DNA of 64,000 bases. Origin: Candidatus Eremiobacteria bacterium. GTDB lineage: Bacteria > Vulcanimicrobiota > Vulcanimicrobiia > Vulcanimicrobiales > Vulcanimicrobiaceae. Under the pieces are notes generated by a model. That model saw only the letters and a list, made by a program, of their open reading frames with translations, made no database searches and was not told where the DNA came from. The position numbers and the translations under genes were made by a program. Numbering within the stretch: position 1 is the stretch's first letter; every line of letters begins with the position of its first letter. Of this stretch, positions 1 to 64,000 are shown piece by piece. The stretch spans positions 640,001-704,000 of the forward strand of contig CAVWUU010000001.1 of the NCBI GenBank assembly GCA_963758295.1, in the 5' to 3' direction.

Positions 1-1050
1 TAAGAACTCGCCGCGCTCGGAGATACCCGGCAGCGCATCTACTGCGGTACCAAACTTTCCCGGCAGAAGTGCGCGGAGATCGGCAACCCGTCCCTTCCGA
101 TAAACAAACACGGTGTCGTTGCAGATCGAGCCGGCGCAACCACTGGTGCCGACAGTCTCTCCGCGATCGTTCAGCCCGAACGGCATGGTTGAATTGTAGC
201 CCGGAAGAGCGGGAATCATCGTAACGCTGCGGCCGATTTCGATAAAGCCGTTCCAACGATTGAAGTCGTTCTCTTGTTCATTTACCGGATCGACGTAGCC
301 CGTCACAGCACCGGCATCATTGATCCATGTCGCTGCCGATGCGCGCTGTCCGAAAAGCGACGTTACGGTAAGTCCGGCGCCCACGCCCGCATACGGTCCA
401 ATCGGCGGGCTGATGACTTGCTCGACTGCGAACTGCCCACGCGCATTGATGTTGCCGATGGTGCCTCCCACACCTAAACCGCCTGCGGTCACACGGGCCG
501 GCGGCGCCGATACGAAATAACGCACGAGCGGACTTCCACCAAGATCGTCCGGAAAATCCGAAAAACCGTAGATCGTTCCGCGCTCATCGATGACGAGCGC
601 CTTGTTGACAATATGACGGTTGACGAGAAGTGTTCCTGGTGGATCCGGCAGATGCCCCAAATCGAAGATCCGGCCGCTCGCAAAAAGCAATGCCGTCGAA
701 TAAACCTGATCGGCGCTCACCGCATACCCGACTGCATCGCCCCGCGGGTTCGCGAATAGCGCAACGGATTGCCGCCCCTGGAACGTTCCAAGCAGCTCGA
801 TCGCTCCGTGGCGGTAAAGCGCCGCGACGCCGTTTGCACTGCCGGGAACGGTGCCGTCTTTCATGATTGCCGACGGGACGAACGTTGGGGGCAGTTTCTG
901 CGCAAAGTATTCAGAGCGGACCGGAGCTAGCGCCACGGCCTCCGCTTCTCGCACGTGGACGGCGGGAAGCGTCGCGACGCTGCTTCCTCCGCACCCCGCA
1001 GGCAACAACGCCGACAGGCAACAGGCAACGCCACAAAACCAATTCCGCAT
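1..1050 (-). CDS. Secreted lipoprotein with HAF-like extracellular repeats (runs off window start)
   Basis: Manual translation from ATG at 1050: MRNWFCGVACCLSALLPAGCGG (lipobox-like), repeats INARGQFA / INDAGAVTG / LNDRGETVG. No stop before base 1, so absent from the ORF track. Confidence 0.7.
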   Translation of the reverse strand, partial: MRNWFCGVACCLSALLPAGCGGSSVATLPAVHVREAEAVALAPVRSEYFAQKLPPTFVPSAIMKDGTVPGSANGVAALYRHGAIELLGTFQGRQSVALFANPRGDAVGYAVSADQVYSTALLFASGRIFDLGHLPDPPGTLLVNRHIVNKALVIDERGTIYGFSDFPDDLGGSPLVRYFVSAPPARVTAGGLGVGGTIGNINARGQFAVEQVISPPIGPYAGVGAGLTVTSLFGQRASAATWINDAGAVTGYVDPVNEQENDFNRWNGFIEIGRSVTMIPALPGYNSTMPFGLNDRGETVGTSGCAGSICNDTVFVYRKGRVADLRALLPGKFGTAVDALPGISERGEFL

Positions 1051-1301
1051 CTCGTCTCTCCCGCAAGACTACAATGAATAGCGTCGCACTCGTTGGGTGA
1101 AAACAGCGAGAGTAGAAGGACCTGCGTTCCCCCATACTTTCGGAATTCAAGCCAGGGCAGCGGCCTAGGAAGCGTCCGCGATCCGCACGTGCGAACGTAC
1201 AAGTCCAGGCACTATGCGAGGGCGGCGCTTTGCCTGCGGTGTGAAAAGTACGCCGGCGCAAATCGAGGGGAATCCAGCGGGAAGCGGGGATAGGAAACGT
1301 C

Positions 1302-1991
1302 GTGATACCGGTGGCGCAAATCTTTTTGCTAGCTCAAAGCGTCTGGAACGCACGGGCCGTCGCGCCGTACGAATCGTTCACGCTTCCCTGCGCGCAAACG
1401 TTTCTAGCGAACCGTTGTGAACCGGGGACGGAGGTGCGATTCGTCGTCCGCATGTCGGACGGCAAGGACGCGGTGTTCACCGTTCCGGCGCCCGGCGTCG
1501 CCGCTGTCACGCTAGAACGCGGCGGTTATATCTTCGGTCCAGCCGGTGCTCCCTTCGGATTTTATCGCGCCTCGGCCGTCGCCAGCGCGCCCGCGCCTTC
1601 GCCGCCCCCGAATCTTGCCGAAGATCCCATGCAAACAATTGCGACCGTCACGGCAGTCGATCGAGCGTATGACATTCGGTTCGCGGGGACCGTGACTGTA
1701 GACGCGCGCCCTTGCTACCATTTGGTGCTGCGCCCGCTGCGCGATCCGGGCCGCTTTCGACTACGCGAACTGTGGATTGAAGAAGGGACGTATCAAGTCG
1801 TCCGGCTCACGTACGAACAACCGTTCAACTCTACGACAGCGACCGTGCATTATGATTTCGCGCCGGCCGGAAAAGCCAATGTTTGGACGATCGTGCACAT
1901 TGATGCGGAAGCCAAACACGAAGAACCGGTTTCCGAAGACTTGCAAAACATTCAATTTTCGGACAAAGCCGAACCGGGCGAAGACCCGTAA
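1302..1991 (+). CDS. Hypothetical protein, C-terminal half LolA/lipoprotein-sorting-like
   Basis: 229-aa ORF; pattern Y..G...VDARPCYHLVL.P......LRELWI resembles LolA-like folds. Confidence 0.55.
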   Translation: MIPVAQIFLLAQSVWNARAVAPYESFTLPCAQTFLANRCEPGTEVRFVVRMSDGKDAVFTVPAPGVAAVTLERGGYIFGPAGAPFGFYRASAVASAPAPSPPPNLAEDPMQTIATVTAVDRAYDIRFAGTVTVDARPCYHLVLRPLRDPGRFRLRELWIEEGTYQVVRLTYEQPFNSTTATVHYDFAPAGKANVWTIVHIDAEAKHEEPVSEDLQNIQFSDKAEPGEDP

Positions 1992-2121
1992 GGGCCGACC
2001 TTTCTCAGCTCTTTTCTGAAACGGCGACTCAAGTCACCGACCGAAAAACCAGCTTTCTCGATTCCGTCAGGAAGCGAACGCTCATCAGGGGAGAGCTCCC
2101 GCCGGCTCCGTACTATAGTTT

Positions 2122-4173
2122 ATGCTCTTTACGAAATCGACCGCATTGCGCTTTAGCGCAGTGGTCGCTGCCGTTGCGTTGTTGTTTACTGACGGCTCGG
2201 TTCGTGCCGCCGTAACGAATGCCACCAGCGGCATCGACCTGAGTTCCCTCGACCGCACCTGTAAGCCGTGCACGGATTTCTTCCAGTACGCCAATGGCGG
2301 CTGGATCAAAAAGAACCCGATTCCGGCGGCTTATTCGCGCTGGGGGTCGTTCAACGTCCTCTATAACCACAACAACGATGTGCTGCATTCCATCTTGAAT
2401 CAAGCCGTCGAAGCCAAAGCTGCGCCGGGTTCCGATCAGCAGAAGATCGGCGACTACTATGCAAGTTGCATGGATACGGCTTCGATCGAGAAAGCCGGCA
2501 CCGAACCGCTGAACGAAATGTTCGAGTCGATCGACTCCATTCGCGACGTGAAGGGTCTTGCACCGGTACTCGCATCGCTGCAATTGCACGGCGTTAATGC
2601 GTTCTTCGGATTGGGCTCGAGCCCCGATCTCAAGAATAGCGATCTGGAAATCGCCTGGCTGCGGCAGGGCGGTTTGGGCATGCCGGATCGCGACTACTAC
2701 TTGAAGAGCGATGCGAAGAGCCAGGCGATCCAAAAAGCCTATGTGGGTCACGTAACGCAGATGTTCACGCTCCTTGGCGAGCCCGCGACGCAAGCATCGG
2801 CGGATGCGCAAACGGTGCTGAACATGGAGACTACGCTCGCGAAGAACGAGATGTCGCGCATAGAGCAGCGCAATCCCGAAGCGATCTACCATAAGATGAA
2901 CGTTAGCGGCGTGGAGGCCCTGGCGCCAAACATCGACTGGGATTCCTATTTCAGCACGTCCGGTGTGAGCCCCGACGCAATCAGCGTTGCGCAGCCGGAG
3001 TACTTCAAGGCATTGAACGCGAGCCTTTCGACGTGGACGACGGCGCAAATCCAAACGTACCTGCGTTGGCAGACGGTTCATGCATTTGCGACGGCGCTTC
3101 CGCAGCCGTTCGTCGATGCGAACTTTGCGTTCTACTCGTCGACGCTCTCCGGCACGACGCAGCAACTCGACCGCTGGAAGCGTTGCGTGAGCTCAACCGA
3201 TGCACAGCTCGGTGAGGCGCTTGGCCAGGCGTACGTCGCGAAGGCCTTCCCGCCGTCGGCCAAAGCGCGTGCGCTCGAACTGGTCAAGTACGTGAAGAGC
3301 ACGCTGCGCAGCGATATTCCCACACTTACGTGGATGTCGTCCGGAACAAAGGCCAAGGCAGTCGAGAAGCTTGATGCATTTGGCATCAAGATCGGCTATC
3401 CCGATCACTGGCGCGACTACAGCAGTTTGACGATCTCGCAAGGTCCATACGCGAACAACGTGATCGCAGCCAATCAATTTGCGGTGCGTTATCGCTACGA
3501 TAAGATCGGAAAGCCGGTTGACCGCAGTGAATGGGGCATGACGCCGCCGACCGTCAACGCGTATTATAGCCCGCAGGAAAACGACATCAACTTCCCCGCC
3601 GGCATTCTGCAGCCGCCGTTCTTCGATCCGAAGGCGGACATGGCGGTCAACTTCGGGGCGATCGGCGCCGTTATCGGACACGAGTCGACTCACGGCTTCG
3701 ATGATGAAGGCCGCAAGTTCGATAAGGACGGTAACCTTACCGATTGGTGGACACCGGCCGATGCTGCGAACTTCGACAAGCGCGCCAATTGCATCGTCGA
3801 TCAATTCGATGCACTCTCACCTGCACCAGGCGTCCACGAGCAGGGCAAGCTCGTCGAAGGCGAAGCGATTGCGGATCTCGGCGGCTTAACGATTGCATAT
3901 AAGGCGTTCGAACGCTGGCAATCCTCGCATCCGCGTCAGACGATCGACGGCTTCACACCGGAACAACGGTTCTTTTTGGGCTACGCCCGCGTTTGGGCCG
4001 GAACGCAACGTCCGCAAGAAGCGGCACTGCGCGCAACGGTCGATCCGCATCCTTACGATAAGTTCCGCGTGAATGCGACGCTGTCGAACATGCCGGAATT
4101 TGCCAAAGCATGGCGCTGCAAACTTCCCGAAGCAATGGTGCGCCCCGCCAAGGACCGCTGCCAAATCTGGTAG
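2122..4173 (+). CDS. M13 family (neprilysin/PepO-like) zinc metallopeptidase, secreted
   Basis: 683 aa; signal peptide, PCTDFFQYANGGW, VNAYY, HESTHGFD (HExxH), GEAIADLGG. Confidence 0.95.
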   Translation: MLFTKSTALRFSAVVAAVALLFTDGSVRAAVTNATSGIDLSSLDRTCKPCTDFFQYANGGWIKKNPIPAAYSRWGSFNVLYNHNNDVLHSILNQAVEAKAAPGSDQQKIGDYYASCMDTASIEKAGTEPLNEMFESIDSIRDVKGLAPVLASLQLHGVNAFFGLGSSPDLKNSDLEIAWLRQGGLGMPDRDYYLKSDAKSQAIQKAYVGHVTQMFTLLGEPATQASADAQTVLNMETTLAKNEMSRIEQRNPEAIYHKMNVSGVEALAPNIDWDSYFSTSGVSPDAISVAQPEYFKALNASLSTWTTAQIQTYLRWQTVHAFATALPQPFVDANFAFYSSTLSGTTQQLDRWKRCVSSTDAQLGEALGQAYVAKAFPPSAKARALELVKYVKSTLRSDIPTLTWMSSGTKAKAVEKLDAFGIKIGYPDHWRDYSSLTISQGPYANNVIAANQFAVRYRYDKIGKPVDRSEWGMTPPTVNAYYSPQENDINFPAGILQPPFFDPKADMAVNFGAIGAVIGHESTHGFDDEGRKFDKDGNLTDWWTPADAANFDKRANCIVDQFDALSPAPGVHEQGKLVEGEAIADLGGLTIAYKAFERWQSSHPRQTIDGFTPEQRFFLGYARVWAGTQRPQEAALRATVDPHPYDKFRVNATLSNMPEFAKAWRCKLPEAMVRPAKDRCQIW

Positions 4174-4192
4174 CCCGGCCATGCGCATAACG

Positions 4193-4226
4193 AAAACCCG
4201 CGTCGCTAGTTTGCGACGCGGGTTTT
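4193..4226. terminator. Bidirectional intrinsic terminator
   Basis: AAAA-CCCGCGTCGC-tagttt-GCGACGCGGG-TTTT between convergent genes. Confidence 0.85.
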
Positions 4227-4234
4227 ACTTCTTG

Positions 4235-4591
4235 TTATGGCAGCTCGTCATCTTCGAGACCGAAGTAGTGGCCGATCTCGTGGATGACCGTCTCGTGAAT
4301 ATCTTGTATGGCCTCCTCGCGCGTCCGCGCGATACGGTTCACCGGACCACGAAAGATTGCGATTTCGTCGGGAAGCAGTGGCGGCTCGTTCATCCGCTCG
4401 ATAAGCGACACGCCGCGATAGATTCCGACGAGTTCTTCACCATCGTCTTCCAGGCTTTCGAGATCGCTCTTATCCGGCTCTTCTTCTATAAGGACGACGA
4501 CGTTCCGAATCAGATCCGTAAACTGCTTCGGGAGCGTGTCGAGCGCATCGCCAACGATTTCTTCGAATTCTTCTCGCGAAAATTCAGTCAT
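4235..4591 (-). CDS. Zincin-like minimal metallopeptidase (Zincin_1 family), intact copy
   Basis: LVGIYRGV, PDEIAIFRGP, TVIHEIGHYFG (HExxH). Confidence 0.88.
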   Translation of the reverse strand: MTEFSREEFEEIVGDALDTLPKQFTDLIRNVVVLIEEEPDKSDLESLEDDGEELVGIYRGVSLIERMNEPPLLPDEIAIFRGPVNRIARTREEAIQDIHETVIHEIGHYFGLEDDELP

Positions 4592-4665
4592 GTGTTGTAA
4601 ATCTTTCCGAGGCGCAAAGAATCTCCAGCCGCGTTGACCGCTGCGTTTCGAGAAGCGGTTTTTCT

Positions 4666-5043
4666 ATGCCCTGGGACGCTCTCGCCGCAATCGGCTCCGT
4701 CGCTGGAGCGTTGGTTTTCCTCGTCGGCTCAATTGCAGCCGTTATCCAGATCAAGCATCTGCGTGTCGCGAGTCAGCTGGACTGCTATTTCGAGCTCATG
4801 GAAAAGCTGCATTCGCCGGAAATAGTTGAGCGGCGGAAATATATCCAAACCATCGACCTTACAGACTCTCAGGCGCTAAAACAGTATCTGGCGTATAGGC
4901 GACCGCACGATCCGACAATTGCAAAAGTCTTGGAAGAGTATCCCAAGGACTTCATCGCAGCCGCCGGTTTCGCGAACATAACCGCCGCGCCGGTCGTTAC
5001 GGGTGGGACATCGCGACCGTCATGCCGGCATTTCTTCGTGTGA
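4666..5043 (+). CDS. Hypothetical membrane-anchored protein, possibly degenerate at C-terminus
   Basis: N-terminal TM helix followed by AAVIQIKHLRVASQL. Confidence 0.5.
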   Translation: MPWDALAAIGSVAGALVFLVGSIAAVIQIKHLRVASQLDCYFELMEKLHSPEIVERRKYIQTIDLTDSQALKQYLAYRRPHDPTIAKVLEEYPKDFIAAAGFANITAAPVVTGGTSRPSCRHFFV

Positions 5044-5349
5044 AGTGCGCCACGCGCATGCGGCATTTCCATCGAAGAGCCGACCCGACGCCCTTACTGC
5101 ATGTTGCAATTGGATGCAAGCGACCCCGACGGCTATTCTTTAGCGTTCTTGCAACCGGATAAGGGATCGCCAAAATAGCGGGCTGGAGACGTTAGACGGC
5201 GCGCCCAGTGTAACAACTGAGCGCGCCAAAGGCTTCTAGTTACGTGCGAGCGCCGAGTACCGGTAATATTCTAACCACTGCGTTATGGACGCACAGCGCT
5301 TCGGCGTCGCGACGACGCGACGATTTGTTATCACTTGTGCACCCGCCCG

Positions 5350-5736
5350 CTAGTTAACCGAGATCTTTTTGGGTTGCGCCGCAGGGTGACGCTCAAGCGT
5401 AATGCTCAACATGCCGTCCGCTACGGTGGCATTGATCTTGTCCGGATCGACGTCTTCAGGGATGTTAAAGGCCCGGGAGAACGTACGTCGATCGGTCTTG
5501 CCGTTCACCGAAATGATGCCGTCTTTGAGCGTCATGTCGATGCTGGAGGCGTTGAAGCCAGGAACCGGCACATCGACCATGTAGCCGCTTTCGGTGCGGG
5601 TGACTTCAAATCCGTAGTCCCAGTTGCGCATCACGCTTTGCAATGGATCGAAGCCGAACAGGCTTTGGAGGGGAGACCAGCCGCCCGGCTGGCGTGAAAC
5701 TGCATTGTCGTGGCCGTTTCGTACGAGTGTGGTCAT
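5350..5736 (-). CDS. Small heat shock protein Hsp20/alpha-crystallin
   Basis: DVPVPGF, FSRAFNIPEDVDPDKINATVADGMLSITL, C-terminal PKKISV; SD GAAAGGAG upstream. Confidence 0.92.
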   Translation of the reverse strand: MTTLVRNGHDNAVSRQPGGWSPLQSLFGFDPLQSVMRNWDYGFEVTRTESGYMVDVPVPGFNASSIDMTLKDGIISVNGKTDRRTFSRAFNIPEDVDPDKINATVADGMLSITLERHPAAQPKKISVN

Positions 5737-5789
5737 GGGTCGGAATCGCTCCTTTCAAGGTGTGGGTGATCAGCACTCTTACGAGGATC

Positions 5790-5828
5790 ATTTTAGAAAA
5801 ATTGGCACTCTTGTCAAGAGACTGCTAG
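5790..5828 (-). promoter_or_regulatory. CIRCE (HrcA operator) overlapping sigma70 promoter of hsp20
   Basis: TTGGCACTC-N9-GACTGCTAG (5802-5828) vs consensus TTAGCACTC-N9-GAGTGCTAA; on the minus strand TTGACA (5817-5812), 16 bp, TAAAAT (5795-5790). Confidence 0.8.
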
Positions 5829-6145
5829 GCCAGCGGGAAGCAAGTAAGCACAGGCTTCAGAATCACTCGTTAGTCGTCGCGTAAGGCAGCCAGCCGGGTG
5901 CCTGTGGGCGCTTATCATAGCTCGGCAGGTAGAAGCGGGCGCTGGCCGATCCAACTGCGCACCTCCGGCCGTCAGACCGAGCCCAGCCGACCAGCGAATC
6001 AGCCGACGGGAGTCCGAGGAAACGAGATAAAGAAGCTCGTGCGCGTATCGTCGTATGTTCGCGCCATTCTCGAGGATGCGCGCCGTCGACGATGTGTTAA
6101 ACATGGCAAGGATGCGAGAAACTATGAACGGACAAGTGCTACCAC

Positions 6146-6485
6146 ATGCCACTTGAGATGGGCCTCGGAAGATTGCAAATGGCAACGGCCTCGCGAAGCT
6201 CGCAAAGACCAGGCTCGAGAGCGAGGAGCTGCTCGAAACGTGGATCCGATGCTGAGCTTCTGCCAAGATCTACTAATTATCGGGCGTCAAGTTAGAACGG
6301 CTCATCGCGGCATCATCGATCTCCTTGCGGTTGACTTCTTCGGAACCGTACACATCATTGAATTGAAACGCGACGAAACGCCGCGTGAAGTCGTCGCACA
6401 AGCGCTCGATTACGCGAGCTGGGTGGTGGGCCTGGAGAGCGAGGATCTGAACGAGAAGAGACTCAAGTACCGATCGACGATCTAA
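6146..6485 (+). pseudogene. Frameshifted, truncated NucS/DUF91-like PD-(D/E)xK endonuclease
   Basis: Stitched: MPLEMGL(W)KI...LESEELLETWI / DLLIIGRQV...IDLLAVD...IIELKRDETPREVVAQALDYASWV, then premature end. Confidence 0.7.
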
Positions 6486-6524
6486 ACAGCAGATTTAAAG
6501 TACAGCGAATGATGTGAGACGTCT

Positions 6525-7034
6525 TCATTGCGACTGCGCCGGAACGGTGAAGCGAACGCTTCGGAAAGGACTTGTCGTACTGCACGTTGCGCACTGGACG
6601 AGGACTTTGACCGGTACAAACGATTTGTCTACGAGGAACATGGCGACTTGCCGCGCCGCTGCTCCTTGTTGAATATTTAGATTCGCGTTGGTAATTTCGC
6701 TCGACGGGACTTGAACGCTGACATCGTCCTTGTCCGCTAACGTGTAGTTCACTAGGTCAATGAACGGCGTGTGCAGCCCGTTTCGCAATAGAATGGTCAT
6801 CACGAGGACCTTCTGGTCCGGCGAGGGAGCCAGCCGGCTCGGGTTGTCGTCTGCGGTCGCTTCGCGAAGCTCCGCGATCTTTATGCGAAGCGCGCCGTTG
6901 AAGACTGTGTCGCCCACCTTTCCCGAAACTGCGCGCACTTGGTTTGCGCCGCCCGGAATCGGCGTCGCAGCACGTACGCCGCCGATGCATAGCGTGACGA
7001 GTGCGACACATAGAAGGCCGTTATGACGAAACAT
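6525..7034 (-). CDS. Hypothetical secreted protein (Ig-like/DUF4352-like)
   Basis: Start ATG 7034, MFRHNGLLCVALVTLCIGGVRA signal peptide; beta-rich body. Confidence 0.65.
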   Translation of the reverse strand: MFRHNGLLCVALVTLCIGGVRAATPIPGGANQVRAVSGKVGDTVFNGALRIKIAELREATADDNPSRLAPSPDQKVLVMTILLRNGLHTPFIDLVNYTLADKDDVSVQVPSSEITNANLNIQQGAAARQVAMFLVDKSFVPVKVLVQCATCSTTSPFRSVRFTVPAQSQ

Positions 7035-7343
7035 TGCAGTTCTCCATCGAAGAGTTTGATGAAGTTTCAGGGGCGTGGATTGAACGGATAGCTGACGTGA
7101 ATCGACCAGGTCGCGCGCATTCGTGACGAACAATCGTCTACCGATGCCCACTTCGTCGATCGAACCCCGCCAATCGTTTTGACCGCTGCCCCATAAGGTG
7201 CTCGTCGAGCTGAACGCCCGATGCCCTTATCCTACGACTATTGCGGCGATTCGTCTGAAGCCCTATGGACAGAGTACGCGGTACAGCGTTCGCTTGCGAG
7301 CGACCGAATGCTCTCCCGGCGAATAACGATCGCCTAGTTCGCG

Positions 7344-7689
7344 TTATGGCAACTCGTCGTCTTCTAGACCGAAATAGTGGCCGATCTCGTGAATAACGGT
7401 GTCATGAATCTCTCGCACCGCTTCGTCGCGCGTGCGCGCGACCCGGCTTACCGCGGAAGATCGCAATTTCGTCGGGCATCAACGGTGGTTCGTTCATTCG
7501 TTCGATAAGCGAAACGCCACGAAAGATGCCCACAAGCTCTTCGCTATCGTCTTCAATACTCTCGAGATCCTCGTCACTCGGCTCGTCTTCAATGGTGACG
7601 ACGACATTATCGAGGAACGGGGCGAATCGCTCCGAGATCGTATCGAGCGGGTCGCTTACAATCCTTTCGAACTCTTCTCGCGAGATCAA
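7344..7689 (-). pseudogene. Second zincin-like metallopeptidase copy with frameshift
   Basis: Paralog of 4235-4591; frame breaks after IFRG (about 7450); shifted frame resumes SRVARTRDEAVREIHDTVIHEIGHYFGLEDDELP-stop at 7344. Confidence 0.8.
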
Positions 7690-8499
7690 GGTCGAGTTAC
7701 CTCACAGCCGAGAAACGCGAACGACCAACACGGAAACAAAACGGCAAATGCAAATAGGAGGCCTGAACGTTACATTCCCGACCTCCGCGTTTTTTATGTG
7801 AAGCAAACTCTGGCACGTGAAGGCAAGCGTCTTCGCTTCCGTTCACTTGGCCTTTCACGAGCCCGGTAAGGAACGCGTGTCCGTCTAGTTTCATGTCGCC
7901 TTCAACGATACCAGCAAGGAAAACTACCGAATCGGCTTCGGCTGACACGCTACCCTTGACGCACTTTTAGTGGAGCGTCTCCACCAGATTCGACCCATCC
8001 AAACCGAGAACCGATATGGTTATGGTGCAATACTCCCACAAGGCTGTCTGACAGCGGGAGGGTGTAAGGTCTGCGCAAAACGACCGCTCCGATGATGTGG
8101 TTCGCCCCGCGACTAGGCTTTGCGCGTCGGCTTTTTGTACTAGCCACGTTGCTGCTTGTGCCAACGATTGTTTTGTACGTGTGGCGGGCATTCGTGCCCC
8201 GATATTATTCTGGTCCGTTGTCCGTGCGGCTCGGCGTACTTGTAACGGACGGAACGTTAGATTTACTCGAAAGACGCACGATTTTCTAACCTTTTGCCGC
8301 GAATAGCTCCTGAAACAAGTTCTAACATCGAAAACCGCTCTCGAAAACGCGGCCTAGCTGGGAGGGGGATGACTCGCAGCAGCGGGTCCCATAGCCATGC
8401 TGTCTGGCCACGACGTCGCCTTGTCACGCCTCTCAAATCTAACGAGACGGCGGAATGCGCGAAGAGTTGGGAACGATGAGGAAAACGTGACATGTAGAA

Positions 8500-8625
8500 C
8501 GTCTCGGCATGGGTGATATTGCGTTCATCTGCCCACCGAACGAACGGCATCAGTTGCGAGTTGTAAGGCTCAATGGTTGCCTGGGTGCATCCGGCGATGC
8601 GACGGTCCAAGAGGAACATTTTCAC
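8500..8625 (-). pseudogene. Remnant of tyrosine integrase N-terminal core-binding domain
   Basis: MFLLDRRIAGCTQATIEPYNSQLMPFVRWA resembles the F L...R..G.S..TI..Y...L..F..W motif; similarity lost after about 40 aa. Confidence 0.45.
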
Positions 8626-8734
8626 CGCCGAATGAGCCCCGGGGTTGACCGCCCCTTACTTTTCAAAATCCCTGACCCCTTAGTTGAAAGAGTTGGGAAC
8701 TTTCGGGCAACTGAGCAATCCGTTTAAAAATGAA

Positions 8735-8762
8735 GAATGACCGCCATTTCTAGCGGTCATTC
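8735..8762 (-). terminator. Hairpin just downstream of the att copy
   Basis: GAATGACCGC-catttcta-GCGGTCATTC, followed by T-rich sequence on the minus strand. Confidence 0.55.
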
Positions 8763-8768
8763 TCCTAC

Positions 8769-8821
8769 TTGGTGGAGATGAGGAGACTCGAACTCCTGAC
8801 CCCTTACATGGGAAGCAAGTG
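8769..8821 (-). repeat. att site: duplicate of tRNA-Ala 3' portion
   Basis: 53-bp direct repeat of 11434-11486 with a single mismatch at 8811. Confidence 0.93.
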
Positions 8822-8870
8822 AGCCCATGAGCAAGTGCTATAATATAAGGATTTTTCAAGCCTTGTGAGG

Positions 8871-8908
8871 GGGCTAACCCGGGGGCTAATGGGCTAAAAC
8901 TGGGCTAA
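8871..8908 (+). repeat. Four GGGCTAA direct repeats (putative integrase arm sites)
   Basis: Copies at 8871, 8883, 8891, 8902; matching GGGCTAA/CGGCTAA at 11345 and 11357. Confidence 0.65.
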
Positions 8909-8934
8909 ACGCGCGCACCACGACATGCTGGGAG

Positions 8935-9537
8935 TCAACCCTGGAAACGTAGTGCGCGCAGTTCTTCTCCGCTTACGCGCCCATAGTCGAGCAGTTTCGC
9001 GTTGCTGCCAAGGTTCTCAACAAGGTGGACGGCAGCGGCATCGCCGCTTTCAGAGGCATCCAACGGATACTCTTCGACCGCATATTGGTACAAGAGAACG
9101 TCTGCATCGTATAGGACGCGCCACGTCGCCATGTCGGCATCGTCGTCGTGCCCGACCGAGACAACGTTATCCTGAATCCGAAGAAAGTTCAGGCCCCTGA
9201 AGGCGCGCAGATCGTAGAACGAACCGGTGGACACCAGCGTTGCCTTGTCGATGATGCCTATATTGATCAGGTATGACGCTTCGGTTTGCCAGGCGTGGAC
9301 CGGCGTATCGGAGCCTCCCAACGGTCGCGGGCACTTCCAAGAGTGCGACATTTGAATCAATGGGAAGGGACGATGCAAAATCAAACTTTCGAGCCAACTC
9401 TTGTCTCCAGGATGGGCGTAAGCCGCTTCGGCATCGTGCCACAGACTACGGTCGGCCGCACGGATTACTGGCCGATTATCCGGCCACTTTGGAGTAATGC
9501 GCTCCGGTTGCCAATGATGACTTCGTTCAAAGCCCAA
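8935..9537 (-). CDS. Hypothetical island cargo protein (start uncertain)
   Basis: 200-aa ORF, no recognised motif. Confidence 0.4.
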   Translation of the reverse strand: MGFERSHHWQPERITPKWPDNRPVIRAADRSLWHDAEAAYAHPGDKSWLESLILHRPFPLIQMSHSWKCPRPLGGSDTPVHAWQTEASYLINIGIIDKATLVSTGSFYDLRAFRGLNFLRIQDNVVSVGHDDDADMATWRVLYDADVLLYQYAVEEYPLDASESGDAAAVHLVENLGSNAKLLDYGRVSGEELRALRFQG

Positions 9538-10139
9538 TCCGCCAGACCGGTATCCTTGCCGAAGTTCATTACTAGTTCAGTGCCATCGCTTAGTGTGTAG
9601 GCTTCGCATGGGCCTCCAATGAGTCCCGACCCACAACTGTCTTTCAGAACGGACCGCTGCGGATCGGCGTAGTTGACGTGTCCAGTTTCGCCAAGAACTA
9701 CCGGGCCATTAGGCACGTCAAGTTCGCGACGCTCATGTGGACCCGCTATCACGTCAATCACCGTGACGATCCCGTTATCTCCCGTTAAGACAGTCACGCT
9801 TCCACCTTGCTGCGTTCGCCATTTGTATGTGTGCCCGGACGCTTCGTCCGGCTTGCCGCGTTTCGCGACGGTGGCGGAGATATTTGAACCCAAGAAAATG
9901 CCGTCAACAGAATCGCGCGATTCCGCGACCAATCCCGCCACCATAAATATAGATAGCAACACGCTAGGGGATTTGACGAAAGTCGCTGCCGTGCCCTGGG
10001 TAAGCCCTGCTTCTCGTGTGCGTGTTCTGCGCCGAAGTCGCGACGCAACTGGTTCCTGCAACGAGCGCCGATTGGTGTACCCTGTGATTCCCGGCTCGAA
10101 ATGCCGATGGAATATACCGTGCCCCGAGCCCAAAGCCAA
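9465..10139 (-). CDS. Hypothetical secreted island cargo protein (true start probably internal)
   Basis: Hydrophobic stretch SVLLSIFMVAGLVA, then VDGIFLGS...KRGKPD. Confidence 0.5.
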   Translation of the reverse strand: MALGSGHGIFHRHFEPGITGYTNRRSLQEPVASRLRRRTRTREAGLTQGTAATFVKSPSVLLSIFMVAGLVAESRDSVDGIFLGSNISATVAKRGKPDEASGHTYKWRTQQGGSVTVLTGDNGIVTVIDVIAGPHERRELDVPNGPVVLGETGHVNYADPQRSVLKDSCGSGLIGGPCEAYTLSDGTELVMNFGKDTGLADWALNEVIIGNRSALLQSGRIIGQ

Positions 10140-10643
10140 GTTTTAGTACCAACAACGAATGACAGCACGTGCGCCGGCGTAGCGGAAAGCCCCTATTCTG
10201 GGCGCGATTCGCGATGGCAGCCGGGTGATTCTCGATCCTTTTGGGACGGAGTCGCTGACCTAGCCTCGATACCCGTACAGCCCGCTAGTTTCGCAGTGAA
10301 GAATCCGCAGTGGTGGGTGTGGGGTCTCCTCATGCACTACAGGGTCCCTGTGTTGCGCCGAGTTCTCGAAACGGCTGCGGTGTTCGATATAGGGCTCGAT
10401 CCGGTGGAAGTAACGAACGCGCTACGGCTGCTCCGGGGTGAGAGCGCGTACATGAAAGATAAGCGGTGCTCCATCGTCCACACATCAGTGAGGCTTTGGC
10501 GCGAGGCAAAACCTAGCGACATTTACACGTTTAACCGCAGGCCCACAAATACTGAGATCGACGCCCTCCGTGAACTCTATCGCCAACGAGAGAGAACGCG
10601 TGTGCCGAACTCGCGAAGGACCCCGAAGTGGGGGATCGCGTAG
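10101..10643 (+). CDS. Hypothetical island protein
   Basis: 180-aa ORF, no recognised motif. Confidence 0.3.
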   Translation: MPMEYTVPRAQSQVLVPTTNDSTCAGVAESPYSGRDSRWQPGDSRSFWDGVADLASIPVQPASFAVKNPQWWVWGLLMHYRVPVLRRVLETAAVFDIGLDPVEVTNALRLLRGESAYMKDKRCSIVHTSVRLWREAKPSDIYTFNRRPTNTEIDALRELYRQRERTRVPNSRRTPKWGIA

Positions 10644-10649
10644 CGCAAC

Positions 10650-11419
10650 AAGCGTTCGCGGTGCTACGCATACGCCGTCGACTTGGACTTGATTGATCGC
10701 AACCCGGCTTCAGCGTTGAAGGCACCGAGGGCAAAGCGTAAGGAGCAGCACATCCTCCCGCTACAGGAAGCACATCGGCTGCTTGATGCTGCGCGCCACA
10801 GCGACATGTACGCGATGTTCTACTTGGCTATCGCTACGAGCATGCGGCAAGGCGAACTGTTTGCGTTGCATTGGAAGGACGTGCATCTCACCGAAGGCTA
10901 CCTGCGCGTCGTTCATACGCTTGGTATCGGTGGGCGTGAAGAACCCGTGCTGGGTGAACCTAAGACAGAGTCGTCAAGGCGACGTGTCGATCTGTCCCGG
11001 GAAGCTGTTGCGGTTCTCAGGACACATTGGGCAGCGCAAAAAGGAAAGCCGAACGCCCACGGGTTGGTATTCCCCAGCGATCACGGCGGCTTCATTCGGA
11101 AAAGTAACTTCCGGCGACGCGAGTGGTGCCATTGTTGAAGAAGGCAAAACTGCCGCCTATAACGTTTCACAGTCTGCGGCACGTCGGCAACTCGATACTC
11201 GCACAGCAAGGTGTGCCTCTGAAAGTATTGCAAGGACGGTTGGGACACGCGACGAGCAAGACCACGTTCGATGTGTACATGCATTTAGCGCCTTCCGACA
11301 CATCGGTCGCGGCTCATACGATGGGCACGCTACTAGGCGCGGCTGGGCTAAATAGTCGGCTAAACCGTTCTCGTAGAGCCTCGAACGGCAAGCCGCGCAA
11401 AAAGAAAAAGGCCCGATAG
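10650..11419 (+). pseudogene. Tyrosine recombinase/integrase, N-terminally truncated and frameshifted
   Basis: IDRNP, TSMRQGELFALHW (R), PKT (K), FHSLRH, RLGH, DVYMH (Y); split at about 11125; arm- and core-binding N-terminus missing. Confidence 0.88.
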
Positions 11420-11430
11420 AATCGGGCTTT
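11408..11430 (-). terminator. Hairpin downstream of tRNA
   Basis: AAGGCCCGAT-aga-ATCGGGCTTT with T-run on the minus strand. Confidence 0.6.
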
Positions 11431-11434
11431 AAAT

Positions 11435-11510
11435 TGGTGGAGATGAGGAGACTCGAACTCCTGACCCCTTACATGCGAAGCAAGTGCTCTACCAGCTGAG
11501 CTACATCCCC
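11435..11510 (-). tRNA. tRNA-Ala (anticodon CGC)
   Basis: GGGGATGTAGCTCAGCTGGTAGAGCACTTGCTTCGCATGTAAGGGGTCAGGAGTTCGAGTCTCCTCATCTCCACCA: 76 nt, G3:U70 pair, encoded CCA. Confidence 0.97.
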
Positions 11511-11545
11511 GGGATCAAGTCGCCCCGATGAGGGCAACGCGAGGA

Positions 11546-11575
11546 ATTATACGGCTGCGGTGCGGCACCTGTCAA
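11546..11575 (-). promoter_or_regulatory. Consensus sigma70 promoter of tRNA-Ala
   Basis: TTGACA (11575-11570), 18 bp, TATAAT (11551-11546). Confidence 0.8.
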
Positions 11576-11664
11576 AGACATTTTTGTCGCAGCAAACGCA
11601 GGGCGAACCTGCCGGGGCATTGGTGCGTTATTTCGAAAGCCGCCGCAAAAGGAGCGACGCCCAA

Positions 11665-12252
11665 TTGAAGCATCTGGTCCTCGTGTCGATCCTCGCGATG
11701 ATCGCCGGCCTCGCTGGTTCGCGGGTGTCTGCCGCACCGATCGTCGTCGCGCAAGAGCGCTGCAATGACCGCACTGCGGGCGAGTTGGAAGCGCAAGTGG
11801 CGGACTTGCGGAAGCATCCGGCAGGCGATGCGGACATCAACGCCGGCTTTGCGACGCTCCAGCGCGTCATCGGTGAGCTCGAGCAAGAAGACGGAGTGCT
11901 CGAGGCCACCTGCGCGACGCGCAATTTGAACGACCTCCGCGGCGACATCCGAAGCTCGATTGCGCTTGCCTACCTTTTGGAGTCCGACCTTGCGATGCGC
12001 AAATTCGCCAAATGTCCGCACGGAGCGCAAGGCGTTTCCGCCGGATTCGTGGCCTCCGCGTGGTTTGAACTTCAGCGAGCGACCCCGGAGAATGGTTCGC
12101 CACCGGCAAGCGCCACCAGCCTGACTGATGAAGTGAAGAGCCGGGCAGCGCGCGCGAATCTCACGCTCACGGCCTTGAGCGACGCGTCGTCATATTGGGT
12201 CCACCAGGTTCAGGACGCGGGAAAGCAGGCGGCAACTTCCTGCCCGGGATGA
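11665..12252 (+). CDS. Hypothetical secreted helical protein
   Basis: SD AAGGAG then TTG 11665; signal peptide; four Cys. Confidence 0.65.
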   Translation: MKHLVLVSILAMIAGLAGSRVSAAPIVVAQERCNDRTAGELEAQVADLRKHPAGDADINAGFATLQRVIGELEQEDGVLEATCATRNLNDLRGDIRSSIALAYLLESDLAMRKFAKCPHGAQGVSAGFVASAWFELQRATPENGSPPASATSLTDEVKSRAARANLTLTALSDASSYWVHQVQDAGKQAATSCPG

Positions 12253-12253
12253 T

Positions 12254-12272
12254 TTTGCGAATCGTTTGCAAA
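12254..12272. promoter_or_regulatory. Putative Fur-family (Zur/Mur) operator
   Basis: 9-1-9 imperfect palindrome TTTGCGAAT-C-GTTTGCAAA directly upstream of the Fur-family gene. Confidence 0.55.
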
Positions 12273-12283
12273 TAAGCGTGGCC

Positions 12284-12670
12284 ATGCGGGCCTCCTATTC
12301 CACGCGGCCGCGGGAGCAAATTGCTGCAGTCTTGCGGGCCGAACGCCGCTATCTCTCCGCTTCCGAAATCCATGATTCGCTCGAACGGCGCGCCGTGCGC
12401 GTCTCGCTTTCAACCGTCTATCGAACGTTAGAGCATCTGCTTTCCAAGGGCGACGCGACGGCGCGTGTGGACGACGCCGGTGAATCGACGTACATGCTTT
12501 GCGAGCCCGCACATCACCACCATCATGCCATCTGCAGTGCATGTGGGCGGGTCGAAGACGTCGACTGTTCCGCTTTCGGGCAATTCGCCGACCTACTGCG
12601 CGAAATCCACGGCTTCCAACTCGACGGCCATAAAATGGAGTTCAACGGACGATGCCGCGACTGCCGCTAG
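12284..12670 (+). CDS. zur: Fur-family transcriptional regulator (Zur-like)
   Basis: SLSTVYRTL, HHHHHAICSACG, C-terminal CxxC; precedes metal ABC transporter. Confidence 0.85.
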   Translation: MRASYSTRPREQIAAVLRAERRYLSASEIHDSLERRAVRVSLSTVYRTLEHLLSKGDATARVDDAGESTYMLCEPAHHHHHAICSACGRVEDVDCSAFGQFADLLREIHGFQLDGHKMEFNGRCRDCR

Positions 12671-13539
12671 CGCGCCTTTGCGCGCTGCTCGCTATTTTCT
12701 CGCTCGCTGCCTGTAGCAGCGGTAGTTCTAACGGATCGGGCGCTTCGGGCAAAATTGCCGTCGTTACGTCGATCTCAACGTTCGATTCGTTCGTGCAAGC
12801 CGTCGGGGCCGATCGCGTTGAGGTGCATAGCCTGGTGCCTGTCGGTGCGTCGCCCGAGACGTATCAACCCACGCCGCAAACGGTCGAGATGCTTGCGCGC
12901 GCGAATTTGCTGGTTGAAAACGGGGTCGGCTTGGAGTCGTGGCTCGATCGAACCGTAAAGAATGCCGGTTCGAAATCGCTGCGCACCGTCGTGTGTTCGC
13001 ACGGGCTGGTGGTGAAAAACGACAATCCGCATCTTTGGATGGATCCCCAAAATGCGAAGGCCTATGTAATCGCGATTCGCGACGCACTGACCAATTTCGA
13101 TCCCCAGCACGCGAACGAGTACCGCAAGAATGCTGCCGCCTACAATCGTGGGCTAGACGCTCTGACGAAGAGCATCGCAAGCCGCATTGATACGATTCCG
13201 AAAGAACGGCGCTACATGATCGTCTTCCACAACGCGTGGGAGTATTACAACGATCGCTTCGGTATCACGACTCTTGGGTTCATCGAGCGCAATCCGGGAC
13301 AAGATCCCAATCCTCAGCAAATCGGCCGGTTGATCGATCTCGCGAAGCAGTATCATCTCAACGCGATCTTCAGCGAACCGGAATATAGTCCAAAGCTCGC
13401 GCAACAAATCTCCAAGGACGCGAACATTGCGATTGTCGACAACCTTTACGACGACTCGATCGGCAGCGATCCGCGCGTCGGAAACTATATCGACATGCTA
13501 AATTACGACACCGACGCCATTGTGAAGGCGCTCAAATGA
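12652..13539 (+). CDS. znuA: Zn/Mn ABC transporter substrate-binding lipoprotein
   Basis: Lipobox LAAC, NPHLWMDP, FHNAW, IFSE. Confidence 0.88.
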   Translation: MPRLPLARLCALLAIFSLAACSSGSSNGSGASGKIAVVTSISTFDSFVQAVGADRVEVHSLVPVGASPETYQPTPQTVEMLARANLLVENGVGLESWLDRTVKNAGSKSLRTVVCSHGLVVKNDNPHLWMDPQNAKAYVIAIRDALTNFDPQHANEYRKNAAAYNRGLDALTKSIASRIDTIPKERRYMIVFHNAWEYYNDRFGITTLGFIERNPGQDPNPQQIGRLIDLAKQYHLNAIFSEPEYSPKLAQQISKDANIAIVDNLYDDSIGSDPRVGNYIDMLNYDTDAIVKALK

Positions 13540-14336
13540 CGGAGCCGTGCAAAGGCGAAGCCGTTCGCGCAACCGAGCTTGTCGTGAAGTACGACGGTTT
13601 CACGGCGCTCGACGGCGCAACGTTGGACGTGCCCTTCGGCGAAGCGCTCGGTATCGTCGGGCCGAACGGATCGGGCAAATCGACCCTTTTGAAAACCATT
13701 GCCGGCCTGTTGCGGCCGGCGTCCGGCGGCCTGTGCGTCATCGGAGGCGATCCGCGCGCGCTTCCCCCTGGAAGTATCGCTTATGTGCCGCAAGTCGAAG
13801 CGGTCGATTGGACGTTCCCCGCAACCGTATGGGACGTTGTCGCCATGGGGCGCTTTCCGCGCATGCGGTTCTGGCACAGCTTCTCAACTCGCGATCGTGA
13901 AGTCGTGCGCGATGCGCTCGCGACGGTCAACATGCTCAAACTTGCCGATCGTCACATCGCGCAACTCTCGGGCGGTCAACAGCAGCGCGCCTTCGTCGCT
14001 CGTGCGATCGCGCAAGAACCGGAGTTGTTGCTTCTCGACGAACCGACGACCGGGGTCGATGCGGAAACGGAAGAAGCGCTGCTCGCCGTCGTGCGTAAGC
14101 TCGTGGCATCCGGTATGCCGGTGTTGATGACGACGCACGACCTCGAACGCGTCGACGAGTGGTTCGACCGGCTACTTGTGCTCGATCGTCGGGTCCTCGC
14201 GCTGGGGACTCCACAGGAAGTCGTTGAGGCCGGCGCATACGCGGCGATTCGCGAACACACCCACACGCACGGCCACCTTCGCCACGATCACGAGCCGCAC
14301 GACGAACATGCGGCGCACCCGGAGCTGTTTCGATAA
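13536..14336 (+). CDS. znuC: Zn/Mn ABC transporter ATPase with His-rich tail
   Basis: GPNGSGKST, LSGGQQQR, LLDEP; tail HTHTHGHLRHDHEPHDEH. Confidence 0.9.
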   Translation: MTEPCKGEAVRATELVVKYDGFTALDGATLDVPFGEALGIVGPNGSGKSTLLKTIAGLLRPASGGLCVIGGDPRALPPGSIAYVPQVEAVDWTFPATVWDVVAMGRFPRMRFWHSFSTRDREVVRDALATVNMLKLADRHIAQLSGGQQQRAFVARAIAQEPELLLLDEPTTGVDAETEEALLAVVRKLVASGMPVLMTTHDLERVDEWFDRLLVLDRRVLALGTPQEVVEAGAYAAIREHTHTHGHLRHDHEPHDEHAAHPELFR

Positions 14337-15167
14337 ATGGACGCGTTGCTCGCCCCGTTCCAATATGAGTTCATGCAGCGCGCGTTTATCGCCGCAATTG
14401 CCGTTGGGCTGTTGTGCTCCACAATCGGCACGTACGTCGTCTTGCGAAAGATGTCGTTTATCGGCGACGGCATTGCGCATGCATCGTTCGCCGGGATCGT
14501 CATCGCTTATCTACGCGGCATCGACTACAATATCGGTGCTGCAGTCGTCGCGGTGATCACGGCGCTCGGTATTGGTTTCGTGCACCGGCGCGGGCGCATT
14601 TCGCTCGACACGACTATCGGCGTCCTGTTCACCGGCGCGTTTGCGCTCGGCGTCTTCTTGATGAGCCGGCAGAAGAACTACACCGTCGACCTGCAGAGTT
14701 TTCTCTTCGGCGACATTCTTTCGGTCGGCACGGCAGATCTGTGGTTGATTCTTGCGCTTGGCGTCGTCGTGGCGGCAACGATCGTCATTCTTTTTCGCTC
14801 GCTGCTTTACACGTCGTTCGATCCGATTGTCGCGCAGGCGAGCGGCATGCGTGCGGGACGTGTGGAGTATGCGTTGCTTGTATGCGTTGCGCTAACGATT
14901 ATTGTGGCGTTGCAGTCCGTCGGAATTATCCTCGTTGCGGCACTGCTGGTAACGCCTGCGGCGGCTGCCTATCAGTTGACGTCGCGCTTTAATTCGATGA
15001 TGGGCTTGTCGGCAGTCCTCGGCGTCGTGAGTACCGTCGGCGGCTTGTATCTCTCGTACTACTTGCGCAGCTCGAGCGGTGCGACGATCGTGTTGCTCGC
15101 GACGGTGCTGTTCTTTGGCGCGATCGCGCTCAAATCGGTGCGGTCGTTCAACGCACGGCGATCGTAA
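14337..15167 (+). CDS. znuB: Zn/Mn ABC transporter permease
   Basis: GDGIAHAS, FLFGDIL, ABC-3 TM pattern. Confidence 0.9.
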   Translation: MDALLAPFQYEFMQRAFIAAIAVGLLCSTIGTYVVLRKMSFIGDGIAHASFAGIVIAYLRGIDYNIGAAVVAVITALGIGFVHRRGRISLDTTIGVLFTGAFALGVFLMSRQKNYTVDLQSFLFGDILSVGTADLWLILALGVVVAATIVILFRSLLYTSFDPIVAQASGMRAGRVEYALLVCVALTIIVALQSVGIILVAALLVTPAAAAYQLTSRFNSMMGLSAVLGVVSTVGGLYLSYYLRSSSGATIVLLATVLFFGAIALKSVRSFNARRS

Positions 15168-15954
15168 ACGGCACCGTATAAAGCTTCGAACCGCCTTCAA
15201 ACTGCAGCCACACGCGGTACGTGCCAACCGGTAACGGGGGAACGTGCATCGTCATCTTCGGGCCCGCTGTACCCATTTTGCCGTTTATCATCGGGTGCAC
15301 GTGCACGTAGCTCAAGTCTGCCGTGTTGATAAAGACCGCGTGCGCGGCCGCACCTAAGTACGTATGCAAATCTGTCGCCGGTTTGCCGTTGCGCTGAATT
15401 GTCAGCGGAAGCATCTGCATGGAAGCAGCCGGAAATGCCGTGTGCATCTGTACGGTGTATGGCCCGGCGGTCAACGTTTGAGGCGATGGGGTGGTAGCAG
15501 CGATGGGTTCATTTGTCGGCTGCCCCGCCGGCACCGTGACCGCCGTCGTATGCTGCGCCGGAATGAGGAAGCGAAAAACCTGCTGCCCGTCGCCCGCCGG
15601 ATCCGTATCCGCATACACGATGTATTCGCGTGAGGGATTGAGCGGAAGGGCAATCGTGAAGTGTCCGGTTCTTGCATTGAATGCCGGGTGCACATGCATG
15701 AACGTCGAGAAATCGTCCGTGATAACGATCATGTGCATGAGCTTGGTCATGTCCAGGTCGTACTTCACGACCGGCGTCTTCGAATCGCCCTCCAACTGAT
15801 AGACGTCTAGGGACGTCTTCCCGCCGGTCTGGCGAACCCTCATTTGCGCCGTGACTTTCGGCGTGCCGCCAAGAAGCGCGAAGGAGCCGGTAACCGGCGC
15901 GCTCATTGCGAGCGCAGCAACAAGGCTCAATCCGGTGCGCGCAAAACCGTCCAT
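15148..15954 (-). CDS. Secreted His/Met-rich putative metal-binding protein
   Basis: Signal peptide; duplicated motif MHMIVI..D...FMHVHP / AHAVFI...DLSYVHVHP. Confidence 0.7.
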   Translation of the reverse strand: MDGFARTGLSLVAALAMSAPVTGSFALLGGTPKVTAQMRVRQTGGKTSLDVYQLEGDSKTPVVKYDLDMTKLMHMIVITDDFSTFMHVHPAFNARTGHFTIALPLNPSREYIVYADTDPAGDGQQVFRFLIPAQHTTAVTVPAGQPTNEPIAATTPSPQTLTAGPYTVQMHTAFPAASMQMLPLTIQRNGKPATDLHTYLGAAAHAVFINTADLSYVHVHPMINGKMGTAGPKMTMHVPPLPVGTYRVWLQFEGGSKLYTVPFTIAVR

Positions 15955-17078
15955 GTTTCCTCTCCCTTCGCTTCCAGGTACCCATTTTCGGCAAGCAGGG
16001 CCAGCACTTCGTGCATCGCCGCCCGCTCGTTTTTATTCGGCATTCCCGCCCAGCGCATCGCCGCGTCGTTCAGCTCGACCGTCGTGCCCGGCTCGAGTAA
16101 CCGTCGAATAAACGATTCACTCAATTTGACGCGTTCCATCCGTCGCGCAACCGGCGCAAGCGCGGCTTCGAAAGAATCGGCGTGGCGCTGCGGTTCTTCG
16201 CTAGGCACTTCGCTAGGCATTTCGATCGCATTCACAGCCGGCGTGGTGCTCGCGCCCTCTGCAAGCGCCGGGACGGGTTTGGGCTGTTTCACCAAAGACC
16301 GCATAGCGGCGTCGGCGATCGCGGGGAACCACTCGCCGAGGACCGTTCCCATCGTCTGCCACGGCGCCGCATTCACCCGCGCTGCACGCCGTTCTATGCC
16401 ACGCAGGATGCGCGCCGCAACGCCGGCCGCTTTCCCATGCCACCAAGCGTCGTTCGGCCCCATGCCGGATGCAACGGAGAACGCCGTGTCAACGACGCCT
16501 GGATCAACGTACGTGACGAAGAGCCCCTGCGGACGAAGTTCGCGGCGGAGTTGGATCGCGCTCGCGCGTGTCGCTGCTTTTGCAGCGCAATACGCACCGT
16601 AGAGCGGCGCCGGTACGCGCGCCAAACCGGAGCCGAGGAACACGAACCCGCCTTGCGTCGCCTGAACCGGCGGCAGTGCCGCGCGCGCCAAACGCAGCGG
16701 TCCGGCGACATGCAATTGCCACTGCGCTTCGATGTCGGCATCGCTTTGTTCGAGCAGCGCACCCGGCGTCGCATATCCCGCATTATTTACGAGGACGTCG
16801 ATGCGTCCGAACGCCTCCACCGCCGCCTTCACGATGCGCACTGGTGCGTCTTTGGCCGTAACGTCCGCGACAACCGCAATTGCGCTGCCGCGGGCACCGG
16901 GAAGCGTTTCTACAACCGCATTCAACCGGTCGGCACGGCGTGCTACCGCCGCGACGCGCCAGCCTTTCGAAACCGCCAGCGTCACGAGCGCTGCACCGAT
17001 GCCGGAACTGGCGCCGGTTACGATGAGAACGCGAGCGTCAGAAGGGATAAGCGGCGCAATAGCGTCGGTAGAGGTCAT
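15927..17078 (-). CDS. SDR family oxidoreductase with extra C-terminal domain
   Basis: TGASSGIG, NNAG, YCAAK; ATG 17078. Confidence 0.88.
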   Translation of the reverse strand: MTSTDAIAPLIPSDARVLIVTGASSGIGAALVTLAVSKGWRVAAVARRADRLNAVVETLPGARGSAIAVVADVTAKDAPVRIVKAAVEAFGRIDVLVNNAGYATPGALLEQSDADIEAQWQLHVAGPLRLARAALPPVQATQGGFVFLGSGLARVPAPLYGAYCAAKAATRASAIQLRRELRPQGLFVTYVDPGVVDTAFSVASGMGPNDAWWHGKAAGVAARILRGIERRAARVNAAPWQTMGTVLGEWFPAIADAAMRSLVKQPKPVPALAEGASTTPAVNAIEMPSEVPSEEPQRHADSFEAALAPVARRMERVKLSESFIRRLLEPGTTVELNDAAMRWAGMPNKNERAAMHEVLALLAENGYLEAKGEETWTVLRAPD

Positions 17079-18279
17079 GCAATCCTTCCGGTAAGTCCGA
17101 GTAGTACAATTTTTCTTCAACAATAGGCGGCGGCACGGGCATCGTTCGCAGATGTTGTTTTGCGAGGCGTTCCAACGTTTGTGCAACCGGCTTATACGTT
17201 CCATCGTTGCGAATGATGCCGAAATGCAATTCGTGCGTTGCGAGATCGAACGGCGGCAAATCTCCAAGCGCCGCATCGTAGTCGGCCCAACACCACCACA
17301 ATGCGCCGAGCGATCCCCGGCGGTGCAAGCGCGCGATCACTTCTTCCGCGTAGCGCGCCATCTCGTCTTCGGTGAGACATGCATACGGCGCGGCATTTTT
17401 TGGCAGCGAAGAAGCCGCAATCGGCGGCTCGCCGGGCAGCGGTACCCGGTCGTAGGGGGAAATCGTTCCGGGCGGACACGTCGGGTTGCCGAACTCCGTG
17501 AAGAATGTCGGTTTTCCCGAAAGCGACTGCATGAGCTGCTGGTAGAACGGCACCACATCGTAATCCAATCGTCCGCGTGCGAACGTTGAATAGACGGAGT
17601 AGCCGTGCATCGTTGCAAACGCCCACGGCTTCGCAAGCGATGATGGGCGAATGTGGCGATCGCGCTCAACGTCTTCACCGTGCGTTCCGCCGGTCACGCG
17701 CGCGTTCGATCCGGATTTCCGATGCAGCGCGTCGGTTAACCATACACTCCAATCGGCCGCATCTTCCGGGCGAACGGGCTCCCGCAAATTCGAAAATTCG
17801 TTTCCTAAATCCCAACAGTAGAGCGCACGATGTCCCCGCGCCCGTTCGCCCACTTTTTCTGCAAAAAGCACCTGCGCGCGCAGAAGGCCGGGGTCCGCAT
17901 AGAAATCGCCCACGCCGTACGGCGACGTGTGTCCATTCGAAATCGTACGAAACCGGCCGTGGGGCGTGTCGCGGTCGAGCGACCATGCGGGAAGCCAATT
18001 GACGCCGCTCATGTGCCCGCAAAACAGCGTGGGCATCGCCAGCAATCCGGCGTCTCCGATCGTTTGCATGATTCGATCGAAGCGCCCCAGCATGTCGGGC
18101 GCCATCTCGTCCGGCGCGGGCTGGAACGCTTCCCACATGAGGAAGAAGCGGACGACGTCCATACCGAGCGCTTTTATACGCGCCATGTCCTCGCGAATCT
18201 CACCGAGATCGAACCGCTGCCACATGTACATAGCGGACCGGCGCGGCCAGTAATTGATGCCCATCAGAAACGGCGGCAT
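17038..18279 (-). CDS. Glycoside hydrolase, GH5-like (clan GH-A)
   Basis: GINYWP, WDLGNE (acid/base), FTEFG (nucleophile), WWCW, FGI. Confidence 0.8.
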   Translation of the reverse strand: MPPFLMGINYWPRRSAMYMWQRFDLGEIREDMARIKALGMDVVRFFLMWEAFQPAPDEMAPDMLGRFDRIMQTIGDAGLLAMPTLFCGHMSGVNWLPAWSLDRDTPHGRFRTISNGHTSPYGVGDFYADPGLLRAQVLFAEKVGERARGHRALYCWDLGNEFSNLREPVRPEDAADWSVWLTDALHRKSGSNARVTGGTHGEDVERDRHIRPSSLAKPWAFATMHGYSVYSTFARGRLDYDVVPFYQQLMQSLSGKPTFFTEFGNPTCPPGTISPYDRVPLPGEPPIAASSLPKNAAPYACLTEDEMARYAEEVIARLHRRGSLGALWWCWADYDAALGDLPPFDLATHELHFGIIRNDGTYKPVAQTLERLAKQHLRTMPVPPPIVEEKLYYSDLPEGLHDLYRRYCAAYPF

Positions 18280-18320
18280 GGCGTAGGTGTCCTTCGCCGT
18301 AACTCGAACCGCCTGCCTCG

Positions 18321-18809
18321 ATGGCGCAAGCAGACAAAAAGCCACTGGTTGGAATTATCATGGGCAGCCGTTCGGACTGGGAAACCATGATCGGCGCGCG
18401 CGATACGCTCGAAGAATTGGAGATTCCCTGCGAAGTGCGCGTCGTCTCCGCGCACCGCATGCCCGACGAGATGTTTGAGTACGCGCAAAGCGCGCGAGAA
18501 CGCGGTCTGCACGCCATTATCGCCGGCGCCGGCGGAGCCGCGCACTTACCCGGTATGACGGCTGCGAAGACGCTCGTGCCCGTGATCGGCGTGCCGGTGC
18601 AATCTAAAGCGCTGAGCGGCATGGACTCCCTGCTCTCGATCGTGCAGATGCCGCCGGGCGTTCCGGTTGCTACGATGGCGATTGGCGGTGCTGTCAACGC
18701 CGCGCTCTTTGCCGCTCGAATCATCGCCCTAAGCGACGCTAAAGTTGCGCTTCGCATAGCCGCGTACACGCAGAAGATGCACGACGCGGCGGCATCGAGT
18801 ACCCCGTGA
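18321..18809 (+). CDS. purE: N5-CAIR mutase
   Basis: [33 protein letters not shown]. Confidence 0.96.
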
Positions 18810-19936
18810 TTCAGACGATCGGCGTCATCGGGGGCGGCCAGCTTGGCCGCATGTTCGCAATCGACGCAAAGCGCATGGGCTATTCCGTAATTGCGCTCGA
18901 TCCGCAGCCGAATTCGCCGTGCGGTCAAGTCTCCGACGAACAGATCGTCGCGCGGTACGACGATCTGCAGGCCATCGAAGACTTAGGAAAGCGAACCGAC
19001 GTCGTCACGTACGAGTTCGAAAACATCGCTATCGAATCGGTCGAACATCTCGAGCGCAACGGCTACGTCGTTACGCCCTCGAGCGACGTGCTGCGAATCA
19101 CGCAGAACCGGCTTTTCGAAAAGCGCTTCGTGCGCGAGTGCGGCATTCCGACCGCGGACTTCGAAGAAGTCAACGACGAAAACGATCTCATGCGCGCAGC
19201 GGAAACGGTCGGCTATCCGGCGATCTTAAAAACGGTCCGCGGCGGCTACGACGGCAAAGGCCAATGGCGCGTGCATTCACTGCACGAAGCTAAAGACGCG
19301 CTGAATGCGGCCAAGGGCGCGCAGCTCATTTGGGAGCGTATGATTCCCTTCGCATGCGAGCTGAGCGTCATTGCCACGCGCGGCTCCGACGATACCGTCG
19401 TCACTTACCCGGTGGCGGAGAACACACACGATAGCGGCATCCTCGCCATGACGGTCGCGCCGGCGCGCATCAGCGAAGAACTCGCGGGCGTCGCGCGCGC
19501 CATGGCTACGACCATCGGCCGCCGGTTGAAAATCGGCGGCACGTATTGCGTCGAATTCTTCTTAGGCGAAGGCGATCTTCTAATGGTGAACGAGATCGCG
19601 CCGCGCCCTCACAATAGCGGCCATTACACGATCGACGTAACGCAATGCTCGCAATACGAGCAGCACGTACGCGCGATCTGCGATCTTCCGCTCTCGCCGC
19701 CGGAGCTGCTGCGCAGCGCCGTGATGATGAATATCCTCGGGACAGGCGACGGCGACCACCTTCAGGGCGTCTACGAGCTGCTCTCCGACCCGGATATCGT
19801 GCTGCACATGTACGGCAAACGCCACGCGGTAGATCGCCGCAAGATGGGACATTTCACGATGCTCGTTGCCGGCGAAGTAGGCGAAGCGGCAATTCTTCGC
19901 GCCGAACAGCGCCACGAGCGCTTGCGCTGGAGCTAA
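18806..19936 (+). CDS. purK: N5-CAIR synthetase
   Basis: [38 protein letters not shown]. Confidence 0.96.
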
Positions 19937-19938
19937 GC

Positions 19939-20307
19939 GTGCCTAACGGCGACGTACGCGCTACCGACACGCTTGCAAACGAGCGAACGTATCTAGCCTA
20001 CATTCGTACGGCTCTGGCATTCGTGGCCTTCGGATTCGTCGTAGCGCGCTTCGCATTGTTCTCGCGAGAAATCTCGGTGATTGCCGCGCAAGTTCGTGTT
20101 CCGGCCACGGGCATTTCGCGCGTGCTTGGAATCGCCATGGTCGCAGCCGGTATTGCGTATGGCCTTTACGGCTCGTGGCGCTATGCGGTTATGGATCGCG
20201 CCTTGCGCGAGGGAAAGAACCTCACGCTTTCGCCGTCGGTCGCCTATACGGGCGCGGCAATCGTTGGAATCATCGGCGTCATTATCGCCGTAAATTTGTT
20301 TTTTTAG
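19939..20307 (+). CDS. DUF202/YidH-like membrane protein
   Basis: LANERTYLAYIRT; GTG start. Confidence 0.85.
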   Translation: MPNGDVRATDTLANERTYLAYIRTALAFVAFGFVVARFALFSREISVIAAQVRVPATGISRVLGIAMVAAGIAYGLYGSWRYAVMDRALREGKNLTLSPSVAYTGAAIVGIIGVIIAVNLFF

Positions 20308-21447
20308 AAGCCGAGCGACTTCGGTTTTTCCGGAATGTCGGTATAGCCCATCGGCCGGTCCCACCAATCGTGTTTGCGCCATTCGAGCTGCTCTTGCGTC
20401 GGCTTCGGCGGAGTTTTTAGCTCCAGCGCTTTTTCGTACGCCGCAAGATACCGGTCGATCATCGCTTCGGTCGTAAAGTGCTTGTCGACGCGGGCGCGAC
20501 AGGAAGCACGATTGAGCGAATGCAGGTCGCCAACGCGCGTGGTGGCCTCTTCGACGGTGTTGCAAACGTAGCCGGTCACATTATCGGCAACGACCTCGGG
20601 CACTGACCCCATATTGGCGCCAAGTACCGGCGTTCCGCACGCCATCGCTTCGATCATCGTCAAGCCGAAGCGTTCCGGGCGCGTCGTCATGTGCACGAGG
20701 GCGAGTGCATTGCTGAGCAGTTCGTTTCGCGCTTCACGCTCGACCGCGCCGAGAAACTGAATCTGGTCGCCGTCGATGTGCGGCTGCACTTCCTTTTGAA
20801 AATACTCTTCATCTTGCGGAATCGCCGCGATCTTCAGGCGCACGCCGGCTTCTTTGGCGATCTCGATCGCGAGATGCGTGCCCTTCTCCGGATGGAAACG
20901 CCCCAGAAACACGAGATAGTCGCCGGGACGCGACGTGAACGTAAACTCTTTCGGATCGATCCCGTTGTACGTCGTTCCTAAATAGGAAAGGCCTGGATCG
21001 CGGTCGGCATTGCTGATCGAGCAGTAGAAGCTGCGCCACGCACACGCATAGTACGCTGCGAGGATTTGCGGTGACGAAAAGCCGTGGATCGTCGTCAGCA
21101 GCGGCGGGGCCGTCGATCCAAGCGCGTACGTCATCGGCTTCCAATCGAAGTTGTTGTGAATCAGATCGAATTCGCCGGCGCGGCGAAACAACTCGCCGAT
21201 GTGCAAGGCGGAGAACACGTCGCCGTTTAGCGCCGGGATCTTCGTTTAGCCCGACTGGAATGACGATCTCGAGCCGGCCCTCGAATTTCGAGTTCCCGGT
21301 CGCGAAAAGCGTGACGTCGAGTCCGCGCCGCCGCATGCCGTCGGCAATGTTGAACGCGATCTGTTCCCACGGACCATACCCGGTCGGCGGTGTCGGCCAT
21401 GCGATCGGCGCGAGCACGGCAAGACGAAGTCCGGCGAAGTTCATCAC
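20304..21447 (-). CDS. Glycosyltransferase family 4 (one frameshift at about 21230)
   Basis: PPTGYGPWE, FLGRFHPEKG, ERFGLTMIEAMACGTPV. Confidence 0.88.
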
Positions 21448-21464
21448 CGGCTTCGTTACCCAAA

Positions 21465-22630
21465 TTAACGGCGATTTCGCCGGCTTTGATTACGGCTTGC
21501 GGAGAACGCAGCGCGCGAACATCTTCGCCGGCGTCGCCGTCGAGCAGCAGCAGGTCGGCCGGTTCGCCTGCGGCGAGGACGCCGCGGTGCAATCCCGAGC
21601 AGTTCAGCCGCGACGGCGGTTGCTGCGTGCAGCGCCTGCTGCGGCGTCATGCCGAGCAGCGTGTGCATCAATTCCACTTCGTAAGCGTAGTTATCGTGAA
21701 AATTGATACGGCGTACCGGCGTCGGAGCCGCCCGCGATCTTCACGCCGCCTTCGAAAGCACGCCGGATGTTGCGCTGCATCGCTTCGTTCACCAACTCCG
21801 CCTTTGCGACGACCCAATCGGGCTGAGCGCCGTTCCCGACATTTTCTAAGATGCACGTCGGCGCGGTCAGCGTGGGCACGAGATAGACATCGTGAGATTT
21901 GAACAAGCTCGATCGCTTCGTCGTCGAGCATATGGCCATGCTCGATCGGAATCGATGCCCGCGCGCAAGAGCGTTCTTGATCCCTTCCGTGCCGATTGCA
22001 TGTGCAGCAACGCGCAAACCGTGACGGTGTGCTTCATGAATTGCAGCTTCGAGCTCTTCGGGAAGCAGCTGCGCGTTGCCGGGAACGGCGCCTTTCGTCA
22101 GAACGCCGCCGGTTGCGATGACTTTGATGCAATCGGCGCCGGCCCAAAGTTGCTCGCGCACGGCTTTGCGGGCTTCCCACGGACTGTCGATCGTGCGCCC
22201 GAGAAACCAGCCGTGGCCGCCCGTCATGCACAGCACCGATCCGGCCGTGCGGATGCGCGGGCCGGGGATCGGCCCCGCGTTATGGCGTCGCGCAACGTCC
22301 GCGACAATGGCGTTGGAACATGCCGAGGTCACGAATCGTCGTGACGCCGGACGCCAGCGTTTTGCGCGCGTTCTCGACGGCGCGCAGCAGGCGTTGGTTC
22401 GGCGTCATCGACGCAACCGCGCCCATAGAGTTCGGGCTCGCCGCTCATCTCGAGATGAACGTGCGCGTTTACAAGCCCCGGCGTAACGCACGCGGCTATG
22501 CGATCGTAGCTCGTACCGTCACCTGCGGCGCGAATGTCGCAACGATTGCGGCGCCGTCGATAACGATGTCGACGTTCGTCTGCGGCGCTGCGAGCGTGCC
22601 GTCGTAGAGCTTTCCGGCGCGAACGATCAT
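21465..22630 (-). CDS. Amidohydrolase (Xaa-Pro dipeptidase-like), multiple frameshifts
   Basis: PGLVNAHVH, GADCIKVIATGG, VAAHA, GSDAGTP, G.PADL across frames. Confidence 0.8.
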
Positions 22631-23567
22631 GGAGCGGCCGCGCGGCAGCGCGAGCGTCGGAAGCTTCCAATGCCTGGAACGTTTTGCTGGTGAGCGTGTG
22701 GCCGCAGACACGCTGCCGATGAAGCGTGACGCGGCGCGCACTTTGGCGAGATCGACGCCGGTTTCGATGCCCATCGAATGCAGCAGATACAGCACGTCTT
22801 CCGTACCGACGTTCCCTGTTGCGCCCGGGGCATAGGGACATCCGCCCAGGCCGCCGGCAGAACTGAATCGAAGATCGTGCACGCCGTGCTAGCAGCGCCG
22901 CATAGATATTGGCAGCGCGGTGCCGCGCGTATCGTGAAAGTGAAACGCGAGATTGTCGAGCGGAATGTGCTTGTAGCAGAGCCGGAACGAGCTCGTCGAC
23001 TTGGCTCGGGACGCCGACGCCGATCGTATCGCCGACGGAAAGTTCGTCGCAGCCCATATCGATCAGTTTCGACGCGACGTCGACGACCGTTTTGGCGTCG
23101 ATCGTGTCGCCGAACGGTGAACCGAACGCGGTCGACACGTAGCCGCGCACCCACATGCCGTCTTTCTTTCGCGGTAGACACGACGTCGTCGAAGATCGAG
23201 ATCGACTCGTCGATCGTCATGTTGATGTTGCGGCGCGTGAACGTTTCCGAGCTGCGCGTGAACACGGCGATGGCGTCTGCGCCGGCCGCTTTAGCGCGTT
23301 CGTAGCCTTTCATATTCGGCGACGAGCACGGGATAGCGCACGCCCGGCGCCTTCTTCGATTCGCGTGAAAACGTCGGCGGCATCGCCCAGTTGCGGAATC
23401 GCTTTTGGGCTGACGAACGACGTCGCTTCGATCCAGCTGCAGCCCGGTCTCGGAGAGCAGGTCGATGTAGCGAATCTTGTCGTCCGTCGAGATGCACCTC
23501 GTGTTCGTTCTGCAAGCCGTCGCGCAGCGCCCATCTCGCACAGCGTGACGGATTTTGGAAGGCTCAT
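22627..23567 (-). CDS. Hydroxymethylglutaryl-CoA lyase, multiple frameshifts
   Basis: RDGLQNE, TSFVSPKAIPQL, DTIGVG, GGLGGCPYAPGATGNV. Confidence 0.88.
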
Positions 23568-25512
23568 ACTTCTTCCAATCGTCGATCCAGCGGCGCACCG
23601 CCGCTGACGATGTCGCCTTCCTTAACGAGCACCGCTGTGACCTTCGCTGCGCCGCGTCGCCTCGATGCGATGCTCCATCTTCATGGCTTCGAGCACGACC
23701 AGGAGCCGCGCGTTCCTCGACTTCGTCGCCCTCGCGCACGGCGATCTTGACGATCTTACCCGGCATGGGCGAGCGATGCGGCCGTCGCCGCCGCCGGCGC
23801 GCGCTGCCGCCGCTCGGCGGTGGGCGGCAGCGCGCAAAGTGAAGCGCTGTACGTCGGGCCGGCGAGAAGCGCGCCGCGTACCGTCGTCGAACGACCGGCC
23901 GTTCGACCGTCAGCGTCGCCGCCGAAACGCTTCAGATGATCGGCCGTGCACCCGAGCGCGCAGCTCTCCGTCGACGTCGCCTTCCAGCTGCCAGCGAGTC
24001 CGGTCGCCGGTTGCGTCGCGTCGATCGTGAAGCGCGCGCCGTCGCTTTGCAAGCGAACCGGCATGCCGACGCCCGCCAGGCGCCAGGCGCATCGCCGTCG
24101 AGCAAGCAATGCCGCGGCGCAAGCAACGCTGCTTCCTTGGGGTGCGGCTTCGCACGAAAGATCGATTCGTCGAGCCGCTGCGGCAAGAAAACTCGTGGTC
24201 GTCTTTCCTTCGCGATACCATTCGTCGCGAACGATCCACTGCAAGCAGCGGAACGTTTGCACGAACGCCCTCGATCACGAAATCGCTAAGCGCGGCATCC
24301 ATCCGCGCGACCGCGTGTTCGCGCGATCGCTTCCGAAACAATCAGCTTCGCGAGCATCGGATCGTAGTAGACGCTGACTTCACTTCCCGTCGTAACGCCG
24401 GCGTCGACGCGAACGCCCGGTCCTTCCGGCGGTTGCCAACATGCGATCGTCCCGGTTGAGGGCAGCATGTGATTCGCCGGGTCTTCCGCGTAAATGCGCG
24501 ACTCGATCGACCACCCTCGCGGGCGCACGTCGCTCTGCGAAATTGTAAGACGTTCGCCGTTCGCGATTCGCAACTGCCATTGCACCAGATCGACACCGTA
24601 TACGAGTTCGGTGACGGGATGCTCCACTTGCAGGCGCGTGTTCATTTCGAGGAAGTAGTAGCGCCCGTCTTTGTCCAGCATGAATTCGCACGTGCCGGCG
24701 TTTACGTAGTTTACCGATTGCGCGGCGCGCGACCGCAGCGCCGCCCATCTCGGCGCGAAGTTCCGGCGACAGCGCTACCGACGGCGCTTCCTCGACGATT
24801 TTTTGGTGACGCCGCTGGATCGAGCATTCTCGCTCGCCTAAGTGAATGATGGTGCCGTGCGAGTCCGCCAAGATCTGAAACTCGATGTGCCGTGGATCGC
24901 GCAGATAGCGCTCCAGCAGGACGGCGTCGTCGCCGAAAGCTGCCAGCGCTTCGCGCTTTGCCGCTGCAAGCGCTTCGTCGAACCGCCTCGAGTGATTCCA
25001 CGACCCGCATGCCGCGACCGCCGCCGCCTGCGCTCGCTTTGATCAAGAGCGGAAAACCGACGCTCGGGCTTCGTTGCGAAGACGTTCGCCGGACTGATCG
25101 TCGCCGTCGTATCCCGGTACCGTCGGAACGTCGAATTCGCGCACGCGTTGCTTCGCCGCGATCTTGCTGCCCATGGCGGCCATTGCGTCCGGCGACGGGC
25201 CGACGAAGATCAGTCCCGCATCGGTCGACGGCCTGGCAAACGCCGCTCGTTCCGAAAGAAAACCGTACCCCGGATGCACGGCGTCGGCCTTCATATGCGA
25301 TCGCGGCGGCAATGACCGCGTCGATATTCAGATACGATTCCGGTGCGGGCGCCGGTCCGACGCAGCGTGCGTCATCCATGAACTCCAAGTGATATGCATT
25401 CGCATCCGCTTCGGAGTAAATGCCGAGCGGCGCGATGCCCATTTCCCGCGCGCCGCGCGCGACGCGAACGGCGATTTCGCCGCGATTGGCAATGAGCAAG
25501 CCGCCAAATCAT
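23564..25512 (-). CDS. mccA: 3-methylcrotonyl-CoA carboxylase biotin carboxylase/BCCP subunit, multiple frameshifts
   Basis: [46 protein letters not shown]. Confidence 0.88.
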
Positions 25513-26296
25513 TGTGCAAACTCCGCGGGGCGACGCTCGAGAAACGCGCGCAAGCCTTCTTGGCCTTCTTCGCTTACACGACGTTTTGCAATGGCGTGCT
25601 GCGGTAATGTCGCGCGACGCAGTCGTAGTCACTCGACGCAACGTCGACGAATGAGTTGTTTGCTGCGGCCGTCGCCGTGGGGCCCGGCGGTACGCAACTC
25701 GCCGAGGACGCGTTCGACGCGCACGTCGAGCGTGTCCAGCGTGGTGACGATTTCGTGGACCAGGCCAATTTGCATCGCGCGCTGCGCATCGAAGCGTTCG
25801 CCCGTCAAGAACAGCGCACGCGCGTTAGACATGCCGATCTTGGGCAGTACGAACGGCGAGATTACCGCGGGAATGATGCCGAGTTTGACTTCCGTGAACC
25901 CGAAAACCGTTTCGTCGCTGGCAATCACGATGTCGCAGACGGCCGCTAATCCGGCGCCGCCGCCCAAGCGCCGCGCCGTGGATGCGGCCGACCACCGGCT
26001 TCGCGCAGCGGTCGATCGCCCGGAACATATCGCTCATGCGCTTCGCGCGTCCCCGACGTTCGCGTCGTAGCTCAATTCCAGCGCGCCGCGCATCCAATTG
26101 ATGTCCGCGCCGCCGCAGAACGACTTGCCCTCGCCGGCAAGCACCACGGCGCGAACCGTGTCATCGGCCGCTCAGTTGAGTGAAAGTTTCGCGGAGTTCG
26201 CGGATGACGTCGGCGTTGAAGGCATTGCGGACGTCGGGGCGCGCAAGCGTCACGCGCGCGACCGCGCCGGTCGTTGAAACGGTAGATCGTAGCCAT
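25509..26296 (-). CDS. Enoyl-CoA hydratase (methylglutaconyl-CoA hydratase-like), frameshifted
   Basis: FCGGADI, GGGAGL, FTEVKLGIIPA, LTGERF; leucine catabolism context. Confidence 0.85.
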
Positions 26297-26360
26297 GGCG
26301 GACCGTTCAGTTCGTCCTTTCATCCGAAGCCCGCCTTGGGGGCGTTATACTAGTATTAGA

Positions 26361-27159
26361 ATGCGGAAGAAATCTATCGTTATGCGGTAACCACGCGCCT
26401 GAGCCACTGGCTCTGGGTCATCGCCTTCGCGGTGCTCGTTTCCAGTGGACTGCAGATCTTCAACGCGGCGCCCGTATTTGGACGCCTCGGATAAGTCCAA
26501 TCCGGCGCGGCGCGTTCTTTCGATCCAGTCGCCGGCGGACGGCGTCGGGACCACGACGCTCTTCGGGCGAACCGTTACCACGACCGGATGGCTTGGCTGG
26601 ACGGACGACGGGATGGGCGGCAAAGGGGCGCGCGCGGTTCCCGAGCTGGATCACGATCCCATCGTTCCAAGATCTAGCCGACGGCCGGCGCTGGCATCTG
26701 TTCTTCGCCTGGTTTGCGCTCTTATGTTGGCTCGCGTGGCTCGTCTCGAGCGCGATCAAAGGGAATCTCCGCGACCTCGTGCTCCGGCCTTCGGACCTGC
26801 CGAAGCTCTGGCCGATGCAAGCCTATTACCTGCGCTTGCGCAAAGAGCCGCCGCCGCACGGGACGTACAACCCGCTGCAGAAAGCGTCTTATACCGCAAT
26901 CATGTTCGTCATCGCGCCGCTAGTCGTGCTTACCGGGCTCGCGCTTTCCCCTGGAATCGATGCCGTCGCGCAGCCGCTAACGGCGGTCTTCGGCGGACGG
27001 CAGTTCGCAAGGCTTTGGCATTTCGCGGGAATGCTGCTTCTGATTGCCTTTTTCGTGATTCACACGTTCCAAGTTGCGACGCAAGGCGTCTTCAATCAAA
27101 TGCGTTCGATGATAACCGGCTGGTATCGCGCCGGCGAGCGTGACGGAGTAGGACCGTGA
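26361..27159 (+). CDS. Cytochrome b/b6-domain membrane protein, frameshifted
   Basis: RLSHW...SGLQIFNA, RRWHLFFAW, YNPLQK, ARLWHF. Confidence 0.85.
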
Positions 27160-27897
27160 AACGGAAGCTTTTTATCGCAAGCACGATCTCCTCAGCACTC
27201 GCAGCGTGCTCGCCGATCGGCACCGCGTTAAATCAGAACGAGCGTTTTCACGCCTTCCTTGGAAACGGGGAGAAAGTCTCGCATGCGCTGATCGGCACGT
27301 CGGGCCTGGCTCGTGAATACCGCGAAAGCGACGTCGACCGGCAGTTTCGCGTGAACGGCCTTGCAACGCCGAGCGACGCTCAGTATTCCGACTTGGTGCA
27401 GCGCCATTTTGGACCGTACCGCCTCGTCGTCGACGGAGCCGTCGAACGCGCGAGGCGCCTTCACGCTCGATCAGTTGCAAAGCCTGCCCCAAATGACGCA
27501 GATTACTCGTCACGACTGCGTCGAGGGTTGGAGCGCCATCGGCAAATGGAGCGGGGTGCGTTTGAGCGATCTGCTCGGGGCCGTGTCGCCGCGTTCCGAT
27601 GCGCGCTACGTCGTCTTCCATTGCATGGACAAAGACGATCAAGGCACCCCGTATTACGAAAGCCTCGATATGCATCAGGCGCGGCATCCGCAAACGTTGC
27701 TGGCCCTTCGCCTCAACGATGCTGCCCTCGATCCCGACCACGGCGCGCCGGTTCGTTTACGCGTTCCGACGCAACTCGGGTATAAGAGCGCCAAGTGGAT
27801 CGGCCGTATCGAAGTCGTCGGCAGTTTCGCGAATCTTTACTCCGGTAACGGCGGCTATTGGGAGGATCAGGGATACGAATGGTACGCGGGGATTTAA
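27156..27897 (+). CDS. Molybdopterin-dependent oxidoreductase (sulfite oxidase/MsrP-like), frameshift at about 27450
   Basis: RHDCVEGWS, HPQTLLA, HGAPVRL, GYKSAK, GGYWED. Confidence 0.88.
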
Positions 27898-28496
27898 GCG
27901 CGCTTCTGGCCTTTGCATTGCTCGCTGCAACGCCGGCTATGACGTTCGACCTCTCCGGGGATGGCTCGCAGTGGGCCGCCGGAATCAGCAAAAGAACGGT
28001 CGGGCACGCGAACGGCATGACGTACGCCCAGTGGTACATCGCGATCAAGCATAACGGAAGCGTGGCGTACGAATCGCCGCGCGACGGCGGCCCTCTCACG
28101 AAGGTCTCGAAGGCACACGGCGCAGAGATGTGGTTCCCTTCGCAATCCGCGCAGATCGTGGGCGCGGCTGCGTTGATGGGCTCGAGTGCGCAACAGCTTG
28201 TCGTCGACTCACACGAGACGGGCGCTGATTGCGGCAGCGCAACGGTAACGATTTTTCGCTACGACAATGCCTCGCGCAAAGTCGTTCCGGCCGCCACGGT
28301 GCAAAACGGGTGCGAACTCACCGCCAAGATCAGCGGCTCAAACGTCGTGCTAACCGGTCCATATTACGCGAAGAACGCCGCGATGTGCTGCCCGACCAAA
28401 CCAAAAGCCACGGCAACGCTCGTGTATCGCAATTCTCGCTGGATCGAAACCCCGCAATACTTCGCCCTTTATCCCAACGCTTTTCCACGAATGTAG
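27879..28496 (+). CDS. Hypothetical secreted protein with C-terminal CCP motif
   Basis: Signal peptide; YAKNAAMCCPT. Confidence 0.65.
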   Translation: MVRGDLSALLAFALLAATPAMTFDLSGDGSQWAAGISKRTVGHANGMTYAQWYIAIKHNGSVAYESPRDGGPLTKVSKAHGAEMWFPSQSAQIVGAAALMGSSAQQLVVDSHETGADCGSATVTIFRYDNASRKVVPAATVQNGCELTAKISGSNVVLTGPYYAKNAAMCCPTKPKATATLVYRNSRWIETPQYFALYPNAFPRM

Positions 28497-28572
28497 ACGA
28501 GATGTCTACCGCAATCGCGCCGGGACCGAAACCCGCCTAAGGCGTCATTCCGAGCTTTTCGAAGGACAGGCG

Positions 28573-29471
28573 CTAAACGGCCTCGCCGGGGATGACTTCG
28601 GCGGCGGTCTGTTTTGTTAGGGCGATCGCCATGCCGGCGACGACCGCAAGCGAGCCGGCAATTTCACGGATGCCGAAGTGTTCGCCGCCAAAGATGACGC
28701 CCACGATCACCGCGAGTACCGGGATAATAAGTGAAGAAAGTCCCACGATCCACGCGGGGATGCGCTGCAGCAGCCAAAGGTTGAAGAAGAACGCCACGCC
28801 GCTGCCGATAAGCGACAGATAGGCGATGGCGCCGAGCGACGGAACGCTGAAGACTTTTGCCCAATCGGGATGCTCGCTTACAACTCCAAAAGTGCCGACC
28901 GCAATTCCCGCGAGAATCATCGCCGGCGGCAGCGTCACCAGAGGCGCGTGATGCGCGTGTCGTTTCGCATAGACGTTGGCGAATGCCGACGACGCGGCCG
29001 CGGCGATCGCGCACAAAGCGCAAAGAGCGGCGAGCCCTGCACCTGCGAGCCGAGCGAGATGATCGCAACGCCGATGAAGGCAACGAATGCACCTACCCAA
29101 ATGCGCGGCGTCGTGCGCTCGTGCGCTAGATAATGTCCGAGCCCGAACATGAAGAACGGCAGAATCCCGAACAGCACCGCTACGAGGCCGGAGTCCAACC
29201 GCGTCTCGGCGGTATACGTAAAGATGTAGTTCAGGCCGAAAAGAAACACAGCGAGAACGCCCACGAGTTTCCACGGAACCGGTCCACGCGTACCGCGCTG
29301 GAATAGGGCGACCACGCCCAACGCCAGGCCCGCGATGACGAAACGCAGGCCCACGCCGGTCATCGGCGGAGCGTAGTGCAGCGCCACTTTGATGACGAGC
29401 CACGTCGTGCCCCAGATCGAACACATTGCCGCATAGGCGCCGGCGACGCCGGCGCGCTCGTTGGAAAGCAT
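28573..29471 (-). CDS. EamA/DMT family transporter (frameshift at about 29010)
   Basis: IWGTTWLVIK, LRF, GE motif, about 10 TM helices. Confidence 0.85.
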
Positions 29472-29474
29472 GCG

Positions 29475-31064
29475 TTACATTCGGAAGATGCCGAAGTTCG
29501 TCTGCGGCAGCGGTGCATTCGCGGCCGCGTCGAGCCCAATGGCAATTACGCGGCGCGTATCCAGCGGGTCGATGATGCCGTCATCCCATAAGCGGGCCGT
29601 CGAGTAGTACGGACTGCCTTCGCGTTCGTACTTTTCAAGAATCGGTGCTTCGAACGCGGCCTTTTCCTTTTCCGTCATGTTGCCTTTGACGGTCGAAAGC
29701 ACGCTCGCGGCTTGCGGACCGCCCATGACGCTGATGCGCGCATTCGGCCACATCCAGAGCTGGCGCGGCGAATAGGCGCGGCCGCACATGCCGTAATTGC
29801 CGGCGCCGAAGCTGCCCCCGATCACGACGGTAAATTTCGGAACTTCGGCACACGCAACGGCGGTTACGAGCTTCGCGCCGTCTTTGGCAATGCCGCCGTT
29901 TTCGTATTCCTTGCCAACCATGAAGCCGGTGATGTTTTGCAAGAACAGTAACGGCGTTCCACGTTGGACGCACAGTTCGATGAAGTGGGCGCCTTTGAGC
30001 GCGCTTTCGCTGAAGAGGATGCCGTTGTTCGCAAGAATGCCGACCGGGTGGCCTTCGATGCGGGCAAAGCCGCATACGAGCGTTGTGCCGTACCGTGCTT
30101 TGAACTCGTGCAACTCCGAACCGTCAACGAGGCGCGCGATGATTTCGCGCACGTCGTAGCCGATGCGGCTATCTGCCGGGATGATGCCGTAAATTTCGCG
30201 CGGATCGTATTTCGGCTCGCGCGGTTCGGTGCGATCCCACTGCTGCGGCAGCTCGCGATGCAAGTTCCGCACGACCTCACGCACGATGCCCAGTGCGTGG
30301 TCGTCATCGTTGGCGAAATGATCGGCAACTCCCGAGATGCGCGTATGAACGTCGGCGCCGCCCAATTCTTCCGCGGTAACTTCTTCGCCGGTTGCAGCTT
30401 TAACAAGCGGCGGTCCACCGAGAAAAATCGTGCCGTTGCCCTTGACGATAACGGTCTCGTCGCTCATGGCCGGGACGTACGCCCCGCCCGCGGTGCACGA
30501 TCCCATCACCGATGCAATCTGAGGGATGCGTTTTCCCGACATGCGCGCTTGATTGTAAAAAATGCGGCCGAAGTGATCGCGATCGGGAAAGACGTCGGCC
30601 TGGAGCGGCAGAAAGGCTCCGCCGGAATCGACGAGATAAATGCACGGCAGGTGGTTCTGCTCGGCGATCTCCTGAGCGCGGAGATGTTTCTTCACCGTCA
30701 TGGGGTAGTACGTACCGCCTTTGACGGTGGCATCGTTCGCGACGATGACGCACTGCTGGCCTTCGACGATGCCGATGCCGGTGATGATTCCGGCCGACGG
30801 CGAGCCGTCTTCGTACATGCCGTTCGCGGCGAGGGCGGAAAACTCGAGGAAGTCCGAGCCGTTGTCGACGAGGGTGTCGATCCGCTCGCGCGCGGTAAGC
30901 TTGCCGCGCTTGCGGTGCTTGGCAACGGCCTCCGGGCCGCCGCCGGCGCGTACGGCCATCAGCCGCTTGCGATAATCTGCGACTAAAGACTCCATGCGGT
31001 CCGCGTTTTTCGCGAACGCATCGCTACGCCGCTCTAGGCGCGTTTCCAACAAACTCACGGCCAT
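29475..31064 (-). CDS. mccB: 3-methylcrotonyl-CoA carboxylase carboxyltransferase subunit
   Basis: [40 protein letters not shown]. Confidence 0.94.
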
Positions 31065-31152
31065 CGCTGTTCGGCATAATTTAATCCGCTTCCCCGCGTT
31101 GGTTAATGGGGCTTTAAAACGGATCTCCGAGAATTGTCGTTAGAGTATATGT

Positions 31153-32598
31153 ATGGGATCCGGATTGAATCGACCGGCGGGCGCCGCCATGGATGCGGCC
31201 CGCATCCTTGAGCCTTATCGGGGGCCTTGGGACGAGCGACTGGCGGCGCACCTTCTGCGGCGCGCGGGTTTCGGCGGCTCGCCGCAAACCGTTCAAAAAT
31301 TCGCTTCGATGAACCCACGCGACGCCGTGGCGAGTCTTCTTGTCGTTCCCGATCCCTTGGCGATTCCGCAACCCGCGGCGCCGTTCGATCCACGCGAACG
31401 GATCGCCGAGCTACGCGGGAGCGATTCAACGCAACGTCGTGAAGCGCTCAAAGCGTTGCGCAAGGAGATGCGCGCGTCGATCCTCGAGTTGCAGTTGTGG
31501 TGGCTTAACCAGATGTTAAGCACCTCCGGCCCTCTACAAGAAAAGATGACGCTGTTTCTGCACGGTCACTTCACGACCGCCGCAATTCAAAAGGGTGTGT
31601 GGCCGCCCTACGTCTGGCAACAGAATCAGCTCTATCGCAGCTCGGCGCTTGGAAATTTACGGAAGCTGACGGTTGCGGTGAGCCAGGATCCGGCGATGTT
31701 GCTGTATCTCGACAACGCCTCGAGCAACAAGGCGCACCCGAATGAGAACTACGCGCGTGAACTGATGGAGCTTTTCACGCTCGGTCACGGAAACTATAGC
31801 GAGGAAGATATCCGCCAATCGGCGCGCGCCTTTACCGGTTGGACAATCAACCGTCGCGCCGGTCAGTTTGCATTCAACGAACGCATTCACGACGACGGAA
31901 CCAAGACATTCCTCGGTCGCTCCGGGAACTTCGACGGAAACGATATCGTTGACATCATCTACGAACAACCGGCGTGCCCAACGTTTTGGGCCCAGAAATT
32001 ACTCAACTTCTTCGTGTATAACGATCCCGAGCCGCCGGTAGTAAATGCGTTGGCAAAGGTGATCCAAAGCAATGATTTTGAACTGCGGCCGGTGCTCTCC
32101 ACGCTCTTTCAAAGCAACCTGTTCTATTCGCCGCGAGCATACCGCGCACTGGTGAAAGCGCCCGTTGAATTCGTCGTGGGAACACATCACGCATTTGGGC
32201 TCGAGAGGATCGAAGCTCCAGCTTTACGCGCGCTTGCTCAGATGGGGCAAATTCTGTTCTATCCGCCAAACGTCGCCGGTTGGCCGGGGGGAACGAATTG
32301 GATTACGTCGCAGACGTTAATTGCGCGCGAGAATTTCGTTGCTGCTCTAATGAATTCGCCGCTAATGAGCGCCTCGTGGATCGATCGCGCTCCAGCCGAC
32401 GCCTCGTCGGCTTCCAAGGCTCTGATTGCCGGGCTTCTCCAGAACGACGCGCCTCAACAGGCGTACGCGCAGCTCTCCGGCTACCTCGATGGCGACGGGA
32501 CGTCGGCGCTGAGGAATTTCTCTGCTGAAAACTACCAAGAGCGGGTGCGTGGAGCAGCTTATCTCACGACGGCAATGCCGGCGTATCAGTTGAATTAG
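31153..32598 (+). CDS. DUF1800 family protein
   Basis: AAHLLRRAGFG, LQEKMTLFLHGHF, NENYARELMELFTLG, PPNVAGW. Confidence 0.92.
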   Translation: MGSGLNRPAGAAMDAARILEPYRGPWDERLAAHLLRRAGFGGSPQTVQKFASMNPRDAVASLLVVPDPLAIPQPAAPFDPRERIAELRGSDSTQRREALKALRKEMRASILELQLWWLNQMLSTSGPLQEKMTLFLHGHFTTAAIQKGVWPPYVWQQNQLYRSSALGNLRKLTVAVSQDPAMLLYLDNASSNKAHPNENYARELMELFTLGHGNYSEEDIRQSARAFTGWTINRRAGQFAFNERIHDDGTKTFLGRSGNFDGNDIVDIIYEQPACPTFWAQKLLNFFVYNDPEPPVVNALAKVIQSNDFELRPVLSTLFQSNLFYSPRAYRALVKAPVEFVVGTHHAFGLERIEAPALRALAQMGQILFYPPNVAGWPGGTNWITSQTLIARENFVAALMNSPLMSASWIDRAPADASSASKALIAGLLQNDAPQQAYAQLSGYLDGDGTSALRNFSAENYQERVRGAAYLTTAMPAYQLN

Positions 32599-32615
32599 GA
32601 TGTGGAACTAAGACA

Positions 32616-33839
32616 ATGATAAAACGCGGCCAATTTCTTATCGGAGCCCTCTCCGGCATAACGATCGTCGCGAATAGCGAACACGTTTTCGCGCGGGCGC
32701 TCGCCGATTCACCGCTGCCCGGCCTCCCCGGCGCGCAAGATCGTATCCTCGTCCTTATAAATTTGCAAGGCGGTAACGACGGCTTGAATTGCGTCGTCCC
32801 GCACGGGAATGCGGAATACTACCGCCAGCGCCCGACCATCGGCGTTGCCTCATCCGATGTCCTTGCACTCGATGCGAACGTCGGGTTCAACCCGTCGATG
32901 CGATCTATGAAGGCGATGTACGATCGCGGGATGATTGCAGTGGTCCAAGGAGTCGGCTATCCGGATCCCGATCACTCGCATTTTCGCTCGACTGAAATTT
33001 GGCAAACAGCCGTTCCCGACCGTTACGAGCACACCGGATGGCTCGGGCGATACTTAGACGACGCGCAGCTTCCAAAGGAAAATCTGTTTAATGGCGTCGC
33101 GTTGGCGCAGGTCCTGCCCGAAGTATTGCTTGCGAATACGGTCGACGTGCCGGCGATCGCGCAATTGAACGGTTACGGGCTCGTGAGCGATCGCAGTAGC
33201 ACGGCAAAGAAGACATATTCGGAGCTCGTCCGCGACAAACAATTCCCGTTTGGATCGCCGTACTTATCTCATGTAGCGGAAATCGAAGATCACGCGCAAC
33301 GCGGCTCCGAAGAACTTCCTAAGCTCGTGGCCGGCTATAAGACCGATGCGTCCTATCCCGCGACGCCGCTCGGCCGCAGTCTTGCTTTGGCCGCGCAAAT
33401 CGTCGGCAGCAAAGTGGGCACAAAAGTGCTTTACGTGCAGCACGGATCGTTCGACACGCACGTGAATCAAAAGGCGACCCAAGAGCGGTTGCTGGGCGAA
33501 CTCTCCGATGCACTGTCCGCTTTTTACGGCGATCTCGCGGCGCACGGAAACGATAAGCGCGTGCTGACGATGACGTTCAGCGAATTCGGACGGCGCATCG
33601 CCGAGAATGCGAGCCGCGGTACCGATCATGGCGAGGCCTCGCCGCTGTTCCTCATCGGCGGCGCCGTGAAAGGCGGCCTTTACGGCTCGCTACCGGATCT
33701 CGCGCAGAACAACATGGGCAACCTGCGTTACTCCACCGATTTCCGAAGCGTCTATGCAACGGTTTTGGAACGCTGGCTCGGCCGCCCGTCTCAGAAGATC
33801 TTAGGTGGTTCCTTCGCGCACGTCGGCGCTCTCGCGTAG
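32616..33839 (+). CDS. DUF1501 family protein (Tat-like leader)
   Basis: GGNDGLN, SHFRS, FDTH, SEFGRR, GTDHG, DFRSVY. Confidence 0.92.
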   Translation: MIKRGQFLIGALSGITIVANSEHVFARALADSPLPGLPGAQDRILVLINLQGGNDGLNCVVPHGNAEYYRQRPTIGVASSDVLALDANVGFNPSMRSMKAMYDRGMIAVVQGVGYPDPDHSHFRSTEIWQTAVPDRYEHTGWLGRYLDDAQLPKENLFNGVALAQVLPEVLLANTVDVPAIAQLNGYGLVSDRSSTAKKTYSELVRDKQFPFGSPYLSHVAEIEDHAQRGSEELPKLVAGYKTDASYPATPLGRSLALAAQIVGSKVGTKVLYVQHGSFDTHVNQKATQERLLGELSDALSAFYGDLAAHGNDKRVLTMTFSEFGRRIAENASRGTDHGEASPLFLIGGAVKGGLYGSLPDLAQNNMGNLRYSTDFRSVYATVLERWLGRPSQKILGGSFAHVGALA

Positions 33840-33841
33840 TC

Positions 33842-34336
33842 TCAAGCGCGCTCGAGCGCTTGCGCCGCATTAGAAAGCGGCGTCGCCAGCGACGGAAGCT
33901 GAACGGCTAGGACGCGAAACACGCGCGACGCGTACCCTGCAAGCGAAAGCGTCGGGTCGATCGCGCGCGCAACCTCGTCGATCGGCGGCGGTGCTCGATG
34001 CAAAATCATCGCGGTCGTCATCAGCGGATTTGCGAACAGTCCCACAAGCTCGAGTCCCCCATCGGTCGAGCGCTCCAGCGACGGCGGAAACGCGTTCCCG
34101 GCCGGAATCCCGGCTGCTGCCGAACGCATGCGAGCGACCGCCTCGCGAAGCCGCGCGCCGGCATCGCTGGATTCGTCACCATCGAGCGCCGTTTGGAGCT
34201 TCGCGAGGTCCACGCCGTGCTCGCTGGCAATGGCCGAGACATCGGAGTCGGCCAGAAGCCCAGTGAGGATCGTGTTTCGCGAAATGTCGCCGGCAAAGAG
34301 CCGGTGCATGAAGTCGTTCGTTGCTACATACCGCAT
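33842..34336 (-). CDS. Hypothetical protein
   Basis: 164-aa ORF abutting the MCO remnant. Confidence 0.5.
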   Translation of the reverse strand: MRYVATNDFMHRLFAGDISRNTILTGLLADSDVSAIASEHGVDLAKLQTALDGDESSDAGARLREAVARMRSAAAGIPAGNAFPPSLERSTDGGLELVGLFANPLMTTAMILHRAPPPIDEVARAIDPTLSLAGYASRVFRVLAVQLPSLATPLSNAAQALERA

Positions 34337-34638
34337 CTAGATGGTTTGAATTTTAGCCATCATGCCGCCATCCTCGTGGTCGTAGAATATGACAGTGGAA
34401 CGTGAACGTTCCCGGATCACCGGGTCGCGGAAGTCCACTAGCGCCGTTACGGACCCGGCAACGAAGGTGTTGTGCTCGCCCGGCGTGCGGGGCGCAATGA
34501 CGACCATATCGTTCCATTGGTGAGAGACCGCTTTGCCGTTGACGGTCTGAACCGCGAAATGCACTCAACGGTTCCAACTCCGCACTCGGATACGGCCAAA
34601 GCCGGAGCGAGCGCTGCAAGCGCAACTTTAGTACGCAA
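34337..34638 (-). pseudogene. Multicopper oxidase remnant (leader joined to last about 75 aa)
   Basis: Frames give HFAVQTVNG...DFRDPVI / GTFTFHCHIL / DHEDGGMM, the type-1 Cu HCHxxxHExxGM motif. Confidence 0.78.
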
Positions 34639-35758
34639 AGAGCAGCCCTGCGCCGAGCTGATACGTGCGATCGCTTTGACGCGTGCCTTCCAAGGTGAAG
34701 CGGAAGTTGCGCGCGGGACGCATTACGAGCGAGAGCGTGTCGGCAGCTTGGCGAAGATTGAATCGATCGTAGGTGTTGTCGTATCGATAGTACAGCGAAA
34801 GTCCGCCGCTGAAATGCCAGCCGGTTTGTAAGAACCCGCCGGCGGAAAGCAAGCCCAGTCCAAAGCCGTCGGCGCTCGAATCTCCGCCATGTTGCAACAC
34901 GGCTTGCGCTTCGATTTTATTACGTTCGTAACCGACGCCATAGCCGTCGCGATGGAACCGATCGTGAACGGGCCCGAGCGCGCGATTTCCTTGATACCGG
35001 TACGCGTACGCCGTGAAGTCCGGCCCGAGTGTTTTCGACAGGGAGCCCATCACGTCGACACCGTCGCTTGGGAAACCGCTGCCTCGATCGACGGCTTGCG
35101 CGAGAACGAGATGCCCGGCGAAGCCGCGACGGTCGTCGGTGAGATAAAGATCGGTTCCAAGGCGCGGATCGAAAAGATTGAAGGTGTTGGTCCCGACCGT
35201 TTGGTCGAAAATGCCGTAGTGTGATAACGTGGGGCGCTGCGTCTCCGGATCGACCGGAAGGGGCAGTGTGAAGTCGCCGATGCGCGCGTGAAGCTGCGGA
35301 CCCAGCGGGTCGCTCGTGAGCGGTTGGCGCACGTCGGCCCAGATATCCCGAGGACGCCCCGGCTCGCCGCCGTCGACGGCGTAATTTTCGAAGTAGTAGC
35401 TTGCGTTGGGCCCGAGGGATCCGGCGGATAAGATCTCGACTTCGTCGACGATCGCCTTCGGAAGCGGCGCGGCGCCTTCGTCGCTGGTGCCGGCACTTGA
35501 ATAGGCCAGCGCAACCTTCACCGCGACCGGAAAGACCCCACGTGCTCCGCCCCCGAGCCGAAAGCCGTTGTGCATGAAGTATTGGCCGAACGCATTGAGC
35601 TGCGGAACCGTCGTATGACATTGCTGGCACGAGAAGCCGTAGCGGTGCGCAAACACCGGCAACGCAGAGGCAGGACGAGGCGCAGCAAACAACCCGAGCG
35701 CCAGCGCGAATATGGCAATCCCAATACGAAAATTAGGCACGCCTAAATATTGCCCCAA
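34628..35758 (-). CDS. Cyc2-like monoheme cytochrome c-porin fusion (alternative GTG start 35740)
   Basis: Signal peptide, ALPVFAHRYGFSCQQCHTTVPQLNAFG..F..NGF, amphipathic beta-strand body, C-terminal aromatic beta-signal LLFAY. Confidence 0.78.
   Translation of the reverse strand: MGQYLGVPNFRIGIAIFALALGLFAAPRPASALPVFAHRYGFSCQQCHTTVPQLNAFGQYFMHNGFRLGGGARGVFPVAVKVALAYSSAGTSDEGAAPLPKAIVDEVEILSAGSLGPNASYYFENYAVDGGEPGRPRDIWADVRQPLTSDPLGPQLHARIGDFTLPLPVDPETQRPTLSHYGIFDQTVGTNTFNLFDPRLGTDLYLTDDRRGFAGHLVLAQAVDRGSGFPSDGVDVMGSLSKTLGPDFTAYAYRYQGNRALGPVHDRFHRDGYGVGYERNKIEAQAVLQHGGDSSADGFGLGLLSAGGFLQTGWHFSGGLSLYYRYDNTYDRFNLRQAADTLSLVMRPARNFRFTLEGTRQSDRTYQLGAGLLFAY
35731..35748. promoter_or_regulatory. 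Palindromic operator, DtxR/MntR-like
   Basis: AA-TTAGGC-AC-GCCTAA-AT; extra GCCTAA half-site at 35762. Confidence 0.5.
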
Positions 35759-35926
35759 TATGCCTAATCCTTGTACGACTTTGGGCGCAGGTTAAAAAAG
35801 TGTTAACGGTAAAAATTTGCCGAGTTGCACCGGAGCCTCGAAGGCTCAAAAAACCGGAAGGACACGAGACGATCTGATGGAGTTCGTGGAGGAACACCTA
35901 CGATCGCTCATCGTGAGGTGCGGGCT

Positions 35927-36328
35927 ATGATCGACACGGGGTACATAGCCGGCCTCCGCGAGAGCGGTTTACCACCAAGGGGCACACCGAAAAATTATCT
36001 CATGGCATGGCTTCTCGTCATGCTCAAAGACCACAACCTGCACGGCTACGAAATCATGAAGGAACTCAAAGAGAAGTTCGACGTGATCACCGAGCCGGGC
36101 ACCGTTTACCGGGCGCTACGTCAACTGGAACGCGACGGATACATCTCATCGTGGTGGGATCCAAAAGACCAAGGACCGGCACGCCGCATTTACACCGTCA
36201 CCGACGCCGGCTGCTCGGCGTTACGGCTCTGGAATACGGCCCTCGAACAATACCGTTCTAATCTGGAGCAATTTTTCGTTCTATATGCTAGCAAGCATCA
36301 GGCTCTCGGGGATCGTAACTTAGCCTAA
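35927..36328 (+). CDS. PadR-family regulator, PhaQ-like
   Basis: PKNYLMAWLL...LHGYEIM...PGTVYRALRQLE..G.I.S.W...GPARRIY. Confidence 0.85.
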   Translation: MIDTGYIAGLRESGLPPRGTPKNYLMAWLLVMLKDHNLHGYEIMKELKEKFDVITEPGTVYRALRQLERDGYISSWWDPKDQGPARRIYTVTDAGCSALRLWNTALEQYRSNLEQFFVLYASKHQALGDRNLA

Positions 36329-36330
36329 TC

Positions 36331-37128
36331 TTGGGCTCTTCAATTCTCTTTCTTGGCAGCGGCGGCGCCCGTTTCGTCGTCGCTCGCCAACTTCGTGCCT
36401 CGGGCGGCATGTGGATGCGTTTCGGGGAGACGCAGATCCACGTCGATCCCGGTCCGGGCGCGCTCGTTCGAGCGCTTTCGCACGTTCCACCGTGCAATCC
36501 ACGCGAACTCGACGCGATCGTACTCTCGCACAAGCATCTCGATCACTCCGGCGATGTTACCGCCATGATCGAAGCCATGACATCGGGCGGCTTTCGCCGG
36601 CGCGGCGCATTGCTTGCGCCCGCCGATGCCTTTGAAGCGGATTCTGCCGTGCTTCCATACGCCCGCGCGTTTGTTGCGCGCAGCGAACGACTCGGTGCGT
36701 GCGAAGGTCCGTACGTCATTGGAGATGTCCGGCTGCAAACGTCGATCGCGCACGTACACGCCGTTCAAACATACGGCCTGCACTTCGAATATGACGGAAC
36801 GCGTGTGTCGTATCTCCCTTGCGGACGGAACTTCGACGGACTCGCCGAGGACTACGCGAAACACGATCCCGACGTCCTCGTGATGAATGTCTTGCGCTTT
36901 CGCGATAGCATGGACGTCGATCATCTCACGTGGGATGACGCAAAGCGCATAGTCGAAACCGTGCGACCCCGTGTCGCGGTATTCCAACACTTCGGAACGA
37001 AAATGCTCGAACAAAATCCGGCCGTGCTGGCACAGGAAATCGAAGATCAGCTGGCTATTCGCGCGATCGCTGCATACGATGGCTTCGAACTCGACGTCGA
37101 AACGGAAGTTGCAGCCGTTGAGCGTTGA
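36331..37128 (+). CDS. Metallo-beta-lactamase fold hydrolase
   Basis: FLGSGG, VDPGPG, SHKHLDH, QHFG. Confidence 0.85.
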   Translation: MGSSILFLGSGGARFVVARQLRASGGMWMRFGETQIHVDPGPGALVRALSHVPPCNPRELDAIVLSHKHLDHSGDVTAMIEAMTSGGFRRRGALLAPADAFEADSAVLPYARAFVARSERLGACEGPYVIGDVRLQTSIAHVHAVQTYGLHFEYDGTRVSYLPCGRNFDGLAEDYAKHDPDVLVMNVLRFRDSMDVDHLTWDDAKRIVETVRPRVAVFQHFGTKMLEQNPAVLAQEIEDQLAIRAIAAYDGFELDVETEVAAVER

Positions 37129-37543
37129 GATCGTTCGCCTTCAACCCGATGCCCTAGCGGAGTTTTACCGCGCACACGATCGAGAAGCGTTAAGAGCGTT
37201 CTACGAATTCGCCGTAATCTGGCACGAACAGGGCTACGGCTTCGCCGCGGTAGAAGACGGAAAAACGCTCGCTGCTGCAACGCTGCGCGTTAGCGCGTCG
37301 CTAGGTCACGTCGACCGCGTCGTCGTCGGTCCGGCCCACCGCCGCCAGGGCATCGGCCGGCGGCTCGTCGACACCATGGCCGACGTCGCCAATTATTACA
37401 ACTGTCACAAGATGACCGTGCTCGTACCGCATCTGCGTTCGTCCCAATGCTTCTTTGAGGCATGCGGGTATGCAATAGAAGCGGTGCTCCCGCAGCACAC
37501 GTTCAAGCTCGACATGGCCGTTATGCGAAAGTTCTTATTGTAA
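37118..37543 (+). CDS. GNAT acetyltransferase
   Basis: VGPAHRRQGIGRRL, FFEACGY. Confidence 0.85.
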   Translation: MSVEIVRLQPDALAEFYRAHDREALRAFYEFAVIWHEQGYGFAAVEDGKTLAAATLRVSASLGHVDRVVVGPAHRRQGIGRRLVDTMADVANYYNCHKMTVLVPHLRSSQCFFEACGYAIEAVLPQHTFKLDMAVMRKFLL

Positions 37544-38596
37544 TCGGCGCGGGAGGCGGCGCTGGAAGGGCTGTCGCGTCATACGATAGATCGGCGCAAC
37601 TAAGGACCGTAAAGCGGCGCGCCGCTGTAAATCCGGATGGTCGCGCAACGCACCGTTGTAAAAAATGATCGCCCCCGAGCTGCTCGTCGCAGTTACCACC
37701 GGACCGCCGTGGCCAAAGATCACTTGTTGGTCGGTTGTACCGGCCCGTGTGCCGGCATCCGAAAAGATTCTCCCGGCGCTCGAGTGCGCGCCGATTTGCA
37801 CGCCGCTTCCGGCGATGCCGAGAATGACGTCGCCGCGGTCCGTTTCAAAACGCGCCAGGCCCGGCCGAAAAGAACCGTTGTCGTATAGTATCGATCCGGT
37901 AAGGCTCGTCGCTTCGATCTGCGTCGAGTTGCAATTCTGGAAGCGCATGTTCCCGCGTCCCGTACGAACGCGCAAACGTAAGAAGTCGGAATTCGAAGCC
38001 AGTACGCCGCCGTTGTTCACTTGCACCGCGCCCGTGCCGGAAACGTCGTCGAGCGACACGGAACCCGCGCCGACGTGTGCCACGAAAACACCGTTCTTAT
38101 AATCTTGAATCTCCACCGTTCCGCGCCGGACGTTCCCAACGAACAGCGCGGTGCCGTCGGGTGCGGAAATCGTGACGTTCCCTGAGCCGCGGATAATGAC
38201 GGCATCGTGCGGTGCGCCATTCAAGTTCGGAAAGATGAACGCTTCCGGCGGCAGCGATAAATCGCCGGCCGGCGTGTGAATGCGCTCGGACCAAAGCATC
38301 ACCTGGACCGGCAAGCGCTCCCCGACGCTCTGCGCCGCGATGTGACGAATTTGCACCGGGGAGTTCGACTCGATCTGAACGGCCGGTTGATTCGTGGTTC
38401 GTAAAACGACCGAGCCTTGATCGAGCTGCACGAAAAAAACAGGTGACGGCCCGGCGACTACGCGAGTCGTCGTATCGGCGCTTGCGCTCGTTTGCGCAAG
38501 CCCTATAAACGCAAAAGTCAGCAGGAGCGCCGCTGCCTGCTGCCATCGGTGTACCGTCACATGGAAATTGTACCGTTCGGCGCTCGCGGAAATCAT
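37535..38596 (-). CDS. DUF4097-like beta-strand repeat secreted protein
   Basis: Signal peptide; repeated xxGxV/I beta motifs. Confidence 0.7.
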   Translation of the reverse strand: MISASAERYNFHVTVHRWQQAAALLLTFAFIGLAQTSASADTTTRVVAGPSPVFFVQLDQGSVVLRTTNQPAVQIESNSPVQIRHIAAQSVGERLPVQVMLWSERIHTPAGDLSLPPEAFIFPNLNGAPHDAVIIRGSGNVTISAPDGTALFVGNVRRGTVEIQDYKNGVFVAHVGAGSVSLDDVSGTGAVQVNNGGVLASNSDFLRLRVRTGRGNMRFQNCNSTQIEATSLTGSILYDNGSFRPGLARFETDRGDVILGIAGSGVQIGAHSSAGRIFSDAGTRAGTTDQQVIFGHGGPVVTATSSSGAIIFYNGALRDHPDLQRRAALRSLVAPIYRMTRQPFQRRLPRRLQ

Positions 38597-40023
38597 GAAA
38601 TCTCCGTGAGCGCACCCGTTACCCGTGGAAAGCTCGCACGGAAGCGAGCGCCGCCATTTATCCCGCGCTGAACGCTAACCGTACCACTGTGTACGCGCGC
38701 GATCGAGCGAACGATGGCCAGACCTAAACCGGTGCCGGGAATATCGCGCGAACGGGCCTTGTCAGCGCGATAGAAACGGTCGAAGACGTGCGGCCACTCC
38801 TCTTCGGGAATGCCTGGTCCGGAATCGTCGATCTCTACCCATCCACGTGCAGTGTCACCGCCTATGCGCACGTCGATGCGCCCTTTTTCGGTGAATTTAA
38901 TCGCATTGTCGATAAGATTGCCGATCAACTGACGCAACAGACTTGCATCGGCGAGGATAACGACTGGTTCTTTTGGCTCATCTAAATTTAACGCGAGCCC
39001 TTTCTCCGCTGCGCGTTGCCCGGCGCTGCGCACCGCCTCGCCACCGAGGTCCGCGAGCGAAACCGGTTCCTTTGGAATCGCATCGCCGCGGTCGGCTTTC
39101 GCGAGCGTTAGCATGCCGTTGATCATTCCGGCAAGCGATGCGCTTTCGCCGGCGATGGTTTCCAGGCTCTCGCGCCGGATCGTTGGATCGCCGTCGCCCC
39201 ACCGAAGCAGCAATTGCGCGTTCGCGTTGATCGACGTGAGCGGCGTTTTCAGTTCGTGCGAGGCATCGGAAATGAACTGCCGTTCGCGCGCAAAGGCTTC
39301 GTCTAAGCGCGCAAGCAGATCGTCAAAACTGTCGGTGAGTTCGCCGATTTCGTCGTTGCGTTTCGGCCAGTGAAGCCGCAGATCCAGGCGGTCCGAACGT
39401 ATCTCGCGCATCGCTTGGGAAAGGCGTGTAATGGGACCGATCGCTTGCGAGGCCAGCGCAACGGAGATCGCGATGACCGCGATCGCCGCAAAGAGCAGCA
39501 CCAGCAAAATGGCCCGTCGTGTTTGGGCGAACGTGCGATTTACGGCGTCGAGCGGTTCGGCCACGTGCACGATGGCCGCGAACGGGCCGCTTCGAATGAT
39601 GCGATCTTCCACGATAAACGGGCGCGTGTCCAGCGAAACGGTACGGAAATCGGAATCATGCGCTGGATCGAGCGACGTGTTTGGAGGAATGCGAGACGCG
39701 CCGAGGTTCGCGGTCTTCGCGAGCGGATAGCCGCTTGTACTATCGACTTGGATGAACGTCGTGGGCGATTCCCACGTCGAAAGATTATTGCTGTTGAAAA
39801 GCTGCGTGATCGAATCCGACGCAAGGTCCTGAATTGCGAACGGATTGGGCTGCGGCTGCGCCGCCTGCAGGATTTCGCGCATGACGTTGTCGACGCGGGC
39901 CCGGGCTTCGTCGTAAAGAATCGATTGAAAACGCCACGCAATGAGGCTGCTCGTGGCGACCAGGACCACGATTAGAAGGGCTGCATAACTGGCGGCGATT
40001 CGCCACTTCAGCGAAATGCGCAA
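38593..40023 (-). CDS. HAMP sensor histidine kinase
   Basis: 2 TM, HAMP, SHELKTPL, NLIDNAIK, DSGPGI, GTGLGL. Confidence 0.93.
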   Translation of the reverse strand: MRISLKWRIAASYAALLIVVLVATSSLIAWRFQSILYDEARARVDNVMREILQAAQPQPNPFAIQDLASDSITQLFNSNNLSTWESPTTFIQVDSTSGYPLAKTANLGASRIPPNTSLDPAHDSDFRTVSLDTRPFIVEDRIIRSGPFAAIVHVAEPLDAVNRTFAQTRRAILLVLLFAAIAVIAISVALASQAIGPITRLSQAMREIRSDRLDLRLHWPKRNDEIGELTDSFDDLLARLDEAFARERQFISDASHELKTPLTSINANAQLLLRWGDGDPTIRRESLETIAGESASLAGMINGMLTLAKADRGDAIPKEPVSLADLGGEAVRSAGQRAAEKGLALNLDEPKEPVVILADASLLRQLIGNLIDNAIKFTEKGRIDVRIGGDTARGWVEIDDSGPGIPEEEWPHVFDRFYRADKARSRDIPGTGLGLAIVRSIARVHSGTVSVQRGINGGARFRASFPRVTGALTEIS

Positions 40024-40026
40024 TGA

Positions 40027-40707
40027 CTAGTCTTTGATCGTGTAACCCACACCGCGAACCGTGGTGATCAGCTTTTCGTCGAATCCTTCGTCGATTTTGC
40101 CCCGAAGGTACCGAATGTAGACGTCGATTAGATTCGAATCGCCGAGAAAATCGCTGCCCCAGACGCCGTTGAAGAGTTCGTCGCGCGTGTGGACCTTGTT
40201 GCGGTGCAGCAGCAGGTACTCGAGCAGCGCGTACTCTTTGGCGGTGAGCGCAATGTCTTTGCCGGCGCGCGTGACTTCGTGCCGGTCTCGATCCATGACG
40301 ACGTCGCGATAGTGAATTTGATTGGTCTTCGGCTGACGTTCGCGCAGCCGGGCGCGAACTCGCGCGAGCAGTTCTTCCGTAGCGAAAGGCTTCGTTAAAT
40401 AGTCGTCGGCGCCGACGTCCAGGCCCTCGACGCGGTCGGGCACCCGATCCTTGGCGGTAAGCATGATAATTGGGACGTTGCTCTTTGCGCGGATGCGACG
40501 CGTGATCTCGAGGCCGTCCATGCGCGGCAGCATCAAATCGAGAACGATCAGATCGGGTTCTTTGAGCGCCTTTTCCAGGCCCGAAAGTCCGTCGCGAGCC
40601 ACGTCGACTTCGTAGCCTTCGTGCTCGAGCTCAAGTTGAAGAACGCGGCCGATTGCCGCGTCGTCTTCAATCACCAGAAGCTTGTAGGGGTTCGCCGGCT
40701 CGTTCAT
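40027..40707 (-). CDS. OmpR-family response regulator
   Basis: LDLMLP, GADDYLTKPF, DVYIRYLR, TVRGVGY. Confidence 0.95.
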   Translation of the reverse strand: MNEPANPYKLLVIEDDAAIGRVLQLELEHEGYEVDVARDGLSGLEKALKEPDLIVLDLMLPRMDGLEITRRIRAKSNVPIIMLTAKDRVPDRVEGLDVGADDYLTKPFATEELLARVRARLRERQPKTNQIHYRDVVMDRDRHEVTRAGKDIALTAKEYALLEYLLLHRNKVHTRDELFNGVWGSDFLGDSNLIDVYIRYLRGKIDEGFDEKLITTVRGVGYTIKD

Positions 40708-40716
40708 GCCGACGAT

Positions 40717-41100
40717 TTAGCGATTGGAGCCCTTGGCGCCCTTGTTGCGGTCGAAGAATGCCGGTTGGAATCCGGTGAAAATCGTCAGCCACATCGCCGT
40801 CGCGCCGCCTGCGGCGATCCATGCAAGGGTGGTGTAGTTGTCGATCGCCGGCTGAATTGCCGTGCCGATACGTTCCAGCGAATGCACGAAGAGCGTTCCG
40901 CCGCCAAGCACGACAAGCGTTACGAGCCAAATCACGATCGCGGCAACGACGCCGAGTCCGATCAGTTCGCCGAGCGAGAAGATGGGCGCGGGCTTATAAA
41001 CGGTTGTCGCGAGGATCGAAGCGCGCAGATCGGCGGGCGGTTCTTCGAGCGGAAGCGCAGAGAGGGCACGGTCAAGTGCGTCGTCGCTGTCGTAGTTCAT
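40717..41100 (-). CDS. Putative membrane anti-sigma factor
   Basis: Overlaps ECF stop; LP.EEPPADL then two TM helices. Confidence 0.65.
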   Translation of the reverse strand: MNYDSDDALDRALSALPLEEPPADLRASILATTVYKPAPIFSLGELIGLGVVAAIVIWLVTLVVLGGGTLFVHSLERIGTAIQPAIDNYTTLAWIAAGGATAMWLTIFTGFQPAFFDRNKGAKGSNR

Positions 41101-41681
41101 TCTGATACCTCCGCTGTGCCAAGCAGCTTGCGTAGCTGCTCCTTCGCTCGAAATAGGTGAGTCTTTACCGTGCCCATCGGCAGCCCCAAGACCTCTGCGA
41201 TCTCTTCGTACTGCTTACCCTGTAAATGGTACAGCGTAATGACCGTTCGATATTTTTCCGGTAGAGCGTCGATGGCCGCCCGCAGCCGCCGGGCTTCATC
41301 TAAGGCGATCGCTTGGCGTTCGGGGCCGGGGTTGGGGTCGGCCCGTTCCGGCATCTCTTCATTGCTATAACGCTTGCGGCGATTCAAACGGTCGCAGCAG
41401 GCATGGTAGGCGATCGCAAAAATCCAGGTCGAGAACTTTGAGCCGGGCTTGAACGTCTTGAGCGACCGGTACGCCTTGAAGAAGGCTTCTTGGGTGGCGT
41501 CGCGCGCTTCTTCGACGTCGTGCACGGTGCGATACGCGAGGTGGTACACCGCCCGGTCGTACCGTTCGACGAGCGTGGCAAACGCCTCCGAGTTTCCTCG
41601 AAGGGTCATCGCCACCAGTTCGCCGTCGTCCGGGCCGGGCCGCACGTTTACGCGCGGGGCCTCGGCAAGCATCGCCGACAT
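41097..41681 (-). CDS. ECF sigma factor (SigW/RpoE-like)
   Basis: AFATLVERY, DATQEAF, FSTWIFAIA, YEEIAEVLGLPMGTVKTHLFRA. Confidence 0.93.
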   Translation of the reverse strand: MSAMLAEAPRVNVRPGPDDGELVAMTLRGNSEAFATLVERYDRAVYHLAYRTVHDVEEARDATQEAFFKAYRSLKTFKPGSKFSTWIFAIAYHACCDRLNRRKRYSNEEMPERADPNPGPERQAIALDEARRLRAAIDALPEKYRTVITLYHLQGKQYEEIAEVLGLPMGTVKTHLFRAKEQLRKLLGTAEVSE

Positions 41682-41689
41682 GTCGCATG

Positions 41690-41716
41690 TACGGCTCGAG
41701 CGCCTGCCATGTTTCG
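41690..41716 (-). promoter_or_regulatory. ECF-type promoter for the sigma operon
   Basis: CGAAAC-N17-CGTA ending 8 nt before ATG 41681. Confidence 0.6.
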
Positions 41717-41726
41717 TTCTTGCGTC

Positions 41727-41752
41727 TGAAACAAGTAGCCCGGCCACCCGTA
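41727..41752 (+). promoter_or_regulatory. SigW-consensus promoter for the DUF4097-DUF6249 operon
   Basis: TGAAAC-N16-CGTA. Confidence 0.7.
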
Positions 41753-41938
41753 TCTGAGGCAGGAACAAAACCGGAGGCTAAACCCGACCATGATAACCTC
41801 GTCCACGGTACAAACGCTGAACAAAACGCTCCCGGCCGGAACGCGGCCGACAATTCCTCAAGGCGATGCAGCACACTCCGCGCAATCGCTGCGCCCCACC
41901 TTCGACGGTTGGGGTCCGAGGCTCTGAGGAGCACCGCA

Positions 41939-42886
41939 ATGGACTCGAAGCGCGTAGCGCTCGTCGCCATGCTCGTCGCTGTTGAAGTGCTCCTGCTCGG
42001 GCTGATTCTCAGCTCGCTGCACGTGGGCCCGATGAGCGGGCCGGTGTTCGCAGCTTCGGGACTTCATCGCGTCGACATCGATTCTAAATCATACGCGCCG
42101 GTCAACGCCGGCACGTCACCGGACGTGGAGATCGACGATAGCGACAATCACGTCGTCGTTACCGCGTCGACCGACGGACTCGTTCACGTCACCGACGCAC
42201 GCAGCATCCACGGATTAGTGTGGGGCGGCGGCAACGGATCCGATCTATCGATCGCGCACTTCGGGAATAGCGTAAAAATTACACGCGATGGACATTCAGG
42301 CGGTATGACGGGCATCTTCGGCTCGAGCTATCAACGCGTCGAAGTCGAAGTGCCGAGCGCATCGCACGTTCGCGTCACGGGGTCTTCCGGCGCCAATGTC
42401 AGCGGCATGCGCAATGACGTCGAAGTCGAGTCGCAAGACGGCCGCATCACGCTAGCCGATATTCGCGGCGACGTGAAGGCACGATCGGCGGACGGCAGCG
42501 TGCATCTCAGCGACATCGTCGCGGACTCGCTCGAAGTCAGCACCGCCGACGGGCGCGTCGAAGGCACCAACGTCGCGGTCGAAGGCAGCACGCCGCGCGC
42601 AACATTGCACAGCGACGACGGATCCGTGCGCATAAGCGGACGCTTCGCGCCCGGCGGCGCCTATCAACTTTCTACAAACGACGGTCAGGTGGAGCTGCAT
42701 CTTGCAGCGGACGCCGACCTTACCGTAAGCGCGAGCAGCGCCGACGGGAGAATTTATGTCGACGGATCGCGGTATGGGGACCGCGACTCATCGGCGCACA
42801 CGATTCGTCTGGGCAACGGCTCCGGCACGATGCAGCTAAGCTCGCAAGACGGATCGATCCACATTACGACGAACGGAGCGACCTAG
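41939..42886 (+). CDS. DUF4097 beta-strand repeat protein, membrane anchored
   Basis: SD GAGGAG, N-terminal TM, repeated S/T.DG.V/I. Confidence 0.8.
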   Translation: MDSKRVALVAMLVAVEVLLLGLILSSLHVGPMSGPVFAASGLHRVDIDSKSYAPVNAGTSPDVEIDDSDNHVVVTASTDGLVHVTDARSIHGLVWGGGNGSDLSIAHFGNSVKITRDGHSGGMTGIFGSSYQRVEVEVPSASHVRVTGSSGANVSGMRNDVEVESQDGRITLADIRGDVKARSADGSVHLSDIVADSLEVSTADGRVEGTNVAVEGSTPRATLHSDDGSVRISGRFAPGGAYQLSTNDGQVELHLAADADLTVSASSADGRIYVDGSRYGDRDSSAHTIRLGNGSGTMQLSSQDGSIHITTNGAT

Positions 42887-42890
42887 ATCA

Positions 42891-43511
42891 ATGCCTGATG
42901 AACTCATCCCCCTCTTTGGAATCTTCTTTCTCTTCGGAGCGCCCGTAGCGGCATGGATTGTGTCGCGAGTGCTGGCGCACCAGGAACGAATGGAGATGAT
43001 CCGCCGAGGCTATATTCCGCCGGCCGATCCGCGACTGGCCCGGCGCGCGGCGAAAATGGGCTGGCAGCAGCCCGGCGCGGTTCCACCGCCCTTCGGCAAC
43101 GTGCCGCCTCCGCCGGGAGCGGACTTCTTCGACCCAAGCTATTACGCGCAAACCCAAATGCGTAAGGGCATTACCGTAACCCTCATTGGCCTGGCGCTGC
43201 TCATCGGACTTTCGTTCATCGGCGCCCGCGGCGACGGGACGATCCATCCGGGTCCCTGGCTGCTCGGCGGCTTGATCCCCATGTTCGTGGGCATTGCCCA
43301 GGTGATTAACGCCGTGCTGAACGGCGCGCGCTTCCCAGGTCTTAATTCAGGTGCTCCGAGTGGACGCCCAGTCGATACCAGCTCGTTCGGTCCACGGCCG
43401 GCTGCCGGTCCGGGACCGATGCCCGAGCCGCCGTCGCAACCGTACGCCGGCTGGCGTCCGGGCCCAACGCCCGAAATTGAGAAGCCGGCGCCCCCGCCCG
43501 ATCTGCGATAA
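42891..43511 (+). CDS. DUF6249-like membrane protein
   Basis: TM, HQERMEMIRRG, GLIPMFVGIA, Pro-rich tail. Confidence 0.7.
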   Translation: MPDELIPLFGIFFLFGAPVAAWIVSRVLAHQERMEMIRRGYIPPADPRLARRAAKMGWQQPGAVPPPFGNVPPPPGADFFDPSYYAQTQMRKGITVTLIGLALLIGLSFIGARGDGTIHPGPWLLGGLIPMFVGIAQVINAVLNGARFPGLNSGAPSGRPVDTSSFGPRPAAGPGPMPEPPSQPYAGWRPGPTPEIEKPAPPPDLR

Positions 43512-43540
43512 ACTTCGCTTCGTTCGTCCCCTAAGACAAA

Positions 43541-43572
43541 AGACGCCGCCGGTTTTACCGGCGGCGTCTCTT
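43541..43572. terminator. Intrinsic terminator between convergent genes
   Basis: AGACGCCGCCGGT-ttt-ACCGGCGGCGTCT. Confidence 0.8.
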
Positions 43573-43637
43573 GCTGCTGCTAGAGGTTTAACTTGAAAGG
43601 AATGATTGCGTTTAGTGAAGCGACGTTTGTCGGAGGA

Positions 43638-43778
43638 TTACCGGCAGTTGACGAGTGCGATCGCCCAGCCAGCCGTGGTTCTTGTACGAACAAGATATCC
43701 GTCCGCAGTCCGGTCGTACACCTGATACCCGGCGCGAAGCGCGTCGGCTAGCGATTTAAAGACCATAAGACCTGCCAT
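43638..43778 (-). CDS. Small 46-aa hypothetical protein
   Basis: SD AAGGAGG; MAGLMVFKSLADALRAGYQVYDRTADGYLVRTRTTAGWAIALVNCR; below the ORF-track cutoff. Confidence 0.7.
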   Translation of the reverse strand: MAGLMVFKSLADALRAGYQVYDRTADGYLVRTRTTAGWAIALVNCR

Positions 43779-43898
43779 CTGCGGACCCTCCTTCCCGACG
43801 ATTTTTCGTCTCTGTTCTATATAACGGCTTTTGTCTCACAAAGGTTCAGTGTTTCGCCCCGGATTTTTCTTAGAATTTGCGAAACTGTTGTTTTTATT

Positions 43899-44724
43899 AT
43901 GCCCACCATCTCGCCGTATGTCACCGTTCATTCCGTTAGCGTTATCGACCGAAAAGAACTCGCACCTAACGTATTCCTTATTAGTTTCGACGCTCCGGAA
44001 CTTGTGCGCGTGACCCGTCCGGGGCAATTCGTTATGGTCATTCCTCCTAGTGGAGAGTCTGCGGCTACGGCATTAGGACTTTATGAAGCGGACGGGCGCC
44101 ATGCCAGCCTCGTCTTTTTTGTTGTCGGGCCGCGAACGCGCGAACTTGCGGCGTTGCGAGCAGGCGATACGCTTGGTGTCGTGGGTCCGCTTGGCAACGG
44201 ATTTACCCTCGCTCCGGCCGATAAAGACGTGGCCATCGTAGCGGGGGGCGTGGGCATCGCCTCGGTTCTGCTTCCCGCTCAGGCGCTTGTACGGGCCGGC
44301 GCGCGCGTGCGGCTTCTTTACGGCGCTCGCAACGCTGAATTACTCGTGGAAGCCGAGCGTTTCCGTGAAGAAGGCTGTGAAGTACTCGTTGCAACGGACG
44401 ACGGAAGCGAGGGACATCACGGGTACGTTACCGATCTGCTTGCAACGCTGAGCGATCCGCCGCAAATGATTCTTGCCTGCGGTCCCTCGCCGATGTTGCG
44501 TTCGGTCGCGCGAGTCGCCGCCGAGTCGAACGTTCCGGCGCAGTTGTCGCTGGAAGAAACGTTTGCATGCGGCGTCGGCGGATGCTGGGGCTGCGTCGTT
44601 CCGCTTGTCGGCACGAGCGCACAGGCACCGAGCTTTCCCCGCGGAACGCGGCGGCAGCGACGTCGTGTACGCGCGCATTTGCAAAGAGGGCCCGGTCTTT
44701 TGGGCCCACGAGCTGCGATGGTAA
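43899..44724 (+). CDS. pyrK: Dihydroorotate dehydrogenase electron transfer subunit (frameshift at about 44650)
   Basis: PGQFV, GPLGNGF, AGGVG, CGPSPM, CGVGGCWGC ... RICKEGPVF. Confidence 0.9.
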
Positions 44725-44803
44725 ATTCGGCGAAGCCGAACGCGTCGGGTTTTTAACGCTACACTCAAAAGCCGCCGTATACGAAAGTAAAAGAATAGAA
44801 CAG

Positions 44804-45769
44804 ATGTTAGCAACGACAGAAATAGATCTAACTACGACGGTAGGAAAACTCGAGTTGCCCTACCCGACGTTCATGGGCAGCGGTTGTTACGGCAGCGGCG
44901 AGGAATTTGCGCCGTTCGTCGACCTAAGCAAAATCGGCGCGGTGGTGCTGAAGAGCGTTACGCGGCAACCGCGTTTGGGCAATCCGACAGCGCGGCTCGT
45001 TCATACGCCCTCGGGGATGTTAAATGCCATCGGCTTGCAGAATCCGGGCATCGACTGGTACATGGAGCACGACGTCGCGAAGTTTGCGTCGCGCCCGTGC
45101 GCCGTTGTCGGCAGCGTCGCCGGCTTCTCGGTCGACGATTATGCCTATGTTTGCCAACGATTGGCTTCGCGTGACGAAATCAAAGCCATCGAACTGAACA
45201 TCTCCTGCCCGAACGTCGCGAGTGAAGGCGAAACCTTCGCCTGCGATCCCAAACTCACCGCAAAAGTGGTTAGCAGCGCGCGTTCGACCACCGACAAGAC
45301 ATTGATCGTGAAGCTTTCGCCCAACGTCACGGATATCGCCGGGATAGCCCGCGAAGCCGAGAGCGCCGGTGCCGATGCGCTCGCCGTCGTCAATACCGTG
45401 CGCGGGATGGCGATCGACGTAGAAACGTGGCGGCCGCGTCTGGGCAACGTCACCGGCGGGCTATCGGGCCCGGCGATCCGGCCCATCGCGGTGCTCGCCG
45501 TTTATGAAGTCGCGCGCGCGGTCAAGATTCCGATTATCGGACAGGGCGGCATCGAAACCGTCAGCGACGCGCTCGAATTCTTTCTCGCCGGTGCGACGGC
45601 CATCTCGGTTGGCACCGGCAACTTCACCGATCCCCGAATTCCGGTACGCATCGTGGACGAACTTCGAGACTACCTTGCGCGCAAGAATTTGCGATCGCTC
45701 AGGCAAATCGTGGGCAAAGCCAATGTCGGCTTCGCAAATCCATACCAATACGAGGGAGATGAAGGTTGA
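44804..45769 (+). CDS. pyrD: Dihydroorotate dehydrogenase class 1B
   Basis: NAIGLQNPG, ELNISCPN, KLSPN, GGLSGPAI. Confidence 0.95.
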   Translation: MLATTEIDLTTTVGKLELPYPTFMGSGCYGSGEEFAPFVDLSKIGAVVLKSVTRQPRLGNPTARLVHTPSGMLNAIGLQNPGIDWYMEHDVAKFASRPCAVVGSVAGFSVDDYAYVCQRLASRDEIKAIELNISCPNVASEGETFACDPKLTAKVVSSARSTTDKTLIVKLSPNVTDIAGIAREAESAGADALAVVNTVRGMAIDVETWRPRLGNVTGGLSGPAIRPIAVLAVYEVARAVKIPIIGQGGIETVSDALEFFLAGATAISVGTGNFTDPRIPVRIVDELRDYLARKNLRSLRQIVGKANVGFANPYQYEGDEG

Positions 45770-46476
45770 GTCAACTGATCGTCGCGCTGGACGTTCCGAG
45801 CGCTGAAGACGCCGAACGGCTGATAGACGAGCTGTATGAACTCGATGTCATCTTCAAAGTGGGTATGGAAGCTGCTTACGGGTACGGCAACCGGATTTTT
45901 TCGTATCTGGAGTCGCGCGACGTTCGTTACTTCGTCGATTTGAAGCTGCACGATATTCCGCGCACTGTCGGCGCCGCGATTCGGCAGCTGGTGCGCCCGG
46001 GTGCGCACATCATCAACGTCCACGCGCTGGGCGGCGACGAGATGATGCGCACGGCGGTCCAAAATGCGTACGAACGGGCCGATGAACTAGGCCTGAGCCG
46101 TCCGCACGTTTTTGCGGTGACGATTCTTACGAGCCATGGAGTCGCCGATCTCGGTGAACTGGGGCTTACCGGCGGTCCGGGCGAAAATGCGACGCGCCTA
46201 GCCGCGTTGGCGCGCGATGCAGGGTGTTCCGGCGTCGTATGCAGCGCGCATGAAGTCGCCGATTTGAAGAATTTTTTCGGTCAAGACTTCTTGGCGCTTA
46301 CCCCGGGCATTCGCCCTTCGGGCGCGTCGCACGGCGATCAGAAGCGCGTGATGACCCCCGCGATGGCGGTCGCGGCCGGCGCCGATTACCTCGTGGTCGG
46401 ACGTCCCATCACGGAAGCACCAAATCGGTTGGAAGCCGCAAAGGCGATTCTCAAAGAGATGCAAAGTCCCGCATAA
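45766..46476 (+). CDS. pyrF: OMP decarboxylase
   Basis: DLKLHDIPRT, TPGIR, DQKRV, VVGRPI. Confidence 0.95.
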   Translation: MSQLIVALDVPSAEDAERLIDELYELDVIFKVGMEAAYGYGNRIFSYLESRDVRYFVDLKLHDIPRTVGAAIRQLVRPGAHIINVHALGGDEMMRTAVQNAYERADELGLSRPHVFAVTILTSHGVADLGELGLTGGPGENATRLAALARDAGCSGVVCSAHEVADLKNFFGQDFLALTPGIRPSGASHGDQKRVMTPAMAVAAGADYLVVGRPITEAPNRLEAAKAILKEMQSPA

Positions 46477-47040
46477 ATGGCGTTCGATCTTATGAAGGCA
46501 CTCGAAGACCGCGGAGCGCTCCTGAACGGGCACTTTCGCTTGAGCTCGGGGCGCCACAGCAACCGGTTCGTTCAGAAATTCCGCGTGCTCGAAAGCCCGC
46601 CGCTCGTTGAAGCGGTGGCGCGGCAGATCGCCGACGCCTTTCGCATGGATAACGTGACGATCGTCGTGAGCGCCGCCGTCGGCGGTATCGTGCTGGGGTA
46701 CGAAGTTGCGCGCCAGCTCGGCACGGACGCGATCTTCGTGGAGAAAGAAAACGGTGTTGCGGTGCTGCGCCGCAGCTTCCAACTGAACCCCGAAGATCGT
46801 GTGCTCGTCGTAGAAGACGTCGTTACGACCGGCATGTCCGTTCGCGAAGTGTTGAACGTCGTGCGGCAGCATGGCGCAACGCCCGTGGGCGTGGGCGTGA
46901 TCGTCGAGCGCGGTGCGGCGGATTTCGGCGTGCGAACGGAGGCGCTATTGAAATTACCGATCGAATCGTACGAGGCTGCGGAGTGTCCGCAGTGCGAACG
47001 GAACGAGGCGATCACCGACCCGGGATCGCGGCGTAAATAG
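46477..47040 (+). CDS. pyrE: Orotate phosphoribosyltransferase
   Basis: GHFRLSSGRHS, VVEDVVTTG. Confidence 0.94.
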   Translation: MAFDLMKALEDRGALLNGHFRLSSGRHSNRFVQKFRVLESPPLVEAVARQIADAFRMDNVTIVVSAAVGGIVLGYEVARQLGTDAIFVEKENGVAVLRRSFQLNPEDRVLVVEDVVTTGMSVREVLNVVRQHGATPVGVGVIVERGAADFGVRTEALLKLPIESYEAAECPQCERNEAITDPGSRRK

Positions 47041-47043
47041 TCT

Positions 47044-47499
47044 ATGACGATTCGCGATGCGCTGCCGGAGGATAAGTCGTTCATCGAAACACTCGGCAAG
47101 CGCACCGTGATGGGGAGCGTCTCCGCGTGGCGTCATGCGGAGCCCGCAGAGGTACTGCGCAGCTACGACCGGCTGCTCCGAATCGTTAACGGGCAGTCGC
47201 ACCTCACCCTCATCGCGGAAGACAATGGCCACCGCGCCGGGTTTCTTCTGCTGCTGGACCGGCTTCCCGACGAAGTTACCGGCGAAGAAGAAGGGTTCAT
47301 CGCCTATATGGCCGTCGAGCGCGAACACCGGCGCGCCGGCGTGGGCGCAGCGTTGCTTGCGCGGGCTGAAGATGAGGCCCGGCGTCGCGGATTGCCGTAT
47401 ATGACGCTAATGGTTACCGAGGAGAACGCGGCCGCGCGCGCACTTTATGAAAGTGCCGGCTATACGACGGAGCGGCGGCTGCTATGCAAAACGCTCTGA
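47044..47499 (+). CDS. GNAT acetyltransferase
   Basis: HRRAGVGAALL, NAAARALYESAGY. Confidence 0.87.
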   Translation: MTIRDALPEDKSFIETLGKRTVMGSVSAWRHAEPAEVLRSYDRLLRIVNGQSHLTLIAEDNGHRAGFLLLLDRLPDEVTGEEEGFIAYMAVEREHRRAGVGAALLARAEDEARRRGLPYMTLMVTEENAAARALYESAGYTTERRLLCKTL

Positions 47500-48566
47500 G
47501 CCCCGCCGGCTGGCGCCGCATTATGGTGGGCTTCGCCGTCGTCGTTGTCGTGATCGCAGCGTGGATCTTCATTTGGCACATCCCGCGCACGATGGCGATC
47601 TTTTTGATCGCAGCCTTCATCGCATTCGGCGTGCAGCCCGTCGCGCGCCGTCTAGAAGCGAAGCTGCCCAAAGCACTGGCGATCGCCATCGTCTTCGCCG
47701 TGTTGATTCTTGTCATCGTGATCGGTTTGGTGATTATCGTTCCGCTTACGGTCGCGCAGTTGCAAGTGCTCGGCAACAACATGCCCTCGTACATCCTCGG
47801 CATGCAAAATTGGGTTTCCGGTGCCGAACAATGGCTGCAGGGCCGCGTTCCGGGGCTGCATCTTACCTCGAATACCTTCGATATCGCGCAGTTGAGTTCG
47901 GCACGGTTAAACGCCCTTGCAACGGGAACGCTCACGTCGCTGGGCGCGATCGTCATCGGCACGGCCACGGCGTTTTTCGTGGCTTTTTCCGCCATCGTTC
48001 TCTCGTTTTTCTTCCTGCTCAACAATACGCAGATCTCCGAGGGATTTGCGGCAATGTTTCCGGTCGATCGCCGCGAAACCGCGCGAAAGCTCGCGGCGGA
48101 AATAACCGAAACGTTCGGCAGCTACATCTCGGGGCAAGTCATCGTCTGCGCGATCACCGGCGTCGTGATTTCGATTCTGAGCGCGGCCATCGGCTTCAAA
48201 TTTTCCCTGATCCTAGGCATCATCTCGGCCGTCGCTTACGCGATTCCAGTCATCGGAATGCTCATCGCGGAAGCCATCGCGATCGTCCTTTGCGCGCCGC
48301 AGGGCGGATGGATGATCCTCTGGGTGCAAGTCATCATGTTCGGCATGGCACGGGTCAGCGACAATATTCTCGTGCCGCGTATCATGGGATCGTCCGTCGG
48401 CGTTTCGCCGATCGGCGTGATGTTCGCGGTCTTCGCGGGTGGCGAATTATTCGGCATACCGGGCTTGCTTTTAGGCATCCCGGCGGCCGCTCTTATCAAA
48501 ATACTGTGGCGCTACTTCGTTGCGCCGTGGCTCATAGCGCAGCTCGATCGTACGGCCGTGCGCTAG
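47484..48566 (+). CDS. AI-2E/PerM family transporter
   Basis: YISGQ, IPVIG, DNILVPRIMG, GGELFGIPG. Confidence 0.9.
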   Translation: MQNALSPAGWRRIMVGFAVVVVVIAAWIFIWHIPRTMAIFLIAAFIAFGVQPVARRLEAKLPKALAIAIVFAVLILVIVIGLVIIVPLTVAQLQVLGNNMPSYILGMQNWVSGAEQWLQGRVPGLHLTSNTFDIAQLSSARLNALATGTLTSLGAIVIGTATAFFVAFSAIVLSFFFLLNNTQISEGFAAMFPVDRRETARKLAAEITETFGSYISGQVIVCAITGVVISILSAAIGFKFSLILGIISAVAYAIPVIGMLIAEAIAIVLCAPQGGWMILWVQVIMFGMARVSDNILVPRIMGSSVGVSPIGVMFAVFAGGELFGIPGLLLGIPAAALIKILWRYFVAPWLIAQLDRTAVR

Positions 48567-49348
48567 CTTCGGTCACGAAGCCCTTGAAGCTCTGCGCGCA
48601 GGGCCTTCAATTCTTTCATGACGTCCGCGTTCGTCGGCTCTGTTTCATCTGCGGAGGCATCCTTGTGCACGAAGTAACTCGCAATTGCGGCGGTGATGTA
48701 GCCGAAAACCGAAAAGGCGAAGAGCGCGAGTAGGAAGCACAGCACCTGGCCGCCGGCGGTTTGCGGATAGTACGCGGAGCCCATCGTCGTCATAATCATG
48801 CCGGTCCACCACAACGCGTACCCGAAGCTCGGAATCGCGTTCGCTGAATGGGGCTCGAGGGCATAAATGCCGGCCGCGCCCGCAAACGTGACAACGAGGG
48901 AAACGGCGAGCACGTAAGCCATGCCTCGCCGCCGCATCGTGGATCCGAGCACCGTGATGCTGCGGTTGAGTCCGCTGAGCAGCCGGAAGATAAGGACTTG
49001 CCAGGACGGGAGCATCGCCAGAAGCCGCGTGAGCCGCAAAACGCTCAGCGCCGGCAAGACCAAGCTCAAAGCAACGAGCCAGTGCCGCTTGAGAAATGAA
49101 ATCTTCTTCGGTGCAATCAGCAGCCGGATAGTAAAATCGACGACGAAGATCACCCAAACGGCGATCGTTGCATCGTTGATCCACGCGTTCTGTCCGTAAA
49201 CCAGCTGCAAAACCAGGAGAAGAAGCCATAGGATGCCGAGGAAAATCAGCGGCTTCTCGAGCGCGCCGTCGATCTTGCGAAGAAGGGCAAAACGCTCTCT
49301 TGCAACGGCGCGCGGATGCGGTTCTACGCGGGGAGCGTTCTGTGCCAT
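48563..49348 (-). CDS. 6-TM potassium-channel-like ion transporter
   Basis: S4-like LRLTRLL, pore helix ALWW, filter TTMGS. Confidence 0.82.
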   Translation of the reverse strand: MAQNAPRVEPHPRAVARERFALLRKIDGALEKPLIFLGILWLLLLVLQLVYGQNAWINDATIAVWVIFVVDFTIRLLIAPKKISFLKRHWLVALSLVLPALSVLRLTRLLAMLPSWQVLIFRLLSGLNRSITVLGSTMRRRGMAYVLAVSLVVTFAGAAGIYALEPHSANAIPSFGYALWWTGMIMTTMGSAYYPQTAGGQVLCFLLALFAFSVFGYITAAIASYFVHKDASADETEPTNADVMKELKALRAELQGLRDRS

Positions 49349-49390
49349 ACTGGAACTATTCCCATCTGGGTTCCAACGATAGGAGGCCTC

Positions 49391-50554
49391 TTGCGCCACC
49401 TCATTGCGTTGCTTTCGGTCCTGCTCTTGGCGCTCTCGAGCGGTACGTCGGATATCTCAGGCACTTGGCAGGGCGTAATGGATGGTCCCACGGGCAAAAT
49501 TCGACGCATCATGGTGATCGCGAAGAATGGTCCCGTATACGGCGTAACGATTCACAGTATCGACGAGACCGACGTCCCGATCGTCACAAAGAACGTCACG
49601 GTATCCGGCCACGCCGTTACGATGAAGTTCGACATGAACGCCGATCCATGGCTTGATTATCACCGCCTCTATCAAGCCCATCTCTCTTCGAACGGATCGG
49701 AGTTGAGCGGCACCTGGTCGATTCCCGGTTTTAAGCCGGTCGTCATGGATTACGCGCGCGTCGCGCATGCGTCATGGCCGGTTGTCGAACCGAAGACGAC
49801 GATGGTCGAAGTCCAGCCGGGCGTGCGTGTTGAGGTGCTGGACTGGGGCGGCAGCGGACGGCCGGTGTTCTTGCTCGCGGGAGCCGGGAACACGGGCCAC
49901 GATTTCTTCGGCCTGGTGCCAAAATTGGAGAGCCGCTACCATGTCTACTCGATGACGCGGCGCGGTTTCGGGAACTCCAGCAAGCCGCCTTTTACCGCAC
50001 GAAATTATTCTGCGGACCGCTTGGGCGATGACGTCGTCGCGGCAATCGACGCAATGCATTTGGTAAGGCCCGTGCTCATCGGCCATTCGCTCGGCGGAGA
50101 AGAATTAAGCGACGTGGGGACGCGTTATCCCCAAAAGGCGTCAGCGTTAATTTATTTAGACGCCGGCTACTGGTACGCATTCGATTCCGGGCATAAGCCG
50201 GCCGATGCATCACTAAGAGCCGATGCCCCGCCGGAATTGCGCGCGCTCCTAGGCGGCACAAAAAGCTTCAAGGGGCCCATAAACCTTCCAATTCTGGCGA
50301 TTTTCGCGTATCCGAAAAACTATTCGCATCTTCCCAAAGCTTATCGCACCGCGCAGAAAATCAAGGAAAACAATGCCGCCGACGATGCCGAAATTTCGGG
50401 CTTCACACGCGGACTTCCGAACGCGAAAGTGATCCGCATTGCCAATGCAGATCACTTCATTTACGTCTCGAACCAGACCGACGTCCTGCGCGACATCAAC
50501 GGCTTCATCGGCGCCTTGCCGCGTGCTAGACAGCGTCCCGGCGGATCGAGGTAG
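49391..50554 (+). CDS. Secreted alpha/beta hydrolase with N-terminal beta domain
   Basis: SD AGGAGG plus TTG; GHSLGG, ADHF. Confidence 0.85.
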   Translation: MRHLIALLSVLLLALSSGTSDISGTWQGVMDGPTGKIRRIMVIAKNGPVYGVTIHSIDETDVPIVTKNVTVSGHAVTMKFDMNADPWLDYHRLYQAHLSSNGSELSGTWSIPGFKPVVMDYARVAHASWPVVEPKTTMVEVQPGVRVEVLDWGGSGRPVFLLAGAGNTGHDFFGLVPKLESRYHVYSMTRRGFGNSSKPPFTARNYSADRLGDDVVAAIDAMHLVRPVLIGHSLGGEELSDVGTRYPQKASALIYLDAGYWYAFDSGHKPADASLRADAPPELRALLGGTKSFKGPINLPILAIFAYPKNYSHLPKAYRTAQKIKENNAADDAEISGFTRGLPNAKVIRIANADHFIYVSNQTDVLRDINGFIGALPRARQRPGGSR

Positions 50555-50559
50555 CGAAT

Positions 50560-51735
50560 ATGAAAAGGCCCGTATTCGCGTTTTTTTTGCTGTGCGCAGC
50601 TTGCATATTTTCATGGTCGCCGGCTCGTGCCGCGACGGCCGCTTGCGGCGCGGCTGCGTCCTACGACGTCGCACTGCCCGGTGCGCCGATGGGCATCGTG
50701 CCGGTACCGGACGGAAGAACGGTTTTCGTCGCGCTCAATGCAACCAACCCGAGCCAAATAAACGGCATTGCGGTTCTCCATTGCCAGCGCGGCCGGTACG
50801 CGGTATCACGCGTGTACCGGATGGAGAGCCAGCCGACGATTCCAGCGCTGACCCACGACGGGAAAATGCTTGTAGTCCCGGACGACAACTACATTGCGTT
50901 TCTCGACACGAAAATACTTGGCGAAAGCGACGGCGATGCGTTACTCGGCTACGTCGAAGATCTTCCGGGTGACGATGGCGGCGCGATCTACGCTGCGGTT
51001 TCGCCGGACGATCGGTATGCTTTAGTAGCGGAAGAGCAGAGCGGAACGCTAACGGTGATCGATCTAAGCCGGGTGCGCTCGAAGCCGGCCGGCCGCGACG
51101 CGATTGCTGCTGAAATCCTGATTGGAAATGCTCCGGTTGCGCTTGTCTACTCCAAGGACGGCAGGCATCTTTTTGCAACGGTGCAGATCGCCCTGAACCG
51201 GACAAAGTGGGAAGAGCATTGCAAGCCGGAGAGCGGCTCGCAGAACGATCCGAGAGCACGGGAAGGCGCCGTTGTGGTGCTCGACGCCGCGCGGATAGTC
51301 TCCGACAAAGAGAAATCGATCGTCGCGTACGTGCCTGCCGGTTGCCATCCGGTTCGAGCGGCGCTCACGCCGGACGGCAACGCGCTGTGGGTTAGCGCTC
51401 GACAGTCAAACTTGGCCATCGCCTTCGACACGGCAGCGCTCGTCAACGCGTCCTCGAATGCTCGTATTGGCCAAGTAAGCGTTGGTCCCGCGCCGGTTCC
51501 GATCGTCGTTTCAGCGAGTGGAAACCACGTGCTCGTCGGCAACAGCAATCGCTTCAACGGTCCTACTGCGGCCTCGTCGGTAGACATCATTGACGTTAAG
51601 CAAAAGGCGGTCGTAGGCCACCTAAAGGCAGGCGCATTCCCTCGCCAGTTCGCAACCAGCCCCGACGGATCGACGATTTTTCTCAGTAACTTCGGATCCT
51701 CGACGCTGTCGATTATCGACGCGACGTCGCTATAG
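50560..51735 (+). CDS. YncE-like beta-propeller secreted protein
   Basis: Repeated G..P.....SPDG motifs. Confidence 0.8.
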   Translation: MKRPVFAFFLLCAACIFSWSPARAATAACGAAASYDVALPGAPMGIVPVPDGRTVFVALNATNPSQINGIAVLHCQRGRYAVSRVYRMESQPTIPALTHDGKMLVVPDDNYIAFLDTKILGESDGDALLGYVEDLPGDDGGAIYAAVSPDDRYALVAEEQSGTLTVIDLSRVRSKPAGRDAIAAEILIGNAPVALVYSKDGRHLFATVQIALNRTKWEEHCKPESGSQNDPRAREGAVVVLDAARIVSDKEKSIVAYVPAGCHPVRAALTPDGNALWVSARQSNLAIAFDTAALVNASSNARIGQVSVGPAPVPIVVSASGNHVLVGNSNRFNGPTAASSVDIIDVKQKAVVGHLKAGAFPRQFATSPDGSTIFLSNFGSSTLSIIDATSL

Positions 51736-51740
51736 GGGCT

Positions 51741-53403
51741 TTACATCGACTCCGGCGCGGAAACGCCGATGAGGTCGAGCACTTCGGCAAGGACCGTCTT
51801 GGTGGCGATGCAGAGACTCAAGCGGCCGAGGCGCGTGTCTCGGTCGTCGGTGAGAATCTTACACGCCGTATAAAATTGATGGAACTCGGAAGCGACGTCG
51901 CGCGCGTACTTCGCCAAACGGTGCGGCGCCAGGTTCTCTGCGACGCCGCTGACCACGCGCGGAAGTTCCGCGAGCCGCGCCGCGAGCGCCATTTCCGCGG
52001 GATGCTGCAGCGCGCTTAACGCGTCGCCCGCCTCTGCCGCCGCAATGTCGGATTCGCCGGCGTTTTTCAGCACCGATGCGATGCGTGCATGGCCGTATTG
52101 CACGTAATACACGGGATTCTCATTACTTTGTTCGACTGCGAGTTTCAAGTCGAACGTGAGCGGCGACTCGGCAGCGAGCATGATGAAGAAGAAACGGGCT
52201 GCGTCAACGCCGGCTTCGTCTAGAATGTCGTCCAGCGTAATGATGTTACCCGCGCGCTTGCTCATGCTCACCTGCTCGTTTCCGCGCATGAGCGTAATCT
52301 GTTGCGCGATCAGCACGTCGAGCAGCATCGGGATGGCCCATGGCCGCGGCTACGGCTTTAAGCCGTTCGATATAGCCGTGGTGGTCGGGCCCGAGAATGT
52401 CAATGACGCGCTCGGCGCGCTGGAATTTTTCGTAGTGGTAAGCGACGTCGGGAGCAAGATACGTCGGCCGGCCGTCGGAGCGCACGAGCACGCGGTCTTT
52501 GTCGTCGCCAAACGACGTCGTACGGAAATAGAGTGCGCCGTCCCGTTCGTACGTGAGGCCCATTTCGCCAAGTTTCGCGAGGTCTTCCATAACGCGGCCG
52601 CTTTCGTGTAACTCGCGTTCGCTTTGCCAAAGATCGAAATGTACGCCGAAACGCTCCGCTGTCGCCTGCTGTTCGGCAACGAGCGTGTCCCGGCCGAACT
52701 TTGCAAAGGCGGCGAGCCATTCCGATTCCGGGCGTCCCATCCACTTGTCGCCGTCGCGTTCGGCAAGCTGCGTCGCGATCGGAAGCAGATACTCGCCGGG
52801 ATAGCCTTCCTCCGGGAAGGGAAACGACGCGTCAAAGTGCTGCGCGTACCGCGCGTAAAGAGAACGGCCAAGCGTGTCCATCTGGCTGCCGTGATCGTTG
52901 ATGATCCACTCAGTGAACACGTCGTAGCCGCAATAGCGCAGCGCACGTGCCAGCGTGTCGCCGATAGACATCGTGCGCCCTTGCACGACAACGAGCGGCC
53001 CCGTGGGATTCGCGCTCCCAAACTCCAGCGAAATGCGCGTGCCGTTTGCGCCGAACCGGCCGAACTTACGGCCGTCACGCAGAATCGCCGCAAGCAACGT
53101 CTGCCAGACGAACGGAGCGCAGCGCAAATTGATGAACCCGGCAACCGGATCGATGCTCGAGAAAAGCGACGCAACGTTCGGCGCTTTGTCGCGTACGTCG
53201 GCCACAAGCGTCGTCGCAATATCGTTCGGGGAACGTTTTGCGACTTTCGCAAGCGTGAACGCAACGTTGGTTGCGAAATCGCCGAATTCCGGGCGCCGCG
53301 GCGCTTCGAAATTGACGTCCGCGGCCGGCGCGTCCGGATAGCGCGCCGCTACGGCGTCGGCAATCGCTCCCGCAAATGCGGCGAGTGCGTCCTGAGGCAG
53401 CAT
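51741..53403 (-). CDS. argS: Arginine--tRNA ligase (frameshift at about 52328)
   Basis: FGDFATN, EFGSANPTGP, FGDDKDRV, GPDHHGY, MSKRAG, YVQYGHAR. Confidence 0.93.
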
Positions 53404-53410
53404 GGCGGCG

Positions 53411-53873
53411 TTAGTGGTGGTAGGGCTCATTGCGCGCGATCTTCGCCGCACGGTAGAGCTGTTCCAGCACGATCATCCGCGCCCACTCATGCAAAAACGT
53501 CAATGGCGACAGCGACCACAGAAAATCGGCGCGCGCTCGCAGCGATGTGTCGGCGCCGTACGTTCCGGCTACGACAAAGGTCATGCGCGAGACGCCATCG
53601 CGCGTGACCGCCATCAGCCGCTGGGAAAGCTGCTCGCTGCTTAACTCGGTGCCGGTGCGTTCTAGGAGCCACACGCGTTCGTCCGGTCGCAACAGCTTCA
53701 GGATACGTTCGGCTTCTTCGCGCTTTGCAAGTGCCGGATCGCTGCCGTCGCCGGCTCTCAACTCGAGTTCTTCGTACGGAAAGTAAGGCGACAGCCGCTT
53801 CCGGAATTCGCCGCACGCGTCTGCGACATACCGGCGTGCGCAGCTTGTCGATCGCGATGAGGCGCAATTGCAT
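53411..53873 (-). CDS. rlmH: 23S rRNA m3-pseudouridine1915 methyltransferase (frameshift near 5' end)
   Basis: SLSPLTFLHE, EQLYRA, EPYHH. Confidence 0.9.
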
Positions 53874-54761
53874 TGTCCTAAGATAACAGAGTCAGCTGTC
53901 CCGTGCGCGCGAACCGGTTCGCCGCGACGCTCTACCTCGCCGTCCAATTCGAGCATCGACGAGCGACGCGAGCAGCAGCGACGGCGGTGCTGCCAAGCGC
54001 TGCGCGAGCATATCCAAGTCGGCCTCGCCGTTTTCGAGTTCGCACAAGAGCCGTTCGTCCAGCTCGGCGCGCTCGGGGCGTACGCCGCTGGTCGACATCG
54101 CCGGGTCCAGAGCCAGCGCTTCCAAGACGTCGAGCCGCGTTACGAGCGAGGATCGCGCCGTCGCGAAGAAGTGCGTGGCACCCGGCGACGTGCGGGCGAT
54201 CGACGTCGCCTGGAACGGCAAAGACGGGAATGCGGCCCGCCGCCCAACCGGCCGTATTCAAAGCGCCGCTGCGCGCGGGCGCTTCGACCACGACGACGGC
54301 GTCCGAAAGGGCCGCAACTACGCCGTTGCGTTGCAAGAAATTGGTGCGGCTGTGCCGGCCGTTCCGGCGGAAATGGCGAAAGCACGGCGCCGCCGCTTGC
54401 GACCATCCGTTCGGCGAGTTCGCGATTTCGTGCCGGAAAAAATGCGTGCGTGGCCCCGCGCCGAGCACGCCGACCGTCGGAGCGCCGCCGTCGAGGGCGC
54501 CTTCATGCGCGCGCGCGTCGATGCCGAGCGCGAGACCGGAGACGATGCAGCAACCCGCGGCACCTAAGATCGCGCGCGATCGCGCGAGCGATGCGTCGCC
54601 CGTAGCCTGTTGCTGCGCGCGTCCCAACGATTGCGACGCATGGCTTGCGCAAACCCTCGAGCGCGCCGCGCACCCATAGACCGTCGCCGGCCAAGCGCGC
54701 AGTCGCGGCTTGCGCGAAGCGTCTGAAAGTCGGCGACCGGCGCGAAGCGGACGTCGTCCAT
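53870..54761 (-). CDS. dprA: DNA-processing protein DprA, multiple frameshifts
   Basis: AIVGTRAATGYG, SGLALGID, FLQRNGVV, VEAPARSGAL, FAVPG. Confidence 0.85.
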
Positions 54762-54912
54762 CCGGAGCGTTCACGCCACGGGTCCCGGACGCAAGGAGGA
54801 AACTCCTGGCGCGCCTGGCCAGGGGGAATTGGCTTCCCGTGAATGAAGTTGCCCCGCCGCAAACCCAACGCCGGGCCGGCCCGTACCAGCCCTAGCTCTG
54901 GAGGAACCTCAG

Positions 54913-55062
54913 GTGGCAGCAGAAGCCTATTGCGTCAAATGTAAGACCAAGCGTCAGATCAAAGACGCGGTTCAGATCACCATGAAGAACGGCCGTCCCG
55001 CGACCGAAGGCAAATGCCCCGAATGCGGCACGAAGATGTTCAAGATCGGAGCGGCGAGCTAG
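54913..55062 (+). CDS. Small zinc-ribbon protein, DUF5679-like
   Basis: SD GGAGG; EAYCVKCKTKR...KNGRPATEGKCPECGTKMFKIG. Confidence 0.85.
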   Translation: MAAEAYCVKCKTKRQIKDAVQITMKNGRPATEGKCPECGTKMFKIGAAS

Positions 55063-55087
55063 CTCGACCCGTCTTCGAAAGCCGACG

Positions 55088-55114
55088 AAAAGGGCCGCCT
55101 GCGCGGCCCTTTTT
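55088..55114 (+). terminator. Intrinsic terminator
   Basis: AAAAGGGCCGC-ctgc-GCGGCCCTTTTT. Confidence 0.85.
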
Positions 55115-55137
55115 GCGTTTCCTATGGGTAGTGGCCG

Positions 55138-55166
55138 TATAATACAGGCACCCACTAGATGTGGGG
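55138..55166 (+). promoter_or_regulatory. -10 TATAAT followed by putative NrdR box
   Basis: TATAAT 55138-55143; CACTAGATGTGGGG 55153-55166. Confidence 0.55.
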
Positions 55167-55197
55167 GCTACGCGCCATCTGAGGAATCGGTAACCAG

Positions 55198-55652
55198 CTG
55201 ATCTGTCCGACTTGCCGCAAGAGCGAGACGCGCGTCGTCGACTCTCGCGACGACGAGACCGTAGTCCGCCGCCGGCGCGAGTGTCTCGATCCGCGCTGCA
55301 AGCATCGTTTCACGACCTACGAGCGAATGGAAGCCCCGCGCCTCTTCGTCGTGAAGAAAGACGGCCGGCGCGAGCAGTACAGTCGCGACAAAATTCTCAG
55401 CGGCTTGCGCACGCGCGTGCGAAAAGCGCCCGATCTCGCGAGAGCCAGATGGAAGCGGTCGCCGCCGATCTCGAACGCGAACTATTCGCGCGCGGCGAGA
55501 GCGAAGTCAGTTCCACGATGGTCGGCGAGAAGCTGATGGAAGCGCTGAAGAACCTCGATCCCGTCGCGTACATCCGGTTTGCGAGCGTCTACCGTTCGTT
55601 CCGAGACATCGAAAGTTTCAGGGAAGAGTTAGCGCAGCTGCTTGCCAAATGA
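55198..55652 (+). CDS. nrdR: Transcriptional repressor NrdR (frameshifts; start approximate)
   Basis: CPTC...RVVDSR...RRRREC...[24 protein letters not shown]. Confidence 0.92.
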
Positions 55653-55661
55653 CGCGCAGCG

Positions 55662-56122
55662 ATGACGAGTTCCGTGCGGGTCGCGCTCAAGCGCCTGCCC
55701 GAGGGTCAAGGTTTGCCGCTTCCCGCGTATATGTCGGAGCACGCTGCCGGCGCTGACCTTTGCGCCGCCGTCGCCGCCGATCTACGCTCGCGCCCGGCGC
55801 GCGCGCGCTCGTTCCGACCGGTTTTGCCATCGCGCTGCCGCCTGGCTTCGAGGCGCAGATTCGTCCGCGCAGCGGGCTCGCGCTGCGAAGCGGCGTGACG
55901 TGTTTGAACTACACCGGGAACAATCGACGCGGATTACCGCGGACCCGTTCAGGTGATCCTCGCGAATCTGGGCACTGAACCGGTCGTGATCCGGCGCGGC
56001 GATCGCATCGCGCAAATGGTCGTTGCTCCGGTCAGCACGCGCGCAGTTTGACGTCGTCGAAGAACTTGCCCGTTACCGAGCGCGGTGCCGGCGGATTCGG
56101 AAGCACGGGAGTTTCTTCGTGA
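55662..56122 (+). CDS. dut: dUTPase (frameshifts)
   Basis: [40 protein letters not shown]. Confidence 0.92.
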
Positions 56123-57099
56123 ACGTCTACATCGTGGGACGAGGAGCGGTCGGAACGTATCTGGGCGAGCGTACTGCAGTCGATCGGCGTCGAAGTCGCG
56201 TACGCGCCGCGCGAACTCGAGGCGGTGACGCCGTACGATGCCGACGTGGCGATCGTGGCGACGAAAGCGTACGACACGGAGGGCGCGATCGAAACGCTGC
56301 GCCGGGCCGTCTTGCATCCGGAGAAGTGCGTTTTCGTTACGCCGCAAAACGGCGTCGGCAATGAAGAGATGCTCGCCGCGGCATTCGGCGCCAACAACGT
56401 CGTTGCGGCCGCGCTCACCGTTCCGGTGGATCGCGATCCGAGTGGAAACGCCAATGCCGCGCGTGAAGGCGGCCTAGCGTTTGCGCCCGTGGGCGACTCG
56501 GCGTTCAATTGGCTCGTTGCCACCTTCGCCAGCAGCGGCATGAACGTGAAGGTCGTCGACGACTGGCGGGCGTTGAAGTGGAGCAAGCTCGCACTCAACG
56601 TCGTGGCCAATGCGAGCTGCGCCATTTTGAACGTGCTGCCGAACCGGCTCGTGCACTTCGAAAAGATTTTTACGCTCGAGATCCGGATGATTCGCGAAGT
56701 CAAGGCCGTGATGCAGGCGATGGCGATCGTCACCGATCGATCTCCCGCGCTACCCGGTGAAGGCGCTCTTCGGCGTGGCAAGTCTTCCGAGCCCGATCGC
56801 GCGGCGCGTCATGGCGACGTCGCGTGGCAGGCGGTCGCGGCACGAAACCGCCGTCGCTGCTTTTGGATTTACGCTCAGGGAAAGCCGCAAACCGAAGTCG
56901 ATGTGCTCAACGGCGCGGTCGCGCGCGCCGGGACGCGAATGCAACGTCCCGACGCCGGTCAACGCGGTGTACGCGCGGGTGTTGACGACATCGCGAACAT
57001 GCCGCAGCTATGGGCGAAGTACCGCGAACGTCCCGAAGCGCTGGTAGCCGAGGTCGAAGCCGAGATGCGGCGCATCAAAGCCTTGAGGAGCGGAGCTGA
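56119..57099 (+). CDS. panE: Ketopantoate reductase family (frameshifts; end approximate)
   Basis: VGRGAVG, ATKAYD, QNGVGNEE, KWSKL..N, TEVDVLNGAV. Confidence 0.8.
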
Positions 57100-57105
57100 G
57101 GGTTC

Positions 57106-57956
57106 ATGCGCGACCCTAACGTTCCGGAGTCCATCGAAGGCTGGTGGATTCTCCACCGTATGTTCGGTTTCGACCGGCGCGCGTGGGATGCGCTCACGGA
57201 GAAGCGGCGGATCAAATATTCCGGACATGCGCGCGATCTTTTCGAACATCTGAAGTCGGGCGCCGACGGCGACGCGGGTCTCGCGCAACTCGTAGGGCAC
57301 AAGGGCGATCTCATGATCACGCACTACGCGCGCGAATACGAAGGGCTGGCTTACGCGCAAACGCTCGTCGATAAACTCGAGCTGCGCGAGTTCTTGAAGC
57401 CGCTCGGTTCCTACGTTTCCGTGCTGGAAGTCGGGACTGTACGACGCCACCGGGAAGATTCACACCGAGCTTGCCCAGCTTGGACTAACGCCGAATTCTG
57501 CGGATTGGGCTAATGCGTTCGACGAACGTATTCGTCAAGCAGGCGCAAAGTCCAGTACATCGCGCCGCGATTGTTTGCGAAGATTCCGCCGCGCCGGTTC
57601 GCGTGCTTCTACCCGATGAACAAACGCCGCGAAGGGGAGCGACAACTGGTTCTCGCTTCCGTTCGAAGATCGCGCGAAGCTCATGACGGAGCATGGCAAA
57701 GTTGGCCGTTCCTATCATGGTCAAGTGACGCAGGTAATTTCGGGATCGATTGGGTTCGACGACTACGAGTGGGGCGTCGACCTTTATGCCGACGATCCGC
57801 TGGTGTTCAAGAAGCTTGTATACGAAATGCGTTTCGACGAAGCAAGTGCGCGCTACGGCGAGTTCGGTCGAATTTTGGAGCGGCATTCAGTTTTCTCCCG
57901 ACGAGCTTCGCGTCTTCTTGGACGGTGATGCGATCCCGCAGCTTCAAGTCAAATAG
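57106..57956 (+). CDS. chdC: Coproheme decarboxylase/chlorite dismutase family (frameshifts)
   Basis: [46 protein letters not shown]. Confidence 0.85.
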
Positions 57957-58677
57957 CGAGCAACCGCTTTAATTCGAGCGCGTCATGCGGCGCTGCCGCG
58001 TCGACGTCGTTGTTGAAGTACACGTAAACATCTGCAGCTGAGGCTTGCATCCGTTCGATTTCGCGAATCCAATGCTGAAGCGAGCGTCGCGGATACGATC
58101 CGACGTAAAGACCCGTGTAGCCATGGAGACGCAGATACCCGGCTTGGGGACTCGTTACCCATTTCGGCACGCGCAGCTTAGGATAGTCATGGATCGCGAA
58201 GGCGACGTTGCGCTCGCGTAAAATCGCCTCTACCGCGGGATCGAACCACGTCGCGTTGCGAAACTCCACCACGTACCGGTATTCCGGCGGCAGTTTATCG
58301 AGAAACGCTTGCAGGCGCGTATCGTCCCGTTCCAAGTAGGGCGGAAATTGCACGAGAATTTGCGCTAACTTCAGTGAATCGAAGCAGGCGGTGCGGGCGA
58401 AATAGTTTTCGATGAATTCATCGAGGCGCGGCGGCATATCGCGACGGTGCGTGATGAGGCGGCTCAATTTCACGGTGTATCGAAATTGCGGCGGCACGGT
58501 CTCGCACCAGACCTGCACTTGTTCCGGCTTAGGAAGCCGGTAGGTCGTGGCGTTCAATTCGACCGTATCGAAGTGCCCGGTGTAGAACTGAAGCCATTTA
58601 CGTTGAGCCACGCCCTCGGGATAGAAGCGGCCGCGCCATCCGCCGTACACCCAACCGCTCGTTCCCACGTAAATCAT
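57949..58677 (-). CDS. DUF72 family protein
   Basis: YVGTSGW, VELNATTYRLP, QFPP, EFRN, YLRLHG, YFNND. Confidence 0.9.
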   Translation of the reverse strand: MIYVGTSGWVYGGWRGRFYPEGVAQRKWLQFYTGHFDTVELNATTYRLPKPEQVQVWCETVPPQFRYTVKLSRLITHRRDMPPRLDEFIENYFARTACFDSLKLAQILVQFPPYLERDDTRLQAFLDKLPPEYRYVVEFRNATWFDPAVEAILRERNVAFAIHDYPKLRVPKWVTSPQAGYLRLHGYTGLYVGSYPRRSLQHWIREIERMQASAADVYVYFNNDVDAAAPHDALELKRLLAI

Positions 58678-58734
58678 CTCGTGTGCCTCGTACCCGCCCG
58701 GGACTCGAATTCGCCCGACTCGAACCTCGCGTGC

Positions 58735-59541
58735 ATGGCCGAGAAGCTCCATTACGGTGAAATGACGTGGCCGGAAGTGCGGGAGGCGGCCGCACGTGAG
58801 TGCGTTGCCGTTGTGCCGATCGCGACGATTGAAGATCACGGCCCGCACCTGCCCATCGACACGGATTTGCGCCTGTGCACCGCCGTTTGTGAAACGGCCG
58901 TATCGCGCGCCGCCGGTCGCGCCGTACTCGTGCCGCCCATAAATCATGGCTACAGTCCGCATCACATGGACTTCCCCGGCGCCATCACGATCGGAGCGCA
59001 CACCCTCATCGATTACGGTGTCGACGTCTGCCGAAGCCTTGCGCATCACGGATTCCGCAGAATCCTAATCGTCAACGGTCACGGCAGTAACTCTCCGTTC
59101 ATCGATATCATCGCTCGTCTCACCGTCGTGGAAACAAGCGTTCTAGCGGCGGCGGTGAATTATTGGGCTGCGCCAGGCGTTCGCGCCGTTGCCGAAGACC
59201 TTCGGGAGTCGGATAAAGTGGGCGGCATGAACCATGCCTGCGAATTCGAGACTTCGCTGTATCTTGCGTTGCGCCCCGACCTCGTGGATATGTCAAAAGC
59301 CGAACGCGAGTTATCGCATCGCCCGACAAAGAATTATTGGACCGATTTGATTGCGGGCGACGGTCCGCTGGTCATGATGGAACATTGGTCTTCGCTTACG
59401 GAAACCGGCGTCATGGGCGATCCGGCGAAAGCAACGGCGGAAAAGGGCCGGAAGCTTCTCGATGCATGCGCAAACGGCATCGTCGAACTTATCGACGAGA
59501 TGCGTGCCCGGCCGCCGGCGCAACGCCGCGACCATCACTGA
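58735..59541 (+). CDS. Creatininase family amidohydrolase
   Basis: EDHGPHLPIDTD, HHMDFPG, NGHGSN, HACEFETS. Confidence 0.9.
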   Translation: MAEKLHYGEMTWPEVREAAARECVAVVPIATIEDHGPHLPIDTDLRLCTAVCETAVSRAAGRAVLVPPINHGYSPHHMDFPGAITIGAHTLIDYGVDVCRSLAHHGFRRILIVNGHGSNSPFIDIIARLTVVETSVLAAAVNYWAAPGVRAVAEDLRESDKVGGMNHACEFETSLYLALRPDLVDMSKAERELSHRPTKNYWTDLIAGDGPLVMMEHWSSLTETGVMGDPAKATAEKGRKLLDACANGIVELIDEMRARPPAQRRDHH

Positions 59542-60963
59542 ACCGCATTTCTGCGCTCCTTGCGATGCGCTCGGCCATGTTCGAAAACACGTATTCGTGG
59601 AAAATTGCAATCGTATACCAGTAAAGCAGCCCGAATAAGCCCCGAGGCTCGTAGAAGGCGGTTTGTCTAAGCAGCGATCCGCTTGCGTCGGGTTCGGCTT
59701 CGAACTGAAGCCACGCGTACCCGGGCAGCTTCATTTCGGCGCGTAGGCGCAACAGGCGGCCGGGTTCGTACGCATCCACACGCCAGAAGTCTATGGCATC
59801 GCCGAGGCGCACGTCGCTTTGCGAACGGCGGCCGCGGCGGAGTCCCGCCCCGCCGGTGATGCGGTCGACGAATCCCCGAAGTTTCCATAGCGCTTTCGCT
59901 GCGAACCATCCTTGCGTGCCTCCGATAGCCGTAAACGTTCTTGCGAGCATTTCCGGCGGAGCGTCACAATGCCGCGTGCGACGGTCTATGAGCATGCCTT
60001 CGGCAACGCCGGAGAAATCACGAGGAAGCGCGCGCAAGTCATACGCGTCGAACCATGTCGTTTCGGGGCCGATGGTGGCATAGCGGTTCAGCGCGCGCAA
60101 AACCGCCATTCCATACGTGTCCGGGGCAACGTCAAAATCGCGACCCGCCTTAGCCGTTCGAGCGACGACTTCGTTGCGCAAACCTAGAATTAACGGCTGC
60201 GCAATCCGCGCCGGAATCGGTGTGACGAGATGAATCCAGTACGACGAAAGCCGGGCGTGAAGAACGGCACGATCACGATCGTGCGTTTCAAGCCGCGGGC
60301 TTCGGCATAACGGAGCAGCATCTCGCGATAGGTTAGAATCTCGGCGCCGCCGATTTCGTAAATTTGTCCCGCAGTAGCGGGGCGATCGAGCGTCTGTAGC
60401 AAGTACGCGAGCACGTTGCGAATCGAAATCGGCTGGCAGCGAGTGCGGACCCACCGCGGCGTAATCATCACCGGGAGGCGCTCCGTAAGATAGCGCACCA
60501 TCTCAAAGCTAACCGAGCCGCTTCCGATGATCTGCGCGGCGCGAAACTCGGTGACCGGAATACCGGTCGAGCGGAGCCGCTCGCCAACCTCATGGCGGCT
60601 GCGCAAATGTTCCGAAAGCTCGTGCTTCTCGTTGCCAAGGCCGCCCAAATAGACGATCCGCTTTACACCGGCGCGCGCCGCCGCTTCGGCGAAATTCCGG
60701 GCGGCGGTGCGGTCCGCGTCGCGATAGCTGCGCATTGCCATCATGCTGTGCACGAGATAGTAAGCGCAATCAATATCTTTCAGCGCTTCATCTAAGCCCC
60801 GGTTCTCGAGCACGTCGCCGTCCGCAATTTCGATATCGCCGAACCGCCCGGACAAACGCGCCGGGTGCCGCGCCAGCGCGCGCACCGCGTGGCCGCGCTG
60901 CAACAGCAGCGGGACAAGCCTGCCGCCGATGTAGCCCGTAGCACCCGTAACGAGAATGCGCAT
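59489..60963 (-). CDS. SDR/NAD(P)-binding protein with DUF2867 domain (frameshift at about 60250)
   Basis: TGATGYIG, YYLVHSM, HLRSRHEV, IDFWRV, AEMKLPG. Confidence 0.88.
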
Positions 60964-61037
60964 TACGTGGAGCTATACCCTCAGAGACCAGCAAGGCCGC
61001 TCAAAGCCGATTACGCCTGGAACGCGCTTGGGCGTAA

Positions 61038-61466
61038 TTAGGACTTCGCGCTTGGGCAAAGCGATCGAAGCGCTGCTTCAGCAGCTTTATTCGGCGGCGC
61101 GCCAAGCGGTCTTACGTAGCCGGCGACGATATGAACGCCGTTTCCGATCGTGTCGATGCTCTCAATGAAATATGGTTGCGGTCCTTTTTTCGACGCACCT
61201 TCGTTGAAGATGGCACGATGATTGCCGCAGATCTGGATCGGCCTCCATTGACGGCTGTTGGACGCCGCGGAAATCTGTGGGAATGGCACCCGCGCCACAA
61301 AAATATACTGGCGGTTGTCGGGGCTGTGAAACGCTTGCGACCCAAATGGGCTTGTTTTGGTCCACCATCCGGGAGGCACTTTGAAATCGAAGCCCTCCGT
61401 CGCCGGTTTGAACGAACAACCCACAAGTAACGCAATCGAGAGAAATGCTACCCGCTTTACGTGCAC
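61038..61466 (-). CDS. Hypothetical lipoprotein
   Basis: Lipobox LLVGC; ends AALRSLCP. Confidence 0.65.
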   Translation of the reverse strand: MHVKRVAFLSIALLVGCSFKPATEGFDFKVPPGWWTKTSPFGSQAFHSPDNRQYIFVARVPFPQISAASNSRQWRPIQICGNHRAIFNEGASKKGPQPYFIESIDTIGNGVHIVAGYVRPLGAPPNKAAEAALRSLCPSAKS

Positions 61467-61927
61467 GAGGTCATGTTCAACAGCGCCTGTATCTCCATCT
61501 TTCTAAATAGTTGCTGTATGGCGTCGAGTGCATGCGGTATTGGGCGCCCGTTCAGCAGGCGCTCTTAAAACACTGAACGTTCAAGCATCGCCTACAGCGC
61601 TACGGTCCGAGTCGAGAATGCCTGTCCGCAAGCGCGGCATGTCCTGTTCTGGACTTTTTCGGACTGCAACATCGAGCTCGACGTCCATTATCCGCGCCGG
61701 CTCGAAGTGACCTTAAACATCCGGAACGCAAACGTAACGGTCGAAGGTTCCGCCGGCAGCGTATCGGTGTGGAGGAAAGTTCGTCAACGGCGCCGGCGGT
61801 GCCGTAAAAACGGCAGCGCGACGCGGGCTTCTGCGTGGCATGGTACGTCGGTTGCGATGAGCCCAATGCCGGAAACGTCGCGCCACCACGACGTTCGGCA
61901 ACGTGATAATTGCCCGCGAATAGAACC

Positions 61928-62320
61928 TTATTTGGGAAACCCGCAAACCGGTTCTTCGTTATCGCCTTGCTTCGGGAACAATTCGTCGATTACGGTGTCG
62001 GGCGGATCGCCGTCTTCCCAGTGAATTTCGTGAATCTCGATAATGTCGCGGATACGGCTTAAGACGGCAAGTTCGAGGATCGCTTTTAGCTTTAACAGAC
62101 TTGCAGAACTCTTGGGTGGAAATTGCGCGGCGCGAAAGCGAAGCCAGAGCGTTTTTCCGTCGTCGTCCAGTCTGAGCGGCTCGCATAACGGCGCCAGCTC
62201 TCCAATTATCAAGCCCCACTGAATTTTCAAGCGCGTTAATAACGGCGACGGATCCTGTTCTCGAAAATCCCGGCGAGAAGCCCACTGCGAAAGCAGCACA
62301 GGTTCGCGGTTCATGATCAC
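61928..62320 (-). CDS. Hypothetical protein, DciA/DUF721-like
   Basis: LKIQWGLIIGELAPLCEPLRLDDDGKTLWL resembles the W..I.G..A....P......G.L signature. Confidence 0.45.
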   Translation of the reverse strand: MIMNREPVLLSQWASRRDFREQDPSPLLTRLKIQWGLIIGELAPLCEPLRLDDDGKTLWLRFRAAQFPPKSSASLLKLKAILELAVLSRIRDIIEIHEIHWEDGDPPDTVIDELFPKQGDNEEPVCGFPK

Positions 62321-62601
62321 CCCTTAAGGGAAGGGTGCGCTCCGCGACCCATCCTAGCGCTGGCGGGCACAATCCTTCTGCTAGAACGGTGCGTAGGGCT
62401 TATTTGAGGCAGTAGCGGTGAGGCTGCGGGACCTCGGAATCTTTTCGGGCTCGGTTGCATCTCGCCGCTGACTTCAATGAGGTCCGCCCTGCGGTGCACC
62501 GGTTAACATCGAATAACACGACAGGTGCCGTCACTTTTGCTTTGCATAGTCGTTTATGCGCATGTGACGGTTAAGCGGGTCGCATCCCAAGAAAGGGAGA
62601 T

Positions 62602-63237
62602 ATGAAACCATTTGGTTCTATCGTTGCACTAGTCATTGTTGGTTGTCTCGCGGAACCGTGCTTAGCGGTGCAGCATAACCGTTTCGATGCTACGGTTCCC
62701 GTAGCCCGTCAGGTGCAGCTTGCGATGAGCGCTGCACCGGCTGAAATCTCTAGAAACGCAACAATTTACGTGCTGGGCGCCGGTGGATTCGAGCGACAGC
62801 GCGCCGGCAGCAATGGATTCACATGCCTTGTCGATCGATATGTCCAAAATGGCGTCGCTATGTCGCTCGAGCCGAAATGCTTTGACGCTGAAGGCACGCG
62901 TACGCTTTTGCCGGTTAGTTTGCGCACGGAAACCTTACGGGCCGAGGGAAAGTCGGAGTCGCAAATTGCTGATGACATCACGGACGGTTATAAAAGCGGC
63001 CGTTTTCGCGCTCCAGGTAAGCCGGGCCTTATTTATATGATGTCGCCCTACAATATTCTCGCGCGTGGTGCAAACAATACAAACTTCGGGCACGTGGCAG
63101 GCCATTTGATGTTTTATGCTCCGTACATGACCGTTCATGACCTGGGGTATCGCTCTCCCAAGGGGATGTTGCCGATACTTGCCGACCCGGGTACGCCCTA
63201 CGCGATGATGATTGTCGTGCCAAAGCGGCAGTTGTAA
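62602..63237 (+). CDS. Hypothetical secreted protein
   Basis: SD GGGAG; signal peptide; SAAP...GSNGFTCLV...PGLIYMMS...GHLMFY. Confidence 0.75.
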   Translation: MKPFGSIVALVIVGCLAEPCLAVQHNRFDATVPVARQVQLAMSAAPAEISRNATIYVLGAGGFERQRAGSNGFTCLVDRYVQNGVAMSLEPKCFDAEGTRTLLPVSLRTETLRAEGKSESQIADDITDGYKSGRFRAPGKPGLIYMMSPYNILARGANNTNFGHVAGHLMFYAPYMTVHDLGYRSPKGMLPILADPGTPYAMMIVVPKRQL

Positions 63238-63438
63238 ACGTGTGCTGTATAGGCTAGCGGCTCGCGGCAACATGTGCGTTTTTACCACGCACCTGTGAGA
63301 TGTTCTCGCCAATCAAAACGGCTGACCGCGGGTCGGCGTAGATCCGAGGCGGTGCAATAGGCATGCGGTGCGGCGGGCATAGTAATGCGGTAAGTAGCGG
63401 ACGGCCGGGCATGGTCGCTGGCTGTGGAGACAAGCGTG

Positions 63439-64000
63439 ATGATGATGAAACTACTAGCCGCTTTACTCACCTTCGCATCTGCAGCAACGTTCGGATTTGG
63501 AACGTCGTCCGCTGATGTGCAAACGATGACCGTCGTTTCACCGGCGAATTATACGCGGCATAGCTATCGGGGAAGGCCCGACCTTGGCTTGATGCTTGCG
63601 ATGGTGGAAGCGGGCGGCGGTAGTAAACACTTCGATAGCGCGCGCCTGTTTCGTGTTCTCGGTGGGTCAAACGCGCGGAATGAAAGTGCGAAATTGCAGC
63701 ACGAGTATGGCAAAGCTAAAATGGCAGCCTTCGAGCAAACATTCAACTTTGCGGTGCGGGATACCGTAAGTATTTTTGCGCTGAATCATATAACGCTACC
63801 GTCGAATCCAAGCGTCTCGCCCGGCGATGGGCGCGCAATGGCGGTCGACATATACCGTGACGGCATCATGCCGACCGGTAAATTCGATTGCGGATACATG
63901 ATGGAGCACCTGATGACGCACCCGGTGCACATGGTTCTTATGCACGACATCAATGTTGCCGCGGGTCAGGGGCCGTCGCATAATGCAAATTTCCACATCG
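63439..64000 (+). CDS. Hypothetical secreted protein (runs off window end)
   Basis: Manual translation MMMKLLAALLTFASAA...YRGRPDLGLMLAMVEAGGG...; no stop within the window. Confidence 0.7.
   Translation, partial: MMMKLLAALLTFASAATFGFGTSSADVQTMTVVSPANYTRHSYRGRPDLGLMLAMVEAGGGSKHFDSARLFRVLGGSNARNESAKLQHEYGKAKMAAFEQTFNFAVRDTVSIFALNHITLPSNPSVSPGDGRAMAVDIYRDGIMPTGKFDCGYMMEHLMTHPVHMVLMHDINVAAGQGPSHNANFHI

Follow-up and report, generated by a model that had tools for sequence, protein, structure and literature searches.

A divergent Cyc2-like cytochrome–porin gene beside the remnant of a multicopper oxidase gene in a Vulcanimicrobiaceae genome

The porin gene and its neighbours

The window, i.e., the whole stretch of 64,000 nucleotides that was analysed, carries on its minus strand an intact gene encoding a putative monohaem cytochrome c–porin fusion protein, followed directly by what is left of a multicopper oxidase gene (Table 1). 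The porin reading frame starts at a TTG codon and encodes 376 aa, or about 370 aa when counted from the next GTG, and the real start codon may lie a few codons further on. The putative signal peptide ends in an A-S-A stretch read by eye at residues 30–32, and a hydrophobic helix occupies residues 10–25 in the AlphaFold2 model. The Cyc2-type motif, the only CxxCH of the protein (C44–H48) and a PxL motif come next, and the protein terminates in LLFAY. The peptide quoted in a preliminary description of this DNA, its single CxxCH and its C-terminal LLFAY were all recovered in this translation.

Table 1. Features at the porin locus, with window coordinates and the basis of each assignment
Feature	Position	Strand	Basis
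Cyc2-like monohaem cytochrome c–porin fusion, 376 aa, intact	34628..35758	-	ORF; homologs; 16-strand model
Putative Sec signal peptide, residues 1–32, A-S-A cleavage site	35663..35758	-	Read by eye from the sequence
Variant Cyc2 motif A-L-P-V-F-A-H-R-Y, residues 32–40	35639..35665	-	FAHRY in 103/114 scored homologs
Lone haem c attachment site C44-x-x-C47-H48	35615..35629	-	Invariant in 91/91 aligned homologs
PxL motif P52-Q-L54	35597..35605	-	P52 and L54 invariant in 91/91
Predicted 16-strand beta-barrel with conserved charged residues	34634..35527	-	AlphaFold2 model; Foldseek; VIA-align; conservation
Multicopper oxidase remnant, 230 nt, last ~76 codons	34337..34566	-	Comparison with a 537-aa counterpart; directly downstream of the porin gene
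164-aa protein, no Pfam match	33842..34336	-	Starts right after the stop codon of the stub
Divergent PadR-family regulator (putative)	35927..36328	+	PF03551, E 1.9e-19; synteny

A relaxed form of the Cyc2-type motif occurs at 2 of the 65 CxxCH-bearing frames of the genome, both of which encode full-length members of the family of the window protein, and is absent from five codon-shuffled genomes; its presence is thus not attributable to chance. Estimates of dN/dS against three orthologs (0.15–0.30, rough values since dS is near saturation) indicate that the porin gene is under purifying selection.

The oxidase remnant, which went unnoticed in the preliminary description, lies within the 290 bases past the porin stop codon. 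Relative to its 537-aa counterpart, residues 1–460 are gone and only residues 461–536 are left. A 1-nt frameshift near 34415 is compensated by another near 34383, and the HCH copper motif is no longer in frame as a result. The complete set of three cupredoxin domains and four in-frame copper motifs, by which three-domain multicopper oxidases were recognised, is present in the oxidase of genome G014 and not in this stub. In G014, where the genes are arranged identically, an intact oxidase of 537 aa and of the lipoprotein type takes the place of the stub. At the DNA level, the stub resembles the oxidases of its own clade no more than it does other oxidases. The window genome (82% complete) yielded no intact copy of this kind of oxidase, and a more distant oxidase is encoded on its contig C4.

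We rejected a long-read artefact as the origin of the frameshifts, since an independent contig (run X5; 179 nt, 34338–34516) runs across both of them with two mismatches and no gap. In addition, two contigs from related strains (run X1) lack 210 and 314 bases of the stub, i.e., they carry shorter stubs; together with the run X5 contig, this indicates that the decay is real. The large deletion is itself unlikely to be a long-read artefact, although its junction is not formally bridged: the contig of run X3 (34553–34741) extends about 12 bases beyond the junction, short of the 31 bases set by our bridging rule. In the window lineage, the multicopper oxidase gene has been reduced to a frameshifted stub and the porin gene has been retained. 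The 60 bases ahead of the stub were also considered as a relic of the oxidase signal peptide, which they resemble, but they do not align with the signal region of the G014 gene.

Among the loci examined, the gene of the 164-aa protein is confined to this locus and to the congener G001, where the ortholog also precedes it, and it is likely to be carried on the porin transcript. On the other side of the porin gene, the PadR-family gene, a putative regulator by family match, is followed by a gene for a protein of metallo-beta-lactamase fold, and this pair is conserved upstream of close orthologs. A scan for promoters and terminators gave only chance-level matches.

Elsewhere in the window (22300–27900, 52200–57300 and 59500–61000), several housekeeping-type genes seem to be split across frames, probably through long-read indels; judged by their translations, they include those for biotin carboxylase, enoyl-CoA hydratase and arginyl-tRNA ligase.

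Fold and family of the window protein

The AlphaFold2 model of the window protein (mean pLDDT 87.6, pTM 0.82) presents 16 strands over residues 78–375, in line with the beta-strand-rich body described earlier and with the barrel expected of such a fusion. Foldseek placed 16-strand porins on top (Omp32, E 5.8e-12), and the best VIA-align match was OprP (2O4V; Z 25.5, rmsd 3.4, 296 residues aligned), which a passage of PMC8406198 gives as one of two structural matches of Cyc2PV-1. Residues 29–48, which include the haem motif, are modelled with pLDDT below 50; the haem domain would plug the barrel on its periplasmic side. Conserved acidic (E106, E108, E124, D129, D138, D170, E172 and D293) and basic (R137, R175, R270, R325, R347 and R353) residues of the barrel probably point into the pore. 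Basic residues are about as numerous as acidic ones among them, the closest likeness is to anion-selective porins, and H216 and M237 are the only conserved histidine and methionine, so that the barrel has no conserved Met/His-rich track.

Searches of Pfam, NCBIfam and PDB sequences returned no family match for the window protein; no Cyc2 model was found in Pfam or NCBIfam, nor a Cyc2 among the PDB sequences. ESM Atlas searches matched only hypothetical or porin clusters, and none of ten distant homologs that were looked up has an informative name. Among 8000 scored candidates, 340 are homologs at E<=0.001, and the named members of the best 120 belong to Baltobacteraceae, Tumulicola and Vulcanimicrobiaceae, which places the host in Vulcanimicrobiota (Eremiobacterota). 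At the same threshold, the family profile reaches 3773 cluster representatives. The strict Cyc2 motif is present in none of the 120 close homologs, of which 112 have the relaxed form, and in 19 of the 88 newly listed representatives of at least 300 aa. One strict-motif protein, P0162, shares 26% identity with the window protein over 349 aa (E 1e-23).

The published criteria for Cyc2 proteins include the consensus AXPXFAR[Q/K][T/Y] (PMC8406198, section 12), which varies between clusters. The ALPVFAHRY of the window protein agrees with it in AxPxFA and in the final Y, and departs from it twice, with H for R and R for Q/K. The haem motif, PxL, a length above the FeGenie filter (at least 365 aa) and a predicted 16-strand OprO/OprP-like porin are present. 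The preliminary description of a Cyc2-like cytochrome–porin fusion thus holds for the haem motif, PxL, length and barrel, with FAHRY in place of the strict AxPxFAR(Q/K)(T/Y). Full-length homology to strict-motif proteins, combined with these features, identifies the window protein, as judged from sequence and model, as a divergent Cyc2-like protein. A warning in section 13 of PMC8406198 states that divergent Cyc2 homologs may do something else.

Compared with the Cyc2 iron oxidases treated in passages of PMC8406198 and PMC13692758 (A. ferrooxidans Cyc2, M. ferrooxydans Cyc2PV-1, G. bivora Cyc2TAG1_1 and Leptospirillum Cyt572), the window protein has in common the AxPxFA motif, one CxxCH, PxL and a 16-strand OprP-like barrel, the latter predicted here, and perhaps also a signal peptide. 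It differs from them by FAHRY in place of FAR[QK][TY], and its family is shorter (median 364 aa, with 60 of 113 close homologs below the 365-aa floor of FeGenie). Moreover, the neighbours in this family are a lipoprotein multicopper oxidase and SCO rather than cyc1/cox, and the hosts mostly do not have RuBisCO; an oxidase role for the window protein would be assigned by analogy.

Oxidase neighbours and paralogs in related genomes

Eighty metagenome loci of the subfamily were collected, 48 of which extend at least 800 bp downstream of the porin gene. The next gene encodes an oxidase in 22 of these 48, YceI in one, a DUF1501 protein in one and other proteins in 24. After pooling, 64 subfamily loci were reduced to 55 distinct relatives by removing 2 partial and 7 near-identical ones. 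An intact oxidase gene directly follows the porin gene in 24 of the 55, a figure that leans upward since three short loci (L116, L138 and L148) were taken in only because the start of the oxidase was visible. These 24 relatives fall into two separate clades. The window protein itself belongs to a clade of seven rows (support 96) with four oxidase-linked orthologs. The trees were made by a quick method from proteins other than the characterised Cyc2 proteins, and do not separate gain from loss of the oxidase (three changes).

All 26 neighbouring oxidases examined have kept the copper motifs and the axial Met. A SCO-type gene follows the oxidase in many loci, and in L007 a CusF–SCO fusion occupies this position. 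A complex of porin, haem and oxidase predicted for G014 scored 0.45, against 0.01 for the best control, with 0.58, 0.45 and 0.15 in the three runs. Contact agreement was at least 0% and pLDDT at least 83, so the three runs need not agree on any contact. In the benchmark of this score, 116 of 157 solved pairs attained the mark, as did 2 of 215 mismatched ones; these two scored at most 0.60, i.e., in the same low range. The modelling thus weakly suggests a direct porin–oxidase complex in G014. Since 31 of the 55 distinct relatives have no adjoining oxidase, the porin can do without the oxidase, and the two may not be direct partners. At one chromosomal site the oxidase is intact (G014), a stub (window genome) or absent next to the porin ortholog (G001 and G012), which shows the haem porin to be independent of this neighbour.

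The window genome encodes a second Cyc2-like protein (C1:288361-289484), also missing from the preliminary description, whose gene is flanked by genes for a cupredoxin, SCO and a two-component pair. The complete run, Lipoprotein_15 – SCO – cupredoxin – Cyc2-like – response regulator – kinase (L074:734-3988; G000:C1, about 287700–290900), is conserved in several relatives. A sister subfamily with the motif FAHQY (L009–L072, e.g., L047:3121-3690) has YceI as the next gene in 52 of 72 genome loci, and an oxidase gene behind YceI in nine. A literature search for Cyc2 together with YceI returned nothing. No description of an oxidase or YceI pairing with Cyc2-like porins in this phylum was found in the open-access literature searched; subscription journals and figshare trees, which lie outside it, may hold these sequences.

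The copper partners recall the rus operon of Acidithiobacillus (cyc2-cyc1-cup-coxBACD-rus, as given in part of PMC10654088), in which a cytochrome–porin delivers electrons to a blue-copper protein. The likeness resides in the paralog beside cupredoxin and SCO. Unlike the rus operon, neither locus of the window genome has a cytochrome c4 or a terminal oxidase, and the copper partner in the family of the window protein is an oxidase with four coppers that can itself reduce O2, present as a stub in the window genome.

Cyc2-like proteins were detected in 37 of 39 published genomes of the class, with up to five matches each (39 of 41 in the tool count, before two unpublished genomes were dropped). 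RuBisCO-family matches occur in 9 of these 39 genomes, and in 7 of the 9 the match is strong; neither the five congeners of the window genome nor the 82%-complete window genome itself gave one. The contrast between 37 genomes with the family and 7 with strong RuBisCO matches makes a Cyc2-like gene a poor marker of iron lithotrophy.

The redox genes recognised elsewhere in the window genome comprise a CcsA-like gene, three haem-copper oxidases (caa3-, aa3- and cbb3-type) and several monohaem cytochromes. The genes at G000:C1:349729-351908, adjoining the CcsA-like gene, encode a Rieske protein and a cytochrome b to which a cytochrome c is fused at the C terminus.

Possible roles of the porin

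We tentatively favour, at a little short of an even chance, a reading by analogy in which the window protein would be a non-respiratory metal oxidase port, most likely for Fe(II), serving metal housekeeping rather than energy supply, whose oxidase partner has been lost. The protein is predicted to be exported, to receive haem c from the cytochrome c maturation system of the genome, and to fold into a porin whose periplasmic mouth is plugged by the haem domain. A cation would be held in the pore by the conserved acidic residues and pass an electron to the haem. In close relatives, the lipoprotein multicopper oxidase would take this electron and reduce O2 to water, as the G014 model weakly suggests, in a short circuit that conserves no energy. 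In the window lineage, the oxidase gene is a frameshifted stub and the porin gene remains under purifying selection; since the oxidase has been lost and the porin kept, the haem may now discharge to carriers encoded elsewhere, either small c-type cytochromes or the cupredoxin beside the paralog. Fe(II) is the likely substrate by likeness to distant Cyc2 proteins; a search for evidence in favour of Mn(II) found none. The lack of an oxidase beside 31 of the 55 relatives, the many conserved arginines and the resemblance of the barrel to anion porins speak against the favoured reading.

The preliminary description had proposed that the organism may take electrons from extracellular Fe(II) or Mn(II). 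As a source of energy, this is not supported: the family is near-universal in the class, with or without RuBisCO, the ORFs listed for the window showed no gene for a cytochrome c or a terminal oxidase, and the only redox neighbour of the porin gene is the decayed oxidase, which in the intact operon would conserve no energy. A respiratory iron oxidase, transferring electrons from Fe(II) through the haem and periplasmic cytochromes to the caa3 or cbb3 oxidase and so supplementing the energy of a heterotroph, is possible given these oxidases of the genome, though we regard it as unlikely. The architecture is that of three tested Cyc2 proteins (PMC8406198, in part), the genome also has a second aa3 oxidase and a Rieske/cytochrome b–c set, and the loss of a short-circuiting oxidase would fit. 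Baltobacteraceae are moreover predicted iron oxidisers, with abundances as high as 89% in certain tailings samples, according to a passage of PMC13594681. Against it stand the near-universal, multi-copy distribution of the family, the RuBisCO result in the window genome and its congeners, the absence of respiratory genes among the ORFs listed near the locus, and a term search of the accessible text on the cultured representative (PMC9758169), which returned no passage on Cyc2 or iron oxidation.

The recurrent copper neighbours, i.e., the CusF–SCO fusion, the SCO-like genes after the oxidase in many loci and the SCO and cupredoxin beside the paralog, could instead indicate a port for copper or iron acquisition or resistance. 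The haem, perhaps acting as a reductase, would then alter the oxidation state of Cu or Fe in the pore. The oxidase would be a member of the same copper operon resembling CueO, which is a cuprous oxidase, and not the acceptor of the haem electron. This reading is slightly less probable still: SCO and CusF may simply supply the oxidase or cupredoxin with copper, the neighbours of the window gene include no recognisable copper ATPase, efflux pump or iron permease, and the barrel shows no conserved Met/His-rich track. The weakest reading, which we consider quite improbable, has the haem trading electrons with hydroquinones, phenolics or humic groups and a laccase-like oxidase or YceI, which binds isoprenoid quinones, as partner; YceI beside the sister subfamily, two members fused to a chemoreceptor and the likeness of the barrel to anion and organic-acid porins favour it, but YceI adjoins the window subfamily in just one of the 48 metagenome loci, and the portion of the literature examined yielded no Cyc2-type protein with an organic substrate.

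Whichever substrate is preferred, the gene in the window provides weak grounds for iron lithotrophy, and nothing in these sequence comparisons demonstrates an iron-based life of the cell. This bears on the use of Cyc2 homologs as common markers of iron oxidation. Cyc2-like genes of Eremiobacterota are already published, and the parts consulted of PMC8357290 and PMC13594681, which concern the same phylum and host family, call these bacteria putative iron oxidisers on their account. Those parts give single BLAST or FeGenie calls, do not describe the near-universal multi-copy presence, the subfamilies or the partner genes, and may concern another subfamily; a term search of the supplement of PMC8357290 did not give the cluster of its Eremiobacterota protein. 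The present work adds the series of partners and the class-wide radiation of paralogs, the window gene being an ordinary member of its clade. With the fold in 37 of 39 genomes, several paralogs and varied partners, this class makes it testable whether all Cyc2 homologs are iron oxidases.

On a broader view, which is doubtful, the Cyc2 fold would have become in Vulcanimicrobiota an outer-membrane redox module that combines with one partner or another: lipoprotein multicopper oxidase and SCO; YceI; cupredoxin, SCO and a two-component system; fused class I cytochromes; or a fused chemoreceptor. The porin–oxidase pair would then be an unreported two-protein, respiration-independent trans-outer-membrane oxidase, the substrates of most paralogs would be copper or organic redox shuttles and not iron, and Cyc2 calls in this soil phylum would largely be false markers of iron lithotrophy.

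Two kinds of fusion proteins were observed among the family members. In P0170 and P0189, a Cyc2-like porin is extended at its C terminus by one or two domains of the class I cytochrome c type, and Met-rich stretches are also present. In two other proteins, which belong to separate 50%-identity clusters (P0134, encoded at L031:1619-4924 on the minus strand, and P0127), a methyl-accepting chemotaxis receptor is fused in frame to a complete Cyc2-like cytochrome–porin through an internal stretch resembling a signal peptide, and the product may be processed as a polyprotein by signal peptidase.
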